In this document: positions 1 to 64,000 of the stretch, in pieces
How positions within the stretch are numbered: the first letter of the stretch is position 1
Layout of the letters: every line of letters begins with the position of its first letter
Source of the DNA: an uncultured Gemmatimonadales bacterium
Lineage (GTDB): Bacteria; Gemmatimonadota; Gemmatimonadetes; Gemmatimonadales; GWC2-71-9
NCBI GenBank assembly: GCA_963842945.1
Contig: CAWJIM010000024.1
Coordinates: 32,001 to 96,000, forward strand
DNA length: 64,000 bases
Direction of reading: 5' to 3'
Translations under genes and position numbers: made by a program
Notes under the pieces: generated by a model
Seen by the model: the letters and a program-made list of their open reading frames with translations, nothing else
What the model was told of the DNA's origin: nothing
Database searches by the model: none

Positions 1-342
1 GCTCTCCAGCCGATCGCGCGCCTCACCAATGATCTCGCGGATGCGGGGAACGCCTTCGGTCACCGCGCTGAAGGGGACAAAGACGCGTTCGGTTGAGCTT
101 GCGATGAGGTGGGCAAGGGTGGTCTTCCCGCTGCCCGGTGGGCCCCAGAAGATCATCGAGCCGGGAACCCCGCGCTCGACTGCGTCACGCAGCGGTTTGC
201 CCGGCCCCAGCAGATGCTCCTGCCCGACGAACTCGTCCAAAGTGGCCGGACGCATTCTGGCAGCGAGAGGACGGCTTTCCCGCCCTCCGGTAAACAGCGA
301 GGCTTGCCGCTGGGACGTCCGCCTGCGAGGCATCGGAGGCAC
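1..342 (-). CDS. rarA: Replication-associated recombination protein A (AAA+ ATPase), 5' part, runs off the window
   Basis: Manual translation gives PLAARMRPATLDEFVGQEHLLG...SMIFWGPPGSGKTTLA (RarA/MgsA N-terminus with Walker A). Start is GTG at 342 or ATG at 333. Confidence 0.92.
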   Translation of the reverse strand, partial: MPPMPRRRTSQRQASLFTGGRESRPLAARMRPATLDEFVGQEHLLGPGKPLRDAVERGVPGSMIFWGPPGSGKTTLAHLIASSTERVFVPFSAVTEGVPRIREIIGEARDRLES

Positions 343-348
343 CGGGAT

Positions 349-354
349 AGTCTA
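349..354 (-). promoter_or_regulatory. Putative -10 box (TAGACT) 6 nt upstream of the rarA GTG, leaderless type
   Basis: Minus strand reads TAGACT-ATCCCG-GTG; no Shine-Dalgarno seen. Confidence 0.45.
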
Positions 355-437
355 GGGAAACGTGGAGAGGAAGGCAGCGCACGCGTCGCTGGAGATACTG
401 TGCCGGGTCATATTTGAACCGGTCCATCCCCACTCCC

Positions 438-1157
438 TCATAGGTGAATCATACTGGCAAGGAGCCGCTCGGAGAGAAAGTAGCCGGCCGCTCCCCCGAA
501 GAAGGCCGCTGCTGTCAGCCATCCTCGCTTGGCCTGAAACTCCGGGACCAGGTTGGAGGCTGCGACGTACAGAGTGACGCCGGCAGAGAGCGCCAGCCCG
601 TGCCGCGCCAGGGAGGCGACCTGCTCGGTCAGCAGGACTCCCAGAATCGTAGCGGCTCCCAGGATGGCGGCGCCGCCGATCGCCCGCGAGCGGCTCTGTC
701 CGCCCGCCACCATCACGCTGGCAATGGTCACGCCTTCGGGGAGTTTGTGCAGCAGCACAGCGAGGAACAGCAGGATTCCCAGACGGTCTGACACCAGAAA
801 TCCGCTGGCGATGGCCACGCCGTCGAAGAAGGTGTGCAGCGTGAGTCCCAGCAGCGCGGAGGTGCCGGCCGACGCGCTCAGGTTGTGGGTCTCTTCCCCA
901 AAATGAAAGTGGGTCGTGAACACGTGCTGGGCCAGGTGGACCGCGAAATAGCCCGCCAGGACGTAGAGCGCCGCGTCAGGGGAGCCGTCCAGCACCTGGG
1001 GCATCACGCCCAGAAGGGTGACGGCCAGCATGAACCCCGCACCAAATGCCAGACAGGCGTCGATGAACCGCAACCCTCGGCGGAGACGCCCGACCACCGC
1101 GACGGCGCCCAGGACGTTTCCCAAGGCAGCGGCGAGCGCAAAACCTGCCGGATTCAC
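438..1157 (-). CDS. ZIP family metal transporter
   Basis: Hydrophobic 239 aa with HFHFGEETH loop and LHTFFDG / LLHKLPEG motifs. Confidence 0.9.
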   Translation of the reverse strand: MNPAGFALAAALGNVLGAVAVVGRLRRGLRFIDACLAFGAGFMLAVTLLGVMPQVLDGSPDAALYVLAGYFAVHLAQHVFTTHFHFGEETHNLSASAGTSALLGLTLHTFFDGVAIASGFLVSDRLGILLFLAVLLHKLPEGVTIASVMVAGGQSRSRAIGGAAILGAATILGVLLTEQVASLARHGLALSAGVTLYVAASNLVPEFQAKRGWLTAAAFFGGAAGYFLSERLLASMIHL

Positions 1158-2338
1158 TGGAGCAGCTTTCTGGCTCCGTTGAGGAGCTGCTCCCGCTGGT
1201 TGCGAGAGGGCTCCTCGAGCACCTGGTCGAGCAGAGCCGATAGCACTCTCCCCACGTCCGGCCCAGTAGCGCCGAGCGCCTGGACATCGCTGCCGCTGAT
1301 GGCCAGATCGGCACGGGTCAACGGATCTCCCCGTTGCCGGATCTGATCGACCACGGCAGACCAGGCCGGCTCCTCGCCAGTTCGAAGCACCCAGAGCGCC
1401 ACCAGGTCCCCTGCCGCGGGCCCAACCTGGGAGAGCCAGCGCCGCACCGAGCTCGGGGCCGGCTCCGCCGGCTGTCCGGGCCCCCTCTCGATGGCTGCGG
1501 CTCGCTCGACCTCAGCGTTTGACGCTTTGAGTCGCCGAAGCACGGTGGACGGAGCCCGCGTCAGGAGAGCGGTCAACAACACTGGATCGCGGACCGAAGG
1601 CGGCGGCTCGGAGATCGTTGCGTTGTCATCGGAATCCAGCTCGGGAATCCAGACCGAAGCGGCGCCGGCCTCCCGCCACAGGGAAGCGAACTGAAGAACA
1701 GACCGGGCGGTCTGCAGCCCCTTGAACCATTCGTCTCGCACCCGCTCTGCCGAGAGCTGCTTCAGTCCGGGGGCTGCAGCCTGGGCGGCCCTCCAGGTCT
1801 CCGGATCGATGGCAAACCCAAATCGCGCACTGAATCGAAGCGCCCGAAGGATACGGAGATAGTCTTCAGCAAACCGGTGTGCTGGATTGCCTACCGCCCG
1901 GATCAATCGCGCTTCCAAATCCTTTCTGCCGGAAAGCGGATCTCGCCACTCGTGCCGGAGCGGATGGTAGGCAATGGCGTTGATGGTGAAATCGCGTCGC
2001 GCCAGGTCGTCGTCCAGGGAGACGCCGTACTGGACCACCGCGTGCCGACCATCGGTGGCAACGTCGCGGCGGAAGGTGGTGACCTCGTGCAGCACCCGGT
2101 CGCGGTCCAGCACGCCGACCGTCCCATACTTGACGCCGACCGCCACGGTCCGCGGAAAGAGTCGCTGCACCTCCTCCGGTGTGGCCGACGTGGCGATATC
2201 GAAATCGGATTGCGGGTGACCCAGGAGCCGGTCACGCAGGCTGCCTCCTACGCACCAGGCCTCGAACCCGGAGTGCTCCAGGCTGCGCGCGATGTGCAGG
2301 ATGGGCTCCGGGATCTCCAGGACCGGGGGAAAGATCAC
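1154..2338 (-). CDS. cca: CCA tRNA nucleotidyltransferase (class II)
   Basis: VGGSLRD, DFDIAT, RRDFTINA, EDYLRILRALRF and SAERVRDE motifs. Confidence 0.88.
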   Translation of the reverse strand: MIFPPVLEIPEPILHIARSLEHSGFEAWCVGGSLRDRLLGHPQSDFDIATSATPEEVQRLFPRTVAVGVKYGTVGVLDRDRVLHEVTTFRRDVATDGRHAVVQYGVSLDDDLARRDFTINAIAYHPLRHEWRDPLSGRKDLEARLIRAVGNPAHRFAEDYLRILRALRFSARFGFAIDPETWRAAQAAAPGLKQLSAERVRDEWFKGLQTARSVLQFASLWREAGAASVWIPELDSDDNATISEPPPSVRDPVLLTALLTRAPSTVLRRLKASNAEVERAAAIERGPGQPAEPAPSSVRRWLSQVGPAAGDLVALWVLRTGEEPAWSAVVDQIRQRGDPLTRADLAISGSDVQALGATGPDVGRVLSALLDQVLEEPSRNQREQLLNGARKLLQ

Positions 2339-2339
2339 A

Positions 2340-3297
2340 CTAGCTTCCGTAGGGGCGGCCCGCCGACACCGAGATCATCAGCTCCATCCTCGCCTGGGAT
2401 GGCGTGCGCGGCCCGGCGGGAATGGCTCCCATGGCAATCAGCCGGCTGCCACCTCCCTCGAAAGCATACACCGGGGTCACCTGGCCAAGAGGGCAGCGGG
2501 ATGCCAGCACGACCGGCTTGCCTTCGTCGATCCAGCGGCGGATGGCGGGAACCGCACCGGGCGGCACGTTCCCGCTGCCGAATGCTTCGAGCACCAGGCC
2601 ATCATGAGTGGGTCGCGCCAGGTCGAGCAGCTCACCCGTTGTCTCCCACCACCACAGGAATCAGCGCGATCCGGGCCGAGAGATCCTCGAGATTGGCGGC
2701 GGCAGAGCTAGTCGATTGTTTGCCGCAAGCGGCATGGTATGACACCACGCCATCCACTACTCTGGCGATGGTCGCGCTATGCGGAGCGTCGAAGGCATCG
2801 AGATCGGTCGCGTGCACCTTCACTGCCGTCTGGCCGCCAAAAACCTTCCCATTGAAGACCACCATCACGCCCCGCCCGGCGCTGTCAGGATCAGCGGCAA
2901 CGGCTGCCGCGCTCAGCAGGTTTGCTGGTCCGTCCCATCCTTGGTCGCTCGAGGTTCGCATAGCCCCGGTCATGGCGACCGGGACTTCAGACGATAGTGT
3001 GCGCGCCAGGAGATACGCGCTCTCCTCCAGGATGTCGGTGCCGTGGGTGACCACAACTCCGCGGACGTCGCCGGTAGCCACAATTTCCCGGACCCGCTGC
3101 CGCAACTGCCAGAGCCGGTCTGGTCCCAGGTGGCAGGCAGGGACCCTCGCCCAGTTCTCTATCCGGTAAGGACTGATCCGGTCCAGTCCGTCGGCGAACG
3201 CCACCAGCGCCTCGCCTCCATGGGCGGGGACGTTCCCGCCGGCGGAGGAATCGCGTTGCATGGAGATGGTGCCGCCGGTAAAGAGGAGGTGGATCAT
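2340..3297 (-). CDS. ansA: L-asparaginase (frameshift at 2635-2637, probably a sequencing error)
   Basis: TGGTIS, HGTDILEE and GAMR motifs. Removing one G from GGG restores DNGELLDLARPTHDGLVLEAFGSGNVP and joins the two ORFs. Confidence 0.85.
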
Positions 3298-3311
3298 AGA
3301 GGTAGAAGAGC

Positions 3312-3339
3312 GTAAGCGGTGAGCGGTGAGAGGTAAACT
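3312..3339. repeat. Short heptamer tandem array (GTAAGCG GTGAGCG GTGAGAG GTAAACT)
   Basis: 7-bp periodicity seen directly in the SDR-asparaginase spacer. Confidence 0.55.
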
Positions 3340-4092
3340 TTACCCACACAAAACACTCCCTCCGTTGACGTTCAGCACCTCTCCGGTGATATGGCGGGCG
3401 AAGCTGGTGCAGAGAAAAAGAATGGGACCGGCGACGTCTTCGCTGGTCGCGATTCGCCGTAACGGGATGGTTTGCTCGATTCGTTGCCGGTTATCTGCGG
3501 TGAACGCGGGCAGGCTCATGTCGGTGTCCACCCAGCCAGGCGCAACACAGTTCACCGTGATATGGGGTGCGCATTCGATGGCCAGTGACTTGGTGAAGGC
3601 AATCAGCGCACCCTTGGTGGCCGCATAATCCGAGTGATAGGCCTCCCCGCGTTGCCCCGCGGTACTGGACACGATGATGACTCTGCCACCCGGCCGCATG
3701 AGCGCCAACGCGGCCCGGGTGGAGAGGAAGACGGAGTCCAGGTTGGCAGCCAGCGTCTGCCGCCAGCGGGCGAGAGCCATGTCCCTGAGCGTCACCTCGT
3801 CCGGAGGCCACACTCCGGCATTGGCCACAAAGATGTCCAGTCCGCCAAACTCGCGGCGGACGCCGGCCATCAGCCGGTCGGCGACTTCGGGATCGGCCAG
3901 ATCGCCCCCACCGACGAAGGCCCGCCGGCCCAAGCTCCTCACCTCGCGTGCGGCGGCCTCGGCCTCGTCGGCCCGGGTGTGAAAGGTGAGGGCCACGTCG
4001 GCTCCGGCGCGAGCCAGCAGCAGGGCGGCCGCGCGCCCGATTCCCCTGCTCCCGCCGGTAACCAGAGCGGTCTGTCCAGCGAGATCAATCAT
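3340..4092 (-). CDS. SDR family oxidoreductase (FabG-like)
   Basis: TGGSRGIG, NAG, YAATK and VNCVAPG motifs. Confidence 0.92.
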   Translation of the reverse strand: MIDLAGQTALVTGGSRGIGRAAALLLARAGADVALTFHTRADEAEAAAREVRSLGRRAFVGGGDLADPEVADRLMAGVRREFGGLDIFVANAGVWPPDEVTLRDMALARWRQTLAANLDSVFLSTRAALALMRPGGRVIIVSSTAGQRGEAYHSDYAATKGALIAFTKSLAIECAPHITVNCVAPGWVDTDMSLPAFTADNRQRIEQTIPLRRIATSEDVAGPILFLCTSFARHITGEVLNVNGGSVLCG

Positions 4093-4661
4093 GATCCCAG
4101 GAGCTCGCGTTCAACCACTTCGACGATCAGGTGCTCCAGCGCCATATGAATCAGCTGGATGACACTGGTGTCATTGGAAGCGACGATGATTGCCTCGTCG
4201 ACCAGGCCTGCCAACGCTCCGCCGCCCCTCCCCAGAAAGGCGACGCTGGGGACTCCCCCCTCACGCGCGGACCGGACCGCGGCAATCAGATTCGGGCTAT
4301 GCCCGCTGGTGCTGTGCAGGATCAGGAGATCGCCCGGGCCGCAGAGCGCCTCCACCTGTCGGGCAAAAATCTGGTCGAACCCCAGATCATTGCCCGCGGC
4401 GGTCAGGATGGAGGTGTCGGTGGAAAGCGCTACGGCTGCCAAGGCGCGGCGTCCCTCGACGTAGCGCACCACGTACTCCGCCGCCAGGTGCTGGGCATCG
4501 GCCGCGCTGCCACCGTTGCCACAGAAGTACAGGGTTCCACCGTTTCGAAGAACAGCGGCATAGCGACTCGCCACCTGAGCCACCTGGTCGCTGAGGCTTT
4601 GGGCGGCCACCGCTGCTTTGGCCAGAGTGTCCAGACCATGCTCGATCCGGCTCCGGCTCAC
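4089..4661 (-). CDS. gmhA: Sedoheptulose-7-phosphate isomerase (SIS domain)
   Basis: CGNGGSAADAQHLAAE, GNDLGFDQIFARQ and STSGHSPN motifs. Confidence 0.9.
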   Translation of the reverse strand: MSRSRIEHGLDTLAKAAVAAQSLSDQVAQVASRYAAVLRNGGTLYFCGNGGSAADAQHLAAEYVVRYVEGRRALAAVALSTDTSILTAAGNDLGFDQIFARQVEALCGPGDLLILHSTSGHSPNLIAAVRSAREGGVPSVAFLGRGGGALAGLVDEAIIVASNDTSVIQLIHMALEHLIVEVVERELLGS

Positions 4662-5419
4662 CGGCTGCCCTCCAGAAATTCCTTGATCCGGCGCATCCAG
4701 CTCTGCCGGATCCGGAGCGGCGGCACTGGAGCGAGCGGCCGGTCGGCCAGGATTGCTCCGGGGTTGAGAGTCGCGAGCAGCTCGACCTGCTCGGCACCGT
4801 CCTGCGCCTGGAGAAAACGGGCGCCGGTCGCGATCGTCCGCTCGTCACCATGGTTGTCGCCGGCCAGAATATCGCCCAGTCCCTCGGCGACGAGCTGGCG
4901 CGCCCGCTGGCCTCTGGCCTGAGGAGTCAGCAGAGTGGTGGCATCTACCTGCATCTTGGCCCCGAGCGATTTCCAATGGTGCACGGCCGGAACGGAGCAA
5001 GCGCTGTAGCGCTCGGGGTGGGCTAGAATCGGAATCAAGCCCTGTTCGAGGACCTGAGAGAGAGCTGTGGTGATGAGGTCTGCAGCAACCAGGCGGGGGA
5101 ACTCGACCAGTATGTACCCACTCCCGCCAAGCGTGACATTCCGCGCTGCCGCTACCGCACGAGGAAGGGGACGGTCCAGCATTACCTCGGCACCCCGGTG
5201 CAGGCGCGGACTGGATGAGGCTTGCAGCCGGAGAGCCTCATACGCTTTCTCGTGCGCCGGAGGAGGACCTGCTTCGGTTCTTCCCGCCTGGAGGTGCGGA
5301 GTGAGACACACATCCGTCACGCCCTGTTCCGCCATGGCGGCAAGCACCTTGATCGACTGCTCGACGGAGCGGGAGCCGTCATCCACGGCCGGGAGGAGAT
5401 GAGAATGGAGATCGATCAC
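4658..5419 (-). CDS. CpsB/CapC-type PHP tyrosine-protein phosphatase
   Basis: MIDLHSHLLPAVDDG, TPH, AHPERY and DNH motifs. Confidence 0.88.
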   Translation of the reverse strand: MIDLHSHLLPAVDDGSRSVEQSIKVLAAMAEQGVTDVCLTPHLQAGRTEAGPPPAHEKAYEALRLQASSSPRLHRGAEVMLDRPLPRAVAAARNVTLGGSGYILVEFPRLVAADLITTALSQVLEQGLIPILAHPERYSACSVPAVHHWKSLGAKMQVDATTLLTPQARGQRARQLVAEGLGDILAGDNHGDERTIATGARFLQAQDGAEQVELLATLNPGAILADRPLAPVPPLRIRQSWMRRIKEFLEGSR

Positions 5420-5712
5420 GCCTTCGACCGCCAGGATCTCAGGACCGAGATCGCAAAGTCCTCGAGCTGGTCCGGGGCCGTCTGCGCCTGGGCGAGGAGA
5501 GCCAGAGTAATCAACGCATCGGCGGCAAGCAGGTCGAGTGCAACCGAGCGATCGCCCGGATGGGTGAGCACTCGAGCAAGCGCTGAGTCAGCTGCGGCAG
5601 CCAGCTGATTGGGCAGCGGTCCCCAAGCGGTGGTTGGCAGATAATGGCGGACGCGGGCCCGAAGAGCTGGGGGAGCCGCAGCGGTGTGCCGGTCCACCCA
5701 GTCGGAGTCCAC
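5416..5712 (-). CDS. Hypothetical protein (~98 aa)
   Basis: Fills the gap between alaS and the cpsB-like gene. GTG start lies 2 nt after the alaS stop, and the stop overlaps the next start. Confidence 0.65.
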   Translation of the reverse strand: MDSDWVDRHTAAAPPALRARVRHYLPTTAWGPLPNQLAAAADSALARVLTHPGDRSVALDLLAADALITLALLAQAQTAPDQLEDFAISVLRSWRSKA

Positions 5713-5714
5713 CC

Positions 5715-8375
5715 TCAGGCGCGAGGTTCCACAACATGACCATCGGCCAGCCACCCGGCCACCAGCTCGGGTGTGGCCGCGCGCGAGGCTGAGAGCCGGG
5801 CAGGATCGCCGGCACCGGCGGAGGCGAAGTGGGGTCGGCCTCCTCCTTTGCCACCGCTCAGGGCCGCAATCCGGTTCACCAGATCGCCGGCCCTGCGTCC
5901 GGCCCGTACCAGATCGTCGGTCAAGCTGACGTGAATGGAGCCACGGCCGGCGGAGCTGAACAGGACCAGCACGCCGTTGGAGCGGCCCTCACGGAACGTA
6001 TCTGCCATGCGGCCGAGCTCAGCCCGGTCTTCCGAGCTGGTTTCACCTACTGTGAGCTCGACGTCGCCTACCCGGGAAACCTCACCCTGCACCGCTCCCC
6101 CGCCGCTCCGAAGTGCTTCCGCGAGCCGTGCCTCCAAACGCTGCCGTTCCTCCAGGAGTTGCTCCACCCGGCGGACCAGGTGCTCCGGCTGGGATTTCAA
6201 CGCCTCCGCCACCGCGCCCAACCGCTGTTCCAGTGCCCGCACCGCGCGCAACGCTCCCGTTCCGGTGATGGCCTCGATCCGCCGGACCCCCGCCGCGACT
6301 CCGGACTGGCCCGAGAACCGGAAAGTGCCGATCTGCCCGGTGGTCCGGACGTGGGTGCCGCCGCAGAGTTCGAGCGAAGGCCCCATCTGGACGACGCGGA
6401 CGACGTCGCCGTACTTCTCGGAGAAGAAAGCCATGGCTCCGAGCGCCAACGCGTCGGCGTACGGCATCTCGCGGGTAGCGACGGGATCGTTGGCGAGGAG
6501 GAGATCGTTCACCTCGGATTCGATAGCGGTCAGGGTGGCACTGTCGACCGGCCCGTGGTGGGAGAAGTCGAAACGAAGACGCTCCGGCTCCACCAGCGAT
6601 CCCTGCTGCCGGACGTGCGTACCCAGCCGCTTCCTGAGCACATAGTGCACCAGGTGAGTGGCGCTGTGGTTGCGCTCGATATCGTGACGGCGGGGCGCGT
6701 CCACCGCGGCATGAAGCGGGGTGGGCTCGAACTCCTGCTCGAACGAGCCGCCGACAACCGTGCCTTTGGGATCTTTCCGGACACTGTCCACCGGCAGGGA
6801 CCAACCCTTCCCTGCCACGGCGCCGGTGTCACTCACCTGTCCGCCCGATTCCACGTAGAACGGATTCTCCCGCAGCAGTAATTCCACCCGCGGTCCGTCC
6901 TGCCGAAAGGCTAACACGTCGGTGTCCGCCTCGGTCTTCTGATAGCCGACAAACTTCTGCTTGCCCCGCTTGACGCTGCGCCACTTACCGGGCTTGGGCA
7001 CGTGCACCGCCGGGCCTGGCCTTTGCGTCGGGCTGCCGCCCGAGGTACGGGCATCGCGCGAACGGCGGCGCTGCTCATCCAGCGCCTGCTCGAATCCCGC
7101 GAGATCCACATCGACTCCTCGCTCGCCGGTGATGATCTGGGTGAGGTCAATCGGAAAGCCGAACGTGTCGTAGAGCTTGAAGGCATCAGATCCGGAGATC
7201 GTCCTGGTGCCGGCGGCGAAGATCTCCTCCAGACGCCGGAGCCCGCCTTCGATGGTTTCCAGAAAGCGGCGTTCTTCGGTCTCGGTCACTTCGTGGATGT
7301 ACTCCGCCTTGGCCGCCAGCTCCGGGTACACGTCACCCATCTGGTCCACTACCACGGAAGTGAGCGGAGCCAAGGTCGGCTCTCGGCGGCCGAGCAGCCA
7401 GGCGTGGCGGACGGCCCGGCGCAGAATCCGCCGGAGCACATAGCCTCGCCCCTCATTGCTGGGATACACGCCGTCGGTCAGCAGGAAGGCCACCGCGCGG
7501 GCATGGTCGGCGAGCACGCGATAGGAGGCGCGCTCGCCCGAGCTTCTGTCGTAGGTTCGGCCCACCAGCTGGCCGACTCGGTCGATCAGCGGGAGGAACA
7601 GATCCGTGTGGAAGTTGTCGTCCTCCCCCTGCATGACCGCCGCGATGCGCTCGAGACCGGCTCCGGTATCCACCGAGGGCTTGGGCAGTGGCGTGAGGGT
7701 GCCATCCGCCGAGCGATCGAACTGCATGAAGACCAGATTCCAGATCTCCAAGAACCGACCTTCCTCGGCCAGACGCTCAAAGTCAGCCTGAGGAATGATG
7801 TCCTGCCCCGCCGCCCCGCTGCCCCGCTGCCCCTCGAGATCGACATAGATCTCCGAGCACGGCCCGCAGGGACCGGTATCGCCCATCTGCCAGAAGTTGT
7901 CCTTGTCCCCCAGGCCATAGATCCGATGGTCAGGCAGGCCCGAGATCTCCCGCCAAAGTGCCCGGGCCTCATCATCAGTGTGATGGACGGTTACCCAGAG
8001 CCGCTCCGGAGCGATGCCCAGGAAGGTTGGGCTGGTGACGAACTCCCAGGCGTAGGCGATCGCATCGCGCTTGAAGTAATCGCCGAAGGAGAAATTCCCC
8101 AGCATCTCGAAGAAGGTGTGATGCCGCTTGGTGTGGCCAACCTGCTCGAGATCGTTGTGCTTGCCCCCGGCCCGGACGCACTTCTGACAGGTGGTGGCCC
8201 GGAGGTAGTCGCGCTGTTCCTGGCCCAGGAAGACGCGCTTGAACTGGACCATGCCGGCGTTGGTGAACAGCAGGGTGGGATCGTCGGCCGGCACCAGTGA
8301 CGAAGAAGGCACCTCGCGGTGCCCCTTGGAGATGAAGAAGTCGAGGAAAAGACGACGGATTATGCCGGAGTTCAT
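5715..8375 (-). CDS. alaS: Alanine--tRNA ligase
   Basis: DPTLLFTNAGM, HHTFFEMLGNFSFGDYFK, GPCGPCSEI, HSATHL...ELCGGTHV editing domain and GGKGGG motifs. Confidence 0.99.
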   Translation of the reverse strand: MNSGIIRRLFLDFFISKGHREVPSSSLVPADDPTLLFTNAGMVQFKRVFLGQEQRDYLRATTCQKCVRAGGKHNDLEQVGHTKRHHTFFEMLGNFSFGDYFKRDAIAYAWEFVTSPTFLGIAPERLWVTVHHTDDEARALWREISGLPDHRIYGLGDKDNFWQMGDTGPCGPCSEIYVDLEGQRGSGAAGQDIIPQADFERLAEEGRFLEIWNLVFMQFDRSADGTLTPLPKPSVDTGAGLERIAAVMQGEDDNFHTDLFLPLIDRVGQLVGRTYDRSSGERASYRVLADHARAVAFLLTDGVYPSNEGRGYVLRRILRRAVRHAWLLGRREPTLAPLTSVVVDQMGDVYPELAAKAEYIHEVTETEERRFLETIEGGLRRLEEIFAAGTRTISGSDAFKLYDTFGFPIDLTQIITGERGVDVDLAGFEQALDEQRRRSRDARTSGGSPTQRPGPAVHVPKPGKWRSVKRGKQKFVGYQKTEADTDVLAFRQDGPRVELLLRENPFYVESGGQVSDTGAVAGKGWSLPVDSVRKDPKGTVVGGSFEQEFEPTPLHAAVDAPRRHDIERNHSATHLVHYVLRKRLGTHVRQQGSLVEPERLRFDFSHHGPVDSATLTAIESEVNDLLLANDPVATREMPYADALALGAMAFFSEKYGDVVRVVQMGPSLELCGGTHVRTTGQIGTFRFSGQSGVAAGVRRIEAITGTGALRAVRALEQRLGAVAEALKSQPEHLVRRVEQLLEERQRLEARLAEALRSGGGAVQGEVSRVGDVELTVGETSSEDRAELGRMADTFREGRSNGVLVLFSSAGRGSIHVSLTDDLVRAGRRAGDLVNRIAALSGGKGGGRPHFASAGAGDPARLSASRAATPELVAGWLADGHVVEPRA
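7804..7835. repeat. Four octamer units (TGCCCCGC family) in frame inside alaS
   Basis: TGCCCCGC CGCCCCGC TGCCCCGC TGCCCCTC; encodes EGQRGSGAAGQ. Confidence 0.8.
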
Positions 8376-8381
8376 CCGGAA

Positions 8382-8387
8382 AATATA
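8382..8387 (-). promoter_or_regulatory. Putative -10 box (TATATT) 6 nt upstream of the alaS ATG, leaderless type
   Basis: Minus strand reads TATATT-TTCCGG-ATG; no SD. Confidence 0.6.
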
Positions 8388-8401
8388 GGAGGGGCGGCAA
8401 A

Positions 8402-8507
8402 TAGTCGCGAGTCAGGAGTCGCGAGTCGAGAGAGTCGCCGTGAAGATCTAGCAGGCTTAGTGCTAGCGGACTCTAGCTCATGACTCGCAGCTTGTGACTC
8501 GCGACTA
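8402..8507. repeat. Palindromic element built of heptamer units (AGTCGCG family)
   Basis: Ends TAGTCGCGAGTCA (8402-8414) and TGACTCGCGACTA (8495-8507) are perfect inverted repeats. There is also an inner CTAGCA/TGCTAG stem. Confidence 0.85.
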
Positions 8508-9137
8508 AACCAATCGATCCACCAGTTCTGTGATATCTCGTCCGGTGAACCCCCGTCGAGCCAGGTATGCCACCAGGCGGCGACGTTTGGTCTGGCGAGG
8601 GAGTGCGCCAAGCTGGGCAGCGCGCTTCTGGGCGAGCGCCAGCGGGACGGTCGACCGGTCGCTGCCCTCGGGCCAATGGCTGGCTATAGCACGGTCGATG
8701 ACGGCCCGCTCCACCCCCATGGCCATGAGGTCTCGGACCAACCGAGCCGGGCCGCGCCCCCGGGCAGCGCGGGTTTCGACGTAGCTCTGGGCAAAGGCGG
8801 CATCGTCCAACAGGCCGAGCTGCGCGGTGCGCTCCAGAGCAACCTCGACGGCGGCACGCGGGTGTCCCTTGCGCTGCAGCCGGCGCGCGAGATCGCCCCG
8901 GGCGAATGATCGTGCCTCCAGGGCGCGCAGCGCGGTACGGAAGGCAGCCTCGGCATCGGCTGCTGCGCTGAGCCGCTCCTGGAGCTGCTGGTCGAGCTCC
9001 CCACCCACTCTGAGGTTTTCTGCCGTTGCCACCTGGCGAGGGACCGCGCCAAAGCGCATGCCGTCGATCTCGATCCGCATCGCATCGGGGCGGCGCGGAT
9101 CGGGATCGAGGGCCGTAATTCGGGCTACGGCGTTCAC
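8505..9137 (-). CDS. recX: Regulatory protein RecX
   Basis: Lies directly downstream of recA; LLDDAAFAQSYV, RGPARL and YLARRGF motifs. Confidence 0.92.
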   Translation of the reverse strand: MNAVARITALDPDPRRPDAMRIEIDGMRFGAVPRQVATAENLRVGGELDQQLQERLSAAADAEAAFRTALRALEARSFARGDLARRLQRKGHPRAAVEVALERTAQLGLLDDAAFAQSYVETRAARGRGPARLVRDLMAMGVERAVIDRAIASHWPEGSDRSTVPLALAQKRAAQLGALPRQTKRRRLVAYLARRGFTGRDITELVDRLV

Positions 9138-9140
9138 TGG

Positions 9141-10206
9141 CTACTCGTCCGAGTCACCGCCGGCACCGGCTCCAACTCCGACCGGTGCGCGCATGCCCAG
9201 GAGCTCTTTGACTTTGCCTTCAACCTCGGTCAGCAGCACCGGATTGTCGCGCAGGAACAGCTTGGCGTTTTCCCGGCCCTGGCCGATGCGCTGGTCGCCG
9301 TAAGAATACCAGGCGCCCGACTTTTGAATGATGCCGGCTTCAGAGGCGAGGTCGACCAGGAGAGACGTGTGGCTGATGCCCTCATCGAACATCACGTCGA
9401 ACTCGGCCTGGCGGAATGGCGGCGCGACCTTGTTCTTGACCACTTTGACCCTGACGTGGTTTCCGATGACGGTCTCCCGCTCCTTGACCGGTCCGATGCG
9501 GCGGATGTCGAGCCGGAGCGAGGCGTAGAACTTGAGCGCCTTGCCGCCCGGTGGTGGTTTCCGGATTACCGAACATGACCCCGATCTTTTCCCGCAGCTG
9601 ATTGATGAACACCACCGCGCAGTTGGAGCGATTGATGGCGCCGGCGAGCTTCCGGAGAGCCTGGCTCATGAGACGGGCCTGAAGTCCCATGTGACTATCG
9701 CCCATTTCACCCTCGATTTCCGCCTTGGGCACCAGAGCGGCAACGGAGTCGATGACCACCAGATCAACCGCGCCGGACCGGACCAGGATCTCGACGATCT
9801 CGAGCGCCTGCTCACCGGTATCCGGCTGGGAGACCAGCAGGTTCTCGATGTCCACGCCCAGCTTCTTGGCGTACTCGATGTCCAGCGCGTGCTCCGCGTC
9901 GACGTAGGCGGCTACGCCGCCCGTCTTCTGAACGTTGGCGGCGAGATGGAGGGTGAGAGTGGTTTTGCCCGAGGACTCGGGTCCATAGATCTCGGTGATG
10001 CGGCCCCGGGGAATTCCACCGACCCCGGTGGCAGCATCCAGATTGATGGCCCCGGTAGAAATGGCGGCCACTTTGACCCGCGGAGTATCCGCGCCCATCC
10101 GCATGATGGCTCCCTTGCCGAGCTGCTTCTCGATTTGGGAGATGGCGAGTCCGAGTGCCTTGCGGCGGTCGGCCTCGAGCCGGCTTTCATCAGGAGCAGC
10201 AGCCAT
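9141..10206 (-). CDS. recA: Recombinase RecA (frameshift at 9547-9549, probably a sequencing error)
   Basis: [21 protein letters not shown] and KNKVAPPF motifs. Removing one G restores [14 protein letters not shown]. Confidence 0.97.
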
Positions 10207-10226
10207 TCTATCCTCGATTAAAAGTG

Positions 10227-10303
10227 ACCGATTTTGCTACACCGAGTAGCGGATCCCAACCTAATACCGAAAGCAAACCGAAGCAAGATTGTCGGATGAC
10301 CGA
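10227..10303. promoter_or_regulatory. Five ACCGA boxes upstream of recA; candidate operator
   Basis: ACCGA at 10227, 10241, 10266, 10277 and 10299; the last three are spaced 11 and 22 bp. Confidence 0.4.
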
Positions 10304-10314
10304 ATTTCGAGTCA

Positions 10315-10734
10315 CTACATACCCCATCGCGTGCTCAAACGCCACGCGTCCGCAACGTGCTCCACCGCGTGGGTGCCCCCGGCGCCAACCTGCACCAGCA
10401 ACACATCGAACCGGTATTCATCGTCGGGACGGCCATGCCGGAGAATCCAGCCGTTGGCCACCCGGGCAATGTCTCGCTGTTTCCGGGCGCTTACCGCCTC
10501 GAGTCCGCTCCCATAACTGATCGAGCGCCGGGTTTTGACTTCGACGAAAGCCACCAGACGACCCTTTCGAACGACCAGATCGATGTCGTGATGGCCCAGC
10601 CGGAATCGGTGCGCCTCGACCGACCAGCCACACGAGGTGAGGAAGGCCATGGCCAGCCGCTCGCCTTCCACACCGAGCACCTGGCGCTCATCTTCCCACT
10701 CGATGACCGGAACGAACCGGCGGGTTACGCTCAT
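10315..10734 (-). CDS. yraN: YraN family putative endonuclease
   Basis: GVEGERLA, DIDLV, FVEVKTR and YRFDV motifs; start placed at MSVTRR. Confidence 0.88.
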   Translation of the reverse strand: MSVTRRFVPVIEWEDERQVLGVEGERLAMAFLTSCGWSVEAHRFRLGHHDIDLVVRKGRLVAFVEVKTRRSISYGSGLEAVSARKQRDIARVANGWILRHGRPDDEYRFDVLLVQVGAGGTHAVEHVADAWRLSTRWGM

Positions 10735-10820
10735 GCACCACAGTATGCGCCGCCCGTCGAAGAAAGAGATCGCTCTGCTGCGGTGCGGGGCAGGAAAGTG
10801 CGACGTGGCCTGATGATTCC

Positions 10821-10973
10821 AGAGCCACCACGGGACAGCCGATTGGAGGGGGAGTAGTGTCCTACGCCGTTCAAGGCAAGCAGTACGTCGCCGCGGCGTC
10901 GGGACCTCATGCCCCGGTGACATGGCGCCTGAAGACCTCTCCTGCAAAGTTGGTAGTGTACAGCCTGCCGTAG
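10821..10973 (+). pseudogene. Relic C-terminus of a PQQ-dependent dehydrogenase
   Basis: Frame reads TTGQPIGGGVVSYAVQGKQYVAAASG...AKLVVYSLP*, resembling the end of PQQ beta-propeller dehydrogenases. No matching upstream part is present. Confidence 0.7.
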
Positions 10974-11040
10974 CCGCTTTTAACTGCCCCGAGCTTCAGG
11001 GCATTCCCGGGTTTCCCCGCAATCGGGAGAGACAGCCACA

Positions 11041-12786
11041 GTGAAAACCACCGGGTTGGCGCTCGTCGACTATGCCATCATTGCCGTCTACTTCCTCTTC
11101 GTGCTCGGAGTAGGCTGGCTGGTCCGTCGCTCCGTCCACACCAGCAAGGATTTCTTCGAGGCGGGTCGCCGCACCCCCGCCTGGGTCGCAGGGCTCGCCT
11201 TCGTGTCGGCGAACCTGGGTGCTCAGGAGGTCATCGGCATGGGCGCCTCGGGTGCTAAATACGGCATTGCTACGGCGCATTTCTATTGGGTAGGCGCCAT
11301 ACCGGCCATGGTTTTCGTCGCCCTCTTCATGATGCCGTTCTACTACGGATCACGCGCTCGCAGCGTCCCGGAGTACCTGCGCCTGCGCTTCGATGAGAAA
11401 ACGAGGGCCTTTAATGCCGGCTCGTTCGCGGTGATGACGGTGTTTTCCTCCGGCGTCTCCATGTATGCCATGGGCAAGCTGTTCAACTTGCTGCTCGGCT
11501 GGGACATGGACGCGAGCATGCTGGCCGCCGCCGCAGTGGTCCTGGCGTATACCACCCTTGGCGGGCTCACCAGCGCCATCTACAACGAGGTGCTTCAATT
11601 CTGCCTGATTGTAGCCGGACTGCTCCCGCTGGTCTTCCTTGGCCTCCGGGATGTCGGGGGGTGGGACGGGCTCACCGCCAAGCTGGGGCTTGCCGCGACG
11701 GGCCAAGGCTATCCGCCGGGGGCCTACACCGAGGCCTGGAGACATCTGGGAGACCCCTCGCAGAACCCGGTCGGGGTGGAGTGGCTCGGCCTGGTCATGG
11801 GCCTGGGCTTTGTCCTCTCCTTCGGCTACTGGTGCACCGATTTCCTGGTGGTCCAGCGTGCCATGGCCGCAGACTCGATCACTGCCGCGCGGCGAACCCC
11901 ATTGATCGCCGCGATTCCAAAGATGCTGTTTCCCGCCCTGGTAATTCTGCCGGGAATGATCGCCTTTGCCCTTACCGCGTCAGGTGGCGCGTTGATTCCA
12001 ATAAAGCTCACCGGGGCACTCCAGCCGCTGCTCGATGCGCACGGACGCCAGGTGCTGGACTACGACCTGGCGACCCCGTCCATGTTGCTGCACTACTTTC
12101 CCAACGGCATGCTCGGGCTCGGCCTCACGGCGCTGCTGGCGTCGTTCATGTCCGGGATGGCCGGCAACGTGACCGCATTCAACACCGTATGGACCTACGA
12201 CATCTATCAGAGCTACATCCGGCCTGGGGCCTCGGATGCGCACTATCTCTGGGTGGGCCGGGCCGCGACAGTCGGCGGCGTGCTGCTCTCCATCGGCGCG
12301 GCCTACGTGGCGCGGTCGTTCAACAACATCATGGATGTTCTGCAGCTGGTCTTTGCTTTCGTCAACGCGCCGTTATTCGCCACCTTTGCGCTGGGAATGT
12401 TCTGGCGACGTACCACCGGACATGGCGCATTCGTGGGGCTGGTATCCGGCACGCTGGCGGCAGCCATTCACCACGGTCTCACGCTGCCTGCGGGAGCGGT
12501 TCCCGGAGTGAAGGGCGGGTACTTCGGCCTGCTCCATGTCTTTCCCAGCGAGTTGGCGCAGACCTTCTGGACCGCAATCGCGGCGTTTACCACCTGTGCC
12601 CTGGTGACGACTCTGGTTACCCTGGTGACGCGTCCCCGCCCCGATGCCGAGCTCCGGGGCCTGGTATACTCCTTGACCCCGCGGGCAGGTAGTACTGACG
12701 CGCAGCTGACCTGGTACCATCGGCCCGCGGTGCTGGCCGCGTTTGTCCTGGGCGCCACTCTGGTGCTCAACCTGATTTTCTGGTGA
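11041..12786 (+). CDS. Sodium:solute symporter (SLC5/SSS family, probably a sugar transporter)
   Basis: DFFEAGR, SANLGA, PEYLRLRF, YWCTDFLVVQR and ASFMS motifs; many TM helices. Confidence 0.93.
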   Translation: MKTTGLALVDYAIIAVYFLFVLGVGWLVRRSVHTSKDFFEAGRRTPAWVAGLAFVSANLGAQEVIGMGASGAKYGIATAHFYWVGAIPAMVFVALFMMPFYYGSRARSVPEYLRLRFDEKTRAFNAGSFAVMTVFSSGVSMYAMGKLFNLLLGWDMDASMLAAAAVVLAYTTLGGLTSAIYNEVLQFCLIVAGLLPLVFLGLRDVGGWDGLTAKLGLAATGQGYPPGAYTEAWRHLGDPSQNPVGVEWLGLVMGLGFVLSFGYWCTDFLVVQRAMAADSITAARRTPLIAAIPKMLFPALVILPGMIAFALTASGGALIPIKLTGALQPLLDAHGRQVLDYDLATPSMLLHYFPNGMLGLGLTALLASFMSGMAGNVTAFNTVWTYDIYQSYIRPGASDAHYLWVGRAATVGGVLLSIGAAYVARSFNNIMDVLQLVFAFVNAPLFATFALGMFWRRTTGHGAFVGLVSGTLAAAIHHGLTLPAGAVPGVKGGYFGLLHVFPSELAQTFWTAIAAFTTCALVTTLVTLVTRPRPDAELRGLVYSLTPRAGSTDAQLTWYHRPAVLAAFVLGATLVLNLIFW

Positions 12787-12823
12787 GGAGCGTCGGACCT
12801 GAACCCATCGGAGGAGAGAGTGT

Positions 12824-13057
12824 ATGCCGCTTGATGTGCGATTGCCGATTAGCGGTCTGTTTGTCGCGGTAGGTCTTCTGCTGCTGGGCTATGGAGCGGG
12901 AGTCGAGGGGCTGGGGACGAGCGAGGGAGAGCTGAACGCGATCTGGGGTCTGGTCATGCTGCTCTTCGGCGTCGTGCTCGGCTACTATGGCATGCGGAGT
13001 GAGCGCCGCGGCCGGTCGATCGCAGAACGCAATGCGACACATCCCGATGTCAAATAG
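12824..13057 (+). CDS. Small 2-TM membrane protein, probable SSS partner
   Basis: GGAG RBS; sequence LDVRLPISGLF...NAIWGLVMLLFG; follows the SSS gene. Confidence 0.7.
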   Translation: MPLDVRLPISGLFVAVGLLLLGYGAGVEGLGTSEGELNAIWGLVMLLFGVVLGYYGMRSERRGRSIAERNATHPDVK

Positions 13058-13079
13058 CCCCTCCGTACTTGACTCACAT

Positions 13080-13110
13080 ATCCCCTCCTCCCCGCTTCCC
13101 CCTTCCCCGC
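13080..13110. repeat. Octamer array (TTCCCCGC family) just after the ftsK stop
   Basis: ATCCCCTC CTCCCCGC TTCCCCC TTCCCCGC. Confidence 0.7.
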
Positions 13111-13113
13111 TTG

Positions 13114-15382
13114 TTACCCGCAGTACTCGTCCAGCTGATCGAACCCCACCAGAACGTCGCGCGGTTTGCTTCCGTCGGGCGGGCCCAGGATGCCGGCGTA
13201 GTGTAGCTGGTCGATGATCCGCGCAGCGCGGCCATACCCGATCCTGAGGCGTCGCTGCAGCAGCGAGGTGGATCCTCCCTGGTTCTGAATGCAGGCTTCG
13301 GCGGCTTCCCGAAACAGCGGATCCCGCTCGCCTTCCTGTGCCTCCGGGCCCGACTCGCCCTCGGCCTCCTGAGCCCGGACCAGCTCGAGGATGTCGGCTT
13401 CCTGGGCCTCGGCCGCCTCATGTGCCGCGCGCCGGGCGGCCCGCCGGGCGACGTACCAGTCCATCACCCGCTCCGATTCGTCGGTGCTGATATAGGCGCC
13501 CTGCAGCCGCATCGGCTCACTCTTGCCGGGAGGCAGGAACAGCATATCACCGTTGCCCAGGAGCGCTTCCGCGCCGTTCTGGTCGAGGATGGTCCGGCTA
13601 TCGACCTTGGACGCCACCCGGAATGCGATCCGGCTGGGGAAGTTGGCCTTGATCAGGCCGGTGATCACGTTGACCGACGGACGCTGGGTGGCAAGGATCA
13701 GGTGTATGCCGATGGCCCTGGCCTTCTGGGCCAGAATAGCCAGCGGAGTTTCTACCTCACCCTGCACCGTCATCATGAGATCGGCCAGCTCATCGATGAT
13801 CATGACGATGAACGGCAGCACCCCATCGCGATACGTCTCGTCCACCGCCTCTTCTGGGGGAGTGTCCGGCGCCTCAGCGCTGACCGTGGTCAGCGTGGGC
13901 TTGGGCCGAGGCGGGTGCCTGAGCGGCTTGCCTTCCTCCACCTTCCGGTTGAAGTCGGCGATGTTGCGGGCCCCATTGGCCTGCAGCAGCTCGTAGCGCC
14001 GCTGCATCTCGAACACCGCCCACTTGAGCACGGATGCGGCATCGTGATTGTTCGTGACGACCTTATGGCGGAGATGGGGAAGCGCGTTGTACATCGACAG
14101 CTCCACCATCTTGGGATCGATCATCAGAAATCGCAGGTGCTTCTGGGTATAGCGATAGATCAGACTGCTGATGATGGTATTGATGGTGACCGACTTGCCG
14201 GTGCCCGTTGCGCCGGCTATCAGCAGATGCGGCATCTTGGTCAGGTCGGCGATGACCGGTTTTCCCTCCAGATCGTGGCCCAGCGCTATGGGAAGAACGG
14301 CGCGCCGATTGGCCCAATCGGATGACTCGAACAGCTCTCGCAACGTGACGATGCGTGCGGTGGGATTGGGGATCTCGACTCCGACGGCGCCCTTCCCGGG
14401 AATAGGAGCGACCCTGACCGAGGGAACCCTCATCGCGATGGCCAGGTCGTCGGCCAGGGAGCCGATCCGCCCGGCTTTCACCCCGGGTGCCGGCACCACC
14501 TCGAACTGGGTGACCACCGGACCCGTGGTACGCGGGCCGGGCCGGCCCTCCACCTTGAATGTCCGCAGGGTCTCGATCAGCGAATTCCCCAGTCGGTCCA
14601 GCTGAGCCTCTCCGGCGTCAACGTCCTGGTCTGAGGGCGGGGTGAGCAGTTCCACGGGCGGCAAATCCGACTCCTCGTCGACCATCGCCAGCGCGTCGGC
14701 CGAGTTCTTTTTCGCCTTCTTCTCTTTTCGTTGCCGAGAGTCAGTAGGGCGGAGAAAGGATAAGATAGGGGCGGGCTCCGCCGGAGGTTCGGCCGGCTCC
14801 GGCTCGACGGCTTTCCGTTTCCGCCGCTCGGACCTGACGCTGCGCTCGTCAGGCGTATTTGCTGCCCCGCTTCCCCGCTGCCCCGCCTCCCCGCCTCTTT
14901 CCAGCCGTTGCAGCGGATGCCAGGCGAACGTGGCGAGAGTCAAGGCGGAAAGCGCCAGGAACCCGAGCAGCACGGCCCCAGCGACGCCAACCTTTTCCGA
15001 GATTGCCTCCGCGAAGAAACCGGGCAGCACACCGACGATGCGAGCAGCGAAGCCACGTTGGGCGACGTCGATGTCCAGGTCGCTTCTCCCCACGTGGGTT
15101 ATCACTCCCACCAGGTACGGAATGAGCAGGCTCAGTCCGACGATGAGCACCGCCGATCGCTTCATGTCGAGGTTGCCCAATCGGTCGAATCCCGCCAGCG
15201 CCAGCCCGGCCCCGAGCAGCGGAATACCCACCGCGCCCGCACCGAGGATTTGCCAGAGCCCATGGCCGATGTAGCGGCCAACCGGCCCCGTGATCGGGAA
15301 TCGGGAGCAAGGTGAGGCCGACAAAGAGACCCAGCACCAGAGCGGTGAGGGCTCCCAGCCGACGGCGGGAGTCGGTACTCAT
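13114..15382 (-). CDS. ftsK: DNA translocase FtsK (frameshift at 15296-15298, probably a sequencing error)
   Basis: N-terminal TMs, MPHLLIAGATGTGKS, IDELADLMM, ATQRPSV and gamma domain SLLQRRLRIGYGRAAR. Confidence 0.96.
14863..14894. repeat. Four octamer units in frame inside the ftsK linker
   Basis: TGCCCCGC TTCCCCGC TGCCCCGC CTCCCCGC; encodes GGEAGQRGSGA. Confidence 0.8.
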
Positions 15383-16123
15383 ACCGGCACAGCTGCCAGG
15401 GTGACCCGCCGCTCGTGGTATAGAGGCAGCACCGGATACGCATCCATCCGGGCAGCCTCACGCAGGTCTTCCCGGAACCCCAGCTTCACCAGCTCGCGCC
15501 CGGCCCGGCTGTACGTCAGTGGACGCTCCCATCCATCGCGATAGCGTCGAACCAGATCGAGGCACGCTATGGCCGCGTCGTTCAGGCCCCGTCGGGGCCT
15601 GGGGCTACCCAGAACCGCCGCTGCGAAACGCCCGGCACAGTAGGCATCATCAAGGGAGAAAGCAGCCTCCCGGCCCGCGCACACGATCAGGATATGCCGG
15701 TCACTTTCCAGTACCTCGCGCGCCTTTTCAGCCGCCGCGGACAAGATTTACTGCGGCGGTGGGATACACTGCGGTGGCTCCCTGGGTAGCGAGGAGAGCC
15801 TTGGTCCCGTTGCTGGTGGTTACGATGATAGTCTTCCCTCGCACCGCCAGCTCGGTCATCTCCAGCGGGCTGTTGCCAAGGTGGAACCCGGGAATCCGGA
15901 CGCAGTCTTTCTCGCCCGCCAGAAGTACGTCCGCGCTTCCGATAGTCTGGGCCAGCCGAAGGGCCTCTTCGGTGGAGGCGACCGGAATGATCGCCTTGGC
16001 GCCCCGGCTCAAGGCGGCGCACATCGAGGTTGTGGCCCGCAGGATATCGATGACGAATACGGATCTCCCCTGCACCTCGGCTGAAGTCAGACCGGCGGGT
16101 GAAAACAGGATATCGATTCTCAT
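15379..16123 (-). CDS. comB: 2-phosphosulfolactate phosphatase family protein (frameshift near 15743)
   Basis: [22 protein letters not shown] and CAGR...[10 protein letters not shown] motifs. Removing one base gives VNLSAAAE. Confidence 0.85.
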
Positions 16124-17478
16124 GTTTCCGGCCGCAGCAGGTGAGACTCCCGCTCGAGAAAACGGGTGTCGACCTTCCCCGCGACGAAATCGGGATGGCG
16201 AATGACCCGGGCCAAAAACGGAATTGTTGTGGTGACGCCTTCCAGGATAAAGCTGTCCAGCGCCGGACCCATCCGGCTCAGCGCCTCCTCCCGCGTGTTG
16301 CCGTGAACGATCACCTTGGCCAGCAGCGAATCGTAGTAGGGCGGCACCCTGTATCCGGCGTACACGTGGGTATCGAGCCGAATTCCGGGCCCACCCGGAG
16401 GATGGTAAGCTGTAATCAGGCCGGGCGAAGGTTGGAAGTTACGGTAGGGGTCCTCCGCATTGATCCGGCATTCGATGGCGTGACCCCGAAGTCGCCGGCC
16501 GTCCCCCTGGAAACTGACCGGCTCTCCCGACGCCACGCGAATCTGTTCTTTGACGATGTCAAAGCTGGTCACCATCTCGGTGACCGGATGCTCCACCTGG
16601 ATTCGAGTGTTCATCTCCATGAAGTAGAATTTCCCTTCCGGATCCAGGAGGAATTCGAGCGTCCCCGCGCCGGCGTAACCGATGTTGGAGGCCAGCGCCA
16701 CGGCGGATTGCCCCATCCGGGCCCGCAGCTCGTCATCCAGGGCGGGGCTCGGGCTCTCTTCGATGAGTTTCTGATGGCGGCGCTGCACCGAGCAATCCCG
16801 CTCGCCCATGTGAACGACCTTGCCGTGCAGGTCGCCCATCACCTGGATCTCCACGTGCCTGGGATGCTCCAGATACTTCTCGACATACACCGCGCCATTG
16901 CCGAAGGCTGCCAGGGCTTCGTTTTGGGCCAAACCAAAGAGCTGGGAGAACTGCTCCGGATCATGGGCGATCCGCATGCCCTTTCCGCCGCCGCCTGCTG
17001 TGGCCTTGATGATGACGGGGAAGCCGATCTGGTTGGCAAAGCCCAGAGCGTCGTCCACCTCTTCGATCGTTCCGGGCGAGCCGGGGACGGTAGGAACGCC
17101 CGCCTCAGTAGCCAACCGCCGGGCGGTGGCCTTGTCGCCCATTTGCCGGATCTGGTCCCCGGTCGGGCCGATGAACGTGATGTTGGACGCGCGACAGGTG
17201 TCGGCGAACTCCGCATTCTCCGCCAGAAACCCGTACCCCGGATGAATCGCGTCGGCCCCGGTGATCTCGGCGGCGGCGATGAGATTGGGGATGCGGAGAT
17301 AGGAGTTACGACTGGGCGGCGGCCCGATGCAGACGTCATCGTCGGCAAAGCGGACGTGCAGTGACTCGCGATCGGCCTCGCTGTAAACGGCGACGGTCTC
17401 GACCCCCAGCTCGCGGCACGCGCGGATGACCCGAAGGGCGATCTCCCCCCGGTTGGCGATCAGGACCTTCTTAAACAT
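16120..17478 (-). CDS. accC: Acetyl-CoA carboxylase biotin carboxylase
   Basis: [27 protein letters not shown] and [13 protein letters not shown] motifs. Confidence 0.98.
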
Positions 17479-17506
17479 GCGGTGGGCTCGAAACCTGCCG
17501 CGGCAT

Positions 17507-18688
17507 CTATGGCGTCAGGTCCAGAGTCTGCGACTTGGCCGCCTCGCCCGTAACCTCGTCGAATTTCCGATCCGATGTCGAATCCACGCCGGACACCCGG
17601 AGCGCGAACTCATTGGGATTGGTGGAGTAGAACAGCGCACTTTCGTAGGAGATCAGCCCGTCCTTGTACCACCGCATTAGTGACTGGTCGAAGGTCTGCA
17701 TCCCGTAGGAGACCGCGCCGTCGGCGATCAGATCGGGAATGAGCAGCGCCTTCTCGATGTCGCGAATATTGTCGGCCACCGCCGCCGTATTGATCAAGAC
17801 CTCGGCCGCGGGAATCCGCCCCCTCCCATCGGCTCGCGGGACCAGCCGCAGCGATACCACCGCCTGGAGCGCGGTCGACAGCAGCATCCGGACTTCCTGG
17901 TGCTGGTGGGGCGGATAAAAGGACAGAATACGGTTGATGGTCTGGCTTGCGTCCGTGGTGTGCAGCGTGGAGAACACCAGGTGGCCCGTGTCGGCGGCCT
18001 TCAGCGCGGTGTCGAGGGTTTCGACGTCGCGGATCTCACCGACCAGAATCACGTCGGGGTCCTGCCGGAGCACGTGACGGAGCGCCATGCCGAAGGAGAT
18101 CGTGTCGTTCCCCACCTCGCGCTGCGAGATATTGGACTGCACGTCGCGATGGAGGAACTCGATCGGGTCTTCGATGGTGATCACGTTGACCCGGCGGTTC
18201 TGGTTGATGTGGTTGATCATCGAGGCCAGCGCCGTGGATTTCCCGGACCCGGTTACCCCGGTCACCAGCACCAGACCGCGGGGACGCAAGGCGATCTCTT
18301 CCAATACCGCCGGCAGACTCAGCTCCCGGACGGTCTTGACCTCATAGGGGATGGCACGAAAGGCAAAGGCGAGCGTACCCCTCTGCTGGTAGATGTTGGT
18401 GCGGAAGCGTCCCACACCGGGAACGCCAATGGCAAAGTCCGCCTCCTTTTTCTCGGCAAACTCCTTGACTTGGCGCGGCGTCATGATCTGCTCCGCCAGC
18501 AGCTTCAGGTCCTCCGGCTTGACCGGCGGCATTTCCAGACTGTGCAGGTCCCCATTCACCCGGACGGTCGGGGGCCGCCCTACCTTGAGCAGCAGATCGG
18601 AGGCGTTCCGCTGGACCATCTGGGAGATGGCCTGCTTGAAGTTGAAGCTGGACTGAGGGGAGGAGGACGGCGCTTTCGCCTCAGCCAT
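17507..18688 (-). CDS. pilT: PilT/PilU type IV pilus retraction ATPase
   Basis: [42 protein letters not shown] and GMQTFDQSL motifs. Could be a PilU or PilT paralogue. Confidence 0.88.
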
Positions 18689-19214
18689 TAGGATCGACCC
18701 GGAAGAGAACCTGCCCGAATTCCACCGGCTGGCTGTCTTCCACCAGGATCTCGCGAACGGAGCCGGCGATTTCCGCCTCGATCTCGTTCATGATTTTCAT
18801 CGCTTCGATGATGCACACGGTTTGTCCTGGAGTTACCCGGTTGCCCACCTTGATATAGGGCTCGGCACCCGGCTCGGGGGCCTTGTAAAACGTGCCCACC
18901 ATTGGCGAGCGGATCTCCTTGAGCTGCGGCGCCGTGCTGGCTGGGCGCGGCGGGGCTTCCCGATGCTCCTGGTCCGCGGCTGAGGCGGCCGGAGGGTGCG
19001 CCACGACCACCGGCGCCGCGGCAGCAACTGGGGCAGCGGTTGTCCGGGTGATCACCACACCGGTGCCGAACCAACCCTTCACCTCGATCGATCCGATCTC
19101 CGGCGTCTCCCGCAGCAGCTGGGCCAGGCGCTTTACATCCTTGAGATCGATGGAGTGAATGCCCGGAACGTTTTGCAGCAGCTCGGCGAGCTCCTGCATC
19201 TCTTGTGGGCTCAT
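18681..19214 (-). CDS. accB: Biotin carboxyl carrier protein
   Basis: SPMVGTFY, EAMKIMNEI and VEFGQVLF motifs. Confidence 0.96.
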   Translation of the reverse strand: MSPQEMQELAELLQNVPGIHSIDLKDVKRLAQLLRETPEIGSIEVKGWFGTGVVITRTTAAPVAAAAPVVVAHPPAASAADQEHREAPPRPASTAPQLKEIRSPMVGTFYKAPEPGAEPYIKVGNRVTPGQTVCIIEAMKIMNEIEAEIAGSVREILVEDSQPVEFGQVLFRVDPNG

Positions 19215-19771
19215 ACGCGGGTCAAGTACTTGTCTTCGCGGCGGTCGACCCGGATCACCTGGCCCTCCTCGATGAAAAGCGGCACCTGCACCGTGGCACC
19301 CGTCTCCAGGGTGGCCGGCTTGGTTCCGCCGGTGGCGGTATCACCCCGGACGCCCGGGGCGGTTCGGGTGACGGTCAGTTCCACAAAGGAGGGGAGCTCC
19401 ACCGTGATGACCCGATCGTTGTGAACCAGACCCTCACACTCCATCCCTTCCTTCAGGTACTTCAGTTGATCCTGCCCGATCAGCTCGTCGGTCAGCATGA
19501 TGTCGTCGAACGTTTGCTGATCCATGAAGTGATAGAAGTGCCCGTCGACATACGAGAACTGTAGCGCCCGGCGCTCCAGCCGGACGTCGTTCACCCGCTC
19601 TCCCGCAGTGTAGGTCCGATCGATGACCGCGCCGGTTCGGATGTTCTTGAGCTTGGTTCGGACGAAGGCGCCGCCCTTGCCTGGTTTGACGTGCTGGAAG
19701 TAAACCAGCTGAAACAGCTGACCCTCGATCTCGAGAACGAGCCCATTTCTGAAGTCAGCGGTAGATGCCAT
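19211..19771 (-). CDS. efp: Elongation factor P
   Basis: HVKPGKGGAFVRTK and PGVRGDTATGGTKPATLETG motifs. Confidence 0.98.
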   Translation of the reverse strand: MASTADFRNGLVLEIEGQLFQLVYFQHVKPGKGGAFVRTKLKNIRTGAVIDRTYTAGERVNDVRLERRALQFSYVDGHFYHFMDQQTFDDIMLTDELIGQDQLKYLKEGMECEGLVHNDRVITVELPSFVELTVTRTAPGVRGDTATGGTKPATLETGATVQVPLFIEEGQVIRVDRREDKYLTRV

Positions 19772-19789
19772 GATTATGAGCTCGAGAGT

Positions 19790-20878
19790 CTAGACCAGTT
19801 CAAGCAGATCGGTCCGGCCGTCGGACAAGCACTCGGCGCCGCCGGGACCCAGATATACATCGTCTTCCAAGCGTATTCCGCCCCACCCCGGAAAATAGAT
19901 ACCAGGCTCTACCGTGACCACGGCATGAGACGGCAACGTCGCATCGGAGCTGGGCGACAGCCTGGGAGCCTCGTGCACCTCGAGCCCAAGCCCATGCCCC
20001 AGAGAATGCCCAAAAGCCTCGCCGAATCCCCGGATGGTGATCACCTCGCGGGCCAGGGCGTCTCCCTCGCGGCCGGTCATGCCGGGTCTCAGGTGCTCGA
20101 TTGCCTGCTGCTGCGCCGACTGCACCACTCCGTGAATCAGCCGCTGCCGCTCGTCGGCTCTGGCCCCCACCACCATGGTTCGGGTCAGGTCGGCGCAGTA
20201 CCCATCCACTTGGGCACCGAAGTCCACCAGGAGAAGTTCTCCCGCCTCAACCGGTCGAGGGCTGCTGCGGGCGTGCGGCAACGCCGAACGCTGACCCGAG
20301 GCGACAATAGTTGGAAACGGGTGCCACTGGCTCCCTCGCCGGCGCAGGACGCGCTCCAGGTCGGCGCCGATCTCCAATTCTGTTTGGCCCACCCGAATCC
20401 GAGGCAGTACTTCGGCCAGAGCCTCCTGGGCCAGCTCCGCTGCGGCCCTGATTGCCGCGATTTCTTCCGGCGACTTGATGACCCGCTGACGCTCGACCAG
20501 TTCACTCGTGGGCACCAGGCGAGCCGGGGTCAACCCGCTGAGCCGCTCGGCATCCTTGACGCTCATGACGTGGGATTCGATCCCGAGCCGCTCGATCCGG
20601 CCGTCGTTGAGCACCCTGCCCAGCCGGTCCCATACGCTGCGTGGATCGATCTCCACCACTGCTGCCCCACCAACCTCGGCCGGGGCCTGTGCCGCATACC
20701 TGAAATCGGAGATCAGGACGGTGACATCGTTCCGGACCAGCAGCAGCGCAGCCGAGCCGGTGAACCCGGTCAGGTAGCGAATATTGGGCAGGTGAGTGAT
20801 AACCAGCCCGTCCAGCCCCTCCGCTTCCAGCGCCAGCCTGAGCCCGGTTTGCCGCTCGATCCGGCGGTCAGCCGGCAC
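19790..20878 (-). CDS. Xaa-Pro aminopeptidase (M24)
   Basis: YLTGFTGS, DFGA...DLTRT, HSLGHGLGLEVHE, EPGIY and IRLEDD motifs. Confidence 0.93.
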   Translation of the reverse strand: MPADRRIERQTGLRLALEAEGLDGLVITHLPNIRYLTGFTGSAALLLVRNDVTVLISDFRYAAQAPAEVGGAAVVEIDPRSVWDRLGRVLNDGRIERLGIESHVMSVKDAERLSGLTPARLVPTSELVERQRVIKSPEEIAAIRAAAELAQEALAEVLPRIRVGQTELEIGADLERVLRRRGSQWHPFPTIVASGQRSALPHARSSPRPVEAGELLLVDFGAQVDGYCADLTRTMVVGARADERQRLIHGVVQSAQQQAIEHLRPGMTGREGDALAREVITIRGFGEAFGHSLGHGLGLEVHEAPRLSPSSDATLPSHAVVTVEPGIYFPGWGGIRLEDDVYLGPGGAECLSDGRTDLLELV

Positions 20879-21305
20879 GAAGCCGACCTATCAGCGCCTG
20901 CAAGGCCAGCAGATAGCTTTGTGCGCCGAACCCGGTCACCATGCCGAGTGCGAGGTCCGCTATGACCGAATGCCTACGCTCAGGCTCCCGAGCAAAAATG
21001 TTGGACAGGTGAAGCTCGACGAAGGGTACCCGCACCGCCAGAAGCGCGTCACGGAGCGCCAGGCTTGAATGCGTCAGCGCGGCCGCATTGATCAGGGCCC
21101 CGTCGGCTCGCCCTCGTAACCGCTGGACCGCTTCCACCATTTCACCTTCGTGATTGGTCTGAAACCAATCAATTTCGGCACCAAGGGGCTTGGCCGCTTC
21201 CCGGATCATGGCTTCGATATCCGCCAGACTGGTGCGGCCGTACAGTTCCGGCTCCCTCTCCCCCAGCAGATTGAGGTTGGGGCCGTTGAGCACGGCGACG
21301 CGCAT
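20868..21305 (-). CDS. aroQ: Type II 3-dehydroquinate dehydratase
   Basis: LNGPNLNLLGEREPELYG, NHEG and ELHLSNIFARE motifs. Confidence 0.97.
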   Translation of the reverse strand: MRVAVLNGPNLNLLGEREPELYGRTSLADIEAMIREAAKPLGAEIDWFQTNHEGEMVEAVQRLRGRADGALINAAALTHSSLALRDALLAVRVPFVELHLSNIFAREPERRHSVIADLALGMVTGFGAQSYLLALQALIGRLRAG

Positions 21306-22799
21306 TCAGCGCTTGAGGTTTTGCAACCAAGACTGGAACTGATCCAGATCGTCCTTGCTTGGGTCGCCTTCCTTGGTCTCCGCAGCGGAGCCCGAAGTTG
21401 CCGCGTTGAAGAAGTCGTCGAAGGAGACGGTGTCCGGTGAGCCCGCGGAAGGTGGAGCTGAACCTGCCGCAACTGTTCCTGCTGGGAATGCTCTTTCCTG
21501 AGCGGCGCCCGCCGAGGCTTCGGAGGATGGCCCCGGACTCCCCACCGGTCTGGCTGAAAGCAGGCTGTGAAAGAAGGCGACAACCGACTGCCCCTTCGTC
21601 TCCCGGACCGAATATGACCGCCGCGTCGATTCCGGGACTGAAGCGGGCTCGGGTACGACGATCGGCGGCGTGGCCGGCGCCGACTCAGCTGCTGGAGCAG
21701 ACTTCTGCGATTCAGAAGGCTCCTCTACTGCGGGAGGGATTTCAAACGCCGGCGGCGACGCCACCTCGATTTCAGGCCAGCCCGAAGCTGCCGGAGCCGG
21801 GGCGGCCGCCTCGGCATCCATGAAATCTTCGGCGGCATTGGGTACCCGGAATTCAGAAGCCCCCGAGCTCTGCAGTTCGACCTCGTCGGCGGTCTCGACC
21901 CCGAGATCCTCCACCTCCGGAGATCCAGCCGAGCCGTAGTCGTGAGCCAGCTCGGGATGCAAGTCGTAGGAGCCCTCTTTGGGAGGGACGAACTCCTGAC
22001 TGATGAGGCCAGGGAGCGTGACCGACTCCTCCGACGGACCAGCCGCATCCGGAGCAGTTGTTGCCGGGGGTGTTCCGGCTTTCTGGGGAGGCTCCCCGAT
22101 ATCGAGAAACTGGAGATCGGACGACGGCTTAGGCTCGGCGATGGCCGCCGTCAATTCCAGACTGGGAGCATCCTGGCCTGCTTTTGCCTCGGGCGGCTTT
22201 TCTTCGGGCGGCCTTGTTTCCGGAGACTTTGATTCCGGGCGCTCTGCTTCCGGGGACTTTGCATCAGCCGGTGGCACCGCCGCAGAAGACTTGTCTTCGA
22301 CCTCGGCTGCCACCGGCTCCGGCTGCTTGCTGACTGGCTCGGGCGCGGTCGGTTTGGCCGCGGCCGGCGCCTTGGCATCAGCGGCAACGGGATGCTGTTT
22401 GGCCGTCTCGATCCGAGCGAGTTGTTGCCGGGCCTCCTCGTTGCTCCGGTCTACCGAGATCAGCCGGTTCAGCCACCGTTGGGCATCGCTGAAGCGTTCC
22501 AGCCGTTCGTTGATGTCGGCCAGAGACTTGAGGGCAATGACATTTTCATCGTCCAGACGAAGCACGTGAGAGAATGCGGCCTCTGCCGCCGGGAGGTCTC
22601 CCAGGTCCCAATGGCAACGGCCAAGCACGATGCTGGCGGGTATGTAGTTGGGATGAAGCTCCAGCCCTGCCTTCAACAGCTCCAGGGCCCGTGCGATTTC
22701 TCCGTTTTTGCGATGGACTTCGGCCAAGGGAGCAAAGGTCAGCCCTTGAGGGTTCTCGGCGTACCGACGCTCTAGCTTTTCGATTTCCGTTGTGGCCAT
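21306..22799 (-). CDS. TPR protein with long acidic Pro-rich linker and conserved-looking C-terminal helix
   Basis: N-terminal TPRs (FAPLAEVHRKNG...); C-terminus DDLDQFQSWLQNLKR. Confidence 0.8.
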   Translation of the reverse strand: MATTEIEKLERRYAENPQGLTFAPLAEVHRKNGEIARALELLKAGLELHPNYIPASIVLGRCHWDLGDLPAAEAAFSHVLRLDDENVIALKSLADINERLERFSDAQRWLNRLISVDRSNEEARQQLARIETAKQHPVAADAKAPAAAKPTAPEPVSKQPEPVAAEVEDKSSAAVPPADAKSPEAERPESKSPETRPPEEKPPEAKAGQDAPSLELTAAIAEPKPSSDLQFLDIGEPPQKAGTPPATTAPDAAGPSEESVTLPGLISQEFVPPKEGSYDLHPELAHDYGSAGSPEVEDLGVETADEVELQSSGASEFRVPNAAEDFMDAEAAAPAPAASGWPEIEVASPPAFEIPPAVEEPSESQKSAPAAESAPATPPIVVPEPASVPESTRRSYSVRETKGQSVVAFFHSLLSARPVGSPGPSSEASAGAAQERAFPAGTVAAGSAPPSAGSPDTVSFDDFFNAATSGSAAETKEGDPSKDDLDQFQSWLQNLKR

Positions 22800-22988
22800 C
22801 GGTTCCCGGATCTTCAGGTCAGAACTGCTGGGGGAATCACGGCTTCTCTGCTGCGGGAAGTACGGTGAGAGTAGTTGGCGGCCCTCTGTGTGTCAACTGC
22901 TAAGCAGAATGGCGCCTTGAGGTTCTGCGCTGCCCGCCTTAAGCTTCAGCCTCGTCGCACATCTCACGGTCGGAGCCTCGATTCAGCT

Positions 22989-24821
22989 ATGATGCAAGCC
23001 TTTCGGAACGCGGCCAAGCCCCTCATGGTCGTGGTGGCCATCACCTTCTTTGCCTGGCTGGTGCTGGACCTCAGCGGAATTACCGGCGGCACCGGTCTGC
23101 TCACTCAGACCTCCGTCGGCAAGATCAACGGGCGAAGTATCGACGCCCGCACCTACCAGAGCATTGTTCAGCAGTCGATCGATGCCCGCCAACGGCAGAG
23201 TCCCGGAGCCATGGGGCTGGACGACTATCAGCAGGTCCGGGACGAGGTCTGGGACCAGATTGTCCAGAATAGCGTGCTCGATGCCGAGTACCGCCGCCGG
23301 GGCATCACCGTCAGCGAAGATGAGGTGGTGCAGGCCATCCGCACCTCTCCCCTGCCCGAGTTTCAGAAAGTCCCCGAGTTTCAGACCGATAGCCAGTTCG
23401 ACCTGGCCAAGTACCAGCGCTGGCTCACCTCCAGTGTGGCCCAGCAGTATCTCCCCAGCCTCGACGCCCAGTACCGGGACGAACTGCAACGGGCCAAGCT
23501 GCTACGGCTGGTGACCTCGGACATCTACCTGTCCGATGCCGCGCTCTGGGAGCGGTACCGGGACGAGCATGAGATGGTGAAGATCGGTCTCACCGCCATC
23601 GTGCCTCGCAATGCCGTACCCGATTCATCCATCCGGGTCAGCGATGCCGAAGTGGCCGCCTACTATAAGGCGCACCGGGACGAGTTCCAGCGGCCCAAGA
23701 CTGCCTACATGAGCTATGTGGCGCTGCCGCGCATGGCTACCCACGCGGACACTGCCGCCGTACGCGCCCGGGCCGATTCCGCCCGACAGGAAATCCTGCA
23801 CGGTGCCCCATTCGCTGAGGTAGCCAGCCGTGAGTCGGCCGACAGCGCCAGTGCGGTCAAGGGTGGCGATCTGGGTGAGTGGACCAAGGGAGCGATGGAT
23901 CCTGCCTTCGACTCCGCGGCGTTTGCGCTCCCCTTGCGCACGGTTTCTGCGCCAGTGCTCTCCCAGTTCGGCTTCCATCTCATCGAGATCACCAGCCGCA
24001 AGGGCAACAAGGCCAAGGGTCGACACATCCTGTTCCCTATCGAGGTAACCGGGAGCCATCGCGATCAGCTGGATACCCAAGCCGATAGCCTGGAGCATCT
24101 CGGCGCCGAGCGAAGCGACCCTGCAGCGCTCGACACGGTCGCCCGCGCCCTGAAACTCAGAATCGGGCACACCACCCCGGTTCAGCAAGGCACCAAGGTC
24201 CAACTCGGCCAACTGGTAGTGCCCGATGCGGGGGTCTGGGCCTTTCAGTCCAAGCCCGGCGCAACCAGTCCTGTCATCGAAACCTCATTCGCTTATTACA
24301 TCTTCCGGCTGGACAGCCTCCACGATGCCGGGATACCCCCGCTGGCTGAAGTCCGCTCCGCGGTCGTTTCCGTCGCGCGCGACCAGAAGAAGTGGGCCGC
24401 AGCCCGTCAGTTGGCAAAGGACTATCTGAAGCGAGTGGAGGGAGGAAGCTCAATGGCCCAGGCGGGTGCGGCCATGAAGCTGCCCCACCGAGAGTTCGGC
24501 CCCTTCAGCCGGATCAATCCTCCGCTCACCAATCCGGTTGTGGTCGGCGCGGCCTTTGGACTGAAGGAGGGAGAGCGGAGCGGTGTTCTCGATACCAAGG
24601 ACGGGGTCTACGTGATCGAGACGCTGCAGCACATCAAAGCCGACTCAGCCAAATTCGCCAAAGAGCTGGAGCAGTATAGAGCCCGGCTGATCAATGTGGC
24701 GAAACAGGAGCGGGTGAGAAACTACCTTACGGCCCTCCGCAAATCGGCCAAGATCGTGGATAATCGGGCCAAGGTCCTGCAGCAGTCCGGAACGCCACAG
24801 GCAGAACAGGCGGGGGTGTGA
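22989..24821 (+). CDS. PpiD/SurA-family peptidyl-prolyl isomerase chaperone
   Basis: N-terminal TM, SurA-N domain and parvulin motif SADSASAVKGGDLG...SQFGFHLI. Start placed at MMQAFR. Confidence 0.9.
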   Translation: MMQAFRNAAKPLMVVVAITFFAWLVLDLSGITGGTGLLTQTSVGKINGRSIDARTYQSIVQQSIDARQRQSPGAMGLDDYQQVRDEVWDQIVQNSVLDAEYRRRGITVSEDEVVQAIRTSPLPEFQKVPEFQTDSQFDLAKYQRWLTSSVAQQYLPSLDAQYRDELQRAKLLRLVTSDIYLSDAALWERYRDEHEMVKIGLTAIVPRNAVPDSSIRVSDAEVAAYYKAHRDEFQRPKTAYMSYVALPRMATHADTAAVRARADSARQEILHGAPFAEVASRESADSASAVKGGDLGEWTKGAMDPAFDSAAFALPLRTVSAPVLSQFGFHLIEITSRKGNKAKGRHILFPIEVTGSHRDQLDTQADSLEHLGAERSDPAALDTVARALKLRIGHTTPVQQGTKVQLGQLVVPDAGVWAFQSKPGATSPVIETSFAYYIFRLDSLHDAGIPPLAEVRSAVVSVARDQKKWAAARQLAKDYLKRVEGGSSMAQAGAAMKLPHREFGPFSRINPPLTNPVVVGAAFGLKEGERSGVLDTKDGVYVIETLQHIKADSAKFAKELEQYRARLINVAKQERVRNYLTALRKSAKIVDNRAKVLQQSGTPQAEQAGV

Positions 24822-24826
24822 TGTAA

Positions 24827-24935
24827 GCGGGGAAGCTGGGAAGCGCGAAAGACAGGAAGCCGGAAAAAACAAACCCCGGGACACAACGTCCCGGGGTTCT
24901 TGCTTCACGCCTGCCTCGCTTCCCAGCCTTCCCGC
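24827..24935. repeat. Inverted octamer arrays flanking a terminator hairpin
   Basis: GCGGGGAA GCTGGGAA GCGCGAAA GACAGGAA ... TTCCCAGC CTTCCCGC; the outer arms are near-perfect inverted repeats. Confidence 0.8.
24872..24898. terminator. Probable bidirectional intrinsic terminator between convergent ppiD and tatA
   Basis: AACCCCGGGAC-ACAAC-GTCCCGGGGTT with an A-run on the left and a T-rich right side. Confidence 0.8.
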
Positions 24936-25190
24936 CTATTGCGACAACCGCTTGGGCTCTCCCGAGGTCGGACTTGGGTTGGGCTGCTGAGCGTCCGGCA
25001 GGCGGGGCGGCAGATCTTGTCGCTGCTCGTCGGTGTTCATGATGGCATCTTGCGTGTCAGAAATACTGCGCTTGAACTCTCGAATGCCCTTCCCGATCGA
25101 GGAGCCCATCTCCGGCAGCCGCTTGGCCCCAAAGAGCAGCAGTACGACCAGCAAGATGACCAGAATCTCCCACATTCCGAGGTTTCCCAC
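24936..25190 (-). CDS. tatA: Twin-arginine translocase TatA/E
   Basis: EILVILLVVLLLFGAKRLPEMGSSIGKGIREFK. Confidence 0.95.
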   Translation of the reverse strand: MGNLGMWEILVILLVVLLLFGAKRLPEMGSSIGKGIREFKRSISDTQDAIMNTDEQRQDLPPRLPDAQQPNPSPTSGEPKRLSQ

Positions 25191-25198
25191 AGGTCCCC

Positions 25199-25468
25199 CT
25201 AGAAAAGCGACCGCGCGATCAGATAAGCCACCAGGACCCCGACGAGACTCAGAATCGAGACATGCAACCCGATGGGACCCAAGGTGAAGTCTACCACCAG
25301 GAGGTCCATCGAGACAGGTCCGAAACGGGGGGTCCAGGTGCTGGTGAGAAAGGTCCGGGCGGCGCTGTCGGGGAGGGTTTGCCGGAACAGGGATGTCATG
25401 GCTCCGCCCACAATGAACCCGACAATCAGGACTCCGACGTAGAAGCGTGGGCGATGCGGGCTTGGCAT
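25199..25468 (-). CDS. Small membrane protein, DUF4321-like
   Basis: Two hydrophobic segments with a DLLVVDFTLG...VSILSLVG pattern. Confidence 0.65.
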   Translation of the reverse strand: MPSPHRPRFYVGVLIVGFIVGGAMTSLFRQTLPDSAARTFLTSTWTPRFGPVSMDLLVVDFTLGPIGLHVSILSLVGVLVAYLIARSLF

Positions 25469-26457
25469 CAGCTCCTGCGATCGATGACGTACGTGATGCT
25501 GGCCCTCAAGGCCTCGCGAGCGGCAGAAGGCTGGAGCAGATCGAGCTCGGCATCCGCCTGCTGAGCGAGCTGGTGTGCGCGTTCCCGGGCATAGTCCAGT
25601 CCGCCGGCGTGGCTCACCGCCAGGATAACCTCGGCGATCAGTGCATCACCCGGCTCGGGCGAGTGCAGCAGGCGGGAGACCGCGCGGCGCTCCGCCTCCC
25701 CCAGGTTCGGCAAGGCAGCGATGAGAGGAAGCGTAACCTTGTGCTCGCGCAGGTCGGAGCCAAACGGCTTGCCGGTGACCGAGGCATCCTCCGTGTAATC
25801 GAGCAGGTCGTCCACAATCTGGAACGCCATTCCCAGAGCCTCGCCGAACCGGCGCAGCGCCCCCCGCTCTGCCGGACTGGCCTGAAGCGCGCCTATCTCG
25901 CACGATCCGGCAACGAGCGAGGCCGTCTTGGCCCGGATGAGCAGGTTGTACTCCTCTTCGGAGAATTCCAGCGGATCGTGCGCCAGGAGCTGCCGCATCT
26001 CACCAACGGTCATCTCATTGGTCACCCGGCTCAACACCCGCAGGGGCTCGAGGTCGTTCAGACCCACCAGCTCGATCACGGCGCGGGAGTACAGGTAGTC
26101 TCCCATGATGACCGACACCTGATGGCTGAACAGGGAGTTGATGGTGGGCATTCCCCGGCGGAGGACCGAGTGGTCTACCGAGTCGTCGTGAACCAGCGTG
26201 GCGAGGTGGATCAGTTCAACCACGGCGCCGAGGGTCGTTGCGCGGAGGTCGATGCTGCCGGTTGCCTCTTCAGCCAGGAGCAGCAGGGTGGGGCGGAACA
26301 TCTTCCCCTGCATCTGAAACAGATGCGAATTCACCCGGGTGATCAGCCCGAAGTCCGCCTCGACGATCCGCCGAAGCTCCTGTTGTACCCGCTCCAGGCG
26401 GGGGCGGAGAGGCCGCTGCAGTTCGGCGAGAGAAATCGGAGCGGTCTGATGACTCAC
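25468..26457 (-). CDS. Polyprenyl diphosphate synthase
   Basis: GKMFRP, LVHDDSVD...RRG and FQIVDDLLD motifs. Confidence 0.95.
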   Translation of the reverse strand: MSHQTAPISLAELQRPLRPRLERVQQELRRIVEADFGLITRVNSHLFQMQGKMFRPTLLLLAEEATGSIDLRATTLGAVVELIHLATLVHDDSVDHSVLRRGMPTINSLFSHQVSVIMGDYLYSRAVIELVGLNDLEPLRVLSRVTNEMTVGEMRQLLAHDPLEFSEEEYNLLIRAKTASLVAGSCEIGALQASPAERGALRRFGEALGMAFQIVDDLLDYTEDASVTGKPFGSDLREHKVTLPLIAALPNLGEAERRAVSRLLHSPEPGDALIAEVILAVSHAGGLDYARERAHQLAQQADAELDLLQPSAAREALRASITYVIDRRS

Positions 26458-28948
26458 GAGCGCCGTCCTGCGGTGAGCCGGTGGATTCGCTCACTCAGGT
26501 CCATGAATCGGATGTCGACCCCAACAGCCCGTTCGTAGCTGGCCATGGCTTCGGCTTTCTTTCCCAGGGCTTCGGAAGCCCGGCCCAACCAGTAGAGCAG
26601 GCCGATCTTGGCCTCGTCTGTTCCGTCCAGCCCATCCACCGCACGGCGGAGCACCGACTCGCACACAGCGTACTGTCCCTTCTCGAAAAACGCCATGCCA
26701 AGCGCCTCCGAGGTGCGCAGCCGGCCCTCCGAAGACCGCAGCGCTTTCTGAAACTCCGCGATGGCCTCGTCCAGCAGGCCCATCTCCTTGAACGCGATAC
26801 CGAGATCATAGTGCGACTGGTAGTCGTCGGACTCCAGGTTTTCGTCGATGCCGCGCTTGAACTGCTCCAGGATTTCGTGGAACTCACGCTGTTCATCCTG
26901 GTCCTTGGGTTCGCGGCGATTCACTCGCATACGGGTATCGCGCGGACCTTTCTCATCCCGCAGCATCGAGCCAAGATCTACAAACTCGTCGTCGGAGGAG
27001 GACGAAGCTCGACTGGCCCGCGCAGCCGAGGGAGCAGGTGCTGAGCTCGGAGCCGGCGCACTCGGTGTTTTCGATGCCGCCTGGGTGGGAGGCGAGGATG
27101 ACGGTGCTGGCGGCGGCGCCGGCGGCTTCAGGGCAGCCTCGGTCTGCCGGGCGGAGCCGTGTGGGCGGAGCCGGTGCGGGCGGAGCCGCCGGCTTGGTGT
27201 CCCCCCCCACGCGAGCCAGAGCAGCGGTGGCCCGGCCGTTGCCCGGATCGTGCTCGATCACCCGGCCGTACACCGCGGCTGCTTTATCCAGTGCCCCGGA
27301 CTTGGCCAGCGCGTCGCCCAGACCGAGGTAGGCCTCCAGCAGGGGTGCCCGGTCTCCGGTTCGGTAGGCCAGCTCGACCCGCTTCTGGTGGTGCCCAATG
27401 CTGTCAGGCGACAACTGAACCAGTCGATCGGCCATCTGCGACGCGCGAGTCCAATCCTGTCGATCCTCGAATCCGGCCAGTGCCAGCTCCAGCTCTTCGG
27501 CTACTCGGTCATTTTCGCCGAGCGACAGCAGCTTCTCGGCCAGGGCCAGATGGACGTCGGGATTTTCGGGATCATCCAGCACCCGATTCTCCAGATCCGC
27601 CAAGGAGTCGCTCGCAGAGGGTGGCGAACTGATCAGCGGAGGACTATGGCCGGCTACGTCGGTGTCAAGCGAGAGTCCGGAATCCTCCGACCCAGCCACA
27701 TCGGGCAGCGTGGTGAACCCCGTATCGCTATCCGGCAGAGACACGATCAGATCATCAGGAAAATCGATCGGGCTCTTGGGCGCATCCACGGAGAAGTCCA
27801 GCGGGCTCGCCTGGTCGGTAGCAAAGTTGTTCAATGACGTTTCCTGAATGCCATCCAGGGTCATCGACTCGAAATCGAGATTGGATGATTCTCCATCCCC
27901 GAGACTGGACGATTCTCCACCCCGCTGAATGTCAAGCGGCGCCGTCAGATCTGCGAGCGGCTCAATGTTATCACCCAGGCGCTCGATTCCCAGGAGGGGA
28001 TCTGGGCCCGAGCTACTGGGCGAGTCCTCGGAGACCAGCGGATCGACCACCAGGTCGTCGGCACCGGTCATTGCCCCGAAGTCCTCGTTCACCAGCAACC
28101 CCTCGGGGACGCTGGGTTCGGTCTCCGGTACGTTGGCTTGTACCTCAAGCTCGCTGACCGGTTCCGTCGGAGGTGGTTGGACCGGCGGCGGCTCGGCAGC
28201 GGCCCTCGGCGGATCCTTGGGCGGCCGGGAGTAAGCCTGGCCCCGAGGCGGACTGGTTTGCACTTCAACGCCGGTATCCAGAAAGATCAGATCGCCTCTT
28301 TTTGAAGGCGGGCCGGCGCGGCACTGGAGGGGTGGGATGATCGTGGTCCAGACCTTGGAGCCGTTCGCGGGTTTTCCGGGCTCCGCTCTTGTCGCCCGCG
28401 GTCTCCAGATCCTGCGCCATCTTCTCCAGCTGTTCCCGAGCTTCATCCCCCCGGGACGTGGCCCGAAGCAGATCAACCAGCATGCTCCGAATCTCCTGGC
28501 TGCCGGAGAACTGGTCTGCGAACAGCTTCACCGCCTGAAACGCCTGATCCAGCTGGCCCAGCGCGTTCATGCGCTCCAGGAACTCGATCAGGTTCCGTTT
28601 GGCCTCGCTGACCACGTTCTTGCGGGCATGAAGCTGACAGAGCTTGAGGTAGGTCTGGGTGCGCCCGGGGTTTACCCGGAGGATCTTGCCGCACAACGCG
28701 ATGGCGTTGTTGAAGAAGCCCTGGTCAGCGTAGAGATCCACCGCCCGCTCGTAGGACCGGACAGCTTCGGTGGAGTCGTTGATTTTGAGGTAGAGGTCGC
28801 CTACCCGGTTGTACAGCGAAAGATCGGGGGTGGTTTCAGCGCCTGATTCGGCCTGCTGAATGGCCTTCAGGTACACGTCGATGGCTTTTCGCCAATCCTC
28901 CTTTTGCTCCAGCTTCCGCGCCGTGTCTTTCAGCTTTTCCAGATTCAT
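26454..28948 (-). CDS. Large multi-TPR protein, SgmX-like; split by two probable sequencing frameshifts (~28310-28335 and ~27150)
   Basis: Three overlapping ORFs join into N-terminal TPRs, an acidic linker, TPRs, a Pro-rich linker and a C-terminal HYDLGIAFKEMGLLDEAIAEFQ TPR block. Confidence 0.78.
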
Positions 28949-29102
28949 GCGGCTCGGGGCTGAGGAGGAGGAACAGGGATAAGATTTGAAGTGCGCGAAA
29001 GATACCGGGCGGCCAAAACCCGGGCAAGCTCACGATGGTGCAACGATTTGCATGCACCAGACCCACTGTCAACGAAACGACTGGGAGGAGCGAGGAGTCG
29101 GC

Positions 29103-30638
29103 CTATGTCCCCGGCCGGGGATCGAACACGCCCTCCATCACCGCCCGGGCCACGCGTTCGAGGTCGGGTCCCGGGGGCCGGTCGGCCGTGAGCGGAGGCA
29201 CCGGCGGGTCCAGGGTCCGCAGTTGTTGGTACAGCTGCGCCACCCCTCTGCCCGGCTTCAAGGGCTTGAGAAACTCCAGACCCTGGCCGGCACAGAGCAG
29301 CTCGGCGGCGACGACCCGCTGCGCATTGACCAGGATTCGCCCCGCCTTGTAAGCAGCCGCCATTCCCATGGGAACGAAGTCTTCCTGATTGGCGTCAGTG
29401 GGAATGGAGCCGATGCTCGCCGGCATGGCCAGCGCTCGCGACTCCGCCACCAGCGAGGCCGCCGCGATCTGAACCATCATGAGCCCGGAGCACAGACCCG
29501 GGTCACTGGTGAGGAACGCGGGGAGGCCCTGGGAGAGATCAGGATTGACCAGCCGCTCGACCCGCCTCTCCGCGATAGCCTGCAGCGTGGTGAGAGTCAG
29601 CGCCAATACGTCCAGCGCCTGAGCAACCGGTTGGCCGTGGAAATTGCCCCCCGAGATCACCTCTCCATTCTCGAAGACCAGCGGGTTATCGGTAGAAGCA
29701 TTGAGCTCCACGATGGCAGTCTGCTCGGCGAAAGCGATAGCGTCGGCCACCGCACCCAGCACTTGAGGAGCGCACCGGAGGCTGTAGGCGTCCTGCACCC
29801 GGGGATCGTTCTCCCGGTGCGATTCCCGGATCTCGCTGTTCTCCAACAGCTCACGCATGAGGGCCGCGGCTCGACTCTGACCTGGATGCGGGCGTGACTG
29901 GTGAATCCGCGGGTCGAGCGGAGCAGGCGTTCCTCGCAGGGCTTCCAGGCTCATTGCCGCGGCAGCAACCGCGGTGCGCCAGAGAACCTTGGCGTCGTGC
30001 ACCATCATCGCCAGCAGCGCGGTTTGCGCCTGAGTTCCATTGATGAAGGCAATGCCCTCTTTGGGGGCGAAGCGGTAGGGCGAAAGCCGGGCGGCCTTCA
30101 AGGCAGCACCGGCGGGCGCTGGCGCCCCCTGCTCGGCGAGCACTTGGCCTTCGCCCATCAGTGCGAGCCCGATGTGACTCAGCGGTGCCAGGTCTCCGCT
30201 GGCTCCGACGCTGCCCTGCTCGGGAACCATCGGAACTACCCCGGCATTGAGCAGGGCTACCAGAGCGTCCAGCAGCTCGGGACGCACGCCGCTGGTCGGC
30301 CGCAGCAGCACGTTCGCGCGGAGCAGCATCACCGCCCGCACCACAGGTACCGGCAGCGGAGTCCCGACCCCGGAGGCGTGACTGCGGATGAGATTGGTCT
30401 GGAGTTGGTCGAGCTGGTCGGCGGGAACCCTGACGTTCGCCAGCTTCCCGAATCCGGTGTTGATCCCGTAGATCGTTTGCCCAGATTGAACCGCCCGCTC
30501 CACCAGCTGCCGGCTTTGGGATAAAGCGCTTCGTGCAGACGGGTCGACCGAGACGCGACTGGCAGGGTTACGGGCTATGTGAACCACGTTCTCGATGGTG
30601 AGCGAGCGGCCGTCAAGAACGCAGTCGATGCGAGCCAT
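29103..30638 (-). CDS. hutH: Histidine ammonia-lyase
   Basis: YGINTGFG, LIRSHA (SH selectivity typical of HAL), GASGDLAPL (MIO) and QDAYSLRC motifs. Confidence 0.93.
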   Translation of the reverse strand: MARIDCVLDGRSLTIENVVHIARNPASRVSVDPSARSALSQSRQLVERAVQSGQTIYGINTGFGKLANVRVPADQLDQLQTNLIRSHASGVGTPLPVPVVRAVMLLRANVLLRPTSGVRPELLDALVALLNAGVVPMVPEQGSVGASGDLAPLSHIGLALMGEGQVLAEQGAPAPAGAALKAARLSPYRFAPKEGIAFINGTQAQTALLAMMVHDAKVLWRTAVAAAAMSLEALRGTPAPLDPRIHQSRPHPGQSRAAALMRELLENSEIRESHRENDPRVQDAYSLRCAPQVLGAVADAIAFAEQTAIVELNASTDNPLVFENGEVISGGNFHGQPVAQALDVLALTLTTLQAIAERRVERLVNPDLSQGLPAFLTSDPGLCSGLMMVQIAAASLVAESRALAMPASIGSIPTDANQEDFVPMGMAAAYKAGRILVNAQRVVAAELLCAGQGLEFLKPLKPGRGVAQLYQQLRTLDPPVPPLTADRPPGPDLERVARAVMEGVFDPRPGT

Positions 30639-30695
30639 CGCCCGAAGTTGACGCCGTCCCGCTTCCGATTCAACCCCCGAGCCCAGCCGACCGCG

Positions 30696-31580
30696 TCAGC
30701 GTGTGGCCCTGTTCCGTACCACGAGGAGCTCGGCGTTCCCTGGATCGGTTTGGAAGGCCCAATCCAGAATCATGAAGTTCCGCCCGACATGGGTCACCCG
30801 GAGTGCACCGTATCGGAGAAACTGATCGCCGGCCTCCATCTCGAAGACGTAACCCATGCCCGGGGCCGCTTCGATTGGGGTGGTGGCATATCTGCCGCAC
30901 GAGCTGGGATCTGGAGCACTAAGACAGGGCGCGTCATCGATGCTGGTCAGGTCGCCCACCGGATCCTCGGAATAGAACTCCACCCCGGTGCCGGCTCGCG
31001 TCGGCGTCATGAACAACCGGCCCGAGGTGTCACGGTCGACGTAGAAGTCGACATCGCTGGAGGCGCCACTCCGCACCCGGCCCAGCTCACCCTCCTCGAC
31101 TACGTTGTCGCCATCGTCGTCCCAGAACCGAAAGCCGCTGCTGTCTGATTTCACCTGGATAGGATAGAGAACCTGATTGCGGCTGTCCGGCCTTGGAGTA
31201 TCGAACACGGTCCTCGAGCGGTCGCTCTCCGCACCGTTCTGGCCGGCGGAGCTGACCGAGAAGCAACGGGATACTCCGTTCACCATCGCCCCCACCAAGA
31301 ACTCCGGCGCCACCGTGGTACCCTCGAGAGTCCAGGTGGTCCCGCACGGTTCGGTCCCCGCCGGGGCGTCAATGTCGTAGGTGGTGCTGTAGATCCGGTA
31401 GCTCTGAAAATTGTCGGGATCGGATTCATATGCATTGTCGGGCCAGGTGAGCGCTACCGCCCCATTCAGCGTAGTGCTGAAGAGATCAGCCGGCACATCC
31501 GGGGGGTTGCTGGGACTGGTTTGGTCGGACGAACAAGCCATGACCAGCAGGAGGATGACCGGCAGATGCCAGCCTTGCAT
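30696..31580 (-). CDS. Uncharacterised lipoprotein
   Basis: Lipobox LVMAC, FN3-like start (VALTW...YRIY) and acidic DDDGDNVVEEGE loop. Confidence 0.7.
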   Translation of the reverse strand: MQGWHLPVILLLVMACSSDQTSPSNPPDVPADLFSTTLNGAVALTWPDNAYESDPDNFQSYRIYSTTYDIDAPAGTEPCGTTWTLEGTTVAPEFLVGAMVNGVSRCFSVSSAGQNGAESDRSRTVFDTPRPDSRNQVLYPIQVKSDSSGFRFWDDDGDNVVEEGELGRVRSGASSDVDFYVDRDTSGRLFMTPTRAGTGVEFYSEDPVGDLTSIDDAPCLSAPDPSSCGRYATTPIEAAPGMGYVFEMEAGDQFLRYGALRVTHVGRNFMILDWAFQTDPGNAELLVVRNRATR

Positions 31581-31708
31581 ACAGGGCTCCGGAGAGGGAT
31601 AGCGAGACCCACGGCAGATCGCGTGCCACTGCCAGAGTTCCGGAGTGGAGCGGAGTTAGCAGGCACCCGGCAGCGCAATGTGGTTCGAGTGTCCTCGCCG
31701 GAGGACAG

Positions 31709-34700
31709 TTATTCGTCGAAGGTGGTCTGGTTGTAGTCGAACTTCAGGTCCGGCAGGTCGGTCAGATAAATGGAGAAGTAAAACGCGAAGTTGCCGTTGG
31801 CGTTCCGCACGAAGTTGAAGCCGGCCCGCCACTCGTGCAGCTGCCGCTCCAACCGGACCACCTGAGATTCGAACTCGGTGTCGGTGATGTTGTACTGCGA
31901 CGACCAGGAGAGGGACCAGAAGGGTGTGGGGGAGAAGCTGGTACTGAAACCCAGGTTTTGCTGACCGGGCGTACTGGGCAGTCCGGGCACCGGCCGGGAG
32001 CGTGACAGGGTGTAGTTGAAGTTGGCCGTGAACTCCCGGCCGCCGCCATGGAAGGGAACCCGCCCGCTGTTGTAGAACGAACGGTTCCGCCGACCGGCAT
32101 CGACCACGTACGAGGAGGGCACGTTTTCCCGCCGACCCGAAGATCCCTTACCCAGGCCGAAAATCGATCCGATTGAGCGGAGGGTATTTCCGGAGATCGC
32201 AAAGCTGGCGCTGACGTTGCTCAGGAAGAGATCGAACTTGGACGTATCCACGCCCACCGGGCCGCGCCAGAGGTCGTGGGTGAAGCTCAGGGTAAACTGC
32301 GGCAGCAAGTCACTGAGCAACGAATTGGTAATCGATGGTGTCGTCCAGCCCGTCCGTCCCGGCTTCTTGGCCTGCTCGAAATCATAGCTGATAGGGCTGG
32401 TGTTGATGCTCAGCACGCGAAACTTGGCGCGCTTCGGCGCCAGAGGTGTCGCCCGGGGCCCGCTTGGCCTTGGCCTCGAAGGTCTGCGAGAGGCCGAGGC
32501 TCATGGTTTGAGTGGCGTCGCTTCGCAGCTGAAGCGGCTGTCCCGGGGTGACGAGAGCCTGGGCATATTCCAGCGGTACGGACGCCCCGGGCGAAAAATT
32601 CCAGCTCAAACTGGGCGACAGGCTGTGTCTGATGCGGCTGGCAAATCCGAAGCCGGGCAGAAAGGCAAACAGCGTCGGCGAAGCGGTAGCCGAGAACCGA
32701 AAGCGCTTTCCCTGGTGAACGAAGTCGCCATTGGTGTTGCGATTTCTGAGCAAGAAAGGACCCGATGTCGTATTCGCGACGCCCACCGCCGGCTGCACCT
32801 TCCAGGAGCCGCGAAACAGCACCGGCAGATTGATGCCGGTATTCCAATCCACTCCGGTGGAGAAGTTGCCGTTGAAGATGCGGGTGACGGTAACCGAGTC
32901 TGTGGGATCCGGGGTAGTAGGATCGTCGATTCGTAATACGACGCTGTCCCGGCCGGTGCTTCGCTGATCGACGGCCTGAAACGAGTTCTGCCAGTTGAAG
33001 TTTCCGAGTTGCACCGGCGTCTGAAAATCCAGCGAGGAGGTTCGCCGTCCCCCCACCTGCGCCACCGTGTCCAGAATGTTCCCCGGCAGAACCGTCAGCA
33101 GCGAGTCCAGCGGAGTCTTGGACTCGGTGTTGTTGGTGAAGCTGAACCCGGGCGACCAGGTGATGTGGGATCCGATGGCGATCGAGGCCGGGGAGATGGT
33201 TACCGCGGGCAGCAGTTGCTGTACGCTGCCATCGGAGAGACTCTGCCGGCGATTGCCACCGATGGTCAGAGTTCCCCATCCATAGCGCTTGGAAAAGTTG
33301 AGCGAGCTGGTGATCTGCTGGGTATTGAGCAGCGGATCCACCGCATTCCGGTTGATGATCGAGGTGTTGGTCGCGTAATTGAGGTCGAGGTTCAGGCTGG
33401 TGGACAAGTCGAAAGTCTGCCGGTGATCCCAGCGCACCGTGGCGGACGACCCACCCTCTGTCTCCAGCTGCCTGCTGAAGGCCACCGCCCCGTCAACGAA
33501 CCGGTTGATCCAGTGGTACTGCCCGGCTATGCCATACTGCAGGTACCGGTTCGAATACCAATCGAGCCGGGCCGTCAGATCGATGTAATCGTTGGGGGCC
33601 CAGTAATACCCGATGTTCGCGATTTGCCGATTGTATCCGGGATTGGTCCGCACCAGGTCATTAAAGCCGAATTGCGGAATGAGAATGCCCGAGTGCCGTC
33701 CGGGGCGCATGTCCTGAAAGAGGAAGGGCAGCCAGAGCACCGGCACGTCCCGAACGTAGAGGACGACCGGTCGAGCGACCAGCACGTTCTGAGAGACCCA
33801 CTTTACCTCCCGGCCGGCAAAGTGATAATGCGCCACCGGAAGGTCGCAGCTGGTAATCTCGCTGGACGCGGCGTAAATCCGACTCGAGCTGGAGTCCTGG
33901 GAGACGTTGCCCCGGAGAAACCAGACGCTGCCGGCCTCGGTGAAGTTCGTCAGGGCATCCGTGATCACGCCACGCCGGGTGCACGTATCGTAACGTATCC
34001 CCTCGCCCACCATGACCTGTCCCCGGTCGAACAGCTTGGGGTCGCCCGTGGCATCCAGCACACAGCTGGAACGCCGGTACGTGATGCTGCCGGCCTCGAG
34101 TGAGGTTCCCCGTCGTTCGGTCAACGCCTGCCCGTTCAGCAGTACCCGCTGATCCTGGACAAACACCGTGGCGGAATCTGCCCGGTACCGGGTGCTTTGG
34201 TAGCCGGGACGAGCCAGCAGCTCGCTGATCACCGAATCCGGAGTTACAAAGCTGCGAGTAGGCGCCGTGGGCAGACCCAGGCGGCGGGCGGCTGCCGAGT
34301 CCAGAGTTTGTCCCGGCCGCGCTCGGGTCGAATCAGCCAGCGTCGTATCGCGACGCGCCGGCGGAGGGCGGCGCTGCTGGGCCGGCACCTGCGCTTCGGC
34401 CCGCGCACCCAGCAGTGCCAGCAGGAGAAACACGCCCGCGGTTCTACCCGCGAGCGACTCCCGTTCCGCCTTGCGCCGACGGCGCTGCAGAATGAGGGAG
34501 CCGGCAAATCCCACCTCATACAGCACCATAAGAGGCAGCGTCATCATCGTCATGGAAAGCACGTCAGTCCCGGGAGACAGCACCGCTCCGGCGAAAAAGG
34601 CGAGCACGACGGCGTAGCGGCGGAACCGGTTCAGCTCCGCCGGTCCAATGACGCCGAGCCACGACAGGATGATGATGACAAGCGGCAGCTCGAAGGACAG

Positions 34701-35204
34701 TCCGAGTGCCAACGTGATCTGCAGGACAAAGCTGAAGTACGCGTCGTAGGTGATGAACGGAGCGATCGCTTCGCTCTGGAAGCTGAACAACACGCGGAGT
34801 GCCTGAGGCACCACGAAGCGGTAGGCCAGGCCGCCACCCGTCAAAAACAGCACCAGCCCCACGAAGAGTGAAGGAACCAGGGCGCGCTTCTCCCGCTGGT
34901 ACAGGGCGGGAGCCAGGAAGGCCCAGGTTTGCCACAGGATGATCGGGGAGGCGAGAACCAGGCCAACCAGCAGCCCCAGCTTGAGCACGATCATCACCGG
35001 CTCAGTGGGGCTGGTGACAACCAGCTTGCCTCCGGTGAGATAGGGCGCGATCGGTTCTTTCAGGACGCTGACCAGCTGAAAGCGCTGGACCAACCACAGC
35101 CCCAACCCGCACCCCACCACCACGGCGGCCAGCGAACGGAGGATTCTGTGTCGCAATTCCTCGAGGTGATCGAGGAACGGCATTTCTCCGGCAGGACCCG
35201 TCAT
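31709..35204 (-). CDS. Fused TatC + LptD-like outer-membrane protein (~1164 aa after correcting one frameshift at 32426-32427)
   Basis: TatC motifs MPFLDHLEELR, WAFLAPALY, FELP and LYE continue in frame through a signal-peptide-like segment into LptD motifs (ITSCDLPVAHYHF, PVLWLPF, RHSGILIP, GYYW). Confidence 0.85.
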
Positions 35205-35221
35205 GGGGGGAGACGCCCGGG

Positions 35222-36004
35222 CTACCGCCCGAGCGCCTTCAGTCGATCACGAGCCAGGGCCGCTTCATCGGACTGAGGATACCGCTGGACCACTCGCTGA
35301 TACGCGTCCCTGGCCTTCTTGGTGTCCTTCCTCCGCTCGGCCAGCAGGCCCAGGTTGTACAGGGCCGAGCTCGCCCGGGAGGAGGTGGGATACTTCTGCA
35401 TCACCTGCTCGTAGTACGCAGCCGCCGAATCCGGGTTCTCCGCCGCGAAGCTTTGCCCAATGAAGTAGAGGGCGTCTCCGGCTCGCTCACTAGTGGGATA
35501 GACCCGAAGCATCTCCCGCAGCCCGAGGCGGGCAGTGGAGGTGCTGCCTCGCCGGAGCTGTGCCAGCGACGCTTCGTACATCTGGTCGGCCGAAGCCGCC
35601 GAGCTGGCCCCAGGCCGGGTAGTATCGCCTGGGGTGACAGTAGCCAGCTGTTCGCCCCTGGCCTCGAGCTGGGTGCGCAGCTCGCTCAGACGCTGCTGGC
35701 TCTGGCCGGTAAGCTCCTGTAATTGCACCAACTGCTGTTGAATGTTGTACAGGTCACTGGCCAGGTCGCCGCGCAGCTGGCCGACCGCTCGACGGCTGGA
35801 GGTGAGTGAATCCATCATGCGCTGCTGTATCCGGATCAACTCGTTCAACTGTGCCGCCCGAACCGAGTCCCGCCGAGCCGTCTCCGCCTTGAACAGGGCC
35901 ACATCGTCTTGCACCTGCTGGACGTCGCCCTTGGACGCGCAACCGGCGAGAAGCCAGATCAGCGAAACGCCCAGCCGGACCGTCAGCCCCACAGAACCCG
36001 TCAC
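35222..36004 (-). CDS. cpoB: Tol-Pal TPR protein CpoB/YbgF
   Basis: Lipobox LAGC, coiled coil, TPRs ending YPQSDEAALA; follows pal. Confidence 0.85.
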   Translation of the reverse strand: MTGSVGLTVRLGVSLIWLLAGCASKGDVQQVQDDVALFKAETARRDSVRAAQLNELIRIQQRMMDSLTSSRRAVGQLRGDLASDLYNIQQQLVQLQELTGQSQQRLSELRTQLEARGEQLATVTPGDTTRPGASSAASADQMYEASLAQLRRGSTSTARLGLREMLRVYPTSERAGDALYFIGQSFAAENPDSAAAYYEQVMQKYPTSSRASSALYNLGLLAERRKDTKKARDAYQRVVQRYPQSDEAALARDRLKALGR

Positions 36005-36576
36005 TGTGGCGCGGTCAGGTTGTTGCCCCCGGCGGTGATCTCGAACTCATCCCGCCGGTTCTGGGCAAAGGCCGTCTCATCGCTCCCCGGATTCAGCGGC
36101 CGCTCTTCACCGTAAGACACGACTTCGAGGCGCGACGCGTCCACCCCCTTGTTCTCCAAGTACCGCTTGGCGGCGGAGGCCCGCCGGTTCCCCAGCGCGA
36201 GGTTGTACTCGTCTGATCCGCGCTCGTCGGCATGACCGGAGATCCGGAGCTTGACCTGCGGATTGGCGGCCAGGATGGCGGCCTTGCGATCCAGGGTTTG
36301 CTGATCGGCGGGACGAACTTGGGCCTGGTCGTAATCGAAGTTGATCATGGCCGCGAGATCGGTCGACACCGTGCGGGCCTTTTCTGCGGCCTCGCGTTCC
36401 ATCCGCTCCTTCTCCAAGCGTTCCCGCTCGGCGCTGTCATCCACCGGCTCGGGAGGCGGAGTCGGCGCTGCCGTGGGCGTGGGCTCGGGCGCGGGTTCCT
36501 CCGGAGCGGCCTTTCCACCGCAGGCAACAGCAAATGCGGCGGCAGTCAAGAGCATCAGCAGGGATGGTGCTCGCAT
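36001..36576 (-). CDS. pal: Peptidoglycan-associated lipoprotein
   Basis: AVAC lipobox, INFDYD, GHADERGSDEYNLALGNRRA and NRRDEF motifs; GGAG RBS. Confidence 0.95.
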   Translation of the reverse strand: MRAPSLLMLLTAAAFAVACGGKAAPEEPAPEPTPTAAPTPPPEPVDDSAERERLEKERMEREAAEKARTVSTDLAAMINFDYDQAQVRPADQQTLDRKAAILAANPQVKLRISGHADERGSDEYNLALGNRRASAAKRYLENKGVDASRLEVVSYGEERPLNPGSDETAFAQNRRDEFEITAGGNNLTAPQ

Positions 36577-36589
36577 CATCACTCCGAAA

Positions 36590-37918
36590 TCATGGGTTGG
36601 GAATGGGAGTGGTCCGCCCGAGTCGGCGGGACCACGCTGGAAGCCGAGCGGCGCCGGGCGTACCCAGTTGCCGCACTCGACCGGTTTCGACGTCCACGAT
36701 CCACATCTGACGACGGCCGCTTCGGTCGGAGATGAAGGCCACGTGGCGCCCATCAGGCGACCAGGTAGGATCTTCGTTCCTGCCCGAAGAAGTGAGTTGC
36801 CGAACCCGCCGTGCCGCGACGTCGACCAGGAAGATTTGGGGGCTACCGGAGACCTCGCGGTGGAATACAACACTGGCCCCGTCCGGGGACCACTCGGGAG
36901 CATTCGAACTACCTGTGGCGCCGTAGTCAAACGGCGCCAGCAGCTCCTGGTCGGTTCCGTCCGCTGCCATTACGTACAACTGAGGCGGCCCTGCCCGCGT
37001 TGAAATGAACGCGATCCTCCGCCCATCTGGCGAAAACGTTGGGCTTAAGTTGTCCGCGAAGCGTCCTACGGTCAAGCGTTGCGCGCAACAGCGCTCCACC
37101 ACATTCGCGGTGTAGATGTCGGTGCCCCGCTCGTCCGAATGGGCAAACGCTAGCGTTCGTCCGTCGGGCGAGAACGTGGGCGTGATATTGAGTGCCGTCT
37201 GTGAGCCCGGAACGGTGAAGCCTGCTCCTCCGCCCAGCGGCTGCACCACGATCCCGCCTTTGCCTTCGCCCATCTGGGTGAAAGCCAGACGCTGGCCATC
37301 GGGCGACCAGGCGGGAGACAGCGAGGTCTGGCCCGCCGGGGTGAGGGGAGCAATGTCCTGCCCGTCGCTGTCGACCCGGTATACCCGGCCCCCGGACACG
37401 AACATCAGGCGACTGGCCGCGGCTCCCGGGCTGCCGCTGGCCCAACGCGCCACTTCGTCGGACAAGCGGTGGACCTCGAGACGAAAGTCGCCCGCGGTCG
37501 TGGCAGGCAGCGTCACGGCTTTCTGGCTTTGCAACTTGGCTTCACCAAGATCGTGCAGCCGGGCGGTCACTCCACTCGATGCCGGTACCAGCTCCACCGC
37601 GAACTGCGCACCGAGCGAGCGATACAGATCGTAGTTCACTCCTGTCGCCGCCTCGGCGGAGCCGCGACCACTGGGGGAGCCCGGGGGCAGATCGGCCACG
37701 GTGATCATCTCGAAGCGGTCGGTGTAATCGAGGTCGCGCCGCACCATGGCGCGCACCGAGTCGAGCCCGGTACCGGGCACGACGACCAGACCGGGGCGCA
37801 TCCCGGGCCGATAATCCACGCCGATCCGGACGCCCTCCTCCACTCGGGTCGTGTCCTGCGCCACCACCGTACCGGCGGTTGCGACCGAGACAACCAGGAA
37901 AAACGGAAATTTGATCAT
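36590..37918 (-). CDS. tolB: TolB
   Basis: Signal peptide and PD40 repeats (PAWSPDG, PTFSPDG, PEWSPDG). Confidence 0.92.
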   Translation of the reverse strand: MIKFPFFLVVSVATAGTVVAQDTTRVEEGVRIGVDYRPGMRPGLVVVPGTGLDSVRAMVRRDLDYTDRFEMITVADLPPGSPSGRGSAEAATGVNYDLYRSLGAQFAVELVPASSGVTARLHDLGEAKLQSQKAVTLPATTAGDFRLEVHRLSDEVARWASGSPGAAASRLMFVSGGRVYRVDSDGQDIAPLTPAGQTSLSPAWSPDGQRLAFTQMGEGKGGIVVQPLGGGAGFTVPGSQTALNITPTFSPDGRTLAFAHSDERGTDIYTANVVERCCAQRLTVGRFADNLSPTFSPDGRRIAFISTRAGPPQLYVMAADGTDQELLAPFDYGATGSSNAPEWSPDGASVVFHREVSGSPQIFLVDVAARRVRQLTSSGRNEDPTWSPDGRHVAFISDRSGRRQMWIVDVETGRVRQLGTPGAARLPAWSRRLGRTTPIPNP

Positions 37919-38613
37919 TGAGTCGGCTTGAAGTAGAAGCTCACCGGGAGCACGTCCGCATCCCAGCCATCAGGCAGCGGGCCAAAGGCCCGGGTATTCC
38001 CCGCGGCCTCGACCGCGCCCTGGGCGTTCAAGTCGAACGCAAAGCTGCCCGAGCGAGTGACGAAATGGATGTCCCGGACGGTTCCATCCCTCAGAATCAA
38101 GAAGCTGATCTCCGCGAAGCTCCGTTGATTGGCCGACGCCCGGTCCCAGCGCTGGTAGATCTGGGTCACGATGTTCCGCAGGTATTCCGGATAGGGGAAC
38201 GCCAGTCCCGGCGTCTTGATTGTCGCCACATCGCTGCCGGTGCTGGGCGTTTCTCCGGGAGCAGGAGTGGCCGGCGACGTGGTTTTGGGTGGCGGCTCCT
38301 TCTTCTCTTCGGTCGGTGGCGGTGGTGGCGTCTTGGGCTTGGGGGGCGCCGGCGCCTTCGTCGGTTTGGGCGGCGTTGGCTTGACCGGGGCCGGCTTTTC
38401 CTCCGGCGGCGGCGTGGGCAGCGCCTCGCGGGCCAGTCGCTTCTGGGTCGGCGCGGGAGCCGCGACCAGATCTACGGCGTAGGTTGGGGGAGATGCCTTA
38501 CTCGGCTTGACGGTGCCGAGAAGAAAACCGACCGCAGCCGCGTGTACCAGAAGGGTCCCGACCATTCCGGCCGCACGACCTGGCGGCTCCCGGTCGGAAC
38601 TCCGAATCTTCAC
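37915..38613 (-). CDS. TolA/TonB-like energy transducer
   Basis: N-terminal TM with His, Pro/Lys-rich spacer, C-terminal SGSFAFD...PLP domain; occupies the tolA position. Confidence 0.85.
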   Translation of the reverse strand: MKIRSSDREPPGRAAGMVGTLLVHAAAVGFLLGTVKPSKASPPTYAVDLVAAPAPTQKRLAREALPTPPPEEKPAPVKPTPPKPTKAPAPPKPKTPPPPPTEEKKEPPPKTTSPATPAPGETPSTGSDVATIKTPGLAFPYPEYLRNIVTQIYQRWDRASANQRSFAEISFLILRDGTVRDIHFVTRSGSFAFDLNAQGAVEAAGNTRAFGPLPDGWDADVLPVSFYFKPTQ

Positions 38614-39041
38614 GACGATTCTTCCTCGGCGGCCACGAGTCCCACGTTCTGCACTCCGGCAGTCCGGATTACGGCCAACACGCGTACCACCTCGCCATAG
38701 GGCACCCGAGTGTCCGCCTGCAGGTACACCCCGCTCGGTTTGCGAGTGGCCACCAGCGAGCGGAAGGTGACCCGAAAATCAGTGTAGGACACTGGGGTTT
38801 GATCAATGAAAATGCGACCGTCCCGATTCACCGTCACCACCATGCCCTCCTTGGGGGAAAGAGGTCGGGCTTCAGCGCGGGGAAGCTCAACATCAACCCC
38901 GCCTTGCATGATTGGTGCCGTAATCATGAAGATAATCAGGAGCACGAGCATAACGTCTACCAATGAGGTGACGTTGACGTCTGCCATCAGCGGGAGCTCG
39001 CCCCGCTGACTGCCTAACCCCCCACCAAGACTCGCAGCCAT
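38610..39041 (-). CDS. tolR: TolR/ExbD
   Basis: NVTSLVDVMLVLLIIFMITAP and AD..VPYGEV motifs. Confidence 0.88.
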   Translation of the reverse strand: MAASLGGGLGSQRGELPLMADVNVTSLVDVMLVLLIIFMITAPIMQGGVDVELPRAEARPLSPKEGMVVTVNRDGRIFIDQTPVSYTDFRVTFRSLVATRKPSGVYLQADTRVPYGEVVRVLAVIRTAGVQNVGLVAAEEESS

Positions 39042-39754
39042 CAGACCAGTCCTTCCCGTGCCATGGTCCCGATCAGCTCGTTGGCAAAACCTTCGAGCTC
39101 GCCGGCAAACAGCCGGACCCGGTTGACATAGAGGTTGTAGGCAATCACCGCCGGGATTGCAGCTATCAGACCGCCGGCCGTGGCCACGAGGGCCTCAGCC
39201 ACGCCGGGTGCCACCGCGGCAAGATTACCTGATCCTTTTGAGGCAATGCCGATAAACGCACTCATGATGCCGAACACGGTTCCGGTCAGGCCGAGCAGCG
39301 GACTGACTGAGCCGATGGTGGCGAGCCAGGGGATGTAATGCCCCAGCAGGTCGCGCTCAGCCGCCACTTCCTTGCCCAACACCATCTTCAAGGCCTCGAG
39401 CTGCGTCATAGTCAGGGTGCTTCGGTCGGCGCCCCGCTCGTCCCGGAGTGCCCCGGGGCGCAGCTCCGAATAGAAAGTCACCGCCTCGCGGAACAGCCGA
39501 TTGTAAGGCGAGGGCGGTAGCTTCATGACCGCGTGATAGGCGTCCTTGAGCCTGGTGGTGCGCTCCATTTCGGTGAAGAAGCGGTCGGCTTGGCGATTCA
39601 GCTTGCGAAACTGCCACCACTTGAGAATGATGATGAACCAGGACACCAGAGAGAACAGCGCGGTAACCAGAAGAACAATCTTCGTCTCCGGGCTCGAGAC
39701 GAGGATCAGCTCGAGCGGGGACTGCGGGACTGCGCCTCCCGATTGCTGGATCAC
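39041..39754 (-). CDS. tolQ: TolQ/ExbB proton channel
   Basis: SPLLGLTGTVFGIM and APGVAEALVATA motifs. Confidence 0.88.
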   Translation of the reverse strand: MIQQSGGAVPQSPLELILVSSPETKIVLLVTALFSLVSWFIIILKWWQFRKLNRQADRFFTEMERTTRLKDAYHAVMKLPPSPYNRLFREAVTFYSELRPGALRDERGADRSTLTMTQLEALKMVLGKEVAAERDLLGHYIPWLATIGSVSPLLGLTGTVFGIMSAFIGIASKGSGNLAAVAPGVAEALVATAGGLIAAIPAVIAYNLYVNRVRLFAGELEGFANELIGTMAREGLV

Positions 39755-40705
39755 GTCGCCTCCGCCTTGAACCAGTTCACCAGCTCCCGCAGGCCGTCAT
39801 CGAAAGCATACTCCGGCGTCCAGCCCAGGACCTTCTTGGCCTTGCTCACGTCCAGCGCGCTTCGGAAAAGCTCGCCGGCTCGAGGCGGAGCAAACTCCAT
39901 TCGCGGTTTCTTCTGACCCATGACCTCTCCAACCGACTGGGCCAGCTCGAGCACGCTGCGCTGCCGTGAGGTGGCGATGTTGAAGGCAGGGGTGTCGAAC
40001 GAGGTGCCCTGAGGCGTCGGCACGGTGCTGGCCAGGACGTTGGCCCGGGCCACATCCTTCACGAACACGTAATCCCGGGTCTGTTTCCCATCCCCGAACA
40101 CAACGAGAGGTTCGCCGGCGAGGAGCCGGGACACGAAGATCGAAACGACTCCGGCCTCCGACTTGGGATCTTGCCTGGGGCCGAACACGTTGGCGTAGCG
40201 CATGGCGATCCCTTCGAACCCGCGAAGGGCCGCCAGAGCCCGCAGGTAGTACTCGCCCGAGAGCTTGCTCACGCCATAGGGAGAGATCGGGAGCTTGGGG
40301 GCGGTTTCCGGAGTGGGAATGACCTCTGGGTCCCCATAGACCACGCCGCCGCTGCTCGCAAAGATGAACCGCCTCACGCCGCCTTCGCCCGCGCCCTCGA
40401 GCAGATTGACCAACCCTACCACGTTGATCTCGCTGTCGAACGCCGGCCGATCGACCGAGACCCTGACATCGATCTGCGCCGCATGATGGTTGATCACATC
40501 GAAGCGACCGGTGGCGATGGTGCGTCGCGCCTCTGGCGAGCGGATATCGGCGCGCACGAAGCGGGCGCCCTTAGGAACGTTCTCTCTCCTGACCCCTGGA
40601 GAGATCGTCCAGCACCACAACCTCCCAGCCTCCGGCGAGATACCCTTCCGCAATATGGGATCCGATGAAGCCTGCCCCACCCGTTACCAATACCCGGCCA
40701 CTCAT
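39751..40705 (-). CDS. NAD-dependent epimerase/dehydratase, GalE-like (frameshift near 40590)
   Basis: True N-terminus [17 protein letters not shown] lies in another frame; YGVSK and [10 protein letters not shown] motifs follow. Confidence 0.88.
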
Positions 40706-40792
40706 GCTTCACGTCTCCGCATTCCGTCTCTCCACAGGTGAGGGGGTCACTGCCGGTCGCTGAACGCCCCGCAATATAGAACTGGGGTCTGG

Positions 40793-40957
40793 GCGGGGAA
40801 GCGGCGGGGGCGGCCGGAATGCAGGGAAGCGGGATGGCGGGGAAAGCCGACAGCGGTGCTGCATCCTAGCGCACAACCGGAAAAGAGAAGGGACCGAAAC
40901 CTTACGGTTTCGATCCCTGTTGTATTTGTCGTGCTGTTCTCTTCCCTGCTTGCCGCC
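40793..40957. repeat. Octamer-family arms around the LysM-gene terminator
   Basis: GCGGGGAA...GCAGGGAA GCGGGATG GCGGGGAA on the left; CTTCCCTGC TTGCCGC beside the stop codon. Confidence 0.6.
40881..40918 (-). terminator. Intrinsic terminator after the LysM gene
   Basis: Minus strand reads AGGGATCGAAACC-GTAA-GGTTTCGGTCCCT-TCTCTTTT. Confidence 0.85.
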
Positions 40958-42246
40958 TTACTGCGGCAGCTTGGCCACCTGCATGACATCGGTGCCGGCC
41001 GGGATATCGGGAGAGACGACGTTGAGCAGCACGCCGGTAGCGGTGTGATCGCGCACGTGCACGATCTGCATCGTTGCCATCAACTCATTGACGCGGATCA
41101 GTCCGTCGGAGGTGCGACCGGGCCGGCGGCGCATCTCGAAGATATCGCCCGCGGAAACGCCGTCCTGCCGACCCTTGTTGATGAACACCACCATCTGGGG
41201 CTCCTTGAGGTCCTGGCGCCCCAAACCGCCGATGAACGTCCCGCGTACTCCGTCGGACACCGGGATAGCCCGAGTGCCGGATCCGGGATTAAAGCTCTCG
41301 AGCGGCAGGGTGCGCTGGCCATTGCGGATGGGCCCATAGGTCGAAACGATCTTCCCGACGTAGTGCTCGTCGACGGCCTGGGTGACCACCGCGACTCCGG
41401 TCGGGACAATCACGCGTCCGTAAGAGTCGATCTCTCCCCCACCTGCAGCAGCAGCAGGCTGTCACCCACTGCGTAGGTGGCGCCTGAGGGAGCCTCGAGG
41501 GAGATGCTGGTGAAGGGCAGCGCGTTGGCCCGACTGTTCACCGCCTTGATCTGCTGCGGAGTAACCGGACCGAGCACGCGCCCATAGGGAAGCCGCTGGT
41601 TCTCGGTCAGAAATCCCGACGAATAGAACTCACTCCGCCGGAGCGGACGATAAGCCTGGTGAGTATAGGCCTTGAGAATTTCCGATACCTTCCGCGGCTT
41701 GCGCTCGGGGAAGAGTAGGCCCGGCTCGGCTTCGGATTCGGCCATGGAGGGCTGCTGGGGTCCGCGGGCCAGGGCGTCGGTGGAATCTGCTCCGCTGCCC
41801 CTCGCGCTGTCGGCCACGAGGCTGCTGGAATCACCCTCGACCTGAGGCACGGGCGTATCCATGGTGGGAACGGCGGCCACGTTGTCGACCGGAGCGATAC
41901 GCAGGATCTCTCCGGGGTAAATCCAATGCGGATCCTCAACCACATCCGTGTTCAGCCGATAGATACCGGGCCATAGGAAGGGATCGCGGAGATAGTGCTG
42001 CGCCAGATCCCATAGAGTATCGCCCTTGCGGACGGTGTGAGTCTGAGGAAGCGGTTCCGTACGGAGGCTGTCCCCTGTTGCCAGTGACCTCGCGGCTGGA
42101 GCCGCGGAGTCACGGGCGACCGCTGCGGAGTCTTGTGCCATGCCGACCGTAGCCGGCGCCATCATGCCCAGCGCGGTCAGCCACCCGAACAGGGGCATTC
42201 GGCGTGCTGAGCGCCGGTTCGACTGGCGGGAACAGTTGCGCGGCAT
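40958..42246 (-). CDS. Exported LysM protein, TsaP-like (frameshift at 41436-41440)
   Basis: Signal peptide; HTVRKGDTLWDLA..YLRDPFLWP..EDPHWIYPG; C-terminal FINKGRQDGVSAGD. Adding one base gives EIDSYGRVIVPTG. Confidence 0.8.
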
Positions 42247-42457
42247 GCGAATCTCCCAGCGGTATCGCTGTGTGGTGAAGGAAACGGGTAGCCGAACGCG
42301 AAGCTTCGCGGTCCGAAGCGCAAATTCAACGCCACTCGAGGACCACATCAACTGGACTGTCTAAGTTGTTGACGCGCTTTAGGCTTGGTCTGGTTACTTC
42401 AAGTTGATACTTGCCTGCCGAACTCTGGCGATCGGCGGAAGGACTGGCAACTCCCCA

Positions 42458-42539
42458 GCGGGGAAGCAGGGATGCTGGGAAGCGGGGAGGAACGCCGTTT
42501 GCCTACTTCCCCGCCCCCACTCTTCCCCCGCCTACCCGC
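42458..42539. repeat. Inverted octamer arrays immediately after the ssb stop
   Basis: GCGGGGAA GCAGGGAT GCTGGGAA GCGGGGAG, spacer, TTCCCCGC CCCCACTC TTCCCCCGC CTACCCGC. Confidence 0.8.
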
Positions 42540-43013
42540 TCAAAACGGTAGATCGTCGTCTTCGGCGTCGAGCGCTTCCGGAAAGTCGTCGAAGCCTTCC
42601 TTGCCTTTTGGCGCCGCTGCCCCCGCCGCCGCCACCTTGGGTGCGGAGAACGCCTCCGCGCCATCCCCCCGAGCGGACAGCAGGATGAGCTCACGTCCGT
42701 TGATTTCGGTGGTGTACCGGGTCTGTCCCTCGCGGTCCTGCCACGAGCGGTATTCGATGCTACCCTCGACGTACACCTTGTCTCCCTTTTTGCAGAAGCG
42801 CTCGGCGATGTCGGCCAGGGTGGAGAACTTGGTGTTCCAGAACACCACCCGGTGCCACTCCGTCTTTTCCTGCTTCTCACCAGCCTGGTTCTTCCATTGA
42901 CGGCTGGTGGCGATCGAGAGGGTGGCGACCCGTGAGCCGTTGGCAGTGCTGCGAACTTCCGGATCAGCCCCGAGATTCCCGATCAAAATGGCCTTGTTCA
43001 GACTGCGACTCAC
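42540..43013 (-). CDS. ssb: Single-stranded DNA-binding protein
   Basis: LNKAILIGNLGADPE, TEWHRVV and DDDLPF tail; GGAGG RBS before the GTG. Confidence 0.98.
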   Translation of the reverse strand: MSRSLNKAILIGNLGADPEVRSTANGSRVATLSIATSRQWKNQAGEKQEKTEWHRVVFWNTKFSTLADIAERFCKKGDKVYVEGSIEYRSWQDREGQTRYTTEINGRELILLSARGDGAEAFSAPKVAAAGAAAPKGKEGFDDFPEALDAEDDDLPF

Positions 43014-43116
43014 AGGCACCTCCAAGGTTCAACAGTAAGGTCCGACGAAGCGGTCTGGGGATAATATAGGCCTGGGCCGAACCGCTTCAACCAAAGTCCC
43101 GCCCGGGATGCTGTTT

Positions 43117-43575
43117 TCACGCGTGTTGTTCGAGGGGAAGCCACAGCACCAGGGCGTCCTCTCTGGGGTTGCGATAGTACGCGGCGCGTTGTCCGACCGG
43201 ACGAAATCCGGAACTCAAGTACAGCGCTTGCGCTGACTGGTTGGATTCCCGGACCTCCAGATAGACCTCCTCGACCCGCCGCTTGCGAAAAAAGCCCAGC
43301 GCCGAGCGCAATAAGGCGCGGGCCACTCCGCGGCGGCGAAAGTCCGGAGCGACCGCAAGGTTGAGCACCTCACCAGTGCCCGCCACTTCCCTGCCGATCA
43401 GGTACCCGGCGACGCCCCGCCCGTTCTGCGCCACCAGGCCGAAAGTCCAGGGAGACTCCAGCGCCTCGCGAAAGCTGGCTTCACTCCAGGGATCGCTGAA
43501 GCACCGGCGCTCGATCGCGACGAGCGGTGCTGAATCAGCCGGGACTGCCGACCGAATCCGGTAAGGGTCGTCCAT
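43117..43575 (-). CDS. rimI: Ribosomal-protein alanine N-acetyltransferase
   Basis: CFSDPWS, NLAVAPDFRRRG, LEVRESN and YY..PREDA motifs. Confidence 0.92.
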   Translation of the reverse strand: MDDPYRIRSAVPADSAPLVAIERRCFSDPWSEASFREALESPWTFGLVAQNGRGVAGYLIGREVAGTGEVLNLAVAPDFRRRGVARALLRSALGFFRKRRVEEVYLEVRESNQSAQALYLSSGFRPVGQRAAYYRNPREDALVLWLPLEQHA

Positions 43576-44257
43576 GAACACTCTCCCAACGAGCCTGCGC
43601 TTCGGCCGGACGGCCATACACCGGCTCCCATTGCCCCACCGCATGCACCTCGCGCGCTCCGCCCCGAAGCCCCACCAGATCCAGCAGCCGCGCCGCGTGC
43701 GGTAATCCCTCGGGGGGACCGATGACCGGCTTACCCGACCACCGCTCCAGCACCTCGATGAGCTGGGGCGGGCCCTCTCCCACCAGAATGTCCGGCTGCA
43801 TGCCCCAGGACACAATGTCCTCCGGCCGGCGAACCGATGGGACCAACTCGGTGCGGAGGCCATCTGAATCGAACCGGTACGCTGCCGCGTACACCTCTCC
43901 CCGCATTGCATTGGCCAATGCGAGAACCAGAGCGTGAGGCCGGGCCACCTGAGCCGCGCGCACCAGCAATGAGGGAGCGGTCCAGAGCGGGATCCGCCGC
44001 GTGTGGACCAGCGCCTTTGCCACCGAAGCTCCCACTCGGAGCCCGGTGAAGCTGCCCGGGCCATCGCTCAACACCACGCCCTCCAGCGCGTCCAGAGTGG
44101 ATCCCGAACGGCCGAGCAGACCTTGGATGATGGGAAGCAACGCAGTGGCATGGCGCCGGGCGCCCGGAAGATTCTGCTCCAACGCAGCCCTGCCTGACCC
44201 CGGTTTTCCCAGAGCGACCGAGGCGCGGTCGCTGGCCGTGTCCAGCGCCAGCCACAT
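43535..44257 (-). CDS. tsaB: tRNA t6A protein TsaB
   Basis: LALDTA and GPGSFTGLRVG motifs. Confidence 0.93.
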   Translation of the reverse strand: MWLALDTASDRASVALGKPGSGRAALEQNLPGARRHATALLPIIQGLLGRSGSTLDALEGVVLSDGPGSFTGLRVGASVAKALVHTRRIPLWTAPSLLVRAAQVARPHALVLALANAMRGEVYAAAYRFDSDGLRTELVPSVRRPEDIVSWGMQPDILVGEGPPQLIEVLERWSGKPVIGPPEGLPHAARLLDLVGLRGGAREVHAVGQWEPVYGRPAEAQARWESVHGRPLPDSVGSPG

Positions 44258-44667
44258 CAGAGAACCTCCAGTCTGCGGAGCTCCGGCTGAGAGACATGAG
44301 AGAGCCGGAACTTCCGGGTTGGCGCAGGCAACCATTCGCCGGCGCGCTCGGGCCACTCAACCAGAATGGCGTCGCCTTCGGTCAGCAGGCCTTCCCAGTC
44401 CAGATCGGCTGCCTCTTCCGGCGAGCGCAGGCGAAAGCAATCCAGGTGAAAGACCGGGCCCCGCGCGCCCTGGTACCGATGCACCAACGCGTAGGTGGGG
44501 CTGGTAGCGGGATGGGTGACCCCCAGGCCTCGGGTGACCGCCTTGATGAATGTGGTCTTCCCTGCACCGAGATCTCCTTCGAAACTGAGCACTTCACCGG
44601 GATCCAGGCGCCGCCCGAGCGCTTCGCCTTCGGCCTCGAGCTCCGCCAGGGTCAAGGACCGGCTCAT
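44257..44667 (-). CDS. tsaE: tRNA t6A ATPase TsaE
   Basis: [21 protein letters not shown] and VEWPE motifs. Confidence 0.96.
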
Positions 44668-46706
44668 GCCCGGCGCCGCAGTCGCGCCGGTGCTCGCCGC
44701 ACGTCCGGCGCACCGGCAGCCTTGAGATCGTTCAATTGATCCCGCAGCATGGCGGCCAGCTCGAACTCGAGATTGGCCGCGGCCTCACGCATTTGGCGCT
44801 CCAGTGAGGTGATGGCTGCCGCACGCTTGGCCGGGTCGCGCAAGTCGATGCGTTCCTGCGCCGCCGCCTTGGGCTCTGGCCGCTCGGTGCGCGCGTCGGC
44901 TACGTGGGTTGAGAGCCGCACCTCCTCCATGCTCTTGACGATGGACACCGGCGTGATGCCGTGCTCCAGGTTGTAGGCCCGCTGAATGGCCCGGCGCCGA
45001 TCCATTTCCTCCAGCGCTCGTTGCATGGAGCCGGTGATTCGATCGGCATACAGCACCGCCCGGCCGTTGATGTGCCGCGCCGCGCGGCCGATAGTCTGCA
45101 CCAGGGAGCGGTCCGAGCGCAGGAAGCCCTCCTGGTCTGCGTCCAGAATGGCGACGAGTGACACCTCCGGAAGGTCCAGGCCCTCCCGCAGCAGATTGAT
45201 TCCGACCAGAACATCGAAGTCACCCAGCCGGAGGCCTCGAAGGATTTCCATTCGCTCGATAGCGTCGATATCGGAGTGGAGATACCGCACCCGCACCCCG
45301 GCCTGCTGCAGGTAGTCCGTGAGGTCCTCCGACATTCGCTTGGTCAGGGTGGTGACCAGGACCCGCTCGCCCCGGGTTTCCCGCAGCCGGATCTCCGCCA
45401 GCAGATCGTCCACCTGACCCCGCACCGGCCGGACGTCGACTTCGGGGTCGATCAGGCCGGTGGGACGGATGATCTGTTCCACCACGGCGCCCTGCGACAA
45501 CCGTAGCTCGTATTCTCCCGGTGTCGCCGAGAGACTGATCATCTGCGGCGCCAGCGACATGAACTCGTCGAACTGGAGCGGCCGGTTGTCCAGGGCGGAG
45601 GGGAGCCGGAACCCATACTCTACCAGGGTGAGCTTCCGGGCTCGGTCGCCGTTGTACATGCCGCCGATTTGAGGCAAGCTCACGTGGGACTCGTCCACCA
45701 CCACCAGAAAATCGGGCGGGAAGTAATCGATGAGACAGGCAGGCCGTTCTCCTTCCCTGCGGCCGGTGAGATGGCGGGAATAATTCTCGATTCCGGCGCA
45801 GGTGCCCACCTCGAGCAGCATCTCGATATCGAAGGTGGTGCGCGACTCCAGCCGCTGGGCCTCGAGCAGCTTGCCGGCACTCTTCAGCTCATTGAGTCGA
45901 ACCGCCAGCTCTTCTCGTATCGCCTTGACCGCTCGCTCGATGGTGGGCCGCTGCGTGACAAAGTGCTTGGCCGGATAGATGGCGCACTGGTTGAGCTGAA
46001 CTATGGTTTCGCCGGTGAGAGGATTGATTTTGCTGATCCGCTCCACCTCGTCTCCCCACAGCTCGACCCGGATGGCCTGCTCGGCGTAGGCGGGAAAGAT
46101 CTCGATCGAGTCGCCCCGGACCCGGAAGGTTCCCTGCTCGAAGGCCACGTCGTTGCGCCCGTACTGGATGCGCACCAGCTCGGACAGGATGGCATCGCGC
46201 CCCCGGTGCTCCCCCTGCTGGACCGTGACCATGAGCTTGCGGTATTCAGCCGGGTCGCCCAGGCCGTAGATGGCGCTCACCGTGCCCACGATAACCACGT
46301 CCTCCCGCTCCATCAGGCTGGAGGTGGCCCTCAGCCGCAGACTCTCGATGTCCTGGTTGATCGAGGCGTCCTTCTCGATGTACACATCGGTAGCCGGGAC
46401 GTACGCTTCCGGCTGGTAGTAGTCGTAATAGGAGACGAAATACTCTACCGCGTTTCGAGGCAGAAACTGACGCAGCTCTCCGTAGAGCTGGGCGGCCAGT
46501 GTCTTGTTGTGGGACATCACCAGCGTGGGCTTGCCGTAGTTGGCGATGGTGTGCGCCAGGGTCATCGTCTTACCCGACCCCGTGACGCCCAGCAGGGTCT
46601 GGTACTTGTCTCCTCGGCGGAGACCTTCGGTCAGCTCACGGATGGCCTTGGGCTGGTCGCCGGCAGGCTGAAAGGGGGCGACCACCTCGAAACGGGGACT
46701 GCTCAT
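44664..46706 (-). CDS. uvrB: Excinuclease ABC subunit B
   Basis: [25 protein letters not shown] and [10 protein letters not shown] motifs. Confidence 0.99.
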
Positions 46707-47158
46707 CGCTGGAATATATACTGCCGGGATTTCTTCGGGGAGGGCCCTATTTCAGCCCACCCATGCATGAGCAGGCGCTTCCACTGGGGTTCCGGCACCG
46801 GGATGACCGATAGTCTCGGCTGCCGGACCAGCGCGAGATCGGCGAAAGCGGGATCGGATTTGATCGAGGCCAGGGTAACGGGCTGGGGCAGCCGGCCGTC
46901 GGCTTTCACCTCGACCACGGTCAGCTTTCCGTCCGGATGCTTGGGATCGGGATAGGGCTCACTTACCACCCGCGCCAGCCCCACAATTTCCTTGTTGGCC
47001 CCCGAGTGATAGATCATCAGCGGGTCGCCTGGAGCCATGCTCCGGATGTGCCGGAGAGCCACCGGGTTGCTCACGCCATCCCACACCGCGTGCTGCTCTC
47101 GTTCCAGCTGCTCGAAGGGGTATACCTCCGAGTCGGTCTTGAGAATCCAGCGGTTCAA
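46703..47158 (-). CDS. EVE domain protein (true stop may be 46747 if one extra base near 46766 is an error)
   Basis: WILKT, WDGVSN, YHSG, YPDP and LVRQPRLSV motifs. An alternative frame ends MGGLK*. Confidence 0.88.
46713..46718 (-). promoter_or_regulatory. Putative -10 box (TATATT) 6 nt upstream of the uvrB ATG, leaderless type
   Basis: Minus strand reads TATATT-CCAGCG-ATG; no SD. Confidence 0.6.
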
Positions 47159-49314
47159 GCGGGCGGCGCCTCGCGCCGCTCGATTTCAGTCACGCCTTTC
47201 ACCTTCCGCACCGCCTTCATCACCTTGCCCAGATGAGGGAGGTTGTCCACTTCGACAAAGATGGTGCCGAAGACCGATCCGTCTCGAGTATGCAGGTCGG
47301 CTCCCCGGATGTTGGTGCCGGTTTGACTGATCGCTTCCATGATGTCGGCGTACAGACCTCGACGATCTTCCCCGGTAACAGCAAGCCGTACCGCGAATGC
47401 TTCTCCGGCCGTTTCCTGCCAGTCGATGTCTACCCGGCGTTCGTCCGCGGCCAGGGTGAGCAGGTTGGGACAGTCGGAGCGGTGAATCGAGATACCTCGA
47501 CCCTGGGTGACGTAGCCGACCACCGAGTCGCCGGGGACGGGCTGGCAGCACTGGGCGTACCGAACCATGAGCCCGTCGACGCCCTGGATCTTGATGCCCC
47601 GGCCCAACCGGATCCGGTCGATGACCCGGCCGAAGACCGTGGGTTTGGGCTCCTGCATCTCATCGGTGGGCACGTCCGGATAGAGGGCGCGGATCACCTG
47701 GCCGATTGGCACGTCTCCCCGGCCCACGGCGATCTCCAGGCCCCGTCCGTCCGCCAGCGAAAGTGTGTGCGCCGCCTTGGCCAGACGCTCATCGTCCGGC
47801 AGGTTCAGCCGGCGCCGCCGGACCTCGCGGGCCAGGATTTCCTTTCCCAGCGCGAGGCTGACCGTCTCCTCCTCGTGGTTGACCCACTGTTTGATCTTGT
47901 GGCGGGCGCGGGCGGTGCGAACGTGGCTCAGCCAGTCCCGGCTGGGTTTGGCGGTGGCGCTGGTGAGAATCTCCACGGTATCGCCGCTCTTGAGCTCCCG
48001 GTGCAGCGGCGCGATCCGGCCGTTGACTTTAGCGCCCTGGCACTTGAGGCCCACCTCGGTGTGCACGTGAAAGGCGAAGTCGATCGGGGTGGAACCCTTG
48101 GGCAACCGCTTCACGTCTCCATGCGGCGTGAAGATGAAGATCTCATCCTGATAGAGGTCGATCTTCAGGAACTCGAGGAACTCCTCGGGACTGTGGGTGT
48201 CCTGCTGCAGCTCGAGAAGCTGGCGGAACCAGCCCAGGTGCTGGTCCAGTTCGTCCCGACTGCCGTCGCGCTTGTACACCCAGTGGGCGGCAATGCCGTA
48301 TTCGGCCGTGCGGTGCATGTCATGAGTGCGGATCTGCACCTCGAACAGCTGGCCGCCCGGACCGAAGATGGTGGTGTGCAGCGACTGGTACGCGTTGGAC
48401 TTGGGGCTGGCGATGTAGTCCTTGATCCGCTCCTGGATCGGGGTCCAGTTGTGATGAATGATTCCCAGCACATGATAGCAATCGGGCACGGTGCGCACGA
48501 GCACCCGGACCGCCATGAGATCGTAAATCTCGTCGAACGCCTTGCCCCGCTTTTTCATCTTCTGGAAGATCGACCAGAGATGTTTGGGCCGGCCGGTGAC
48601 CTCGAACCACTCGATCCCGGCTTCCCGTAGCTCGTGATCGAGCGGCGTCTTGAGCTTGAGGATGGTCTGTTCCCGAGCCGCTCGCTTGGCCGCGACTTGC
48701 AGGGCGAGCTCCCGATAATCGTCCGGCTCGAGAAACTTGAACGCCAGATCTTCCAGCTCGGCCTTGATGCCTGCCATGCCGAAGCGGTGGGCCAGCGGGG
48801 CGTAGATCTCTCTCGTTTCCAACGCAATGCGGGCGCGCCGCTCGGGCGGGAGATGCTCCAGCGTCCGCATGTTGTGCAGCCGATCGCCCAGCTTGATGAT
48901 GATGACCCGGGCGTCTTTGGCGATGGACAGCAAGAGCTTGCGGTAGTTCTCGACCTGCTCCTCGGCTGACGAATGAAACGTCAGGCTGGAGATTTTGGTG
49001 AGACCATCCACGATGCCGGCGACTTCCGGGCCGAACTCCCGGGCAATGTCCTCCGTCCGAACGTCCGAGTCCTCAACCACATCGTGCAGCAGCGCGGCAG
49101 CGATGGTAGTGCTGTCGAGCAGCTGCTCGGCCAGGATGAGGGCGACGGCGATAGTGTGGGAGACGAAATCTTCCCCCGACATTCGCTTCTGGCCCCGGTG
49201 CGCGGTGGCGCTGAAGCGCAACGCCCGCTCCACCAGCTCGAGGTCCAGACGATCGGCGTGCTTCTCCAGCACGGCCCGAAGATCCGGAGCCAGATCGGGG
49301 AGTGTTCCAGTCAT
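47155..49314 (-). CDS. rel: Bifunctional (p)ppGpp synthetase/hydrolase (Rel/SpoT)
   Basis: HDVVED hydrolase motif, RIKDY..PK.N.YQSLHT, TGS, CC.PVPGD and ACT domain. Start MTGTLP overlaps the radC stop. Confidence 0.96.
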   Translation of the reverse strand: MTGTLPDLAPDLRAVLEKHADRLDLELVERALRFSATAHRGQKRMSGEDFVSHTIAVALILAEQLLDSTTIAAALLHDVVEDSDVRTEDIAREFGPEVAGIVDGLTKISSLTFHSSAEEQVENYRKLLLSIAKDARVIIIKLGDRLHNMRTLEHLPPERRARIALETREIYAPLAHRFGMAGIKAELEDLAFKFLEPDDYRELALQVAAKRAAREQTILKLKTPLDHELREAGIEWFEVTGRPKHLWSIFQKMKKRGKAFDEIYDLMAVRVLVRTVPDCYHVLGIIHHNWTPIQERIKDYIASPKSNAYQSLHTTIFGPGGQLFEVQIRTHDMHRTAEYGIAAHWVYKRDGSRDELDQHLGWFRQLLELQQDTHSPEEFLEFLKIDLYQDEIFIFTPHGDVKRLPKGSTPIDFAFHVHTEVGLKCQGAKVNGRIAPLHRELKSGDTVEILTSATAKPSRDWLSHVRTARARHKIKQWVNHEEETVSLALGKEILAREVRRRRLNLPDDERLAKAAHTLSLADGRGLEIAVGRGDVPIGQVIRALYPDVPTDEMQEPKPTVFGRVIDRIRLGRGIKIQGVDGLMVRYAQCCQPVPGDSVVGYVTQGRGISIHRSDCPNLLTLAADERRVDIDWQETAGEAFAVRLAVTGEDRRGLYADIMEAISQTGTNIRGADLHTRDGSVFGTIFVEVDNLPHLGKVMKAVRKVKGVTEIERREAPPA

Positions 49315-49994
49315 AGCAGGCCAGCGGTTGCAAAACTCACGTATCGATCTCCCGCGATGATCACGTGATCGTACAGAGGCAGGTCGAGCAGCCGGCCCGC
49401 CGAGCACAACTGTTTGGTGGCCGCCCGGTCTTCCGCCGAAGGGGTGGGATCGCCACTGGGATGATTGTGGACCACGATGATTCCGGCGGCAGCTTCGGCT
49501 ATGGCCGCCCGGAACACCTCACGCGGATGCACCAGCGAGCTGTTGAGCAGGCCGCGGGTGATCAGCACCTCCCGAAGCACCTGACTTTGACTATCCAGTG
49601 CAAGAAGATGGAACTCTTCCACCTGCAGGTCCCGCAGACGAGGACCAAACAGGCGGAGCACGTCCTCGGGTTCCCGGATTCGCTGCACCCGGGGGCGCTC
49701 CTCCCGGGCCGCTCGGGCCCCCAGCTCAAAGGCTGCAATCAGCCGCCCCGCCTTGGTAGGACCGATTCCAGGCGAGCGAAGCAACTCTGCACTCGGCCGC
49801 TGGGCTAACCGCCGAAGCGAGCCATCACTGACCTCGAGTAGTTGCCGGGCCAGTTCCAGAACGTCCTGACCGCCTCCCCCTGTACCTAACACGATGGCAA
49901 GAAGTTCGGCGGTCGTCAACGCGGCGGGGCCCAGCGACCAGAGACGCTCCCGAGGCCGATCGGCCTCGGGGATGGTGGAAACCGGGAGAGCCAT
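49311..49994 (-). CDS. radC: RadC (JAB domain) protein
   Basis: RPRERL, VHPREVF, HNHPSGDPTPS and DHVII motifs. Confidence 0.95.
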   Translation of the reverse strand: MALPVSTIPEADRPRERLWSLGPAALTTAELLAIVLGTGGGGQDVLELARQLLEVSDGSLRRLAQRPSAELLRSPGIGPTKAGRLIAAFELGARAAREERPRVQRIREPEDVLRLFGPRLRDLQVEEFHLLALDSQSQVLREVLITRGLLNSSLVHPREVFRAAIAEAAAGIIVVHNHPSGDPTPSAEDRAATKQLCSAGRLLDLPLYDHVIIAGDRYVSFATAGLL

Positions 49995-50064
49995 CCGTCA
50001 GGATAGCCGGTCCGGCAGCTGGAATCATTGTCATTATCCTGCAGACACAGCAGAACTTACGCGA

Positions 50065-53189
<3,125 letters not shown>

Positions 53190-53193
<4 letters not shown>

Positions 53194-53762
53194 TCTGGGT
53201 CCAAATATAACTGGTGTCGAGCGATATACTCCGCCACCGAGTCGGGCACCCAGTAGCGAATCGACTGTCGGCGGGTGACTCGACGGCGAATTTCGGTAGC
53301 CGAGATATCCAGCGCGGGAACCGGAATGACCTGTGAGATCAGCGGGTTGGCCGGAATCGCCGATCCCGGCCGGGCAAAGACCACCACCCGTGCCAACTGG
53401 GGGATCCGCTCGGCCTGGTGCCAGGATGAAAGCTCCGCCGCCGCGTCGGCCCCCAGCAACAACACCAGCGCGGTCCTGGGATGACGCCGGCTGAGATCGT
53501 CCAGGGTGTGGACAGTATACGAGGGGGGTGGCCGGTCCAGTTCGCTCCGTTCCAGGCCAAAGCCGGGACAGCCGGCAAGGGCGAGCGACAGCATTGCGGT
53601 CCGGTGCTCGGGAGAGCTCCGGTGCTGCCCTCGCTTGAACGGTTGTTCGCGGGCCGGCACGAACTGGAGACTCTCCAGACCCAGCGTCTCCGAGGCAACC
53701 TGCCCCAGGATCAAATGTCCGTGATGTACGGGATCGAACGACCCGCCGAAGACACCGATCAT
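53190..53762 (-). CDS. nadD: Nicotinate-nucleotide adenylyltransferase
   Basis: GGSFDPVHHGH, SYT, GAD and ISATEIR motifs. Confidence 0.95.
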
Positions 53763-53769
53763 CCGGCGC

Positions 53770-54543
53770 TCACGCCGCGGGTTTGGAGGGACAGACCTCG
53801 CCGACTTGGGGGGCACGGGGATGAAACCGACGGATGTACCCGCAGGTCTCCTGCACATCTTCGCGATATCCCAGCGCCTTATATGCCTGAACCAGCTTGA
53901 CCAAAGCCTCCGGAACGATCGCGGCCTTGGGATAAGTGGCCACCACGTCCTTGAGATAGAGGATGGCGGAGTCGTACGCCTTCAGGCGGAAGTAGAACAT
54001 TCCCGCCTTGTACTCCTTGGTGGCAAACCGCTCGTTGAGCTCGGCGATCCGCAGTTGTCCCCGGTTTGCCGCGCTGCTGCCGGGATACCTATTCAATAGC
54101 TCCTGATAGGTGGAGAGGGCGGTCTGTCCATACGTGGGGTCCAACTCAGGCCGCCGCCAGAGATCGGCGTAGACGTCGCCGAGGCGGAGCAGGGCCTCAG
54201 GAGCAATCGGATCGTTGGGCGTTTCATCCGAGGCCCTGCGGAACTCGCGGGCCGCCTCGAGCTGGTGATTTTGAGCGAATAGCGCCTCGCCCAGATAGTA
54301 GTGTGCTCGGCCAACCCGCGGATCTCCCGGAGAAAATTCCAGATTGATCCGATCGAGCAGCTTCTCGGCGTCACCCCATTTCCCATGATGAACCGCCTGC
54401 TCCGCCTGCTGCCATAGAGAGTCGATGCTCGCTGCACTCGCTCCGGTGGCAGATGCGGGCGCCGGCGCACTGCTTCCCCGGCTGCGCCCGCCGCCGCACC
54501 CGGCCAGCAGAAGCAGAGCCCACAGAGAGAAGGCCCTGCTCAT
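53770..54543 (-). CDS. bamD: Outer membrane assembly lipoprotein BamD
   Basis: LAGC lipobox, TPRs, ELDPTYGQTA..YQELLNRYP and YFRLKAYDSAI. Confidence 0.85.
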   Translation of the reverse strand: MSRAFSLWALLLLAGCGGGRSRGSSAPAPASATGASAASIDSLWQQAEQAVHHGKWGDAEKLLDRINLEFSPGDPRVGRAHYYLGEALFAQNHQLEAAREFRRASDETPNDPIAPEALLRLGDVYADLWRRPELDPTYGQTALSTYQELLNRYPGSSAANRGQLRIAELNERFATKEYKAGMFYFRLKAYDSAILYLKDVVATYPKAAIVPEALVKLVQAYKALGYREDVQETCGYIRRFHPRAPQVGEVCPSKPAA

Positions 54544-55463
54544 CGAAGGATCGTCCCGGTCAGCGGGCTCGAGGTCCGGGCGCGCAACTCCTCCAGCCGA
54601 TCCCGCGCCATCTGCATGGTGGAATCGCTTTGGACTGCGTCGGCCGTCACGGCGCGGTACGCCTCAGCCGCGGCTGCGGTATCTCCCAGCCGAGCCCGAG
54701 CATCTCCGTATCCCACCAGAGCGCGGCGGCCGACGGGAGTACCGGAATCCACTCTGATGGCGGCGGCAAACCAAAGCGCGGCATCCTCGGGCTTACTGGC
54801 CGCCTCGGCGCGAAGCCCCAGGGCCAGTGAGCAACCGGCGACACCATCCTCGGCCCGGGTGCGGACCTCGTTGCTGCGACTTCGGCGGACCGTAGCCTGA
54901 AACACCGGGAATGCCTGATCGCAGCCCGAGGTTTCCTGCAGGGCCGCCGCGTAGACTCCAAGCAAGGAGTCCACGGTTTCGGCATCGGGCGCCGCGCCAA
55001 TGGCCGCGGGCAGGACTGCCACGAGATCGTTGGCCTCGGCTCCGGGACGGCGCACCACGGCCAGAGCATAGCGGCCGATGGAGCGGCTTGGCGCGATCAT
55101 CCCGAGACCGATGACCGCGGATTCGAGGCGTCTGGTATCACCGGCTCGGTCGGCCCCGCGGGCCACCGCCTCGAGACCCTCCGCCGCTTCTTCTGCCCGG
55201 GTGGGATCTTCGGCTGCCAGCCGCAGGTAGGCGTCCGATGCGACTTCGAGGTTGCCGGTGTGGAGCGCCGCGGCGCCTACCTTGGCCCATACCCTGGCGT
55301 CAGGATCTTTGGCCACCGCCGCCCGGTACTGGGCCAGAGCCACGGCGTAGTTGCCCTGGCCGTAGGCATCATCCCCCTGGCGTTCCTGGTCCCGCCCGCC
55401 TCCACACGCTGCCAGCGCAGCCAATGCGACCGCTCCACCCACGCTCAACCACTCAGTCGTCAC
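54540..55463 (-). CDS. TPR-like lipoprotein of unknown function
   Basis: LAAC lipobox and Ala-rich helical repeats; GTGA overlap with the upstream gene. Confidence 0.72.
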   Translation of the reverse strand: MTTEWLSVGGAVALAALAACGGGRDQERQGDDAYGQGNYAVALAQYRAAVAKDPDARVWAKVGAAALHTGNLEVASDAYLRLAAEDPTRAEEAAEGLEAVARGADRAGDTRRLESAVIGLGMIAPSRSIGRYALAVVRRPGAEANDLVAVLPAAIGAAPDAETVDSLLGVYAAALQETSGCDQAFPVFQATVRRSRSNEVRTRAEDGVAGCSLALGLRAEAASKPEDAALWFAAAIRVDSGTPVGRRALVGYGDARARLGDTAAAAEAYRAVTADAVQSDSTMQMARDRLEELRARTSSPLTGTILR

Positions 55464-56170
55464 TGACCTGCCCGGGTAAGCATCGACAGGTAAGCCTCCA
55501 CTCGGGCGTTCTCCGGGCGCCGCGACAGGCACGATTGCCACACCTCCCGGGCACCATCGGCATCGCCCGAGAGAAAGTGGGCGAGCCCCAGCGCAGCCTG
55601 GGCGTCGATGAAGTTGGGGCGTTCCCGGAGCACCTCTTCCAGTGTCATTCGCGCGTCCAGGGGCCGTCCTGCCTCGAGCAGGAGCCGGGCAAGACGGTAA
55701 CGCAGATCGTGAAAGGTGGGTCCCAGCTCCAGGGCCCGCTCATACTGCTCTATGGCCCGGTTCAGCGCGCCGGCCCCGGCGTAGGTCTCGGCCAGGTCTG
55801 CGTGATGGTTGGCAAGCTGGGCAGCAACCGGCAGGGGCAAGCCGTCAGCCGTTTTGTGATCGATGCTCGATGCCGCGTGGTTGAACGCTTCCTCCGCCTC
55901 ATCGGTTCGGCCCAGCTCATTGAGCACCAGTCCGCGATGGATCAAGGCCTCGACGTAATTCGGATTCAGCTCCAGCGCGCGCTCCAACTCCTTCAAGGCG
56001 CGCTCCGATTGCCCCAGCAGCGAGAGCGAAACCCCGAGGAGGTGATGGACGTCGGCGAAGGCCCGCCCCGAATCGACAATCGATTCGAGCAGATGGACCG
56101 CCCCGTAGTAATCCTGTACCACGAATCGCTCCCGGGCCCGCGCCAACAGGAGATCAGTCTGCCCGGCCAT
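55460..56170 (-). CDS. Tetratricopeptide repeat protein
   Basis: Multiple TPRs (ALELNPNYVEA, ALELGPTFHD); start MAGQTD. Confidence 0.85.
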   Translation of the reverse strand: MAGQTDLLLARARERFVVQDYYGAVHLLESIVDSGRAFADVHHLLGVSLSLLGQSERALKELERALELNPNYVEALIHRGLVLNELGRTDEAEEAFNHAASSIDHKTADGLPLPVAAQLANHHADLAETYAGAGALNRAIEQYERALELGPTFHDLRYRLARLLLEAGRPLDARMTLEEVLRERPNFIDAQAALGLAHFLSGDADGAREVWQSCLSRRPENARVEAYLSMLTRAGQ

Positions 56171-57122
56171 AAGCCTCTCTGAACCAGTGGACGAAACGAT
56201 GAATGCCGTCGGAGAACGCAATCTTCGGCCGATAGCCCAGCACCGCCGAGGATTTCGTGAGATCGGCGGCGGTCTGCTGTACATCGCCCGGCTGCATCGG
56301 GGCCCACTCGATCTTCGGCTTGACGCCGAGTGCGGCGGCGATCTCCGCCACCATGGCCTCAGTCTGCACCGGCCGATTCCCGCCGAGGTTGAAGGTCTCG
56401 ACCCCCACTGGAGCCGTTGCGCTCCAGTCGACGGCCGAGAGCACACCAGCGATGATATCGTCGCAGTAGGTGTAGTCGCGCGCCTGGGTGCCGTCCCCGA
56501 ATAGAGTGAGAGGACACCCTTCCACCATCCTCCGGGTGAAGGCGTGGATGGCCAGATCGGGACGCTGCCGGGGGCCGTAGACGGTGAAGAACCGAAGCGA
56601 CACCGTCTGGAACCCGTAGATCGGCGCTACCGATTGTAGCAAGAGCTCCCCCGCGCGCTTGGTGGCGGCATAAGGAGAAACCGGTACGACGGCCACCGCG
56701 TCTTCGCGGAACGGCACTGGAGTGCTGTCGCCGTACACGGAGGAGGAAGACCCAAAGACAAAGCGGGCCACTCCCGCCTGTCGAGCCGCTTCGGCCACGG
56801 CAGCGGTCCCGGTGACGTTGGCCCGGGCGTACCCCACCGGGTCGGCCAGGGAAGGCCGAACCCCCGCCTTGGCCGCGAGATGCACAATGACGGTGTCGGC
56901 GGTAAGCAGCGAGCGGAGCGCCTTCACCTCGAGCAGGTCCAGCTCCCGAAAGGTGAATCCGGCCGGGCACCCGATCTCTGCCAGGTTTCGTTCCTTCATG
57001 GCCCGGGGATAAAACGGATCGAAGTTATCGATGCCGATGACTTCGTCGCCCTGCCGTATCAGCGCCTGAACCAGATGCGATCCAATGAACCCAGCAGCCC
57101 CCGTAACCAGGACCCGCGTCAC
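56154..57122 (-). CDS. NAD-dependent epimerase (UDP-glucuronate 4-epimerase-like)
   Basis: TGAAGFIGSH, HLAAKAGVR, YAATK and RFFTVYGPRQRPD motifs. Confidence 0.9.
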   Translation of the reverse strand: MTRVLVTGAAGFIGSHLVQALIRQGDEVIGIDNFDPFYPRAMKERNLAEIGCPAGFTFRELDLLEVKALRSLLTADTVIVHLAAKAGVRPSLADPVGYARANVTGTAAVAEAARQAGVARFVFGSSSSVYGDSTPVPFREDAVAVVPVSPYAATKRAGELLLQSVAPIYGFQTVSLRFFTVYGPRQRPDLAIHAFTRRMVEGCPLTLFGDGTQARDYTYCDDIIAGVLSAVDWSATAPVGVETFNLGGNRPVQTEAMVAEIAAALGVKPKIEWAPMQPGDVQQTAADLTKSSAVLGYRPKIAFSDGIHRFVHWFREAYGRAD

Positions 57123-58428
57123 CTGCGGCCCCGGCCGATCCCGTGATATTCAAACCCGAGTGAGGCCATACGGTCAGGGTCGTACAGATTGCGGCCGTCA
57201 ATCAGGAGGGGTCTGCGCACCAGTTTTCGGACCCGGTCGAAGTCGGGATTGCGATAGACCAGCCACTCCGTCATTACGAGCAGGGCGTCGACCCCGTGGG
57301 CGGCGCTGTAGGGATCGGCGGCATACATGAGACGGTCGCCGAAAATCAGCCGGGCCGAGTCGGTGGCCCTAGGATCGTGAGTTTGTACCCGGGCTCCGGC
57401 TGCGAGCAGACCCTCGATCACCGGGATGGCCGGACTCTCCCGCATGTCATCGGTCTCGGCCTTAAAGGCAAGACCCCAGATCCCGATGCTCTTTCCCGTA
57501 AGATCCTGCCCGAGATAGCGCAGCGTCTTCTGGAAAACGATCTGCTTCTGGCACTCGTTGACGTGCTCGACCGCCTTCAACACGTCAAGGGAAAGACCGA
57601 GATCGTCGGACGTGCGAATCAGCGCTTTGACATCCTTGGGGAAACAACTCCCCCCGTACCCCGGCCCGGGATACAGGAACGCCCGACCAATCCGCTGGTC
57701 CGAGCCGATTCCCAGCCTGACATGGTTGACGTCGGCGCCAACCAGCTCGCAGAACATCGCCATCTGGTTCATGAACGAGATCCGGGTCGCCAGCATGGCG
57801 TTGGCCGCATACTTCGTGACCTCGGCCGAGGCGATGTCCATGAAGAGGATGCGGTTTCCCCCTGGCGGGTGAAAGGAGCATAGAGCTCTTCCATCACCTC
57901 TTTGGCTTCATCGTTGTCCACTCCAATTACCACCCGGTCGGGCTTCATGAAGTCCTCGATTGCCGCGCCTTCCTTCAGGAACTCGGGATTGGAGCAGACC
58001 GAAAAAGGAATGTCCGTCTCTGACCGGATGGCGGCCCGGACCTTTTCCGCGGTGCCGACGGGAACGGTGGACTTGGTGACCACGATCTTGGGCTCGTTCA
58101 TGTTCCGGCCCACCGCATGGGCGACTGCCAGGACATGCTTCAGATCGGCAGAGCCGTCCTCTCCCGGCGGAGTTCCCACCGCAATGAAGATCACCCGGGA
58201 GCTTCGCACCGCCGCACCCAGGTCGGTGGTAAACGTGAGCCGCCCTTCGTCCTGATTCCGCTTGACCATGGGCTCGAGACCCGGCTCGTAAATGGGGATC
58301 TCGTTGCGTTGCAGCCGGGCGATCTTTTCTGCGTCTACGTCCACACAGGTCACATCGTTTCCGGTCTCGGCCAGACAAGCCCCGGCCACCAGTCCGACGT
58401 AGCCGCTTCCGATCACCGCTACATGCAT
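57119..58428 (-). CDS. ugd: UDP-glucose 6-dehydrogenase (frameshift at 57858-57862)
   Basis: [28 protein letters not shown] and [10 protein letters not shown] motifs. Confidence 0.92.
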
Positions 58429-58429
58429 G

Positions 58430-59725
58430 TCAGATCTCTTTCGGGAGTGCGTTTCTGGTATCCACGACCAGCCGGGCGGTGCGCTTGATCATGTGGTAGT
58501 CCACCGAGCTGTGGTCGGTGACGATCATGATGCAATCGGCTGCAGCCACCGTCTCCGGGGTGAGCGCAACCGACCGGAACTCGGTCCCGTCTTCCCTGAA
58601 CTTGGGCACGTGAGGATCCGAGTAAGTCACCTTGGCCCCCTGCCCTTTGAGCAGACGGATAATGTCCAACGCCGGGCTCTCGCGGATGTCGTCGATGTTC
58701 CGCTTGTACGCCACCCCAAGCACCAGGACCGAGGCCCCCCGTACCGCCTTGCCCTGTCCGTTCAGGGCCTCGGCTAGCTTGCGGACCCAGAACTCCGGCA
58801 TTTCGGTGTTGAGCTCGCCGGCCAGGTCGATAAACCGGGTTTTGTAGTTGAGTCCACGCATTTTCCAGGCGAGGTAATGCGGGTCGATCGGAATGCAGTG
58901 GCCACCCAAGCCGGGGCCGGGCAAGAATTTCATGAACCCGAACGGCTTGGTGGCGGCGGCCTCGATCACCTCCCAGACATTCACCCCCAGCTTGTCGCAC
59001 ACGATGGCCATCTCATTGACCAGACCGATGTTGACGCTCCGGAAGGTGTTCTCCAGCAGCTTGACCAGCTCGGCCGCTTCGGTGGTGGACACGGGCACGA
59101 GGGTGTCGATCGCCGGCTGGTACAGCGCCACGGCAACCTTGCGGCAGTCCTCGGTGATGCCTCCGACCACCTTAGGTGTGTTACGGGTGCCATAGTGTGG
59201 ATTTCCGGGATCAACCCGCTCGGGGCTGAAGGCCAGGAAGAAGTCCCGGCCCACGGCAAGTCCGGTGCTCTCCAGGGCCGGGAGCATGATCTCGCGGGTG
59301 GTCCCGGGATAGGTGGTGCTCTCCAGGATGATCGCCTGGCCCCGCCGAAGCCGCTTCTTTACCGCCTCGGTTGCGGCCACGATGTAACTGACGTCCGGGT
59401 CTTTGAACTTGGAGAGCGGAGTCGGCACGCAGATCGAGATGGCGTCCGGCTCTGACAGACGCGACATATCCGTGGTCGCGCTGAACCGCTCACACTGCTG
59501 CTGCAGCTGCTTGTCGGTTACGTCTTTTACGTGGGAACGGCCGGCGTTCAGCCCATCTACCACATCGGGTTTCACCTCGAAGCCCAGCACCCGATAGCCG
59601 GCCTGAGCCAGCTCCACCGCCAGCGGAAGCCCAACGTAGCCGAGGCCAACGATGCCAAACAGGATCTGGCGTCGCTCGGCCTTTCCGATCAGGTCCTGGG
59701 CGATACCCACGGGTCTCTCGATCAC
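58430..59725 (-). CDS. UDP-N-acetylglucosamine 6-dehydrogenase (WbpA-like)
   Basis: [26 protein letters not shown] and GGHCIPIDP motifs. Confidence 0.88.
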
Positions 59726-60837
59726 GCGTAGAAAGATTTCACGGTTTCAATCACCGTGTTCTGCTGCTGTTCCGTAAGCTCGGGGTACACCGGCAAGGAC
59801 AATACCGACTCCATGGCAGCCTCCGCAGCCGGAAGACGCCCACGCCGGTAGCCGAGATGCGCAAAGCAGGGCTGGAGGTGAAGCGCCAGTGGATAGTAGA
59901 TAGCGTGACCTATTCCCTGCTCCTTGAGATGGGCCTGCAGCTCATCCCGCTGGGGCACGCGAATGGTGTACTGATGAAAGATGTGGTCATTGGCGGGATC
60001 GATCGCGGGGGGACAGACCGACGGGAGGCCCGTGAACGCCTCCGTGTAGCGTGCCGCATTCCGCTTCCGAGCCTGATTCCATCGCTCCAGGTAGGGCAGC
60101 TTGGCCAGAAGAACCGCCGCTTGCAGGGTGTCCAGCCGGCTATTCGTTCCCACCTCCTCATGCAGGTACTGCCGGGAACCGCCGTGGAGCCGGAGACGCC
60201 GAAGCCGTTCGGCCAGCTTGTCGTCCTGGGTGACCATTAGCCCTGCGTCCCCCCAAGCCCCCAGGTTCTTCGTGGGAAAAAAGGACAGAGTCCCGACGCT
60301 GCCGAGCTCACCCGACATGCGCCATTGTCCGTCGACTTTCCGCTTGGCCCCGATGCTCTGAGCTCCGTCTTCGATGACCGGAAGCCCGTGCCGGGCCGCT
60401 ATGCGCATGATCGATTCCATGGCAGCCATCTGGCCGAAGAGATGGACGACGATGATGGCCCGGGTCCGCGGGGTAATGGCCGCCTCGATGGCTTCGGGGC
60501 TGATATTCATCGTGGTCGGATCGATGTCCACGAACACCGGAGTACCACCCGCGTTGTGGACCGTTCCCGCGGTCGCGAAGAAGGTGAAGGGCGTGGTGAT
60601 CACCTCGTCTCCGGACCGAAGATCCAGCGCCTTGAGCGGCAACAACAAGGCGTCGGTCCCACTGGCGCAGGCAATGCCGTGCTTCGTATGGGATAGCCGG
60701 GCGATCTCGGCCTCGAGGCGCGACACCTCAGGGCCCATGATGAAGCTCTGCCGCTCGATCACCTCCATCATGGCGGCGAGCACATCGTCTTTGATCTCAC
60801 GATACTGCGCGACCAGATCGAGGAGAGGTACGCTCAC
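59722..60837 (-). CDS. DegT/DnrJ aminotransferase (WbpE-like)
   Basis: SGTDAL, EDGAQ, SFFPTKNLG and NSRLDTLQAA motifs. Confidence 0.9.
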   Translation of the reverse strand: MSVPLLDLVAQYREIKDDVLAAMMEVIERQSFIMGPEVSRLEAEIARLSHTKHGIACASGTDALLLPLKALDLRSGDEVITTPFTFFATAGTVHNAGGTPVFVDIDPTTMNISPEAIEAAITPRTRAIIVVHLFGQMAAMESIMRIAARHGLPVIEDGAQSIGAKRKVDGQWRMSGELGSVGTLSFFPTKNLGAWGDAGLMVTQDDKLAERLRRLRLHGGSRQYLHEEVGTNSRLDTLQAAVLLAKLPYLERWNQARKRNAARYTEAFTGLPSVCPPAIDPANDHIFHQYTIRVPQRDELQAHLKEQGIGHAIYYPLALHLQPCFAHLGYRRGRLPAAEAAMESVLSLPVYPELTEQQQNTVIETVKSFYA

Positions 60838-60984
60838 GACAGTCCTGGGCCTTTGCTCCGTCCAGTCGGGGCTGGAGCGGTCATGTGGAAGCGCCCGATG
60901 CTCCAGCCGATCCGGCTGAGCCCGGGCGCGCAGTGTCGCGGAACCATAGACAGCTAGAGAAGTTAGCCGGGTGGCCTGGGTGGG

Positions 60985-61555
60985 TCAATCAGCCGGAGCA
61001 ACTCCATCGGATTCACGATAACCGGTCCCGCAGGCTGCGCAGGTTGCCCGGCCGTCCCGGAACTGCAGGCGCACTCCGCAGCGACACATCCAGCCGACCC
61101 GGCGGGCAGGGACGCCGACCATGATGGCGAAGGGCGGGACATCGCTCCTGACCACCGCCCCCGCTCCGATGAAGCTGTATTCGCCCAGGGTTAATTCCGC
61201 ACAGGATCGTGGCGTTGGCGCCGATCGAGGTCCCCCGGCGAACCAGCGTGCGCTGATACTCAGCCTTCCGGGACACATGGCTGCGCGGATTGACCACGTT
61301 GGTGAACACGCAGCTGGGCCCGCAGAACACATCGTCCTCCAGGACCACGCCCTCATAGATGGACACGTTGTTCTGCACCTTCACGTTGTTGCCCAGCTGG
61401 GACCCCTGCATGACCACCACGTTCTGCCCCAGGTTGCAGCGTTCGCCGATGATGGCCCCGGGCATGACATGGCAGAAATGCCAGATCTTGGTGCCCTTCC
61501 CGATCTGGGCCCCATCATCGATATAGGAGGATTCGTGGGCGAAGTAGTCGGGCAT
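60985..61555 (-). CDS. Hexapeptide N-acetyltransferase (WbpD-like; frameshift near 61191)
   Basis: [32 protein letters not shown] and VGWMCRCG motifs. Confidence 0.88.
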
Positions 61556-61568
61556 TCACCTCTCACTC

Positions 61569-62517
61569 TCATAGGTATTCCCCCCTGGCCCCGATCAGCT
61601 TGACTTCGGGATCGAGCCGCACGCCGAACCGCTCCTCCACCGTACGCTGCACATGGTCGATCAATCGCCGAACGTCGGCAGCGGTGGCGCCTTCGGTATT
61701 CACGAAGTAGTTGGCGTGCATCGGTGAAACCTGGGCTCCGCCGATGCTGAATCCTTTCAGTCCGGCCGCCTCGATCAGCTGCCCCGCCGTTTTCGGGCCC
61801 GCTCTCCCGCTTCCAGCTGGGCCCTGAAGGGTTCTTAAAGACGCTGCCGCAACAGGGCTGGTTGAAGGGCGTACCCTTCTGCCGCCACTCGAAGAGTTCG
61901 GCGACCGCTTCCTCCAGCCGGGCAGGCTCTTCGGGCCGCAACTGCACGGTCGTTTCCAGCACGATCCGGCCATCCAGGCCGCTCCGCCGGTAGGTGAAAG
62001 GGACATCTCGACGATTCAGCACGCTGTCATTCCCGTGGCCGTCCACCACCGTGACCTGCTGCACTACCTCGGCCCAATCGCCGCCGTGACAGCCGGCATT
62101 CATGAACACGCCGCCACCGACGGTGCCGGGCACTCCCACGAAGATGTGCAGCCCGGCAAAGCCGGCTTCGGCCGTCCTGCGCGCGGCGAGGGGAGCGGGA
62201 AGACCAGCGCCGATGGTCCAGCGATCCTTATCCTGCTGCAGCCGGTCCAGGCCCTTTCCCATCCGGATCACCAGGGCGTCCAGTCCTTCATCCGGGAGCA
62301 GGATGTTGGAGCCGAGTCCCAGGGCGAACCATGGAGTGCTGGTTTCGCTGGCCAGACGAAGGGCCGCCGCAACATCGGCTGGAGTCTTGGGCAGCAGCAC
62401 AGTGGCCGGCCCGCCGATCCGATAGGTGGAGTAGCGGGCGACGGACTCCCCTTCCCGCACCGTCCCGGCAACCCGATCCCGCAGCGCAGTGACGAAGTTC
62501 GCGCTGCGGGCGCTCAC
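61569..62517 (-). CDS. murB: UDP-N-acetylenolpyruvoylglucosamine reductase (frameshift at ~61795-61800)
   Basis: [43 protein letters not shown] and LDPEV motifs. Confidence 0.94.
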
Positions 62518-64000
62518 CCGGTCCACTCCGGAGACATCTCCCGCGCCAGCGCATGCCACTCCTGCAGCGGCCGCACCTCACCGGCCCGGCTCCTCAGCGC
62601 GATGACCGCATCACACGCGGCGGAAGCCGCGGACAACGTGGTGGTGTACGGTACCCGGTGCTGGAGAGCCGCACGGCGGATGGCGTAGTCGTCCTGCTGG
62701 GTGAGCTTTCCCAGGGGAGTGTTGATGAGGAGCTGAATCTGGCCCGAAACCAGGAGGTCGATGGCGTTGGGCCGGCCCTCGTACACCTTGAGAACCCGCT
62801 CGGTGGGGATGCCGCGGGCCCGAAGATAGCGCGCCGTTCCCTCTGTCCCCAGCACCCGGAACCCCAGCGCATGAAACCGACGGGCAATGGGAACGACGTT
62901 CGCCTTGTCGTGATCGTTTACCGTGACAAAGACCGAGCCCTCGAGAGGCAATGCGCCGTCGGCGGAGATCTGTGCCTTGGCGAAAGCCATCCCGAAGGAA
63001 TCGGCGATACCCATGACCTCGCCGGTTGAGCGCATCTCCGGCCCCAGGATCAGATCTACCCCCTGAAGCTTGCTGAAAGGAAAGACCGCTTCCTTGACGG
63101 CGACGTAGGGCTGCAGCACGTCGTCGTGGAGCCCCAGCTCCTCGAGGGTCTTTCCCACCATCACTGCCGCAGCCAGGCTGGCCAGTGGAACGCCGGTGGT
63201 TTTGGAGACGAAGGGAACGGTGCGGGAGCCCCGGGGATTCACCTCGAGGACATAAACCACGTCGTGCTTGATGGCGAATTGAACGTTGAGGAGACCCACC
63301 ACGCCCAACCGCTCGGCAAAGGCCCTGGTGTGTCGCCGCATCTCATCCACCTGGGCCTCGGTAATGAGATACGGCGGCAGCACACAGGCGGAGTCCCCCG
63401 AGTGGATCCCCGCATCCTCGATATGCTGCATGACTCCGCCAATGACACAGCGGGTGCCATCGGCGATCGCGTCGACGTCGGCTTCGAACGCGTCCTCCAG
63501 AAAGCTGTCTATGAGAACCGGGTGCTCCGGCGCAACCCGCGCTGCCCGCCCGAAGTAATTCCTGAGCGAGGCGTCGTCGTAAACAATTTCCATGGCCCTT
63601 CCGCCCAGCACATACGACGGACGCACCAGAACCGGATAGCCCACCCGCGCGGCCACCGCCACTGCCTCCTCGATCGAATGCGCCACCCCGCTGGGAGGCT
63701 GAGCCACGCCGAGCTCCCGGCTGATGGCCTCGAAACGCCCCCGATCCTCCGCCAGATCGATGGCCTCGGGTGAAGTACCCAGAATCGAGACCCCTTCCGC
63801 CTCGAGAGCTCGGGCCAAACGGAGCGGAGTTTGTCCGCCCAGCTGGACGACCACTCCGATCGGCTGCTCCACAGCTACCACCTCGAGCACGTCCTCCAAA
63901 GTAAGCGGCTCGAAGTAGAGGGCATCGGAGATGTCGAAATCGGTGGAGACCGTTTCGGGGTTGGAGTTCACCATGACGGTGCGATAGCCCATCTCCCGAA
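62514..64000 (-). CDS. carB: Carbamoyl-phosphate synthase large subunit, 3' part
   Basis: NPETVSTD, RPSYVLGG, HSGDS, EVNPR, GPEMRSTGE and MGS domain. Confidence 0.98.
   Translation of the reverse strand, partial: REMGYRTVMVNSNPETVSTDFDISDALYFEPLTLEDVLEVVAVEQPIGVVVQLGGQTPLRLARALEAEGVSILGTSPEAIDLAEDRGRFEAISRELGVAQPPSGVAHSIEEAVAVAARVGYPVLVRPSYVLGGRAMEIVYDDASLRNYFGRAARVAPEHPVLIDSFLEDAFEADVDAIADGTRCVIGGVMQHIEDAGIHSGDSACVLPPYLITEAQVDEMRRHTRAFAERLGVVGLLNVQFAIKHDVVYVLEVNPRGSRTVPFVSKTTGVPLASLAAAVMVGKTLEELGLHDDVLQPYVAVKEAVFPFSKLQGVDLILGPEMRSTGEVMGIADSFGMAFAKAQISADGALPLEGSVFVTVNDHDKANVVPIARRFHALGFRVLGTEGTARYLRARGIPTERVLKVYEGRPNAIDLLVSGQIQLLINTPLGKLTQQDDYAIRRAALQHRVPYTTTLSAASAACDAVIALRSRAGEVRPLQEWHALAREMSPEWTG

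Follow-up and report, generated by a model that had tools for sequence, protein, structure and literature searches.

How can TatC, a protein of the inner membrane, and LptD, a barrel of the outer membrane, be encoded by one open reading frame, and how would each reach its own membrane? This question is raised by a stretch of 64,000 nucleotides (hereafter the window) from an uncultured soil bacterium of the Gemmatimonadales. A preliminary description of this DNA had claimed that positions 31709-35204 form a single ORF in which a complete TatC continues, through an internal signal peptide, into an LptD-like protein. We analyzed the two halves of this frame, the joint between them, and the corresponding loci in related genomes.

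One frame from TatC into LptD

In the list of ORFs of the window, the tatC-lptD frame starts with the ATG at 35204 on the minus strand. No stop interrupts it between TatC (residues 1-239) and a protein of the LptD_2 type, the joint including RRRRK, a hydrophobic stretch of 12 residues, and ARAEA|Q. Translation and Pfam matches thus confirm that a complete TatC leads into an LptD-like part, with the frame open from 35204 through the joint. The claim of a single ORF holds for the joint and fails for the whole span, since the frame ends at 32382, after 940 aa. In frame, the linker reads Q240-RRRRK-AERESLAGR (34487-34443), TAGVFLLLALLG (34442-34407), ARAEA (34406-34392), and Q272-V-P (34391-34383). 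Residue 271 is at position -1, as first described, and the linker coordinates given at that time were off by at most 2 bases. The gene has the following features:

34488..35204, minus strand: TatC core of six transmembrane helices, residues 1-239, starting MTGPAGEMPFLDHLEELR (Pfam PF00902)
34443..34487, minus strand: basic stretch after transmembrane helix 6, QRRRRKAERESLAGR, residues 240-254 (this line and the next are read from the sequence)
34407..34442, minus strand: hydrophobic h-region TAGVFLLLALLG, residues 255-266
34392..34406, minus strand: c-region ARAEA, residues 267-271, where signal peptidase I is predicted to cut at A271|Q272, between 34392 and 34391
34194..34391, minus strand: predicted start of mature LptD, Gln272, and low-complexity linker rich in R, P, D, and S and of variable length, about residues 272-337
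33684..34193, minus strand: N-terminal beta-jellyroll of LptD, about residues 338-507 (strands 338-507 of the model)
31712..33626, minus strand: beta-barrel of LptD, from about residue 527 onward, interrupted here by the frame break
32426..32427, minus strand: one extra base, in a GCGCGCC-AAG context on the coding strand, shifting the LptD frame

The first half resembles canonical TatC in profile, fold, and conserved glutamates. PF00902 matched residues 12-224 of the window ORF with 204.8 bits (cut-off 25.1), and the orthologue L013 matched NCBIfam TIGR00945 with 203.3 bits (cut-off 132.7). Structure modeling and fold searches were done on L013, since the copy in the window is frame-broken. 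The model matched the TatC structure 4b4a (E 1.9e-12, target TM-score 0.79), as well as 4hts and 9dzz. In addition to HMM scores that exceed the cut-offs, the half thus has the six-helix fold of these proteins (target TM-score 0.72-0.79) and their glutamates, with E15, E16, and E107 invariant in 74/74 fused proteins. The N-terminal and loop glutamates of E. coli TatC have a role in signal-peptide binding. The difference from canonical TatC is that the fused chain lacks a free C-terminal tail and has instead about 900 more residues or, if cut, a hydrophobic remnant. No other TatC match was found in the genome. A TatA/B partner is present in it, with a single PF02416 match (window 25044-25181, minus strand). 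Pfam TAT_signal (PF10518) had no match in the genome, and a twin-arginine regular expression, loose and used without a control, returned 72 candidates among 11,886 ORFs, 4 of them canonical by eye.

The LptD motifs reported earlier for the second half are borne out by Pfam, fold, and profile matches. PF19838 (LptD_2) matched residues 476-921 with 116.7 bits (cut-off 22.5) and had no other match in the genome. The L013 model has barrel strands at 527-1170, and its Foldseek ranks 1-15 are all LptD chains (E 9.5e-25 to 4.3e-16, target TM-score 0.45-0.59). Sequence-profile matches were obtained to the LptD chains 7omm_A (query 334-609, which takes in the jellyroll, E 1.1e-6) and 8h1r_A (E 2.3e-5). 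As in the proteobacterial LptD of the LptDE translocon (8h1s, 7omm, 4q35, 5iv9), a beta-jellyroll precedes a very large barrel, and LptE is encoded in the genome. In contrast to it, this half belongs to LptD_2 (PF19838) and not to PF04453 or PF03968: proteobacterial PF04453 had no match in the genome at E <= 0.001, PF03968 (LptD_N/OstA) matched nothing in it, and the NCBIfam LptD equivalogs scored 21-24 bits for cut-offs of 683-944. The sequence identity with solved LptD chains is just 11-13%, and the fused precursor lacks an N-terminal signal peptide for LptD. Among control genomes, PF19838 also matched Bacteroides thetaiotaomicron. Since the genome has this sole TatC and this sole LptD, both halves are needed.

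Because of the extra base at about 32426-32427, the gene is in two parts, 32382-35204 and 31709-32416, the last 235 aa of LptD being in the second frame. Were the break real, as the presence of the base in the assembly would have it, LptD would be cut short by about 235 residues and the gene would be decaying. We regard this as improbable. The gene is the only member of the LptD family in a genome where profile searches found LpxC, LptF/G, and two LptE matches over the cut-off. The frame downstream is intact and conserved: the second ORF continues the alignment to the orthologues, the consensus of 74 of them reads ...ARKxRLLSIxTS... straight across the break, and blastn places a single-base gap there in three relatives (L043, L045, L069). 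Furthermore, broken frames among 74 parsed loci are confined to one MAG series (6 of its 22 records, versus 0 of the 52 others), which points to a technical cause. The extra base is probably an assembly error.

The internal signal peptide and its predicted cleavage

We called signal peptides by rule-based counts on the n-, h-, and c-regions. The joint has the parts of a Sec signal peptide, with a positive n-region (RRRRK...R), the h-region TAGVFLLLALLG, whose length is within the range of about 7-20 residues expected of one, and small residues at -3 and -1. This segment spans residues 240-271 and lies behind the six TatC helices, i.e., not at the N-terminus of the precursor. The stretch QRRRRKAERESLAGR is both the shortened cytoplasmic tail of TatC and the n-region of the internal signal peptide. 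All fused relatives whose sequences were printed have an RRRR-type cluster, and the net charge of the 10 residues preceding the hydrophobic stretch is 0 to 6 in the 74 fusions (median +5). The uncharged stretch up to position -6 has 13-20 residues in the 74 fused relatives (median 16) and 12 in the window, and the sequence of the h-region is poorly conserved. The length of the linker also varies among relatives, through many changes that are all in frame. The residues flanking the predicted cut are much more constant. Among the 74 full-length fusions, A occupies position -1 in 66, G in 5, and S in 3, so that it is A/G/S in all of them; position +1 is always Q, and +3 is P in 62. Position -3 has A in 50, L in 12, G in 5, V in 4, T in 2, and M in 1 (A/G/V/T in 61), and Pro or Gly is mostly found at -4 to -6. 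Leu (12/74) and Met (1/74) at -3 are tolerated, not preferred.

We infer from these patterns that signal peptidase I most likely cuts the chain after residue 271. The enzyme is encoded by one gene in the genome (PF10502 match, E 6.3e-46). The C-terminus of TatC faces the cytoplasm, in line with the match to 4b4a. The chain would be inserted co-translationally and, past the sixth transmembrane helix, the h-region would enter the Sec channel with its N-terminus inside and its C-terminus outside. The LptD part, of about 890 residues, would then be threaded into the periplasm, and signal peptidase I would cut after the A-x-A motif at residue 271. A normal mature LptD with Gln as first residue would thereby be freed for the outer membrane, and the old signal peptide would stay on TatC as a short hydrophobic C-terminal tail. 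The comparative evidence thus supports the idea put forward in the preliminary description, in which one ORF gives two proteins when signal peptidase I cuts at an internal signal peptide. Its label "self-processing" is a misnomer, because the cutting would be done by a host peptidase and not by the protein itself.

If the chain instead remained uncut, the h-region would be a seventh membrane helix, the linker would cross the periplasm, and each LptD barrel would be tethered to TatC in the inner membrane. The hydrophobic stretch does precede a low-complexity, low-confidence linker of variable length (pLDDT <50 over residues 249-299 of the L013 model), the fusion has long been kept across the whole family, and cleavage is our deduction. 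Nevertheless, several observations make this outcome quite unlikely. Positions -1 and +1 are kept in 74/74 fusions while the h-region drifts freely, a constancy that is hard to explain unless a peptidase reads the site. In unfused orthologues, the ordinary N-terminal signal peptide closes with the same motif. At 12 residues here and 13-20 in relatives, the hydrophobic stretch has the length of a signal peptide and is short for a stable helix, such as the seventh transmembrane helix that had been proposed. Finally, fused and split states interchange with both genes intact, at least six times on an LptD tree where 4 split rows are nested among fused ones (FastTree, with long-branch warnings and two half-length rows), and two genomes have lptD and tatC on different contigs. 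The AlphaFold2 model of L013 draws helix six and the h-region as one helix, with no hairpin, and its pLDDT is below 50 from residue 249; for these reasons, it gives no topological support for the joint. The linker past the cut site is disordered, and an uncut chain could in principle span the periplasm.

One might also suppose that LptD is made alone, from an internal start codon or transcript, with the read-through fusion being minor or irrelevant. We examined the usable zone in the 58 fused loci with DNA. At least one in-frame ATG, GTG, or TTG was found in 45 of them, the window having the GTG at 34433, and none in the other 13. Most of these candidates are GTG Val codons within the h-region. 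An SD-like 4-mer precedes an internal start in just 4 of the 58 loci, Lys or Arg follows one in only 7, and no start position is conserved across the set. In agreement with the earlier view, there is thus no good independent start for lptD. Furthermore, the absence of a stop codon means that every ribosome on tatC runs into lptD, and the fusion product would be made anyway. Production from an internal start is hence very unlikely.

Distribution of the fusion and its split relatives

We sampled 201 genomes of the family, and the counts cover those whose matches were listed. Among the 150 matches listed, 149 have a stop-free joint, corresponding to 148 of 149 genomes, with identities down to 45%. 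Of 114 family genomes in a second sample, 99 have the fusion. Within the genus, the joint is uninterrupted over the full query in 20 of 24 genomes, and 2 more hit a contig end just past it. Fused frames also occur beyond the family (G035, G378, G285, G340). At the protein level, the best 120 of 598 database proteins all match both PF00902 and PF19838. A regular expression for a basic cluster, a hydrophobic run, and small-x-small-Q matched 118 of these 120; the motif is visible in the remaining 2, outside the range that the expression searched. Long TatC proteins, for which the preliminary description suggested searching related genomes, exist as public proteins of about 1170 residues annotated "TatC". 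No cultured carrier was found among the best 80 of 577 related loci, which are all from MAGs. The fusion is thus present in the host and in most of its family.

The same gene does have a one-base frame error about 2 kb downstream, and six related loci, all from one MAG series, have broken frames, but the chance that the joint itself is an assembly or indel artefact between truly separate genes is negligible, given that hundreds of independent assemblies, produced in many studies from short or long reads, have the identical joint in frame, and that relatives do not share the out-of-frame TAG as a stop. Because of this recurrence, the joint is no chance feature. The TatC-LptD fusion is real, and an assembly artefact is ruled out for the joint. 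The out-of-frame TAG (34446-34444) and the in-frame GTG (34433-34431) are both where they had been placed. The two objections foreseen at that time were an indel bringing this TAG into frame and separate genes in all close relatives; the TAG is not in frame in relatives, and the close relatives are fused. For the window itself, contigs from public runs (four of 24 listed runs, the best one containing 0.26 of the sampled words) included one that is gap-free over 34195-34408; 32377-32453 and 34409-34600 were outside coverage.

The neighborhood of the fusion is also shared with relatives. In the window, it comprises:

39041-39754: tolQ-like gene
37915-38613: TonB_2/TolA-like gene
36590-37918: tolB-like gene
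36001-36930: OmpA/pal-like gene
35222..36004, minus strand: ybgF/CpoB-type TPR protein (Pfam TPR_6, YfiO, and others), which closes the tol-pal cluster 17 bases upstream of tatC
30696..31580, minus strand: conserved lipoprotein of 294 aa with lipobox LVMAC, downstream neighbor

The tolQ-, TolA-, tolB-, pal-, and ybgF-like genes are thus located upstream, which agrees with the first description of the fusion as lying behind tol-pal. By tblastn, 114 of 121 loci have a ybgF-type gene immediately before the fusion or pair, and 66 of the 121 have the lipoprotein just after lptD, a position that many of the loci are too short to include. The lipoprotein of the window had no Pfam or NCBIfam match. 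Its model (pLDDT 80.8) has an FN3-like fold with the DUF4466 chain 4ei0_A as best match. We considered it as a stand-in for LptE and rejected this role, since the fold is FN3-like/DUF4466, no LptE chain is among the matches listed, and the true LptE matches are elsewhere.

For comparison, the tatC stop overlaps or abuts the lptD start in 11 loci from other families, and the unfused LptD of these loci starts with a classical signal peptide ending in AxA|Q. The split pairs of sister Gemmatimonadota families (L021 and L023-L032), and of L033 and L035 in the family of the window, encode the same two proteins in the same place behind tol-pal/ybgF. Their LptD signal peptide likewise ends in A-x-A|Q(V/I/L)P, and the same lipoprotein gene is downstream in several loci. 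In these pairs, unlike in the fusion, TatC retains a tail of some 20 residues with much Ala, Glu, and Gly, and tatC has a stop codon overlapping or adjoining the GTG/ATG of lptD, so the products are two polypeptides. In L021, an in-frame GTG comes right after a TAG, one substitution short of fusion. The ancestor most likely had tatC followed by lptD of the LptD_2 type, the stop codon of the first overlapping the start codon of the second. In the family of the window, the short acidic tail of TatC and the stop codon were then lost, and the basic residues past helix six of TatC became the positive n-region of LptD's own signal peptide.

Taken as a whole, the best explanation is a genuine and anciently fixed fusion, from which signal peptidase I releases LptD, and a frame break due to assembly error. 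We consider this complete account likely.

Precedents and implications

A close precedent is FbcH of Bradyrhizobium japonicum, studied by Thony-Meyer and colleagues, a cytochrome b/c1 precursor that is reportedly cleaved at an internal signal peptide. As in TatC-LptD, a single ORF starts with a polytopic protein of the inner membrane whose C-terminus is cytoplasmic and goes on, through a segment resembling a signal peptide, to an exported protein. However, both products of FbcH belong to one complex of the inner membrane, whereas those of TatC-LptD belong to unrelated machines in different membranes; processing gives two proteins in FbcH and is predicted to do so here. Viral glycoprotein polyproteins, such as those of bunyaviruses and flaviviruses, are cut by the host signal peptidase at internal signal peptides (e.g., PMC7926653). 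They also divide one chain into membrane and lumenal products, but these are viral proteins of the eukaryotic ER, whereas TatC-LptD is cellular, chromosomal, and bacterial, with a predicted cleavage. Our literature searches on TatC/LptD fusion (titles and abstract starts), Gemmatimonadetes TatC, and Gemmatimonadota LptD found no paper describing a TatC-LptD fusion, and the words "fusion" and "fused" are absent from passages of a 2013 survey of TatC (PMC3827258).

If cut as proposed, TatC-LptD would be a widespread cellular polyprotein of bacteria whose halves reside in different membranes. It provides a test of whether signal peptidase I reads a signal peptide that follows six transmembrane helices, and it illustrates how topological compatibility lets unrelated neighbor genes fuse with function kept, since the C-terminus of TatC and the N-terminus of a signal peptide are both cytoplasmic. 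For engineering, it offers a natural design by which one ORF would yield an inner- and an outer-membrane protein at a constant ratio. Is the fusion more than a neutral accident? The old signal peptide could give TatC a working seventh helix that alters assembly of the minimal TatA-TatC translocase, an uncut fraction could tie the LptD barrel to TatC, or 1:1 co-synthesis could bring LPS export sites close to Tat sites behind the tol-pal division machinery. We find it doubtful that the fusion has such a role; any of the three, if true, would be a new way to couple inner- and outer-membrane biogenesis.

The fusion also affects how these genomes are read. Public pipelines name the fused proteins simply "TatC", which hides the only LptD of hundreds of Gemmatimonadales genomes. 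Hence, inventories of LPS export in this soil phylum will wrongly call LptD missing.

Gene structure and frame break in the window

The first frame of the fused gene codes for a TatC and an LptD_2 domain, with zero stop codons in the interval between them. The last TatC helix ends in LYEVGFAGSLIL, directly followed by the joint, whose parts are listed below as read from the window sequence.

Features of the fused tatC-lptD gene
35204 (ATG) to 32382, minus strand: first frame of the gene, 940 codons
Residues 12-224, minus strand: TatC domain (Pfam TatC, 204.8 bits, cut-off 25.1)
Residues 476-921, minus strand: LptD_2 domain (Pfam LptD_2, 116.7 bits, cut-off 22.5)
34487-34443, minus strand: basic stretch QRRRRKAERESLAGR
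34442-34407, minus strand: hydrophobic stretch TAGVFLLLALLG
34406-34392, minus strand: ARAEA
From 34391, minus strand: QVPAQQ…

The window agrees with the preliminary description on several points. Residue 271 occupies position -1, an in-frame GTG (34433-34431) and an out-of-frame TAG (34446-34444) are present, and the gene lies behind tol-pal, in the order tolQ-like, TonB_2/TolA-like, tolB-like, OmpA/pal-like, TPR ybgF-like and fusion gene. The 3' end of the ybgF-like gene is 17 bases upstream of the fusion ATG. The same description took 31709-35204 as a single frame; we found the final 235 LptD residues in a second frame (31709-32416). One extra base at about 32426-32427, relative to three relatives, divides LptD into frames 32382-35204 and 31709-32416, and the consensus of 74 orthologues reads uninterrupted across this point. 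Broken frames occur in 6 of the 74 parsable related loci (L046, L076, L102, L107, L116, and L121), all from one MAG record series (6/22 in the series vs 0/52 in the others). This clustering points to systematic technical indel errors of that kind of assembly. The window's genome, assembled in 24 contigs totalling 4.3 Mb, may belong to this kind too, and its extra base is probably an assembly indel.

Occurrence of the fusion and identity of its halves

We searched 24 genomes of the same genus with a probe of 434 residues spanning TatC, the joint, and the start of LptD. In 20 of them (including G003, flagged as unpublished) the whole probe aligned without stop codons, at 72-83% identity, within open frames of 783-1207 codons. 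The match extended beyond the joint until the contig end in G011 and G005, was limited to residues 1-202 in G017, and in G001 consisted of a TatC with 44% identity at the end of a contig. At the family level, a first sample of 201 genomes from 78 genera gave 150 listed matches, of which 149 (148 of 149 genomes) read through the joint with no stop, the lowest identity being 45%. The sole exception among the matches listed has one TAA across the joint (G090). The rest of the sample comprises 36 genomes with weaker matches only, 8 without a match, and 8 outside the matches listed, whose best E values reach 8.8e-105. Five genomes of this sample are flagged as unpublished (G108, G174, G227, and G238 among the 148 fused, G054 among the weaker matches); without them, 144 are fused among 196 sampled. 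A second sample, drawn from a phylum-wide set at completeness of at least 80%, has the fusion in 99 of 114 family genomes (of those flagged as unpublished, G108 and G227 have the fusion and G289 lacks it).

Among 8000 candidates scored in a protein database, 598 match the joint region at E <= 1e-5. The best 120 all carry both Pfam domains, and 115 of these have at least 1100 residues. In genome contigs, 577 stretches code for relatives, the best 80 being all from MAGs labelled Gemmatimonadales, Gemmatimonadota, or Gemmatimonadaceae, except for one contig with the label of an Acidimicrobiia MAG. The latter carries a typical fusion (L095, 53% identical) and is probably mis-binned Gemmatimonadota DNA. 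We regard it as practically certain that the fusion is genuine and that the joint is no artefact.

Both halves were recognized by sequence and structure comparisons. The profile of A2, an alignment of 74 full-length fused proteins, matched PDB chains of both TatC (4htt and 4b4a, E about 1e-70) and LptD (7omm_A, E 1.1e-6; 8h1r_A, E 2.3e-5). The AlphaFold2 model of an intact orthologue, L013 (1173 residues, mean pLDDT 76.5), shows in order the TatC helices, a low-confidence region (249-299), a beta-jellyroll (338-507), and a large barrel (527-1170). In Foldseek searches with this model, LptD structures took ranks 1-15 (target TM-scores 0.45-0.59; E 9.5e-25 for 8h1s_A), and TatC came next (4b4a, target TM-score 0.79). 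The TatC residues E15, E16, and E107 are invariant in the 74 fused proteins. Each half is also the only match of its kind in the genome.

Family searches in the window's genome (86.9% complete, 6% contamination)
TatC: 1 match, the fused gene
LptD_2: 1 match, the fused gene
PF04453 (LptD): none
PF03968 (LptD_N/OstA): none
TatA: 1, window 25044-25181
Signal peptidase I: 1
LpxC: 1
LptF/G: present
LptE: 2 matches above the cut-off
Pfam TAT_signal: none

A regular expression used without a control retrieved 72 candidate Tat substrate N-termini among 11,886 ORFs. Four look like canonical twin-arginine signals by eye, a hint that the Tat pathway may be in use in this genome. The only TatA/B-family gene of the genome (25044-25181, minus strand) shares its strand with the fusion and lies about 6.5 kb further downstream, with genes for histidine ammonia-lyase, TPR proteins, and a polyprenyl synthetase in between. 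The two LptE matches (C1:141623-142000 and C15:5743-6123) differ little in score (49.8 and 49.6 bits), and each lies in a frame of 168 codons on its own contig; the gene may be truly duplicated, or the bin, given its contamination, may be redundant. Directly 3' of lptD lies a gene for a conserved 294-aa lipoprotein (30696-31580, minus strand, lipobox LVMAC), with tblastn matches in 66 of 121 loci, split families included. Pfam and NCBIfam searches gave no match for it. Its model is FN3-like and nearest to the DUF4466 structure 4ei0_A, with no LptE chain among the matches listed, and we rejected it as a stand-in for LptE. The constant position behind lptD hints at a role in the envelope.

The joint and candidate internal start codons

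A2 comprises 58 translated loci and 16 database proteins. At the joint, these fusions have the anatomy of a signal peptide.

Residues at the joint in the 74 fusions, counted from the invariant Gln
Position -4: P 31
Position -3: A 50, L 12, G 5, V 4, T 2, M 1
Position -1: A 66, G 5, S 3
Position +1: Q 74
Position +3: P 62

The uncharged stretch up to position -6 has a median of 16 residues (range 13-20), and the ten residues preceding it have a median net charge of +5. A regular expression for the joint, made up of a basic cluster, 10 or more uncharged residues, and small-x-small-Q, matched 118 of the 120 best database proteins; the other two are N-terminally short and so escaped the search window, but both sequences have the motif. 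The sequence of the h-region is unconserved among fused relatives, as expected of a signal peptide. The distance from the LYE motif to the putative cut varies between 36 and 60 residues across fusions, and the length of the linker after the cut is also variable. Hence, the frame was kept through many in-frame insertions and deletions. The first residue of the predicted mature LptD, Q272 (34391-34389), is Gln throughout the 74 fusions; of the 15 split orthologues, 14 have it too, and the other one (L028) is unreadable. This invariance suggests a functionally important free N-terminus, possibly a pyroglutamate.

We analyzed start codons in the 58 fused loci with DNA, in a usable zone that begins 12 residues past LYE and stops 8 residues short of the cut. 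In 13 loci there is no in-frame ATG, GTG, or TTG in this zone, only 4 have an in-frame start behind an SD-like 4-mer, and no start-codon position is common to the loci. This is in line with the earlier claim that lptD has no good independent start. Most start codons in the zone are GTG for the Val at -12 to -15, and such a start would be followed by a basic residue in just 7 loci out of the 58. Since there is no stop codon, ribosomes translating tatC must run into lptD.

Split relatives, origin, and proposed processing

Eleven loci of other families in the order have, one after the other, a tatC lengthened by an Ala-, Glu-, and Gly-rich tail of about 20 residues, and a tatC stop abutting or overlapping the lptD start (GTG/ATG). 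Their LptD begins with an ordinary signal peptide ending in A-x-A|Q(V/I/L)P (L028 unreadable). The fusion is hence the old gene pair without the TatC tail and stop, and the basic residues following TM6 would now act as the n-region. In one split locus (L021, genome G040), the stop TAG is directly followed by the lptD GTG in the same frame, one substitution away from a fusion.

We inspected five family genomes with weak matches only. In G127 and G050, tatC and lptD are adjacent and split, with overlapping stop and start, and G153 has a fusion interrupted by the contig end. G047 and G052 have lptD with its own start directly behind ybgF (L038, L039) and, on a separate contig, a more distant tatC (L036, L037), whose product is 42-45% identical and has a tail resembling the one in family f2. 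In these two genomes, a second tatC seems to have come in first and the TatC part of the fusion to have been lost afterwards. A FastTree phylogeny of the LptD part (89 rows, 74 fused and 15 split; 897 columns; zero rows omitted) was rooted on six f2 rows. It requires at least six fused/split changes, a number as low as this in 0 of 500 label shuffles, on a tree with a warning of joined long branches and with L033 and L035 filling less than half of the columns kept. Within the fused rows there are four nested split ones, and the fused L022 is among split f2 rows. Outside the family, stop-free fused frames occur in at least 4 of 137 genomes (G035 and G378 from one f2 genus, G285 from f2, and G340 from f4), a lower bound since 222 matches are outside those listed.

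TatC has six helices and both termini in the cytoplasm, while LptD is an outer-membrane barrel exported by Sec. Signal peptides insert with their N-terminus on the cytoplasmic side, and signal peptidase I cuts on the periplasmic face after small residues at -3 and -1. In the model we favor, the h-region following TM6 would enter the Sec channel, the LptD part would be threaded to the periplasm, and signal peptidase I would cleave behind residue 271. Mature LptD with an N-terminal Gln would then proceed to the outer membrane. The old signal peptide would stay on TatC as a hydrophobic C-terminal tail because, unlike a normal one, it would not be released. We consider this cleavage likely. The protein had been called self-processing, a term that does not suit a cut for which a host enzyme would be responsible. 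The main alternative is a chain that stays uncut and ties both membranes together; the strictly conserved -1 and +1, the short h-region, and the repeated fused/split switching make it less likely.

The nearest precedent is the Bradyrhizobium FbcH, a cytochrome b/c1 precursor reportedly cleaved at an internal signal peptide. Our literature search, with subscription journals outside its scope, gave no paper describing a TatC-LptD fusion and none on LptD in Gemmatimonadota; in the passages searched of a 2013 TatC survey (PMC3827258), the words "fusion" and "fused" are absent. The fused sequences are already public, under the TatC label only. Where the source names them, they are plain "TatC", because the fused protein is above the cut-off of the NCBIfam tatC model and below those of the LptD equivalogs. 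The TatC-LptD gene is, on the sequence evidence, a real and well-supported fusion that would be resolved by an internal signal peptide. Both genes persist through repeated fused/split switching, as expected if the fused product reverts to the two usual proteins.
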